Part shown: one piece after another, positions 1 through 64,000 of the stretch
How positions within the stretch are numbered: the first letter of the stretch is position 1
Layout: the number at the start of each line of letters is the position of its first letter
From: Phallusia mammillata
Taxonomy: Eukaryota
DNA length: 64,000 bases
Reading direction: 5' to 3'
Assembly (NCBI GenBank): GCA_965637545.1
Contig: OZ281501.1
Span: 18,662,001-18,726,000, forward strand
Program-made: the position numbers and the translations under genes
The notes under the pieces: model-generated
The model's input: only the letters and a program-made list of their open reading frames with translations
What the model was told of the DNA's origin: nothing
Database searches by the model: none

Positions 1-288
1 ACGAGTCATTATATTTGGATATATTAACACAATTTTCTAGGAAAATTTAGACATCGTTAAAAACTTACTCAAATAGAATAAGCTGGAAACAGTCATATTT
101 ATGATTTCTATGCCATCATATTATGTGTTAATTTTTAACCTTTTGGATTTGGCTAGCTTCATAGTAATTTAATTTGAAAGGATTGATTTGTAAAAAAAAC
201 TAAATTAAACGACTGCAGATAGGCGTTAAGGGTACGACGTATTTGTAAAGGTAAAGAAGTGCTCACCCACTGGAAAGACGACGATGCA

Positions 289-474
289 ACATAACATTAC
301 CTGAATAAATAACCTTTTGCTGCCATGCAAAATGTATAAACGAGTATTTCTCTTTCAACAGTTTTTATTATATTTGTCTTGTCATTATCCTGATGAAGAC
401 GTCTTGTATGGAAGACATCGACTATTTATAATAAAACTGTTGGAAGAGCAATACTGATTTACATAACATTACCT
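289..474. mobile_element. Short fold-back element with a hammerhead-like core, flanked by 14-bp direct repeats (Penelope/retrozyme-type relic)
   Basis: ACATAACATTACCT at 289-302 and 461-474; imperfect inverted repeat 343-372/427-455; centre CTGATGA-AGACGTCTT-gtatgg-AAGACATCG-ac. Confidence 0.5.
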
Positions 475-951
475 TGTGCAGAACTTTAAACGCCTTTTCG
501 CGCTTTGGAAAACTTGAGTGGTAATGTGTGAACTCGAAGCTACTACGGATTTCACAGTAATCCACTTGTAACATTCAACCATTACCAGCTGGTAAACGCC
601 TTTCCATTAAGTGACATGTCCGTCTCATAGGTCAGGACATTCCGTTGGTTGATCTGAGTCAGGTTTCACTTCCGGGATTTACCAGAAAATCGCAAATCAT
701 CACGTTTGTGGCCACAAAAATATTTTTGGATTCAAATTATACGAAAATCAGTTAATTAAAACTTCTCAAGACTTTGAATACCATGACTATTTTTGGCTAT
801 ATTTTCGCACTTGTATAATTTATTACTTTTTTAAGAATATAGTTGTTTATTTTTTACACTAAGCTTATATTAACGTTTTTTTTAATATCATGTACCATGG
901 GTATTAAAAATTTGTGAGGATTAAATTTTGAACCAGATTGAATAAAAAAGC

Positions 952-978
952 TTCCTTAACGTTAATTCGTGTCAGCAC
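952..978 (+). other. 3' end of a U12-type AT-AC intron (branch point TTCCTTAAC 952-960, terminal AC 977-978)
   Basis: Exact U12 branch consensus 18 nt before an AC that puts the DI S1 exon in frame (G CTT TTC AAC = LFN). The 5' splice site is outside the window. Confidence 0.8.
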
Positions 979-28082
<27,104 letters not shown>

Positions 28083-28554
28083 CCCGCGGGACGGGAAACA
28101 GCATGCATTAAGCTTATGTTGGATCGGTCGCGGGTTTTTCAGATCCCTGGCACAAAGTAGGGCGATTTCGGATGCCAGCAGCAGCAACGGCGGCGATTCG
28201 GACGATGGTTTCCGGCGCAAAACCGACTGTTTCCTTGTGAGAATGTATTACTTGTAAGATTTCTCGTGCTCGTCAATATCCTTGTGTATTTCAGCGAACA
28301 AAAAGTTTCAAATTATTGATCAACAACATGTTTCTGCCACCACCAGATCAATGCAGTCCACTGCAATGAACAATGTTTCCCCCTAACCTAAAGCCCGCGA
28401 TCAAAATACTTGCAATGTTCACTCGGCTCGGTCGGTGCAACACCTACCGGCCAAATCTTGTTGTTTTTTCTTCGCTCTGATGACGTATCCCATTCAGTGT
28501 TGGTAACTCTTGTACAAAAACAGATTGATATTATTCCTGTGTCTTAATTGAGCG

Positions 28555-28560
28555 AATAAA
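28555..28560 (+). terminator. Candidate Nav1 polyadenylation signal AATAAA
   Basis: First AATAAA seen downstream of the stop at 28082. Confidence 0.45.
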
Positions 28561-28620
28561 TACTCATACTCGTGACAAACTCCTATCTGATGTATTCCTG
28601 TCTACACACAACGTACACTG

Positions 28621-28780
28621 AGGACCACTGTGAGCAACATTAGATGTACACGCTGTGGCCACACACAAGTTTATGTGCAGCATAGATTTTCATGTGTCTG
28701 GGCAAACACACAAGCTCCCTGAAAACACGGAGGACCACTGTGAGCAACATTAGATGCTGTGGCCACACACCAGTTCATGG
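28621..28780. repeat. Direct duplication of about 50 bp between the Nav1 and EXOC2 3' ends
   Basis: AGGACCACTGTGAGCAACATTAGATG...CTGTGGCCACACAC at about 28621 and 28731. Confidence 0.85.
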
Positions 28781-29064
28781 ACTACATATATTTCCCTTAT
28801 CTTCCCACAAACAACATAGCATATGACTTTTTTATAACGTTTTCTTGTCTTGATATTTAAATTTTAAAACTGTAGCTCAGCGAGGGTAATTAGTTTTTCC
28901 TAACAGAGCTTAGTGGCAGAGACATATGCCTACTTGAAGCTAGAAACACTGCAACATATATAACTTGCAAACTTTGTATTGCACGAGTAAATAATGCCAC
29001 ACAATATTTCGGTGTATGCGGCAGCGAATAATCTTGCAACAGCCGGGTTATATCTATTATTTCT

Positions 29065-32000
29065 TCATCCTACTGCTTCTAATGATCTGAGCTGGAACAA
29101 AAGTCGACTCTTGAACCTGACAATGAGTTCATCCAGAGTTCTGAAACAAATCAATATTTGTTGGGAAATGTTAAACATGAAATCACGTTGTATAAGTTGT
29201 TACCTTCGCTCCAAACTGTTCGTTAACTGCGGCAGAATCGCTAGAGCCGCAGAAAAACTCTTGCTGAAAAGTAAAGAGAAAGTTAAAATACACAAATAAG
29301 CTACTAGACCAGTGGTTCTTAACCTTTTTGGTGTGGTTTCCCACTAAAGTAAATCACCAAGTTCGAATTCCCCCCTCTGTTATTTTTATAATGATGTTTT
29401 GTGCCCAACATTAACAAAAAAAATATTCTTCAATCGAAATAATTGAAGCGAAGCGATTTGGTAAAGGTATACTGCAATCTTATTGAGTTTGAATAGTTAT
29501 TTCATGAGAAAGTAAAATCGTGGGGAATTTTGAAAAATCTCATATGCTTGCGTTAGTCATTTATTGCATCACAATCAACAGATCAAATGCATATATTCGC
29601 GAACAATAACAAAGTCATTGATACTTTTAGTAATTTCTGTGACGTAACAAACGATTTTTGAATTTTTATGCGCCCTGTAAAACTAGGTGATCTTAATCTT
29701 ACATGTTGTTGCGGAAAATATTGTATTAAATTAATTTTCAACGGTTAATTTCAACCCACGGGCCCGAGTTTGGTGACTTCTGACTCACATTATTTCCCTC
29801 TAAAATCATTAAATTTCCCACTAGTGGGAAATTTCCCACCGGTTAAGAACCACTGTACTAGACTAAAGCAATTGCATTTTCTGCAAATTTATGATCTAAT
29901 CTGTTGCATTTACTACCATACCTATAACCTACTTTTCAACACCAGCCGAACGTATCCTAAAAAGTACGAACGGCCAGAGGATTTGTAGATTAAAAATATA
30001 TTCGATTTAAAACGTTTAGCAAGCTGAAAACCCATAAAAACCCGAATAGTGAAAACTAAACAATGATTTTTTCGAAATTAGAAACAGGTTTTTCAATGAC
30101 TTTGTTTCACAAGATATGCAGGAACGACAACTTATTTTAGCAAATTATTTGTTTGTTTAACTTACTCGGAGTCGCGTGTTGCGAAGGAAACGGTGGCTTG
30201 TTGTATTGTTTCTATGTCGAGGCGCGCCTGCAGCGAACCGTTCACACCGATTCGCGTAACGCACTCCACCAGGCGGAGCAGCTCGTCGGCAACAGCTTGA
30301 ATTACGTCGGTCATTACCCTGACAACGAGCGCCGGGCAAATTGAGTAAACCTGAAAAAAAAAACATATGTCAAATTACAGTGTCGACGCCCTTTTGAAAA
30401 AAATCGTGGATTAACGGTTGTGCAATAAATGTTTGTTACTACGCGATATTTTTGGCCAAGTCGTTTATAGATACTTTAGCATAATGACCCATTGCCAAAT
30501 TAGTTCATACCTCTGAATGAATTGTAATGATTGACATCAACGCTGTTTTGATGTAGGGACGGACATCTGAAACATAAACACAGCTTAAAAATTACTGCTC
30601 TAAATAAAACCAAAGCCACTATAGATAGCTTGAGATTTCTGAGCGCAGTAGCGTCCCCTACCAGATGGTTTAAGGCAATTATTCCAGTCGAAATTGCCCG
30701 CGTACATTCCTGGCTCCAGAGCGCCCGTCAGCGGTTCCACGCGATGTTCCAAGTAGGCGTCAAACAGTTTCTTGTCCAACTCAGCTGTAGCTGATTCACA
30801 AGTCTGAAGGAAAAGCAATGTATGTAACTTGGATATATGACTTTTCCAATGGAATGTTTCACTATTAACAGTTTTGGTTCTAAGCTTATCCAGGAACCTC
30901 TGAGATCATGTCAGAAAAAGACAATATTTTTTAGAAGAAATTCATGTTTTGTTTTTACAGGGTATGTACATCCTGCATAAAAGTCAAATAGAAACCGCAA
31001 AACGGTCAGGATTCTAGAAAGCTTATGTTCATGCATTCGCTTAACTAGAATAGAGAACTATTTTGCCAAACAGCCTGTTAAACCTCATATGAATGAAAAC
31101 CAGCTTACTTATTTCCAACAGCCTTATATTGTAAACAAAAGCTATCCCAACCTGTTCGGTGACCTCCACATTAGGAAAGTCAAGTTCCTTAAATTGTTGC
31201 AATAATGGAGCGATCAGATTGGTTGTTGTGTGAAAAAGATTGCTGATGCCAATTATCAGTCGCTGTTCCTGCAAGAAAATATGTGTTATTTTTATATGTT
31301 TAAAGTAACAAAGATATGCCTTCTTACTAATGGAGGTGGCGTTTCAGATGCAAGTTTGCCGGTATCAGGTTCAATTTCATCCAGAAATGAAGCTCGCTCA
31401 ATACAAGAAGTAAAAACCTGCGCAGACAATAATTTCATGTTGACAAGTTGTTGTGACAAGCACGAGTTTTCAGCTTTTTTGCCAGAGAACATTTTTTTTA
31501 AATAACGTTTAATTCTAATGTAATATTACAACATAGAGTTTCTCGAACAAGCAAGACTAATGAATTCGACATTTATGACACAATTTACAACTATAAAACA
31601 GTTTTTTGGTGTGTGGAAGCTGTTAAAAAACTGACAAGTAGGGAAAAAGTTTGGGAAATTTTGTTAGAGATGAAACAAGAGACTGTGAAAATCAGATCCG
31701 CAAGAATTTTTAACAACGACATATAAAGCACAATTTCTCACCAGAAACAGGTTTGTGAGCAATTGTGAAATTCTGCTTTGCACAGCAAGTCTCGCAAACA
31801 CAGGTTCTTCTCCTGGAAGGGATTGTAGTAAATCTCGAACAACTGCCAACAATTCCTGAACCAGTGTGTTGAACTGTGATGGCTGGAAGACAATAAATGT
31901 TGTAAACTACTGGTAGAAACAACCTTGAAACTACGAAGATTCAACAGAAAGCAGGCCTGTTTTTTAATATTTGTCTATTGATATTATATCGTTTTGGGCC

Positions 32001-35000
32001 ATGGACCACCGGCCCAGTAAAAACAATATCATGGACCATTTCATTTTTGGCAAGATCGAAGTACGCATACAAAACAACCATTTGGGCTTGAATTATAATT
32101 CTGTAAAACCGATTTTCAAGAAGTGAGATACAATTGTTAACAGCTAACATTTTGATGCTCTTTCAACATGTAAAATGCAATCATTTCTAGTCCATTACTA
32201 AATTTAGTGGACATCCTGTGGACCACCCAATATGTCATCATGGACCACAGTTGAGTACTACTGTTATAAGAGCTCTGTTTATCATGAAAGAAATCCTCCC
32301 CAAAAATCATTGACTGTCTGTTTAGTTGAATAGTTTTGTGCAATTGTTAGTCTAATAGACTAAAAAAGTTTCTTGTGTCAGCATTAGTAAAATATTCTGG
32401 TACAGAACAGTGCTGTTGGCATTGATATTAGAAACAGCAACACTATCCTTAGTATGTTTAATTACCAGTTGTGTAACTCCCTTGTTGCTGACTTTCCAAT
32501 CTTCCTTTAATCTCAATGCACGGACATCTGCAACACAGTTAAAACCTGCCTCAAACTTTTTTTTAATTGTGGATCACTTCAGCAAGTTTCAAGGCTATGC
32601 ATTTTCACTAATGCAGTAAGGTTCAAACATGTTTTGAGTAATCATAGATCAACCTAATTAGTTTAGGAAAAATGTACTTGCCAAACAATTACCTTCCATT
32701 GCCTCGCTAAGGAATGTGCTGAGTGATAACACTCGCATGTCATGAATAACATCTTTAAGAGATTGTAAAGTTCCGTGAGGCAAACTCAACTGGGACAGTT
32801 CACTAAGTGCTTGTCTGTTAAAACAAAAACAAAAAACTCTGGAGTGTAAAAATATATATTGACAGTATATACAAAAAACTTATTGTTTTTGTTACGGGGT
32901 CAGTGACCTGAATTATAGCTTGGCGACTTACGGCTAGCTGTATTGGGTAACGATTTTTCTTTGGGAATCAAAACAACCAAATCAGAATTAAAACGCAACT
33001 ATTTTACAAGAGCTGATGTACCTGAAACTTAAATTATTACAATCAACAGTAAAGTTAGAAAAGCTTGCGAAATGGGCTTATGTTAAAACTAAATTAAAAG
33101 TTTTTGGTTGAAACTCACCTCACAGATCTGACACAATCGGATAGAACTGTAGCAGGTAGAGGGATTTCTCCTGGCCAGACTCCGTACGATTCTCTTTCGT
33201 TGATGTCCTCTTCGTCTTCTTCCTCTACATGGAGCGTTGCTGGGAGGAATGCAGCTCGGAGCAAGTTCACAAACAGGATCACTGTGTCCCGGAGCAAACT
33301 CTGCATCATAAGAGGATGTTACATCACCATCTGTGGCAACAGTCATTGTGAAAAGCAACAAAAACAAGGCTGTTTAATACATTTGCCAGAAGAGCTCTAT
33401 AAACTTGTTTAATATCGTGCTTGTTACTTCAGGGAAAATAAAGTTTTGACCTCAATCTTGGTTACAAGCATTTTTTCCTTAGGCAATATTGTGTACTAAG
33501 TACACATCCTTTGGCATATGCATGCAAATGACAAACCACTTGCACAACAAAAACAAGGCTGAATAAATGTGCAGTTTATTCTATTTGTCACATTAGTTCT
33601 GAGAAATATATAGGGTTTTAAACTGCATTCCTGTTTTCAAGCATTTTACTATTCAGGCAATATTGTGTGCTAAAATGTTATCTTATGGAATAGGTGGCAA
33701 AAATGGCAAACCACTTGCATAGAATTTGCAGAAATTCTATGCACCTACAAAATTGAACCCAACCTTCATCTGTTTGTAATTCTTTGATGCAGCTTCCTTT
33801 AGCTTTTCCACATCTGACGACTTTTCACCAGTCTCACTCAGGATAACTCCCGTCGAGTAATGTTTCCATAAATGCCAGTGCTCAGGAATTTGGCTCACTG
33901 CAATGTTTGTAAGCTCCTGCAAAAACAAGAGAGTTGTTAATTTTAGGACATATTACTTAGTAATAAGTTCAAGTGTCATACATGTCATACATCGTTATTT
34001 CACTAAAAGTCCATCTGTAAAATATGCCTGAACTTAGCCTCCTGGGATTTTACAAGGTTTTAAGATTCTTTAACAAACTTTTTTTACACATTTCAATAGA
34101 TAAAGTACAGTTTTCCAATATTTTGTGAATCTATTAGAAATTTATAATACCTGAAGATATTGTTCACAAACTTGAACCTTTCCTTGTTCATCATTTTCGT
34201 TGGCACATTTTGAAGCTGTGAGAAGTAGATAAATTTAGTCTAGTTGTAATCACAAGATGCCGGTGTCAATAAAATACAAGGGCTAATAACACTAAATCAT
34301 AAAGGCAGTACTGTTCTGCAAAACACAGAAAATAATACCTTGTTCAAGATATTTGTCCTTGCATTTTAGCATTGTCTCTTGAATCCATCCATGCTGATGG
34401 ACGAGACATTCCCAGGCAGGATCTCCTACATCGCCAAGTCCGAGGAGATATCGAATCAACATTTTTTGTTTTGTAAGCGGAGCAGGAAGTTCTTGCACCT
34501 CTTGTTTAAGCTGGACCCGGAAATTCTCAATGCGATTTTCAACTTCATTGTAAACTGCAAATGATAGAATAAACTTAGAACTGAATTGTTTACATATAAG
34601 TACAGCAGACGGAGACAACAGTTACATATAATAACGGACTGACATATAGTAACAGATTGTTTACATGCATATGTAAGGCTTATGAACTTCACCTCTTTTA
34701 AAAACCCCAACATCTGTGTCAGAAAACAATGATTTTGCTTTCTCGTAGTCATTTATAACAACCCCATAATCTCCTTTTTGTATGTTCCTTTCAATGCTCA
34801 ATGGCAGGTTGAACAGAAACTGTAAAATCAATTTTATGGTGACAAAAAATATGCAACCGAGTTGTTTAAAACATTACTTTAAATCGCTGAAGAACATTCA
34901 GAGTATTTCTAATTGAATCAGCACGGTCTTTGGATTGCAGAACAGTATCAAACAGTTCACTTGCTTTTTCACTAGCCTCTGTTAAAGAAAAGCCATTAAT

Positions 35001-36404
35001 TTCTATACTGTCATATTAAACAAAAAACAACCACCAACCATTCAATGTGGCTTCCAGTTTATCTGTAATATTCCCATTACTACCACCAATGTCGTCCTTC
35101 AACATTTTGTGATGAATGTCTGTAATTAAATAAATGCTGACAGTTAAAATACTTGTACACAGTAACCACATGTTTCAGTATTGATGACATACTTGAAAGG
35201 GTTTCATGCACTTCAAAAAAGACTGGTAAACTGTCTTTAACATGATTTAGCGGAGCATTGTTGGTGTTTCGGTTTGCTTTTCTCTTCATGTATGCATGAC
35301 CATCCTAAAATGGTCCAAAAGTTTAACACTTTAACACAGAAATATATTTGTATGTTATTTAGTATTTTTACCTTTAGTTTGTTGAAGGGTGTATTCTTAT
35401 GACGTTCAAGCAAAAACCATGATGGCACAAAGTTTTCATCTGTTGGATCAGGGCTCCCTTTCACAAACATTTCAGCCAACTGCATGTGGGCTTGTGTTTT
35501 GTTTCTGTAAAATACATAGAAGCTCATAGGAATGGAAATCTGCAGTTACAAGCAAAAGCAAAGCCCTCACCAACATTTTCAAAACACAACTGCCATAATG
35601 GTTGCCTATGTACTTTGAAACAATGAAAATAACAACCTAAATAGATCTGATATCACTGCAGTTGGAATGAGCATTTGCCGATGTTTCAGCAATAAAGCCA
35701 GTCGCTTTTTACGTTCATTTGGGACATTATAACACAAATAAATAAATACCCCAAGTCCTCAGAGTTCAAACCGAGTGGATCAGTCCTAAGAGACAGCGTA
35801 GCAGTTTTCTGTGTCCGATCCAATCTCTGATCAACATATTCAGTCTCATCTACCCATACAGGAGAACTTTCAAGGGGACCTTGACCATAATGTTTATTTT
35901 CGATGTTTTACTTTATGTTTTGACTATTTGTCATGAATGCTTACCAACTCTTTTGGGTTTTAGTCCAGTAAAATGTACAGTACATGTCCCAGTGCCACCA
36001 CTTCTTGTGATGACAACAATGTCACCTTTTCCCACCCCAGTGGAAGAGCGGCAAATCAATTTTGATGTTGACACCCATTCAACTGTCATTGAACAGTTTC
36101 TTCCACAGATGGCAACACCTGCATTAGATTATATCTTTAAATTCCTTAATTTGGTCAAAACGGATAAATATGAAATCCTTTTTATAGATTAAGGTTTATA
36201 GTTTAGCTGTATTTTTTTTAAGAAGTTTTGTACAAGTCACCAGCTTTTGGAAAACCTTTGTATTCTAAACAACATTGTTTTTTGTCCAGTCTTCTTACCT
36301 ATAATATCATTTTGGTTATTGCCAAGGTTCTCTCCTCGAATAGTTACTCTAGTTCCAGGTGAGCCCTCTTTGGGTGCTATTCCAGTTACAACAGGTGGTG
36401 GCAT
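29065..36404 (-). CDS. EXOC2: Exocyst complex component 2 (Sec5), complete
   Basis: Exons in transcription order: 36299-36404, 35945-36118, 35750-35879, 35372-35504, 35193-35304, 35039-35119, 34878-34978, 34693-34819, 34339-34554, 34151-34215, 33764-33916, 33119-33300, 32693-32814, 32466-32527, 31742-31882, 31328-31417, 31152-31268, 30662-30803, 30511-30566, 30166-30350, 29204-29263, 29065-29140(TGA). N-terminal IPT domain [26 protein letters not shown]; [25 protein letters not shown]; [13 protein letters not shown]; GSLQARLD. Confidence 0.96.
29310..29855. mobile_element. hAT (Charlie-like) MITE, 546 bp, in an EXOC2 intron
   Basis: Perfect TIRs CAGTGGTTCTTAACC / GGTTAAGAACCACTG; perfect 8-bp TSD TACTAGAC at 29302-29309 and 29856-29863. 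Confidence 0.92.
31995..32263. mobile_element. Older copy of the 9995-10180 hAT MITE family
   Basis: About 130 bp aligns by eye to 10025-10157 (GGCCCAGTAAAAA...TTTCAAGAAGTGAGATACAATT); degenerate right TIR GTTGAGTACTACTG at 32250-32263; left end not found. Confidence 0.7.
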
Positions 36405-39400
36405 GATTCTTTTTTACTACGATCTAAACTAAAACCAAAAAAAAGAAACTATTTCTGCTGTACACATTGGTTAAAAATACATACAGTCCCTTTTATGAGG
36501 TGTTGTTTTAGGCGGATAATATTTGCAAGTTCTTTAAACTAAACAATAAATAAATGTCAGCCTAAAATTAAATCTTGCAACGATTTGTGTTTGTCAACAT
36601 TGTAATTTTGCAAATGTTAAAAATAGCCAAAATATCCGTCCCTTAAAAAAAAAATAAAAATTTGAAAGCTGTGAACCGTGACGGAAGTTATAGAACGTTT
36701 TGCAGACAACTTTTTTGTCAGAATTAGTCGTTTGCAGTGTTTGTTAATTTAAGACGTTGACTGCTTTGAAATAAATTTATAGATAGCATCTGAACAGTAG
36801 GATTGTTGTTCTGGTCGCAATCGGTAATGTGTTAGTTTCCAAGTTGGATTTTCCGTTTTTGTAATGCGTTTGCGTTGTTTATAGTTTTAGTTTGTTATTT
36901 GGCCCGTTTACGCTGCAACTTTTTTATGCTTTCAGAAAAGCGAATATATTGCCTCCTAAGGTTTTTAGAACAGCTATTTGTTTTGCTCAGTTAGCCGAAA
37001 CACTAAATTTATTTTTAAGGATATTAATCATTACGGAAACAAAACCTAATGGCTGAACTTTTTTCCAGCTCTACTTTAGGTTGTTTTTAAAAATAAGAGG
37101 TTTATTGGGAAAACTTACTTACCGTTAAAGCAAAGTGATGATGAAAAGAAGTAATAGGTCGACCGTATGCAAGATATAAACAAGATAAAACTGTTCAAGG
37201 CTTTACATCAGTAGCAGGAATAGTTTTGACTGACAATGGCGTGGGTGTGACGTGACAAGCACGACAATAAGCATGTTCAAATTGGCCTTTGTGTACATAA
37301 TGAACCTTAAAATAAAAAATAGCTTGTTAAAACGTGTCCAAAAAATGCGCATGATGTTTTTGGCAATACTTTAAAATGATATCTTTAGGCAGTATTAAGT
37401 AAACATATTGAGTAAAGCTCAAATATATGTTGGGTAACATGCTTTTGTGGTTTGAACAAGACTTTTGCCTATTCCGCTGCTGGCCGCAAGCTTTGAATTG
37501 CCCCGCGCAATTTTTGAAATTGTAATTATCTTGGTATTTAAGAGGCAAGGAGTATTTTTTGCTTGGGGCTTAAGGTCGTTTAAAAACCATATCAGGTTAC
37601 ACAGTCGTAATTAGAACAGTGTGTGAATGAAAACAAAGTCAGAAACTTGGATTTAGGAACTTACGTGATGGACAGTGTGTTTTTGAGGTAAAAGATTCTT
37701 TTGCATCTTTGTTGCAGTGTAAGCCATCTAATATTGTAGAAATTGGAAAGTTTACATTTTGTTTGTGTATATGTAGCCTATGCTTTGCCACCAGCCTTTG
37801 ATTGCAGGCTAGCTCTTATATGTAACTTATTTGTTTGCTGAGCAAGAAAAGCTGGCTCTGACTTTTTGCTCACATTGTTTAAAACCTGGAATAGTCTGCC
37901 TTATTTGTTTGCAGTTTGACAATATGTACATCGCTTTTACGAGGCGTCGTTTTCCTAGTTTTTTTTGCATATCATGTGCAATTTATTTTGTTTCAAGGCT
38001 GAACGACAAATCTGATGTAAATATTTATTTTCTTGTGCTATTTTAATCGTAAGTATGGCCGCAATAGGTTTGTTGATAGGCTACATGTAAACATGCTGCA
38101 GCTTCCACCCAGGAAAGTTGGTTCATTAAAAAAAACTCATAATTGTCGCTTGTTTTGCAGAATCAGCGAAAGATCCAGGAAGCGATTTCGGACAGAGTTT
38201 AAAGTTTCATCACCAGGGACTCAAGGTACGATTATGTTGTTTGGATTTCCGTCATCACGAGCCTGCTAAAAACATGTCAAAAAATTTACGCCTAATTACG
38301 CGCTGAACCAAAAACGTGTGGCTCAATGACGTTATCACTAACTTAAAACAGGACTCACATTGGAATTTTCGTGGCCAATACTGCTTCAAGGGAGATGATT
38401 ATCTTTGACAAGAGTTTTTTTTTGTGTTACGATCGGATTGAGTCCGTAAGTTTCCCAAAAAAACAAGAAAATGTTCTTTGTCGTTTGCCAAGGGTTGTGT
38501 GACGAATTGTGCGAGCAAAAATGCTGATAATAGCAGCTGATTTGCGTGCGAAGAAGCCTGTGGGCTGACAAACAACCTGATAACTAGGTCAGAATGTAGG
38601 CCATATTTAGTAATCATAGTCTACATAAGTTTACACTTGGCAGGTTTCACAGTTGTTGTTATTAAGGATGACATCGACATGATTGTGAAGCACAGATGTA
38701 CTACCTAAAACCTAGCACTAGTTTAAACATCTACACTGGCAGTAAAATCAATTTTTTTCAGGAATACTGTGCTAAAAACTATTTGTGCTGTATAAATAAA
38801 TTGCGTACGTGCAGCTTTGTGGTATATTATCTGTCGTGGAGCTCTGCACTTGGCGGCGCTGTATTGGACATTTTTTACGCGCCAAATCGATAAACTATAT
38901 CTTTTCTCCCACGGTTTGGCGTATGTTGATTGTTCGCCGGTGGCATATGGAATCCGCGGTATGGCACTCGTGATTTTTGTGACGTATCATTAGATTTAAT
39001 CGCCCAACAGGATGACCGTTATCTCTCCTCATTAGCTTGGTAATGTTTGATTACTTAACACACAGAAAGTCGTGTCTTTGCGGGATTCTCTCGTTGTCAG
39101 GTTCCCGTCAGCTGCAGGTTATGATTGAAGTTATCTCTTGATCATGTGCGTTTCCAAAACACACGTCATAGTGTATCACTGTTTTTAGTAGGGGACTTCC
39201 CGAATTTGGTGTTGTGTAGGTATCTGAAGTGTTCGAGATATTTTTCACATATGATTGAGATCTTAGGGTTGAGAATCACAAACTCTGCCACTGTAAGGCT
39301 CGCAATATGACATAAAATATGATGTACTTATATAAACAGTCTTGGCCGTGAATAGGACTGTATTTTTGTTCCCGATATGTTAAATACATAAAAAAATAAA

Positions 39401-41709
39401 GTCTGGTTTCAAATAAAATTAACCCAACAGTAGCAGTTTTTCGGTGATTACTGTTTTTAATATCAATATAATCCAAAGACCAGTGTATAAAACCCAAGGC
39501 CAAACAGAACCAACCGTTGTTAAATATAAAAAAACAAGTATTTACCATGTTAGGTGTCGATGTGTATAAAAATTTAGGCAATTCTCCACATCACTGCGTA
39601 TTATAAGTTCCTGTTATGTTGATAAGCTATCAAATTTATGACTTAATGATGACTCGATACCTGAGAATCATATCACGATTTTGACGGAAGCTTTAGCGGA
39701 TTACTAAACGATTCTGAGTATTGACTGAGTGTTATCTGTGTGCAGTTATGCGTAGTTTATGTTGTGGTTTAGCATAGGAATTCGATTCGATGGTAGCTTT
39801 ACTGTCGTCATTGTCATTTTTGGGATCCTTAACCGACTTCAATGCCCTGATATACGAATTTAGGTTTTTAAACTGTTGTGAGCGCCCCCATAATTTCAGA
39901 CCAATTCTGAATTCTCCCTTTTTTATGAATGTAAATGTGTCTTTGCATATGCATATGTTTTTTTTCCGTTTCAAGGGCTTTTTATGTATTAATTGGTGGG
40001 CACGAGGTCAAGAATTTCGTGGCTACCGTGATTACATAAGTACTTACATAAGTGAAATAAACGCATTTTAGTCTCTAGATTTTTAAGCACACTTTTTACC
40101 TTTCTCGTATTTCTTGCAACGATCTTTGTAAGTTAAGGTTACGTGTCGGTAAACTTTTAAGACTGACATTAAACATCTTACTGAAGGCGGTCTTTGTTAA
40201 ATTTTCTCTGTTGTGTATCTAGGTTTATTATTGAGAATTGCCGATGCAGCGAGCTATATCCAAGTTGTAAAACCTTTAAAGCGGATACGATAGAGCAACC
40301 TTTGTCCCCCTAATCCAATTATATTACCAATGACGCAAGTGTGACGTCAAAAGTCAATTAACTAAGGGAACTTGCAACCTTTAATTTTTAACAAATTGAT
40401 TGCGGTTTGGTAAAGGGATAAAAAAGTATTGTGGTCAAGCATTTTTTGACAAAAGGAAGCGTAAGATAGCCTCTTTTAATGTCACAAAATGTGTTTGTTT
40501 GTTGATGAAGTTGCGTTTCAATGCTTGTTTCCCACGTGTTTGTTTGCCGCACTAACATGTTTGGAACATTACTTGACTGAGGTAAACACGGCGGTTATAC
40601 TGTGGTGTTTTTACAAGAATTGCAGTCTACTTTTACACCTGCCGTTACGTGCTTGTACAAGTCGTGTTTCCACGAACAAGCTGCTGCCATGTGGGCAGTT
40701 TCTTTGAATTTGGACGCCCACGTAATGATAGACTGAAGATCGCCAATGTCGTGTAAATCTGGGTTTATAAAACGGTTGACAATTTAAATTTGTTTGCTGT
40801 TTTGAGAAACTTTGGTTTTGTACTTCCTGCTCACACTAAACTCACTTGTTTAACAATAACCTGATCTGAATTATTCACACTGCAAAGCAGAAATTTATAC
40901 GAATTTTTATGGGTGTGAGGATTAATGATATTGGTATTAATTAATTTCTTATGGATCTAACATTTCGCAACACCTGCGCATGGTAGCAATGTCACGTAAT
41001 ACCAATAAAACGTTGTTATTAAATCACCATATGGTTCGATAACACTGGCTGAAAAGTTGCAGACGTGTTCTCAAATAGCTGAAAACTCATGTGGTTCCTA
41101 TATTAAGATAAAAAATAGGTAGGTTATGTAACCGCTGCCAAGTAAATAGTCTCCATATTGTATAACCACAGTTTTCGAACAACTGAAATTGCAGCTTTCG
41201 CGCCTACGCAAGTTGCTTTAAATAACTCTAAAGGGGTCATTACCGTGGCCCACAAGCTTTCGAAGCAATTTATTTTTGTCCTATTTGCTGTTCTCGAAAT
41301 CTGTTAATCTGTACAAATTTTCCTCGTTTTCACGCACGATTCAAAGTTTGATATTGTCTCGTTTCGCACGCAATTTAGCAGATGGCAAGTCGATCAACAA
41401 GATCTTCGCGACATTTAGTACAAAAAGCGCCTTTAGCACATGGGGTTACCGACCCTTGATAACATATAGCAATGACGTACTCACTTGTCCACGGCAGTAC
41501 GAAAAGCGTGTATTGCTTTTTAAAAACGTGTCACAAATACAATCTCACAATGCCAACATAAAAAGAAATGATCAATTACAAAAGCTGTTTTAAAAAAAAG
41601 TAAATTCAAGCCACTCAGTGTTTCCGACTTACAATTGTAAAAGTTTATTGCAAAGATCGGTGTTGAATGTTTGTTGATTATGCTAGGGCAGTATAAGACC
41701 GTCACTCAC

Positions 41710-42925
41710 AAGAGAATTCCATAAACCGGGTGCTACGCTTCTTAGTTTTTTCGGATTTTTCACCTCCACATAGCCCCCTTCAATCAAGTTTTCGAGCAAC
41801 GCGATGATAAAATTCTCTTTCATGTTCATGTTTTGCATCCGACGAAACATAGTGATTACGTCAATCTCAGCTCTTCGCTTTCGTACATTGGTTTTACAAT
41901 CTAAAAGTTCGGGATCAATGCTTGCGTCGGAAGCCTCTTCTCTAGAATACGAAAATAAATGAATCTCGTTCTTTTGTTTTAATAAAAATATAATTGTCCA
42001 GATGTCGCGCTTTATAGGAAGAAATATGTCTATACTTTGGTGACATTATCTGTAGGTAAACATAATTTTATACCATGGTAAATCTTTGATCCAAATGAGC
42101 TTGCAGAGAAAAGTTTTTTGTATTGATTTTTGCCATATCACGAAATTTTGTTGTTTAAAATTATTGACGCATTAGTGCATATATCGTACGTCAATGATCT
42201 ACACCTCAATGAGCACGACGTTAAAAACAGTTTAATAGAGTTATTCTTCCAGAACTTCCATGTAAACACAATTGACTTTTTTAGAGCGGTTTTGCTTGTA
42301 ACGGTTGTAAGTGTTTTAGAATCTGAGTCAGCTTTTGTTTTTCGACAAATTGGTGTTAATAATCGTCCCTGGTTATTTACTGTTATCGATAACAACTTGT
42401 TAATCGTTGCAATTGCTCACCGTGTAGCCGCTCGTTTCCGTGATTCATCGTAAGAAATGTCATGCAACCGCAAATCCTTGTCTGCGCTGTGCTGCATCAG
42501 TCGTGAAACCTGAACAAAAACTTAATTAGTAATTTTAAATTTTTGTTTGACTTTGCTACACGGCTTGGGTAATTAAAAATTACTCTTAAAATAGGTAAAA
42601 CTGCGAGGAAGTTGATTTCCCCGTATGTTGTGAAAAATTTATCAAAAAAGCATCTACGTATTTTTTGACACCGGTTTTCCGTTACGATCGTAAAACGCGA
42701 TAAGAGATTAAAACGTGAAATAACGTCACAGATACATTTAAACTCCGTAAGTTTCGAGCTGCGCTTGCGTGGGCGTTCGCCTCGATTTCGTAGGTTGTAG
42801 ATTAATTCCCGGATAAAACAAGTACAACTTACCAGTATCGGCCGATCTGACGCGTTTGAGCTGTCAATAGCGTTGACGGCGATGTGTATGCAAAGCAAAA
42901 CTACGACTTGATTCCGAACGGCCAT
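41710..42925 (-). CDS. Small secreted prepropeptide-like protein (gene P1); 3' end unresolved
   Basis: Exons 42833-42925 (ATG, hydrophobic leader MAVRNQVVVLLCIHIAVNA, donor gtaagt), 42421-42509 (ttttgttcag / gtgagc) and 41710-41941 (ttttcgtattctag / gtgagt) join in phase 0 then phase 2 into an open 138-codon frame containing RKR, RKRR, RR and KK sites. Confidence 0.65.
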
Positions 42926-45036
42926 GGTTAACAGAAATAAACGTGCTTGTTCGTGCCTAATCAGCTCGAATCAACTGTGGAATTCGCTATCGAATATTGT
43001 TGTGGTCGTTAGGTCCAAGCCATGGTCCCTTTAAATGATTCCATGTTTGTTCTGCGCGGGGGATTTTAACATTTGTCCACTCAACCGATCCGTTTCCTGG
43101 TCGACATTTATCCTTTTTAATTACAGTTTAATTCTTGAAATTCCAACCCAACAAACGTCTGGTAAGGTGGCTATCGATTTCTTCAAGGGGTGCTATGCAC
43201 ACTGTTTCACGAACGCCTTTGTACTTTAACATTTATATTTCATTTAAAATTTGAACAAGGAAGTGATTTCATATACCCAACTTCCTTTGTTTTGAAGGCC
43301 GTCATTGATCGGTAAATCAGATGCCTGTAATCTTAGCATCTGTTCCCTACATGCGTGGATTGAACAGGGAGGGGCTCCCGGACTAGGTGTTTGTGATCCC
43401 CGAAATGGTTTCTTTGAGGCTGTTCTCATTACAAACAAATAGCCTTGAGTGTTTGGCGAAGGCCGAAAACACCAACAATCGCTGACACACCACTTCACAC
43501 GCATTCGAATCATAATATATAAACACGACTGTTCTAACGTGCTCTGCTAATGAGATGAGCGACACTTTCTCAAAAAGCAAAAAGTAAATTTTATTGTGAT
43601 TCTGCGATAAAATTAATGTTTCTAGAATTGGCCGATGGATGTTTACATCAAGATATGAGCGGTTTGAGTTGTAATCGCTAACACATTCCGAAAAGAGTTT
43701 GCGTACGTGCGAGGACTTGGAATATTGTGTGGTTTCTCCTACACCCACATGCGTTGGGCGCGTGTTTAGGGTTGAAACAGGCATGTCAGCGAAAAATGTG
43801 CTCTCAAAGAAAGGTTCTACCGCATTGCGTATGCATTGGCGTAATATTTCAACTATGAGATGGCAAAAATTATTTCAAACAAATTTGCCGGCGCAAAAAT
43901 AAACGTTGAATTATGCACGTCGGTGGTTGTTAGCCTCACGCACGAACGAAATTGCAAAATTGCTGCGATCGAGTACAGAAATGAACGCCGCGTGAAAGAA
44001 TTTTCCGATAATTTTAAATGTCGGCATTTTGTGACCAAACATATCGCCTGTTCTTTCGCGCGCATGACGTTCACAGGATCTAGTGTTTCGTGAAGATAAT
44101 GGTTTGCGGCACTTTACGTAAAGTGCGTACAGGGCCCGTAAAATTTCCCAGTATGAATTACGTTTAACATAAAATGGGGATTAGAAATGTTTCGGGAAAT
44201 TTTAAATGTCGTCTTTATTATATTGAACAGCAATTGTATTTAACAACATCGATAACATTTACGCAAACGCACTGTCACGCAATGACGCATAAAGCTTTTC
44301 AAATTTTGTATCTTGTCTCCAATCCATTTGCATCTGCAGTCAATTTAAAAGTAAAATTCCCAAATCAGATAAAAAACATTTATGCCGGTAAAACTTTTTC
44401 GATGGACCTTTTGAAAAAGTTGATGTATATATACCTAACCAGCAACATAGACTTTAGTATTCGCTGCTCAGTGAGCATGAGCTAAACCCAGTGAACATTA
44501 GAAAAATTGAAACCAAAGTGCTTTTTTTCGCGTTTGTAGGCATTTTATAAGATTGTCGATAAACGTTTTTAGTGAAACATATTTGTGAGGATTGTAAACG
44601 TGGCCCTACTAGGTAAAAGTATTTTTGCTTACTGAAGAAAGGCGGATACAGCTTTTTAATTTTTATTGCTACTTGTGGTGATTGTTTTGTATTTTTTGGT
44701 TTTACTGATTAATTATGTCTTTTTTCCAGCCAAACACGAACAACATTGTTGCTGAGTTTGTCGTTGCGACCATATCTTTTCATTTATGATGATCATGATT
44801 TCACGATCAATTTATGCCACTAGGTCGCGCTTGAAGTCCAACCATGTTTTTACTATAGCATGGCCCGTGAGCTCTATACATAACCACAATTTCTTCAATG
44901 GTAAATCACATCGTCATTATTTTATATAGATCGCGATAGAGTTTGTTTTAATTGGTCATACCTCGCATACGAAAGGTCTTTTAAATTCACGTTCAAATTT
45001 GAATTATCTATTAATTTTGTGGAGGTCATTTTCAAG

Positions 45037-45213
45037 CAGTGGTTCTTAACCAGGGCAGCACGCACCCCTAGGGATGCGTCAGTCATTTCGAAGGGGGCGT
45101 GAGTCCATGGTTAATTATTTATTCAGTATTTTGCAAGTGAAGTGAATTGTTTGTGAGCAAACAACAAACGAGTTGTAAAAAGAAGCGTGGACAAAAAAGG
45201 TTAAGAACCGCAG
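45037..45213. mobile_element. Degenerate hAT (Charlie-like) MITE
   Basis: CAGTGGTTCTTAACC ... GGTTAAGAACCGCAG (2 mismatches); TSD eroded. Confidence 0.7.
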
Positions 45214-47052
45214 TTTAAATCCTCTCCTTGATTGTCACTTACTCTTTCTGAATGTAAGTGGTTTTACCAAGATAAATATCTTGAACACATAATTGGGTTG
45301 GGTTACACAGATAGGGTTACACATAATTGTCGGAATATAAGCGAAATATGTCGGCGGCTGGCTAACTGACCCTGTTGTCAACTTTTTAATGTTCATCTGG
45401 TATACATGTTAAATACAGAATGTTAAATCAACTTTTCTAAATACAGATTGTAGGTGTTATTGGTTATACAACTACAGTTGGCAAATGCAACACTTGTCGG
45501 TAGCTGAAATTAAGCGTGTAAAGCTGACTGTTGTAAGACAGCGGGTAAAAAAATGTTAGGTTTACGTTGCGGCTGTTTTGTTCAAACAGTAAACACGTCG
45601 CCTGACTTTAAACAATCATCATGGGAGATGTTTGCGTGTTTTTGTGTCTAATCTTTTAATCAAACTACATAACATTCAGTGTAATTTAAGAGAAAAAAAA
45701 TCCCATTGGAAACTTAATTGTAAATTTTTTTCTTTAACACTCGTGTAAGAGCTCGTTGATGAAACTTCTAGTGGCTTTTTATAGTTAAAAAATTTAAAAA
45801 ACGTTAAAATATTGTTTGACTAGGTTTTTTTTTATAGTACTGTATTTTTATTGCTTTGCGCGATTTGCACATCATGTGTTCTGTTAACGATGTACAAAAT
45901 ATTCACTAATTATTAATCGGCGTGAGACTGTTACTACTGTAGGTAGGCAAACAACCAACTATGTCCCATGATTCGAATTTGCTAAACGTGTTTAAATTAA
46001 AATAATTTTGAGCAGGTTACCTTGGGTTATTTTGCTGAAGTAACCTTTTTTTAAACCAATTAATATCTTGTTGTATCTTTAATTTATGCAATACAGTACT
46101 TTCATGCATCTTTAATTTACTGCTAAGATCTTGTATTTACTGAAGTGTTGGACACGCGATTGTGTAAACGTTTAATCTCTGTGCTTCGTGTCACAACCGA
46201 AATATGCTAGGACATAGTTCGAAATATTAGGAAACAGAAAGCGTTTGTTACGATACAAGTCAAGTTCTTTGGGAATGTTATTGGAGTTGCTGCTAATTAT
46301 AACTTGCAAGGTCGGTTTGTTTAGCTTGCGTTTAGACATGCACCAATATGTGAGTAAATGTTGTTCGAGAAATGTTTGCATTATAACCAGCTATGTTTGC
46401 ACACTTTCTTCAAGTGGTTGTGTGTGACTTGTTTATTTTATACTTCGCGTTTTCATAGCCTACCTTGCAAAAAACATGTTGGCTTTTGGGCATTAAAAAA
46501 ACAAAAATGTAGCCTTCTAAAACTGACTAAATATCCCGCAGTTTCGCTGGAGCAATTCTTCGAAACCATCTTTTTATTGATGAAAAACCACAACGTATTA
46601 CGTGCAAATGATGAAATGGCAAAACAAACACATATTAACTGGCAGTGGGGTTCGTAACCAGGCTAATGCCGATTTCACCCTTGTTCATAGTAGGATTCCG
46701 GCAATGAAGGCTCACAACACAACGCCAATGCGTACAAAAATATTAGCAACGTCTATAAATACTTTTAAATAGACTTAATACAACTACGCTGATGTGAACA
46801 GTAACACTTCAATGCGGGTATATTAGCAGCAGGGCGGGTAACCGTGAAAGCAAAATCTCAGGGCATTTAATGCAATAACACAGTGCACATGATGGCGAGA
46901 ACAAGCAACAAAATTCAAGGGGCGGCAATTCAATGCCGGACTTGAAGCATTTTGTACAGAGCCAAAGTCGAACAAAATAAATAAAATAACTTATCGATGC
47001 GTTAGGTGGCGTAGCGGACTCGGGGAAGAGCTCCATTCTGCTCAAAGTAGCA

Positions 47053-47938
47053 CTAGCAACGCCTCTTTCTACCAAACATCATTGGACAAATTCTGCAAAA
47101 CCAGTCCTTGTTGCGCAGAAAAGTATCTATTGCAGATTGGCCCGGCGTTAAAGGAAGTGCGTAGAGGCGGCTGCATTTGCTGCAAATATATTACACTTTG
47201 GTAAACAAGGTGGAAAGCACGTGAACAAATAAACACAGAACACAAATAATATCTTACCTTTTCATGTGTCCTATATCTCTGAATGAAAGAGATCGTGCTT
47301 TCGTTCGCCTGCAAGGACAATAACTCGTGATTAACAGATTTGCAAACTTGGCAAACTAAAATTTTAAGCTGTTTCGTAACATGTTATCAATGCTATTTTC
47401 TGCTGGAGATTTAGGTTTTAATCGCGTATTACCTTGACCGCCGATGTCTTGATGTTCGGATTCTTCGTACCAGTGGTGTAGGCTTATCTTGGTTTGTTTC
47501 CGACCGCCGTGAGCCGGCCTCGAAAAGCTTGTTTATAACTGGATAAATCACGCTACTGTCTTGAACTTTTCCGTCGGTTTCTTTTGTATCTTCATTATAG
47601 TTTCTACAAAAATAAATTAGAATGTAATTTGGCTACAGAATTTCGCGCTGCAAAACTGTGATATTTTTTCTGTATTTTTATTGTAAAAAATACGATACTG
47701 CTTCAAGCAATGACTGTTTATCTTTTCTATTGTGTTGAACTGTTGTCCTGTTTTGCCTGAACACATATTTAATACTAACCTAGTCTGTTAAGGTACAGTT
47801 GCATTACCTGGCTAGGGTAGGGGCAGATGTCGGGACTGCGGCAGCAACTCCGGCGTAAATCGTCAAAGCCAAGAGCAGCAGGACTGCTTTTGTTGTCGAG
47901 AAATTCAGCTGTCGAAATTTTTTTGAGGACTTTGTCAT
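47053..47938 (-). CDS. Small secreted prepropeptide-like protein (gene P2), 159 aa
   Basis: Exons 47808-47938, 47433-47603, 47258-47308, 47053-47179, all joined in phase 2 with GT-AG sites; exon 2 is open in only this frame. Signal peptide AVLLLLALTIYAGVAAA, furin-like RHRRSRR, C-terminal WFCRICPMMF-G-RKRR-C*. Confidence 0.75.
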
Positions 47939-48239
47939 TGTAGTTATTGTTGCTATTAACGTCCACGAAATTGTCAAATTTTCCTGTTCATTACAACTAT
48001 TCTAGAAAAACAAAAAACAAACTGCGTTTACTTTCTGAATAATCAGGAGCTCGCTTTATCCTACTCTGCCTTGACTGCGAAAGTTGTTGAGAAAACGCGC
48101 TTCTTAATATGTTTTTCGGGCTATACACGGAAACGTGATGTGCGCAGAGGTGAGAACGTGTAGCGGCGGATGCATATATGTAAACACGCGATCACATTCA
48201 CCGAAACACACCCTGCACATCACAATAACTATTCTTTAC

Positions 48240-48335
48240 CAATGTCAGGTGTTCACCCGAACGGTTTACTTCCAAAACTTTTTGTGACGCAAGCCACTTG
48301 TTTCAGTCCGAACCACCTTGCGACTGCCTTTTATA
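48240..48335 (-). promoter_or_regulatory. Candidate TATA box and non-coding first exon of P2
   Basis: TATAAAAG on the minus strand at 48335-48328; donor gtaaag at 48239; acceptors at 48002 (ttttttgtttttctag) or 47984 upstream of the ATG; a perfect TGACGTCA lies at 48836-48843. Confidence 0.45.
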
Positions 48336-51300
48336 GGCTGACGCGAAAAAAAGGCAACCTTTATTTTTTATTTCTGAGTCACACTATATGGCCAAAATGT
48401 TTCGCCGGGTACTTTGAAAACCTTGTTCGTTTTTCGGTACTCGCTTGGAAGTTTCAAAGATTTAAATCGCCGCTGATTATTGCGCAACCGAATATTTTTC
48501 TTGCGACGTGTTGGTACAATATCGGCGGACCGGACGAATTCGGTTGTTCACTGCATTTCAAGTACCTATTTCTCCGTCAATCGCCTTAACAGCGGTGGCC
48601 TAGATTCACAAACCATGACGCAACCTGAGCAGAAGCTTTTATGAGACTTCCGAGAAGTCCGACCACCCGGCGGTTTAAGTGCGCTGTAATGATTTTGTTG
48701 TTCCAAGTTTTGATACCTGTCATACTGTCGGCATAACGCTATCTTGTATAGCTGTTTCGTGATTCGTGGAATTACGTTGTCTTAACTCTGCAAGACGTCG
48801 GTTGACGTTTTCACGGGCATAGGATTACAATCAAATGACGTCAAAAGTCATATGGAATAACCGATAATAGGAAATTGTAAACTGAATTTAATCGCACCCT
48901 TCCTTTTGGCGCGTTTGTTGTCAAAATTATCTGACATGACCAATAACAACTGTAGATCTTTGACTGCAAACGCAGAGTCACTGCAATCGACCACTGTCGC
49001 AATAATACTTGCAACATTTTCTCACAATGCTTGTCTATTTGTCACAACTCGTTTGCACAAATGCTCTGCTCATTGGAAATCTTGCAGTCAACAACGTTTT
49101 TTAACCACATACGATTTTATCTATGCTATCAAATTTCGTGTTTCTCGGTTAGTTAAACACAATTCTTCGGCGCAGCGTCTGATTAAAGTCCACGAAGCCC
49201 GTGTATGTTGCTTGCGGCTGACGTAAGCGCGGTTACTTTAGGCAGTGCCTTTACTTTTAAAAATATAATATGTCATCTGGGATTTGGATCTTCTGTTGCA
49301 ATGCACAAAGCTTTTCAAGTCAAGAAATTTCGAAAATTTGTCACATCAGCAAATTACATCTTTGTTGCTGCCTATCCAAACATTATGACCTCTATTGTCT
49401 AAACTCGCCTTGCAATTATTCTACTTATTGGCGCTGTCCTCGAGGTTCTGTCTTTATACCAAGCACGTGCTTTGCACTTAAAACCGCTCGATCACGTCCC
49501 TTCTTTTTTAGATTTTGTGGTCAAACTATTCAATTCTCCTTACTGCAATGCCTGACAACGGACAGCCTTACAAACCAATTTGTGATACCGTTCAATGATT
49601 CCTGCCACGCGTAAATCCCGCTTTTAGATTCGGTTTCGAAACCCTTTTTTAGAAATGGATACTTCCTCGCCTTGTGGTGTTGATTAATTCGTCTTGGACC
49701 CAGTACGTGTCGCAGAGTGTCATTAGTTGCTTGTTGTTTTATATATCAGTAAACATGCGTCAGTTAAGCCATGTTCGTTTGCAGTTTTTTTGCAATGCGT
49801 ACCTAAAATTATGCTGTTTGTTACTTTATTGGGACAAATGGTGGTAAAATATAGTACGGCTGGTGTTAGGTCGGGTTTAACCTGCTCTGTCGTGCAGCAC
49901 CGATGCTTTGTTGTTATGTTGATAACAGTTTGACATCGTGACTGAAATGATTTCAGTTTTAGTTTTTGTGACATTGCGAACGAACCATTCCCACACAGCT
50001 TAGACATCGCGAATCTCGTCCCACTAGATAGTGATTCATAACTCTGTTTGCAAGCACTTGCAGCGGTCAGACCGGATTTCTACCAGTCCGCTATTCCGTA
50101 AATAGACTTAATTACCCGGCACGACGCAGTATTAAGAACGTGCTGATGACCCAGAAATCCAATGAAACCTATTGCTAAAGTTGAACGTTGCTATTTTTGT
50201 GTGACTAATCGCCACTTGTCACTGACAGGTAGCTTGGTAACAAACGGATTTTGTGATGATTAACCGGGATCTCGGAAGCCTTTCGCTGCTCTCGCCGGTT
50301 TCTTAGTCATACATCCGCGTGTTGTTTTACCTGTTCGGTTTTCAAACGTCTTTTGAATGTGTCATAAAAAAATGTGGCCACTTGATTCGGCAAATGTATA
50401 AAAGCCCTTCGCGACTTTTCGGTAATAAACTTTAGTTCAGGGCATCGTTTTTGCAGAAGCACCGGCTAATGCTGTCAAGGTGCTGGTGGTTGGCAGTCGT
50501 AAGATATGGTCATTAATGTTTATTTTTACAGTGACGCGGCGCTGCAGCGCAACTTGACAGCAAGGTTTAGAGTAAATTATGTGTTACACCCACTTATCGA
50601 TTTATTGTCAGGTCACCGAACAACTTAATGTCTTAAACGTGATCTACATCGTAAAATTGTTCCAAATCAAGTTGATAAGCACCGTGTTTTGTACCACAAT
50701 CTAAAAATCGCCGTAAATACTGAAAAATTTATAAGGTATCACAAAAAAGTTGCCCAAATTTTGTTATTGTGTATTGAAAAAAGATTATAACGCCGTTTGA
50801 CAGCCAATAGTTTTTAACAGTGAACTTGGTACCCTCCATTGGGGTGCAACAAACCACTGTCTCCAAGTATCGTTTATATTCGTACGTAGTTCATACGTTT
50901 CTGATTCATTTTCTTGTAAAAAACGTTTCTGCCGTATCAGAGTGATCTTGACATGTAGTGTCGTTTGTGGTTGGGCTCGTCACATTCTGTCTGCAATCGT
51001 TGCAGAATGTCTAGATCGCATCTGGAGATGCTATACGTAGCCTAATGCAACTTTGGAATTTACAGACTATCTTGCAAAAGCTTTTTTTTTGAAATAATTG
51101 CTAGGAGTTGTGAGTGCAATGTAAAAGCAATTACTAGTCTATTCTAAAACCCTTTTATCATTTTTTTCTATTTTGCAACTTTGGAGTAATTTGTAAAAAC
51201 AAGAATTTAAGTATTCCTTGATACTACTATTTATACTTTTTTTAGTAAAAATCTCGACAACTACATTTTCGTTTGTAAACCGCTTTGCGTGACCGTCTGA

Positions 51301-52969
51301 ACCACTTGCGTTTAAAGCTACATTTAGATCATGAACTACATTGAGATGCAAAGTCGATTTACGATTTACAAGAACTTGAGTGTTTAACAAGCCAGGCCCT
51401 TCTAAGTTGCATAGCCGACTAATGAATCGAGCAATTGACCGGCTGTGTAAATGCACATGGAGTGGCAATGGCACGTGAATACCGACCGCATCGTGTTATG
51501 TATACCTTATCAGCGGTTGTTTCATGTTTCCACTTGTTTATGTTCAAGCATTCCACTACTAATACCCAAATACGATTACTCAAACGATTAATGTATTTCT
51601 CCAAGACAGGAAAAGCCAAACCCGGAATTACGCGGTGTCGAATTTATTTCAGGATAATTGCGAAACTAATTTTTCACCCGAAAATTTCTTTTCCTTTATA
51701 TGTGGATGTTAGTGTAACGTAATTTTATTAAAAAATACATAAAAAATAGAGATACTTAATTTTTTCTTGGCGATGCAAAATTGATTAAACAAGTATCTAA
51801 TTGAGTTTTTTTTTCATAGTCAAATGAAACTGATAATTTTGTACGAGGTCGTCAACCCCCGAAAACGGCGTTTAAGATATATCGATTTGTTATCAACCCC
51901 CTCATGTTCGCAAAATAGCATCTGTGTATTTTGATTTGTCTCCAAAACTCGACGTAATCGTGATGGAACTCAGTGAGTTTTCCTAAAATTTCGCAGAATC
52001 AAATTTATAGCACCTTTGATCTTGGCAAAACTGGTGAACGCTGAACGCTGATTTTTTTCTAGATACCGCCTTCGAACATGCTTCGTATAGGTTTTTATTA
52101 ACAGTACAAAAATATGATTTATACTTAAATCTTACTTTCTGAAAACACAACAAAATCCCGAGGTTTTGTAAAATGTTTGTTTTGATATATTTGCTTGCAC
52201 AAGCGCTAAAAACCTTGTAAATTGTTGTAGCATTTTTCATTATTTTTATTCAACAGATTTTACCAATTAAGCTTGTAGAGACAACAAAGTTTTAATTGCG
52301 TAAAGCCCAAGGCAATTTGTATTACCACGTTTGTAAATTAAATTTTAATGCCTGTACTTTGCGCTATAAAAACTCAATTGAGTGTCGATAATTTCATTTA
52401 CATTTTTTTCGAAAAACAACAAAGCATAAATTGTACAAAAATCATTCAAAAATTAGTAAGCGTTAACATCCAAAAACCTTGAAAGCAGCGCAATAACGGA
52501 GGCAAAAATAAAATGGCGCTGCGTTTTGTTTCAAAAGAGCTTGCATTATTTTTTGGTTGAGGCTTTCAAACGTACATATAGAAACAAATAAGCGGTATCA
52601 TCAGATTTTTAATACGTGTGAAGAAACTTTTAAAGTTGTTGAATGTGGTTTGATGCATTAGTATAATACACAATAGGTAAGATTAGAGTAACATACACCA
52701 GGGCACAGAGCTGCAGCGAAATCAGTGAAAGTTTACTTTTAAAAAGTGCTACAATTACAAAACAGCATGTCAAACAAAATCATAAAATACTTTGCAAAGT
52801 GCATTTATTGCGAAATACTTTACAATCTGACACAGTAGTTTATATGTTTGCTAGTTTCTGCTATAGAGCGATTGCGTTTTTGCTCAACTCGTCGAGTTGC
52901 TTTAAATGACAGCAAAAAAATCGTATTTTACACAGTTAGATTTCGCGGAAATAATCTTGGCAGTGTCCC

Positions 52970-55900
52970 TTAACATTTGGTTAACTTCTTCATGGCGATG
53001 TTAACGAACAGAGTCGCTGGGTTGATGACTTGACACCCGTGTGTTTCCAAATGTACATGGCGATAGCCTGAAAAGAAGAAAAACAATTGTCGCGGTAAAT
53101 TATGAAACACCTTTTGGGTTATATGACATAAGTATGACGAGCAATGCGGTACAACTCTAGTAGTGTTAGCGGCGTCGGCATTTAGTCATGCAACAGTGAC
53201 AAAGAAAATTGGTTAGACTAGAGCTTTTTGTCCATGAGTCATACTTCAACTGGGTGTTATTGACGATTAAATGTCGTTTACTACACAAATACTTTGGTTT
53301 CAGTTCGTTTGAGTTTCTTTTACCTCTACTGATACTATCAATAGGCACAATGTATGACCCCACTAGGTCGTCGTCGCCGTATGTGTCCTTGTCTAGCACT
53401 TTAAACTCCACAAACGCCAGTTCTGGTACTAACACTTTGAACTTAAACGGGTCTTCATTCACCCAGCTGGGGTTAAATCCGTTGTTGCTCACAACTTTGG
53501 TCTTTTGCGTTTGCTTTTAGGAAAAATAACATTGTTGAAGTCTGTGCTAAACTACACAGTAATACCAAGATAAAGGTTAACCAAAATCTTACAATGATAT
53601 TTTCAGTACATGTGCTTCGTATTTTTTAATTAAATGTGCTTCATTTTCAGACATATGTTGCCCCGTACCAATTGCCTTAAAGACTTGTGGACACGTGGTG
53701 CTTATGGTAATTAAGTAAGCTGTAATTGTTTCAAATGAAATCCCCTGAACTTAAGAGCGTTAATTTAATGCTCTCTCGGCATTGTGTCGCTCTGCTACGA
53801 GCCCCCACCCACGCAGAGGGCCGGCCACTTTTCGGCTCTTAAGAAGAACTTTCCGGCCGGCGCCCTTCAATAATTGCCGAACTGAATGATATTAACGTAC
53901 GTTGTCTACGTCACAGCCCAGTATGGAGACCACCACGTAGGGATCGACAACGTCCGAAGACTTTGAAGTTTTGGGTTTGGGCAGCTGCTGTGCCGTGATT
54001 ATCTGAAAAAATATTATTTTTGTTAGTGTTGCGATTCGGAGAACTTGAGATCCGAACAGAGTCAAGACGTCATACCCTAATAGTGATCTCCACGGGATTT
54101 ATGTTGTCGGAGGACTCGCTAACGTCATACGGATTAAAATTTCCCTCCAGAAGCAGTTTGGGTTTTAAGACGTAACCACATCCTCCATTGGTTCGGAACT
54201 TGCACTGATTCATGTATGTTTCACTTTCTTCGGTCTGATAGTTCAGAGCAACTGCAAAATACCGACCACGTGGTTAACACGGAATAAATAGTCTACATGG
54301 CAATATGGACGTGGTGCACTGTCAATCAAATGCCGATCAGAGTGCATACGATGTGTTGTAGTAAGTTTGGAATGTGTGGCTTCTTATTGCCACTAAGTGA
54401 TATACCATGTTGGATAATCTATAGAAAGACAAATGTCATTCACCGTTCGGTGACCCCGTGGACTTATGTTAACATGGGAGTTTTTCGGGATGTCGACGAT
54501 CCACTTGGCAGTCTTGTTACTTTAGGAGGTCAAAAGGTTGGTGGTTCCCAAGCAGCAAAGCATGATGTGACTAATGCTACGTTGTGGTCTACAGATTAAT
54601 TAACGCGAACTTACCAATTTGGCAACCAACATTCCACAAAGCCAGTGGGCTGTAGTTGCTTGAATTTGTCCGCGATCCTTTGGGGTAAATTCGAACCAAT
54701 TGCCATCTGTTGTGTTTTACGAAATCATCGGGCTAAACATAATTTTTAGTTATGTATCAACGTATACTAGCCACGTATGTTGTCTTACAAGGTTTACCTG
54801 TGACATAATTAAGCTTTCTGCCTTGTCCTCGTTTAACGACGAAATTTGTTTATAACACGAGTTTGCATGGGCGTCGTCAAATCCTTTGAAATGTCGACTT
54901 TGCGCGTAAACGACGCATCGCGAAAGTGCAGACGAAAGTTTGATTTTTTTCTGAAAACAAACAACAAGTTATTGTAACAGCATCAAGATAATAAATGATA
55001 GCAAGCTGCAGATGGTGCACAACAACAAGGTATTTACAATTTCCGACACAAGCCAGTTTACTATAAAGTGTGCCCTAGGTCAAGACACGTAAATCTGTTT
55101 GATCATATAATCCTAAAATATGATCTAAAAAACGAAAACAACAAAATATCTCAAGCCGACATATTTCTGATACAATCAATGATAACGCCACTAGCTTGGC
55201 GCGTTTGTTGTCGCTCCTGAACTGAGCGTGCAATCAAAATCCGCCATTTTCTTGGAGCTTCTTCAAGTAACAAAAATGGCGCCTTTAACGATATAGAACG
55301 GTCGGAAGCCTATAATTTAGTTACTGAAAAAATTGACTAGGTAAATTTCATCGTATTAGTCAGGAGACCAGGTCATAATGCAATAATTGAACCAATGTTG
55401 TATAGTGCAAAAATCTTGATCGTATTATTTTCCACTTTTCCATGTTTTTAAAATACGGCATGTGGTCAAAGGCAGCTATAGTTGTTTGGCTTTTGGATAA
55501 TCTAAATCGATAATTTGCTATGAAGGAAACCGAATGCAATTACACAATCGTTACATTGCAGCATTCAGTGAAGTAAAGCAGCACATTTACAAAACTTCTG
55601 TTCATTTTTCGCCCCCGCAACCCGCAATTGGTTTGATATTTATTGTTGTCGGTATTGAAATTACAACTAGCCCCTTCCCCCTCCACTGCATCAAATTGAC
55701 TCTAATACCGTTTGTCACGGTTTTTTGAATGCCGCGGTTAGCGACTACTGACACGACTGGAAATTTCTCCGACTTAATTTTCCCCAGCAGCAATTGTGGT
55801 ACATGTTTTTCAGCGAAATGTCGATTTGCATGAGTTGCAACCCTGGCCTTCATACAAACAACTGACTTTCTGTTACTCTAGGTCACATTTTGAGCTCAAT

Positions 55901-58900
55901 TTATAGCTTTTGTCGCATGGATCAAAGCAAAATTGTATGTTTTTATAAGGTGATAAAACGTTGCGGACAGCAGAACGCATTGCATACTTTGCCCTGTATT
56001 GGAGTTTTTTGCATTAAGTCGTGAAAATTATCTACGGACCATGTAAGCTTGACTGACTGGTAAATCGGTACTACACAGTAGTTCCACAAATAAATATATT
56101 TTTAGCCATTACCTGCATGTTGAATTATTTTTATAGAACTACAAAAATAACCTTGCTTTTTTCGTGTGAATTTCTCTATAAACGCCTAGGAGAAACTTGC
56201 ATGTCTAAAAACGTTTAAACATATATTCCAATAAAATTTTCTGATGCAAATAAAAATTGAAAGCAAAAGTTATGATTTATTTAGTGAATTCCCATGTGTA
56301 TTTGTCGACCAGTCTAGATTTTCTTAACGCAAATCGAAAACACAACTTTGTTATAATTATTTTAATTAATATTTTTCAAGAATAATTTATTAAATTTGAT
56401 TATTAGACGCCGTACTAATTTGTGTTATTTTTTTATTACCACATAAACTGGACCACTAAACGTTTTCTACTTTTTTAGGTTTTAAACCTTTGACTTATTA
56501 ATTTTTATTATTATTGCTATTTAAATACAAAAACAGACAAACAAAACCATCAAACAAACAAACACTAGTAACAACTCCTTTTACTTAAAACCTGAACAGC
56601 TTGCTTTAGTCAGGCAGAGTTTGAATCTTAAAACCCAGCAAATATTTAAACAACTTACTCCAGAGCTTTCAGACTTCTTTTTAATTCCATTTTCTTCAAC
56701 ATCAGCGGCTTCATCCTCATCACTAACTTCCCCATCTTCGTCACTCGCATCCGGATCAACAGGCTTTGAAAGAGTCTTTCCCTTCACCAACACTTTCCCT
56801 GTATATCCAATGTGCCATAAAATATCCCAAATCTCTACAACTTACAAATGCCATGTGGTTGACATGCTCTAATTAATTTCTTCAACTGCTATTATAACAG
56901 GTTATTTTTTTAATTAAGTTGCTGCGAACTACTAATGATTGGAGTTGCTATGTGACGGATTCTTTCCAACTAGTTGCTATTGACCTACTTACTCCGTGGC
57001 TCCTGGCTTTATCTTCTGGTGTTTATCACCAGATAATCGTATAGTAAATTATTTTGCGCCTTTTTGACATTAGATGTGGCCATATTAGGTAAGTTCAAGA
57101 CCGCACATCATCTAAACAAAGCGTCACCAACAGTGTGCACCTTTCATGGCTTCAGGGCTGGGTAGGCAGTCTTCACCGTTACGCACAGGCGATATGAGCA
57201 GCATTGTCCCGAGCACATCCTGTTGTTTGCAAAGCATTATGATGATTCACCAATTGTTAATCGAACCATGTGCCAGTGAAGCAATGAACAATTGACAAAG
57301 TGTTACCAAGGCAGCGTTAGACGTTGTAAACGTGCTTTAAATGACCAACGTTAATCACCAACAAGCTTATCCCAAGTTTTGACTTACCTTCATAATTGCG
57401 GCCATTTTGTTTTGCTGCTCGATGGAGCAATGGTTTTCGATGGATAAAATGACTGGGTACTCCGACACCTGGAAGGGAAACCGATCGGTTCATTGTCGCG
57501 GTGACTTTTGGGACATAACTTAGTCCACTACCTTAAAGGCATAATCCCTTATTGCTTGTATAACATCTGCGAAGCGAATTTTCGAGGTCAAAGTATATCC
57601 ATGATATATGATTGGCTCTCCTTTCTCGCCATCCCAGCAGTCCAGTTCCACACACCTACATCCTCTTTCCAATGCCCTGTGTAAAGTTATCGATAAAGAT
57701 ATTTCCAAAAACTAAGGTTGACCGAACGTTACGGAAAGTATTTTTTCGAAATGAACAAATTTATTAATACGTGACTCATAATTGTGTTTGTACACCACTA
57801 AAAGTCTAAAAAGTGGCAAAATATTATCAACATGCCGTTTCTATGTTTGAGCCTTTAAGAACCAAAAAAAAATGTGCAATGTACGATTTTTGCATTTCGG
57901 AAGACAGATTTTGTGCAATAATCTGTGAGTAAAAGCTAATGACTTTTGGGTTTCATCGGTGTTAAATAGAATAGTGGTTGAAAAATATTTTTTTTTATAT
58001 AAATGGTGTCGTAGAATGCTTGATTTTCGATCCGACGCTATTAAACCACTGCGACTTGGAACTTGATGGAATAAGAATTTAGTAAATCTGGATTTCTTAT
58101 TCATTCAAAACAAACATTGATTCACTAATCGCGAAGTGGTCTAAAATGTATGCCACGAACTGACAAACAAACAAAAGATAAGACTACGGATCTGTAATAT
58201 TTGACATGACTTGGTCGTTTAACAATTTTCTGTGTTACTTCATTGAACAATGTCTTATTGAATGAAAAATGTTATTTTTTTGTAGTCTCTTTACTAATTT
58301 CTTTGTTGCAATCTTGGAAATCCAATAGTTTGAGAAGTTATTTACTGTTAAAACAAACAAGCTCTGTTCAGTTGCAAACATTTAAACTGTGAGAAATATT
58401 TATTGTGGGAACGAGTAATTTTTGTGGTTGGTGATGAAACCGAAAATGTCATGCTTGCATTTTTTTGTTTTTATACCAACAGTCGAACTACTGATTTTAT
58501 GAACTCAGACCAGGTTCAACTGATTAGATCTTGGTTAAACTTGAACTTACAGGTTTTGCAAACTCTGCATTCAAGAATACTTGGGATTTCAAAGCCCCGC
58601 CCCCTTTTTGCAGCGAAGCGCAACATACCTTATGTAACATTCCACACTTGATTTGCCAAAAAGCTGGTCCTCTGTTAAGTACGTGTTGTGTGACGATGCG
58701 ATATAATAGTGTGAAAGCGGTTGCGTCATGTCCATGTGAACCTGCAGAGAAAATTTTATCCAAGTTTTTAGGCCGAAAGTGTGTTGACCTACATCTTCGT
58801 GATGGAATGTTTTAATCGAGAGTTGTGTAACAACAGTTGACGCTGGAGCCTAAGCGCGATCCTACCTTTCGATGTTTGTAGGTAAATATGTCGCCGAAAT

Positions 58901-61900
58901 CAGACAGAAGCAAATAGGTGAAACCGTAGATTGAAATTTTGTCGTCCTTCTTAAAATCCTGGTCGGGTTCATAGGTAGCAATTAAGCGTAACGCGTCTTC
59001 AACCGAGATTTCCTGGTCGTCTTGATCCTCTCGGAAAAACCTGACAAGCTCCTGTCAAAGGTTAAATGGTTTGAAATTTGCCGGTCTGACATTATGCGCG
59101 GCGTACTAATTTTAAGTCTAAATTTGCAGTGGAATGCTAAGGGCATAATATTCGTTGAGGATTTTCTTTGTTTGAGCGTTAGGTACCAGGTGTAGAAAAA
59201 AATCAAAAATCAAAATATTTAAATATATCGATATAAAAGTATCTTCAACATACAACAATATTATCTTTTTTTTGCAAAGCATATGCCATGGTCTTGTTGT
59301 TTGCTTCTATGTTTTGTGTCAATAATTTACGACCGGTGGTGGTTTTTAGCCTGAGGAGTTCTAAGCGGCCTTTTTGGTTTGGGGACATTTAAAATTTCAG
59401 ATGCTAAGTTATGTCACTTGTGTGTGTCGCATCCGCATTGCTTGACCTCAAACATTACGTAATGGTGGTTTTGGGTTGTTTTACGTGACAAGGCGTGACA
59501 TTGTCCATTGCATGGCTTGCGAAAGGTCAAGGCGAGCCCATGACACGGTGATATAGCCGGTGTCTGTGCGCCACGTTTTTCAAATTATGGTTTGATGCAG
59601 ATCCACTTGGCGGATGGCCGCTGTGGGCGTAACACTAATACATGCCGTGCGTGCGTGTTTTCTGTTTGCGCGCCATTTGCACACCTAACCCAGGTGTGGC
59701 TACGGTGCTGGTACAACGTATGCTTGTGTCCAACTAAGGTTGTCGCTGTTGTTTACCAAAATCGACACACTGTTTTCTGAAAACAAACATCTGCTTGTTG
59801 CAGCATTTTTGTTGCATAACATGTATTTTATATTAGAAGTGTCAACCACTGAAAAAGGTGACAAACATTTTCCTATCTGCTATTTTTTGACGATTTGTGT
59901 TGCATAGTTTGCCATTACCAAGATAAAAACTTCACAAATGACGGATATTTAAGAATAAAATTGTCGGAAAAGCGAAATTTTATTAACAGTATGTCTGCCA
60001 ACAATTTACGACTCGTATAGTTTATGCCTCACCATGAGACAAATCTCGATAAAGTGAAACCATTGGCACCTGATCAAAAGCGACATGCGCAACTAAATGA
60101 TTTTCCTTCTGAAACGAGGCCCGATCTCCCGTGGGATTTGATTTCACGTCACGCAACAGCTTGCTTCGTTGGCGGCAGTCTATCGCACCCACGTCATGTG
60201 TTCCGATCTTATTCGTACGCGGGACCTCGCTGTGAGATTATGTCACCGGCGGGAAAGCAGACGCATGACTCCCGGCGAAAAGGCTTTCAATCTCTGGTAT
60301 GATTCACGTTTTGAAAGTGGCGTGGTATTTGCCGTCGTAGGTTGCAAGACCTCCTGTCATTACCACGGCGAACCTGATCCACTAATAAGATAATGCAAAT
60401 GCGCCTTTCAACACCCTTTTGTTTTTCAATGCGTTTTACAAATATTTTATCATGACCCAGTTTCTACAATTTGCATATAAACCCTACGTCGAAAAGGATT
60501 GATTTTCCTCAGTATTACATAGGAACTGACCGGCATGATTCCATCAACTGTTGCGTGATAAAACTTTTGGTGTCATTTTCAAGCTAATCTCCTGATCGCG
60601 TTATTACACGCAAATTGTGTTTCTAGATCTGATAAAAATCACTTTGAAACGGAAGATTTGTAAGATATGTGTCATTTTACCAACCAACTAGCGAAAGTGG
60701 AAAAGATTGTTTTTGTCAAAAACCTAAACATTGTTATTTGTTTGGTTTAAAACTCGGCCAAACGGTGTTTGTAATCTAATTCATGAAATTTCGTGAAAAA
60801 ATCGCCCCAAAAGCGATGCAACCTATCAAATGAAACGGAAACCATTAATAACGGTTAGCATCGGGAAAGGTTTAGATATCCCAATGACACCGTGGTCTTT
60901 GCCCCACGACAGGAAATGCTGTTTGAGCGAATTTCTGAAATGGTTTTACGCATGATCATTCTATTTGCAAATCTGACAGCTAAAATTTGCAGCCGTTTTC
61001 GGGATTTTATGCTGTTTAGGTCAGTGTTCTGCGAATTTTAATTTCAACGAACAGTAGTCTGTATTATTTTTTAGGCCTGGTCAGGTCAGAGATCAGTTCC
61101 GGCGTCCGGAGAAGGTCACCGATGTCGTCTGATCGATTGTCTGTTCACTTTCCGGGCACTTTGTTAGCAATGAGTCACGTATTCATCAGTCCGTCCATGA
61201 ATGATTAATGGTCGCGGCAAAATCAATGCCTGATTCATAAATTTGGTGGGCAACAAAAAATATTAGTGACCTTTGTAGCGCCTGGTTTGCCCAACAGACC
61301 GTGCTCAACAGAGAAACCACGTAAATCGATTGACACATCAGCCGTCGAAAGCGCATCCGCAACTCTCCACACGATCACACGGTGGAGCATGGCACCCCCA
61401 GGTGATGCCAAATGCGTGGCTTTAAACTTTACCTTCTATCAATATTGGTGAAGTGATGTAAACCCCGAACTAATATTTGCTTTTTGTTCAATGACCCTTA
61501 CCCCAGAAAAGTAGGCCACAGTTACAACTGACTTTCTCGGGAACCCGCACAGGTCAACGGCCTTTGTTTTCACGATGTGAAATGAAGCCGACATTTTTAT
61601 ACGAGAGCAGTTTTCATATTTCATATGTATTACCTTCAAGCTTTTCTGTTTTTTGACTCATAAAATGCCGTCAAAAGCAAGCAGTCTCAGGCCTCTGGGT
61701 CGTTAACCCAGCGAATACAGACACCAAAAACGTTTAGGAATGGTTTATCACTGCGTCCTGGGATTAAAGCCCTAAAACAAGCGTTTTAAACTTATTTTGG
61801 GCTTGACCTGGCCTTGTCCTTGTAGTTGTGTGTGTTGACTTTATCTATGGGCCACCGTAGCGAATGCTGGAACTCCAACAGGTGTTTCATGACACAGACA

Positions 61901-63599
61901 AGGCCCGTGTCTAGCAGCCAAGCCCGTGTCTAGCAGCCAAGCCCGTGTCTAGCAGCCAAGCCCGTACACAGTTTCCTATGTCTGAGACAACTATTTTCTG
62001 TTTAGTGAACCTAAAATTTATACCTGATGCTAAATAAAAGTCGAGAGCCGCTTCAATATGCCAGGAAACTAGAGGCTTTGAATTTACCTTGGCGCTAAGT
62101 TTAAGGTCAGCGTCGCAGTAGGACTTGTACAGCCTTTCTATCTCCGGTCTCCACGAAATCTTTTGGAAAAAGTCGCAGAATTCCGGAAAGTTAAGACTCC
62201 CGTCCCCGGAAACGTCGCACTCCTGTGAATAAAATAAGTCGCGAAAATTACAGTTTGAAACAATTTGTAAATTCGCCATCACGACGCCTGAGAACTGTTC
62301 GACCAAGTTCGAACGATCAACTGTATTTAAACACACACTTTACGGTTTGGGAAACTTTAGACAATAAACATGCAAGTCAATACGAATCAGCACGGCATTT
62401 TGACGTCTCCACAATTCTTATGTCATTTTAAAAGCACTTAAATTAGGCTGCGAATTGTATATTGGTGGGTAAAATGACATATCTTATAAATTTTTCCTTT
62501 TTTATCAAATCAAACCCTTTAGAAAAGCACTTTAAACCTAGTATCAGGTCGTTTAGTTCTCTTGAATTAACTTTTCGTGGCCTTATTTAACAGTAGACGC
62601 CAAAGACGCTTTAGAGGCGTTGTACCGATTTGCGACAATAAGGGTCAGGTGTGCATAACGCTCACAAGAGCGCCAACGTCTTGTATGCAAAGTCGTGCAC
62701 GCAGCTTGCGTAGATGCAGGGCGGCATGTTTGGGAGAAAAAAAACGTCGAAGGTGAAGAGCGAACCGGTTTTAGAATTACACAACTAGTTCAATAAAGCG
62801 CCAGTTATATAAGTAGGTATTGCATCAGTTATAACGACGGTTTCCGTTTGCCACCGGCAAAAAAGTCGGATCAAACCAACTATCTTGTTTACCATCGACA
62901 CAGATTATATATTGCGGTAGGCAAGGATGGCAGTACGGTACGGTACCATTGCGTTGACCGTACCTCGTTACGAAGAGCGTACCATACTGTACCACCGTAC
63001 CGTACAAAACGTCAAAAATGAGAACGCACCGTACCGTACTTGAGGTACGGTACTCACATTTGTATCGTACCTTCAAATAAAACAATCGGAATCAGGCGGC
63101 GCTTAAAGGAAGGCTATCCCAAAAAGCTTTACAAGATTTAATAACTTTATTTAACTAATTTCAGAATAAATTACAAATGCCGAGTTAATCTCTGTTATTG
63201 TCATGTGCGCGTTTTGATGATAGGCCTACAGTGCGTGTAACTCAATTTGCATAGCGGTCAGCCAGTAAGCACAAAATATTAAGCAGTGACGTTATCAACT
63301 TTTCTAACCACCTTTTGGTACTGTGAAATGGTGATCAAATCATGTCACAAACTCATGTCATTTGTTTGTGTGTTTGGGTTGGGATTTGTGAGTTATTTTT
63401 GCCATATTTGTTTAATAAACCTTTCTTGGCGCAGGGTAGGCCTAAATACTATATGGTGTTGGTGTCTTTAATCGTTTGGTAGTCGGCTTGTGTCTATTTT
63501 ACATGAATCTCTTGTGGTGAAAATACTTACATTCAGTATCTTTTTGATGTAGGACGACGTCGCTTCAAAGTTCAGCTTGTCCAAAAGTTTTTTGATTTC
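52970..63599 (-). CDS. PLCD: Phosphoinositide phospholipase C, delta type (EF hands, X, Y, C2; PH domain outside the window)
   Basis: Exons in transcription order: 63531-63599, 62088-62222, 58866-59051, 58629-58741, 57532-57676, 57388-57468, 57141-57219, 56659-56798, 54798-54950, 54615-54732, 54076-54251, 53901-54002, 53324-53513, 52970-53067(TAA). Catalytic motifs [44 protein letters not shown] are intact; the protein stops right after C2 (GYRHVHL...[13 protein letters not shown]), as delta isoforms do. Confidence 0.93.
61903..61965. repeat. 19-bp tandem repeat, 3.3 copies
   Basis: GCCCGTGTCTAGCAGCCAA x3 followed by GCCCGT. Confidence 0.95.
62920..63075. repeat. GTACGGTAC/GTACCGTAC-rich quasi-palindromic repeat, probable MITE remnant
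   Basis: Clustered CCGTAC/GTACGG motifs in both orientations; no matching TIR pair or TSD found. Confidence 0.45.
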
Positions 63600-64000
63600 C
63601 TGTTTAAAACAAACATATTTCGCTAGATTTTCTAACCGAGTCGTACATTGGTCACACCGTTTCATGTAAATATGTCTTTATTTTAAACCGTTTTCGTGTG
63701 AATATGTCTTTTTATTTTAACTAATTCACAAGGGTATCTTTTTACATTTTGACTTTTAGGGCCGTAAACCTTTCTTTATAAAAAACGCAACCTAGGGCTG
63801 TTGCCAAATAAAGGTTTTGAAATTTTCAAATGTTCAAATATTTTTTTTTGCTTTCAAATCAAATAATAAAATATTTCCATCAATAATAAATTCCTGAGAT
63901 TTAAGGCCATTATGAAATAAGAATATTTTAAAGTCATTAGACAATAATTGTAAAGTGGCTGTGGTCCTGGGCATTAAATCTATCCACTAAATCTGTTTTT

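Follow-up and report, generated by a model that had tools for sequence, protein, structure and literature searches.

A conserved spliced gene of Phallusia mammillata that may encode a secreted pro-protein with a cysteine-free 62-residue mini-domain

Here we describe P1, an unannotated three-exon gene on the minus strand of a 64,000-nucleotide stretch of the Phallusia mammillata genome (contig OZ281501.1, positions 18,662,001 to 18,726,000; hereafter the window, from whose first nucleotide positions are counted). The explanation that we favour, to which we assign a probability of roughly 0.55, is that P1 encodes an orphan secreted pro-protein from which furin-type cleavage frees a cysteine-free mini-domain of 62 residues that serves as an extracellular signal and, as part of the same explanation and within the same probability, that this product does not act as a helical peptide of 29-40 residues of the class-B type. 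According to our model, the signal peptide of exon 1 would take the pre-pro-protein into the secretory pathway, and a furin-type convertase would remove the acidic, fast-evolving pro-region (from the last part of exon 1 through exon 2 into the beginning of exon 3) by cutting at an R-X-K/R-R site. The whole 62-residue block would thereby be released and would fold into a small four-helix domain, a mini-protein that most likely would signal extracellularly through some receptor.

The exons of P1 join in frame via GT/AG splice sites (Table 1) and together predict a pre-pro-protein of approximately 146 residues; exon 2 ends after two nucleotides of a codon (phase 2) at the donor GTGAGC. The three translated pieces that the initial annotation had quoted when it proposed a hidden spliced gene at this position were reproduced exactly. 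P1 lies between the last exon of the sodium-channel gene Nav1, which is on the plus strand and ends at about position 28082, and a minus-strand gene at 53-62 kb. It is a single-copy gene, as a search of its own genome with a profile of the C-terminal block found no second copy, and no RNA families or repeats were found at the locus. Throughout, searches and folding were carried out on each exon separately or on the C-terminal block.

Table 1. Coordinates of the predicted features of P1 in the window and of its counterpart on the contig L002.
Feature	Sequence	Position	Strand	Remarks
Exon 1	Window	42833..42925	-	31 codons; start context aaccATGg; ends in phase 0
Intron 1	Window	42510..42832	-	323 nt; donor GTAAGT (42832-42827), acceptor ttgttcAG; predicted from sequence
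Exon 2	Window	42421..42509	-	89 nt; polar/acidic spacer with RKR site; starts in phase 0
Intron 2	Window	41942..42420	-	479 nt; GTGAGC ... tattctAG; phase conserved in L002
Exon 3	Window	41683..41941	-	Completes a codon with 1 nt, followed by 85 codons and TAG
Start of exon 3	Window	41884..41941	-	End of acidic pro-region; poorly conserved
R-K-R-R furin/prohormone-convertase-type site	Window	41872..41883	-	R-X-K/R-R; L002 has R-T-K-R at the same place
C-terminal block	Window	41686..41871	-	62 residues without Cys; predicted mature product
Stop codon TAG	Window	41683..41685	-	Stop of L002 one residue earlier
AATAAA polyadenylation-signal consensus	Window	41644..41649	-	34 nt past the stop; from sequence
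First exon	L002	24-110		MA followed by a hydrophobic run; ends in phase 0 at GTAAAC
Internal exon	L002	282-376		95 nt; donor GTGAGT two bases into a codon
Last-exon acceptor	L002	646-647		ttttAG; one base left to complete the codon

The evidence that P1 is a gene comes from a second species. An exhaustive phmmer search of 1.84 billion protein representatives returned only one relative, P0001, a protein of 76 residues (E 1e-21, 64% identity) called on a 4431-nt genomic Logan contig from run DRR090687, here termed L002. The match corresponds to the part of exon 3 past the basic site and opens with 11 identical residues directly after that site; 40 of the 60 residues of the conserved stretch are identical, and this stretch runs up to a stop that differs in position by one residue. 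For these 60 codons we obtained a pN of 0.19 and a saturated pS of 0.87. The differences fall 17, 9 and 35 times on the first, second and third codon positions, respectively, so that third positions account for 35 of the 61 differences, and the sense frame is the only one among the six frames of the block that is free of stops in both species. Given that pS is saturated while pN is so low, on this sequence comparison the C-terminal block is coding exon sequence that purifying selection has maintained over a deep divergence.

This comparison also bears on the 3' end of the gene. The lower limit of 41710 that had been proposed for P1 adjoins an internal GTGAGT (41709-41704), which we considered as a donor and rejected: L002 has no GT at this place, so that there is no conserved donor, and the reading frame is conserved past it. 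As this GTGAGT is not a donor, positions 41633-41682, for which a second peptide had been suggested, fall in the 3' UTR.

In antisense, an ORF of some 50 codons lies over the block (window 41804-41962, plus strand; L002 636-788, minus strand), with 34/59 identity between the species in that frame. Within the block this frame is interrupted by a single stop in each species, and its third codon position coincides with that of the sense frame; as read from the two sequences, it is thus a mirror effect of the constraint on the sense strand and not a second gene.

The upstream exons were compared by their layout. With strict splice motifs, enumeration gave three models per species that reach exon 3, and the sole architecture common to P1 and L002 has three exons, a hydrophobic start with the residues MA, and introns in phases 0 and 2. 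In exons 1 and 2, no similarity of sequence could be detected between the two species (BLASTP for exon 2), and nothing besides the block was found to be alike between the window and the 4.4-kb L002 contig by blastn or by tblastn of all open pieces. The signal peptide therefore rests on position, phase and hydrophobicity. Such dissimilarity fits a signal peptide followed by a fast-evolving spacer, but it leaves the upstream part of the model a prediction. The earlier proposal of a hidden spliced gene is thus borne out by an orthologue with the same exon layout and by purifying selection on the last exon.

Residues 1-19 of exon 1 resemble a cleavable signal peptide, with an Arg-containing n-region, a hydrophobic core and V-N-A before the likely cut. 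The core, of 11-14 residues, is too short for a membrane span, and its hydrophobic 9-mer ranks in the top 1.3% of the 633 ATG-started open frames in the window; by the same measure the core of L002 stands in the top 8.7%. The basic sites of the two species, RKRR in P1 and RTKR in L002, both fit R-X-K/R-R and are situated between the variable pro-region and the conserved product. The initial annotation had put forward a signal peptide followed by an acidic spacer and a polybasic site, and we regard this layout as supported, the signal peptide being a prediction from sequence. The annotation's expectation that conservation would peak on the predicted peptide holds in that conservation starts exactly past the basic site; it fails in that the conserved unit is of 60 residues, reaching to the stop, and not of 29. 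In place of the KK at residues 41-42, L002 has QK, and the block contains no Gly-basic amidation signal, both ORFs ending with a few hydrophobic residues and a stop. Given that conservation reaches the stop, that KK is not conserved and that there is no amidation signal, we take the conserved unit to be the whole block of approximately 60 residues.

AlphaFold2 predicts that the block forms a compact four-helix domain, with helices at residues 5-14, 19-32, 40-46 and 48-56 and a short beta bridge. With a two-sequence alignment the P1 block reached a pLDDT of 92.3 and a pTM of 0.76, and the L002 block, folded alone, adopted the same topology (pLDDT 93.7, pTM 0.76); these models were built from only one or two sequences. 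Searches with the model gave no specific relative: Foldseek found nothing in the PDB at E under 8, and the best hits of VIA-align in its wide search (Z 4.6) were assorted generic helical repeats. In an Atlas shape search, residues 1-41 of the block could be laid on RecX three-helix repeats (TM 0.57, rmsd 1.5-1.7 A). This is a short match of a common motif, and RecX-type and winged-helix-like proteins, in contrast to the secreted product that we propose, are intracellular.

Searches by sequence were similarly unproductive. A Pfam search at E<=10 with the three exon pieces and the blocks of both species gave La alone, at a non-significant E of 0.13, bearing in mind that matches with E above about 0.1 may be lost to the filters of HMMER. 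The single P1 sequence matched nothing among 177,635 PDB sequences (phmmer, E<=10), and the two-sequence profile gave an MCM8 winged helix (E 0.19) and ARD1 (E 5.5), both of which we take as chance. Feature-based searches of the ESM Atlas gave scores of at most 0.84, which serve as leads only, with DUF2582/DsrD at 0.81-0.83. La, the MCM8 winged helix, DUF2582/DsrD and RecX are all helix-turn-helix- or winged-helix-like, and none of these hints is significant.

Records of P1 itself were equally scarce. The word-index protein search found no match to exon 3, and the two-sequence profile returned P0001 only; as the word index missed P0001 despite a shared exact word of 12 residues, a blank from it on short queries does not equal absence. 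Exact look-up of the 55-residue ORF gave no match, so that neither the word index nor the exact ORF look-up has the spliced P1 product on record, and a literature search for the P1 motif found nothing. A run search named no RNA run that contains the stretch, and in a search of the region 40800-43400 for transcripts of P1 we found no match in four contig sets whose status as RNA is our guess, and which consist of contigs only, such that an empty result is no proof of silence. Within the searches run, the P1 gene is known from two species only.

Three other explanations of the locus depart from ours on what kind of gene, if any, P1 is. The intrinsic evidence for P1 is weak because open frames this long arise by chance: at 37% G+C, frames of the length of the P1 exons are not rare, many ORFs of 90-140 codons in the window are clearly non-coding, and we estimate from base composition that about two open frames of at least 120 codons would be expected by chance in 64 kb. 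On these grounds, and because no RNA evidence was found, P1 might be dismissed as a set of chance open frames or as a conserved non-coding element; but pN is much lower than pS, no frame other than the sense frame is open in both species and the stop lies at a conserved position, and on these sequence data the pN/pS and frame analyses bring that dismissal close to refuted. Less radically, the block could be the last exon of a different, larger gene with its true upstream exons at another place, exons 1 and 2 being chance open frames. Both the lack of detectable similarity between these exons in the two species and the empty transcript search would agree with such an arrangement, which we nevertheless consider improbable given that the same phases and layout recur in both species within 650-1000 nt, that no other match exists in L002 or upstream in the window, and that no longer protein bearing the block is present among the 1.84 billion representatives.

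The main rival to a secreted pro-protein, which we think unlikely but more probable than either of the former, is a small intracellular and perhaps nuclear protein. The basic cluster would then serve as a nuclear localisation signal and the block as a helix-turn-helix-like domain that binds nucleic acid or protein, exon 1 being misattached or devoid of a signal peptide. It is unusual for a compact domain of 62 residues to be extracellular and yet lack disulfides, and this counts against secretion, as could the basic cluster if it were a nuclear localisation signal; the absence of Cys, and hence of disulfides, favours the intracellular rival. A number of separate, weak hints suggest winged-helix or three-helix shapes, and each species has shorter alternative models that lack a signal peptide. 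Those hints, however, are all below significance (E 0.13-0.19, atlas score <0.85, Z <=4.6), no homology exists between the alternative ATG models of the two species, and a hydrophobic first exon in the right phase is found in both. The net charge of the block, read from its sequence, is approximately zero, which is atypical of DNA binders.

The initial annotation had gone further and read P1 as a precursor of a class-B1 GPCR ligand, that is, of an amphipathic helix of 29-40 residues following the KRR site and resembling glucagon/GIP, PTH or CRF/DH44. There is something to be said for this: the precursor is predicted to carry a signal peptide, followed by a spacer and a basic site, conservation begins directly past that site, all six of the residues identical to GIP are conserved in L002, and Ciona has receptors resembling the GCGR subfamily that are without a known ligand (Cardoso et al., 2020; PMC7251081). 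Nevertheless, we find it very unlikely that P1 encodes such a ligand. The profiles PF00123, PF01279 and PF00473, the search of which had been suggested as a check, gave no match at E<=10 to exon 3, to the block or to L002, and no hormone chain in the PDB was matched at E<=10 by sequence or profile. The N-terminus reads Ala-Glu-Ile and not His/Tyr-Ser/Ala-Asp/Glu-Gly; KK becomes QK in L002, the amidation signal is absent and the conserved unit has 60 residues; and for both species a compact four-helix fold is predicted, not a free helix. The stretch aligned with GIP (41874-41788) and its six identities are as had been described, but 6/29 is at chance level after allowing for multiplicity: the probability of so many ungapped identities is approximately 0.004-0.02 for a single comparison, and it becomes unremarkable because about 15 peptides from the family were tried along with a few anchor points.

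Each of the three peptide families shares part of its organisation with P1. The precursors of glucagon, GIP, secretin and PACAP have a signal peptide, a spacer, a basic site and a helical product without Cys, an order that is also predicted for P1. Mature peptides of the glucagon family start with His or Tyr, followed by residues of the Ser/Ala-Asp/Glu/Gln-Gly-Thr-Phe type, whereas after RKRR or RTKR both of our species read A-E-I-D-V-I, and in the GIP alignment it is the final Arg of the cleavage site that falls on Tyr1. P1 further differs from these precursors in having no HMM or PDB match, no C-terminal processing or amidation site, and a 60-residue four-helix domain. Given the absence of a PF00123 or PDB match, the Ala start and the folded unit of 60 residues, we do not uphold the assignment to glucagon/GIP and the secretin superfamily.

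The resemblance to PTH and PTHrP is of a similar kind. These too are small pre-pro-proteins in which a basic, furin-type site precedes a helical, Cys-free C-terminal product, and PTHrP likewise follows an R-X-K-R site. PTH and PTHrP carry an N-terminal activation motif, Ser/Ala-Val-Ser-Glu, past a Lys/Arg-Arg site; by eye, and without a family alignment, the block has A-E-I with Val-Ser missing. We presume that the A-E-I start of P1 resembles the S/A-V-S-E-I/H of PTH/PTHrP, and that the hydrophobic face does likewise: in an ungapped alignment K18, F21, I22, L25, L26 and L29 of the block fall on what we assume to be positions of the receptor-binding face. Against this, the family HMM gave no match at E<=10, P1 is short of two N-terminal residues, and its last intron precedes the site by 23 codons, whereas that of PTH/PTHrP is inside the short pro-peptide. 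PTH is not a compact domain, whereas the P1 block is predicted to be one. With no PF01279 match and no solved PTH or PTHrP chain at E<=10, the PTH-like alignment is not sustained. The CRF/DH44-like alignment fares no better: CRF, urocortin and DH44 (PF00473) also have a helical product at the C-terminus of the precursor past a basic site, but P1 matches no HMM of this family, lacks the Gly-basic amidation signal and has a longer, folded product.

Tunicates are the closest invertebrate relatives of vertebrates. A true class-B ligand in tunicates would matter, since no gene for a secretin-superfamily peptide had been reported from tunicates although Ciona has GCGR-subfamily-like receptors (Cardoso et al., 2020; PMC7251081). 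Whether tunicates have ligands of the secretin, glucagon or PTH type remains an open question (PMC7251081), which P1 does not settle. What P1 provides is a real gene that is absent from the annotation and that ORF-based tracks miss, with a product held by purifying selection across a divergence that saturates silent sites, and a very small, confidently predicted, disulfide-free domain that has no relative in the sequence and structure libraries searched. Should P1 be secreted, it would be a candidate new signalling protein; otherwise it represents a new small helical domain. Its value would thus lie mainly in annotation and in a modest lead, not in a solved evolutionary link. As speculation, to which we attach little probability, the block might be the founding member of an undescribed tunicate family of disulfide-free signalling mini-proteins released by furin or, more boldly, a very derived ligand of the PTH/secretin superfamily for the orphan GCGR/PTHR-like receptors of ascidians.

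Synteny offered a further route to relatives of P1. Positions 26997-28082 of the plus strand are the last coding exon of the Nav1 gene, which encodes the IQ/C-terminal domain and has a G+C content of 0.49, compared with about 0.37 around it. Its 361-residue ORF is 65-80% identical to vertebrate SCN proteins over the conserved first 40% and is matched, at 42-50% identity, by ORFs on long contigs of ENA assemblies, which are probably from other tunicates. Downstream of the Nav1 C-terminal exon in five other assemblies, neither tblastn nor hmmsearch --max found the P1 block within 10 kb or, in two of them, within about 18-20 kb. Transposase ORFs were seen near the last exon of Nav1 (L013 5131-7620 and 12830-13953, L012 964-1446, all on the minus strand), those of the two assemblies being of the hAT type (DUF4371/Dimer_Tnp_hAT) and of the PiggyBac type (DDE_Tnp_1_7). 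Given transposases at this place, the downstream intergenic region is unstable between these genomes, and this weakens the negative synteny result. In the window itself, a second candidate spliced gene, P2 (47053-48335), holds nothing that resembles the P1 block. Upstream of P1, positions 53166-53492 and 61911-62336 of the minus strand hold open frames that, by eye, resemble a C2 domain and an EF-hand region of a phospholipase-C-type gene.
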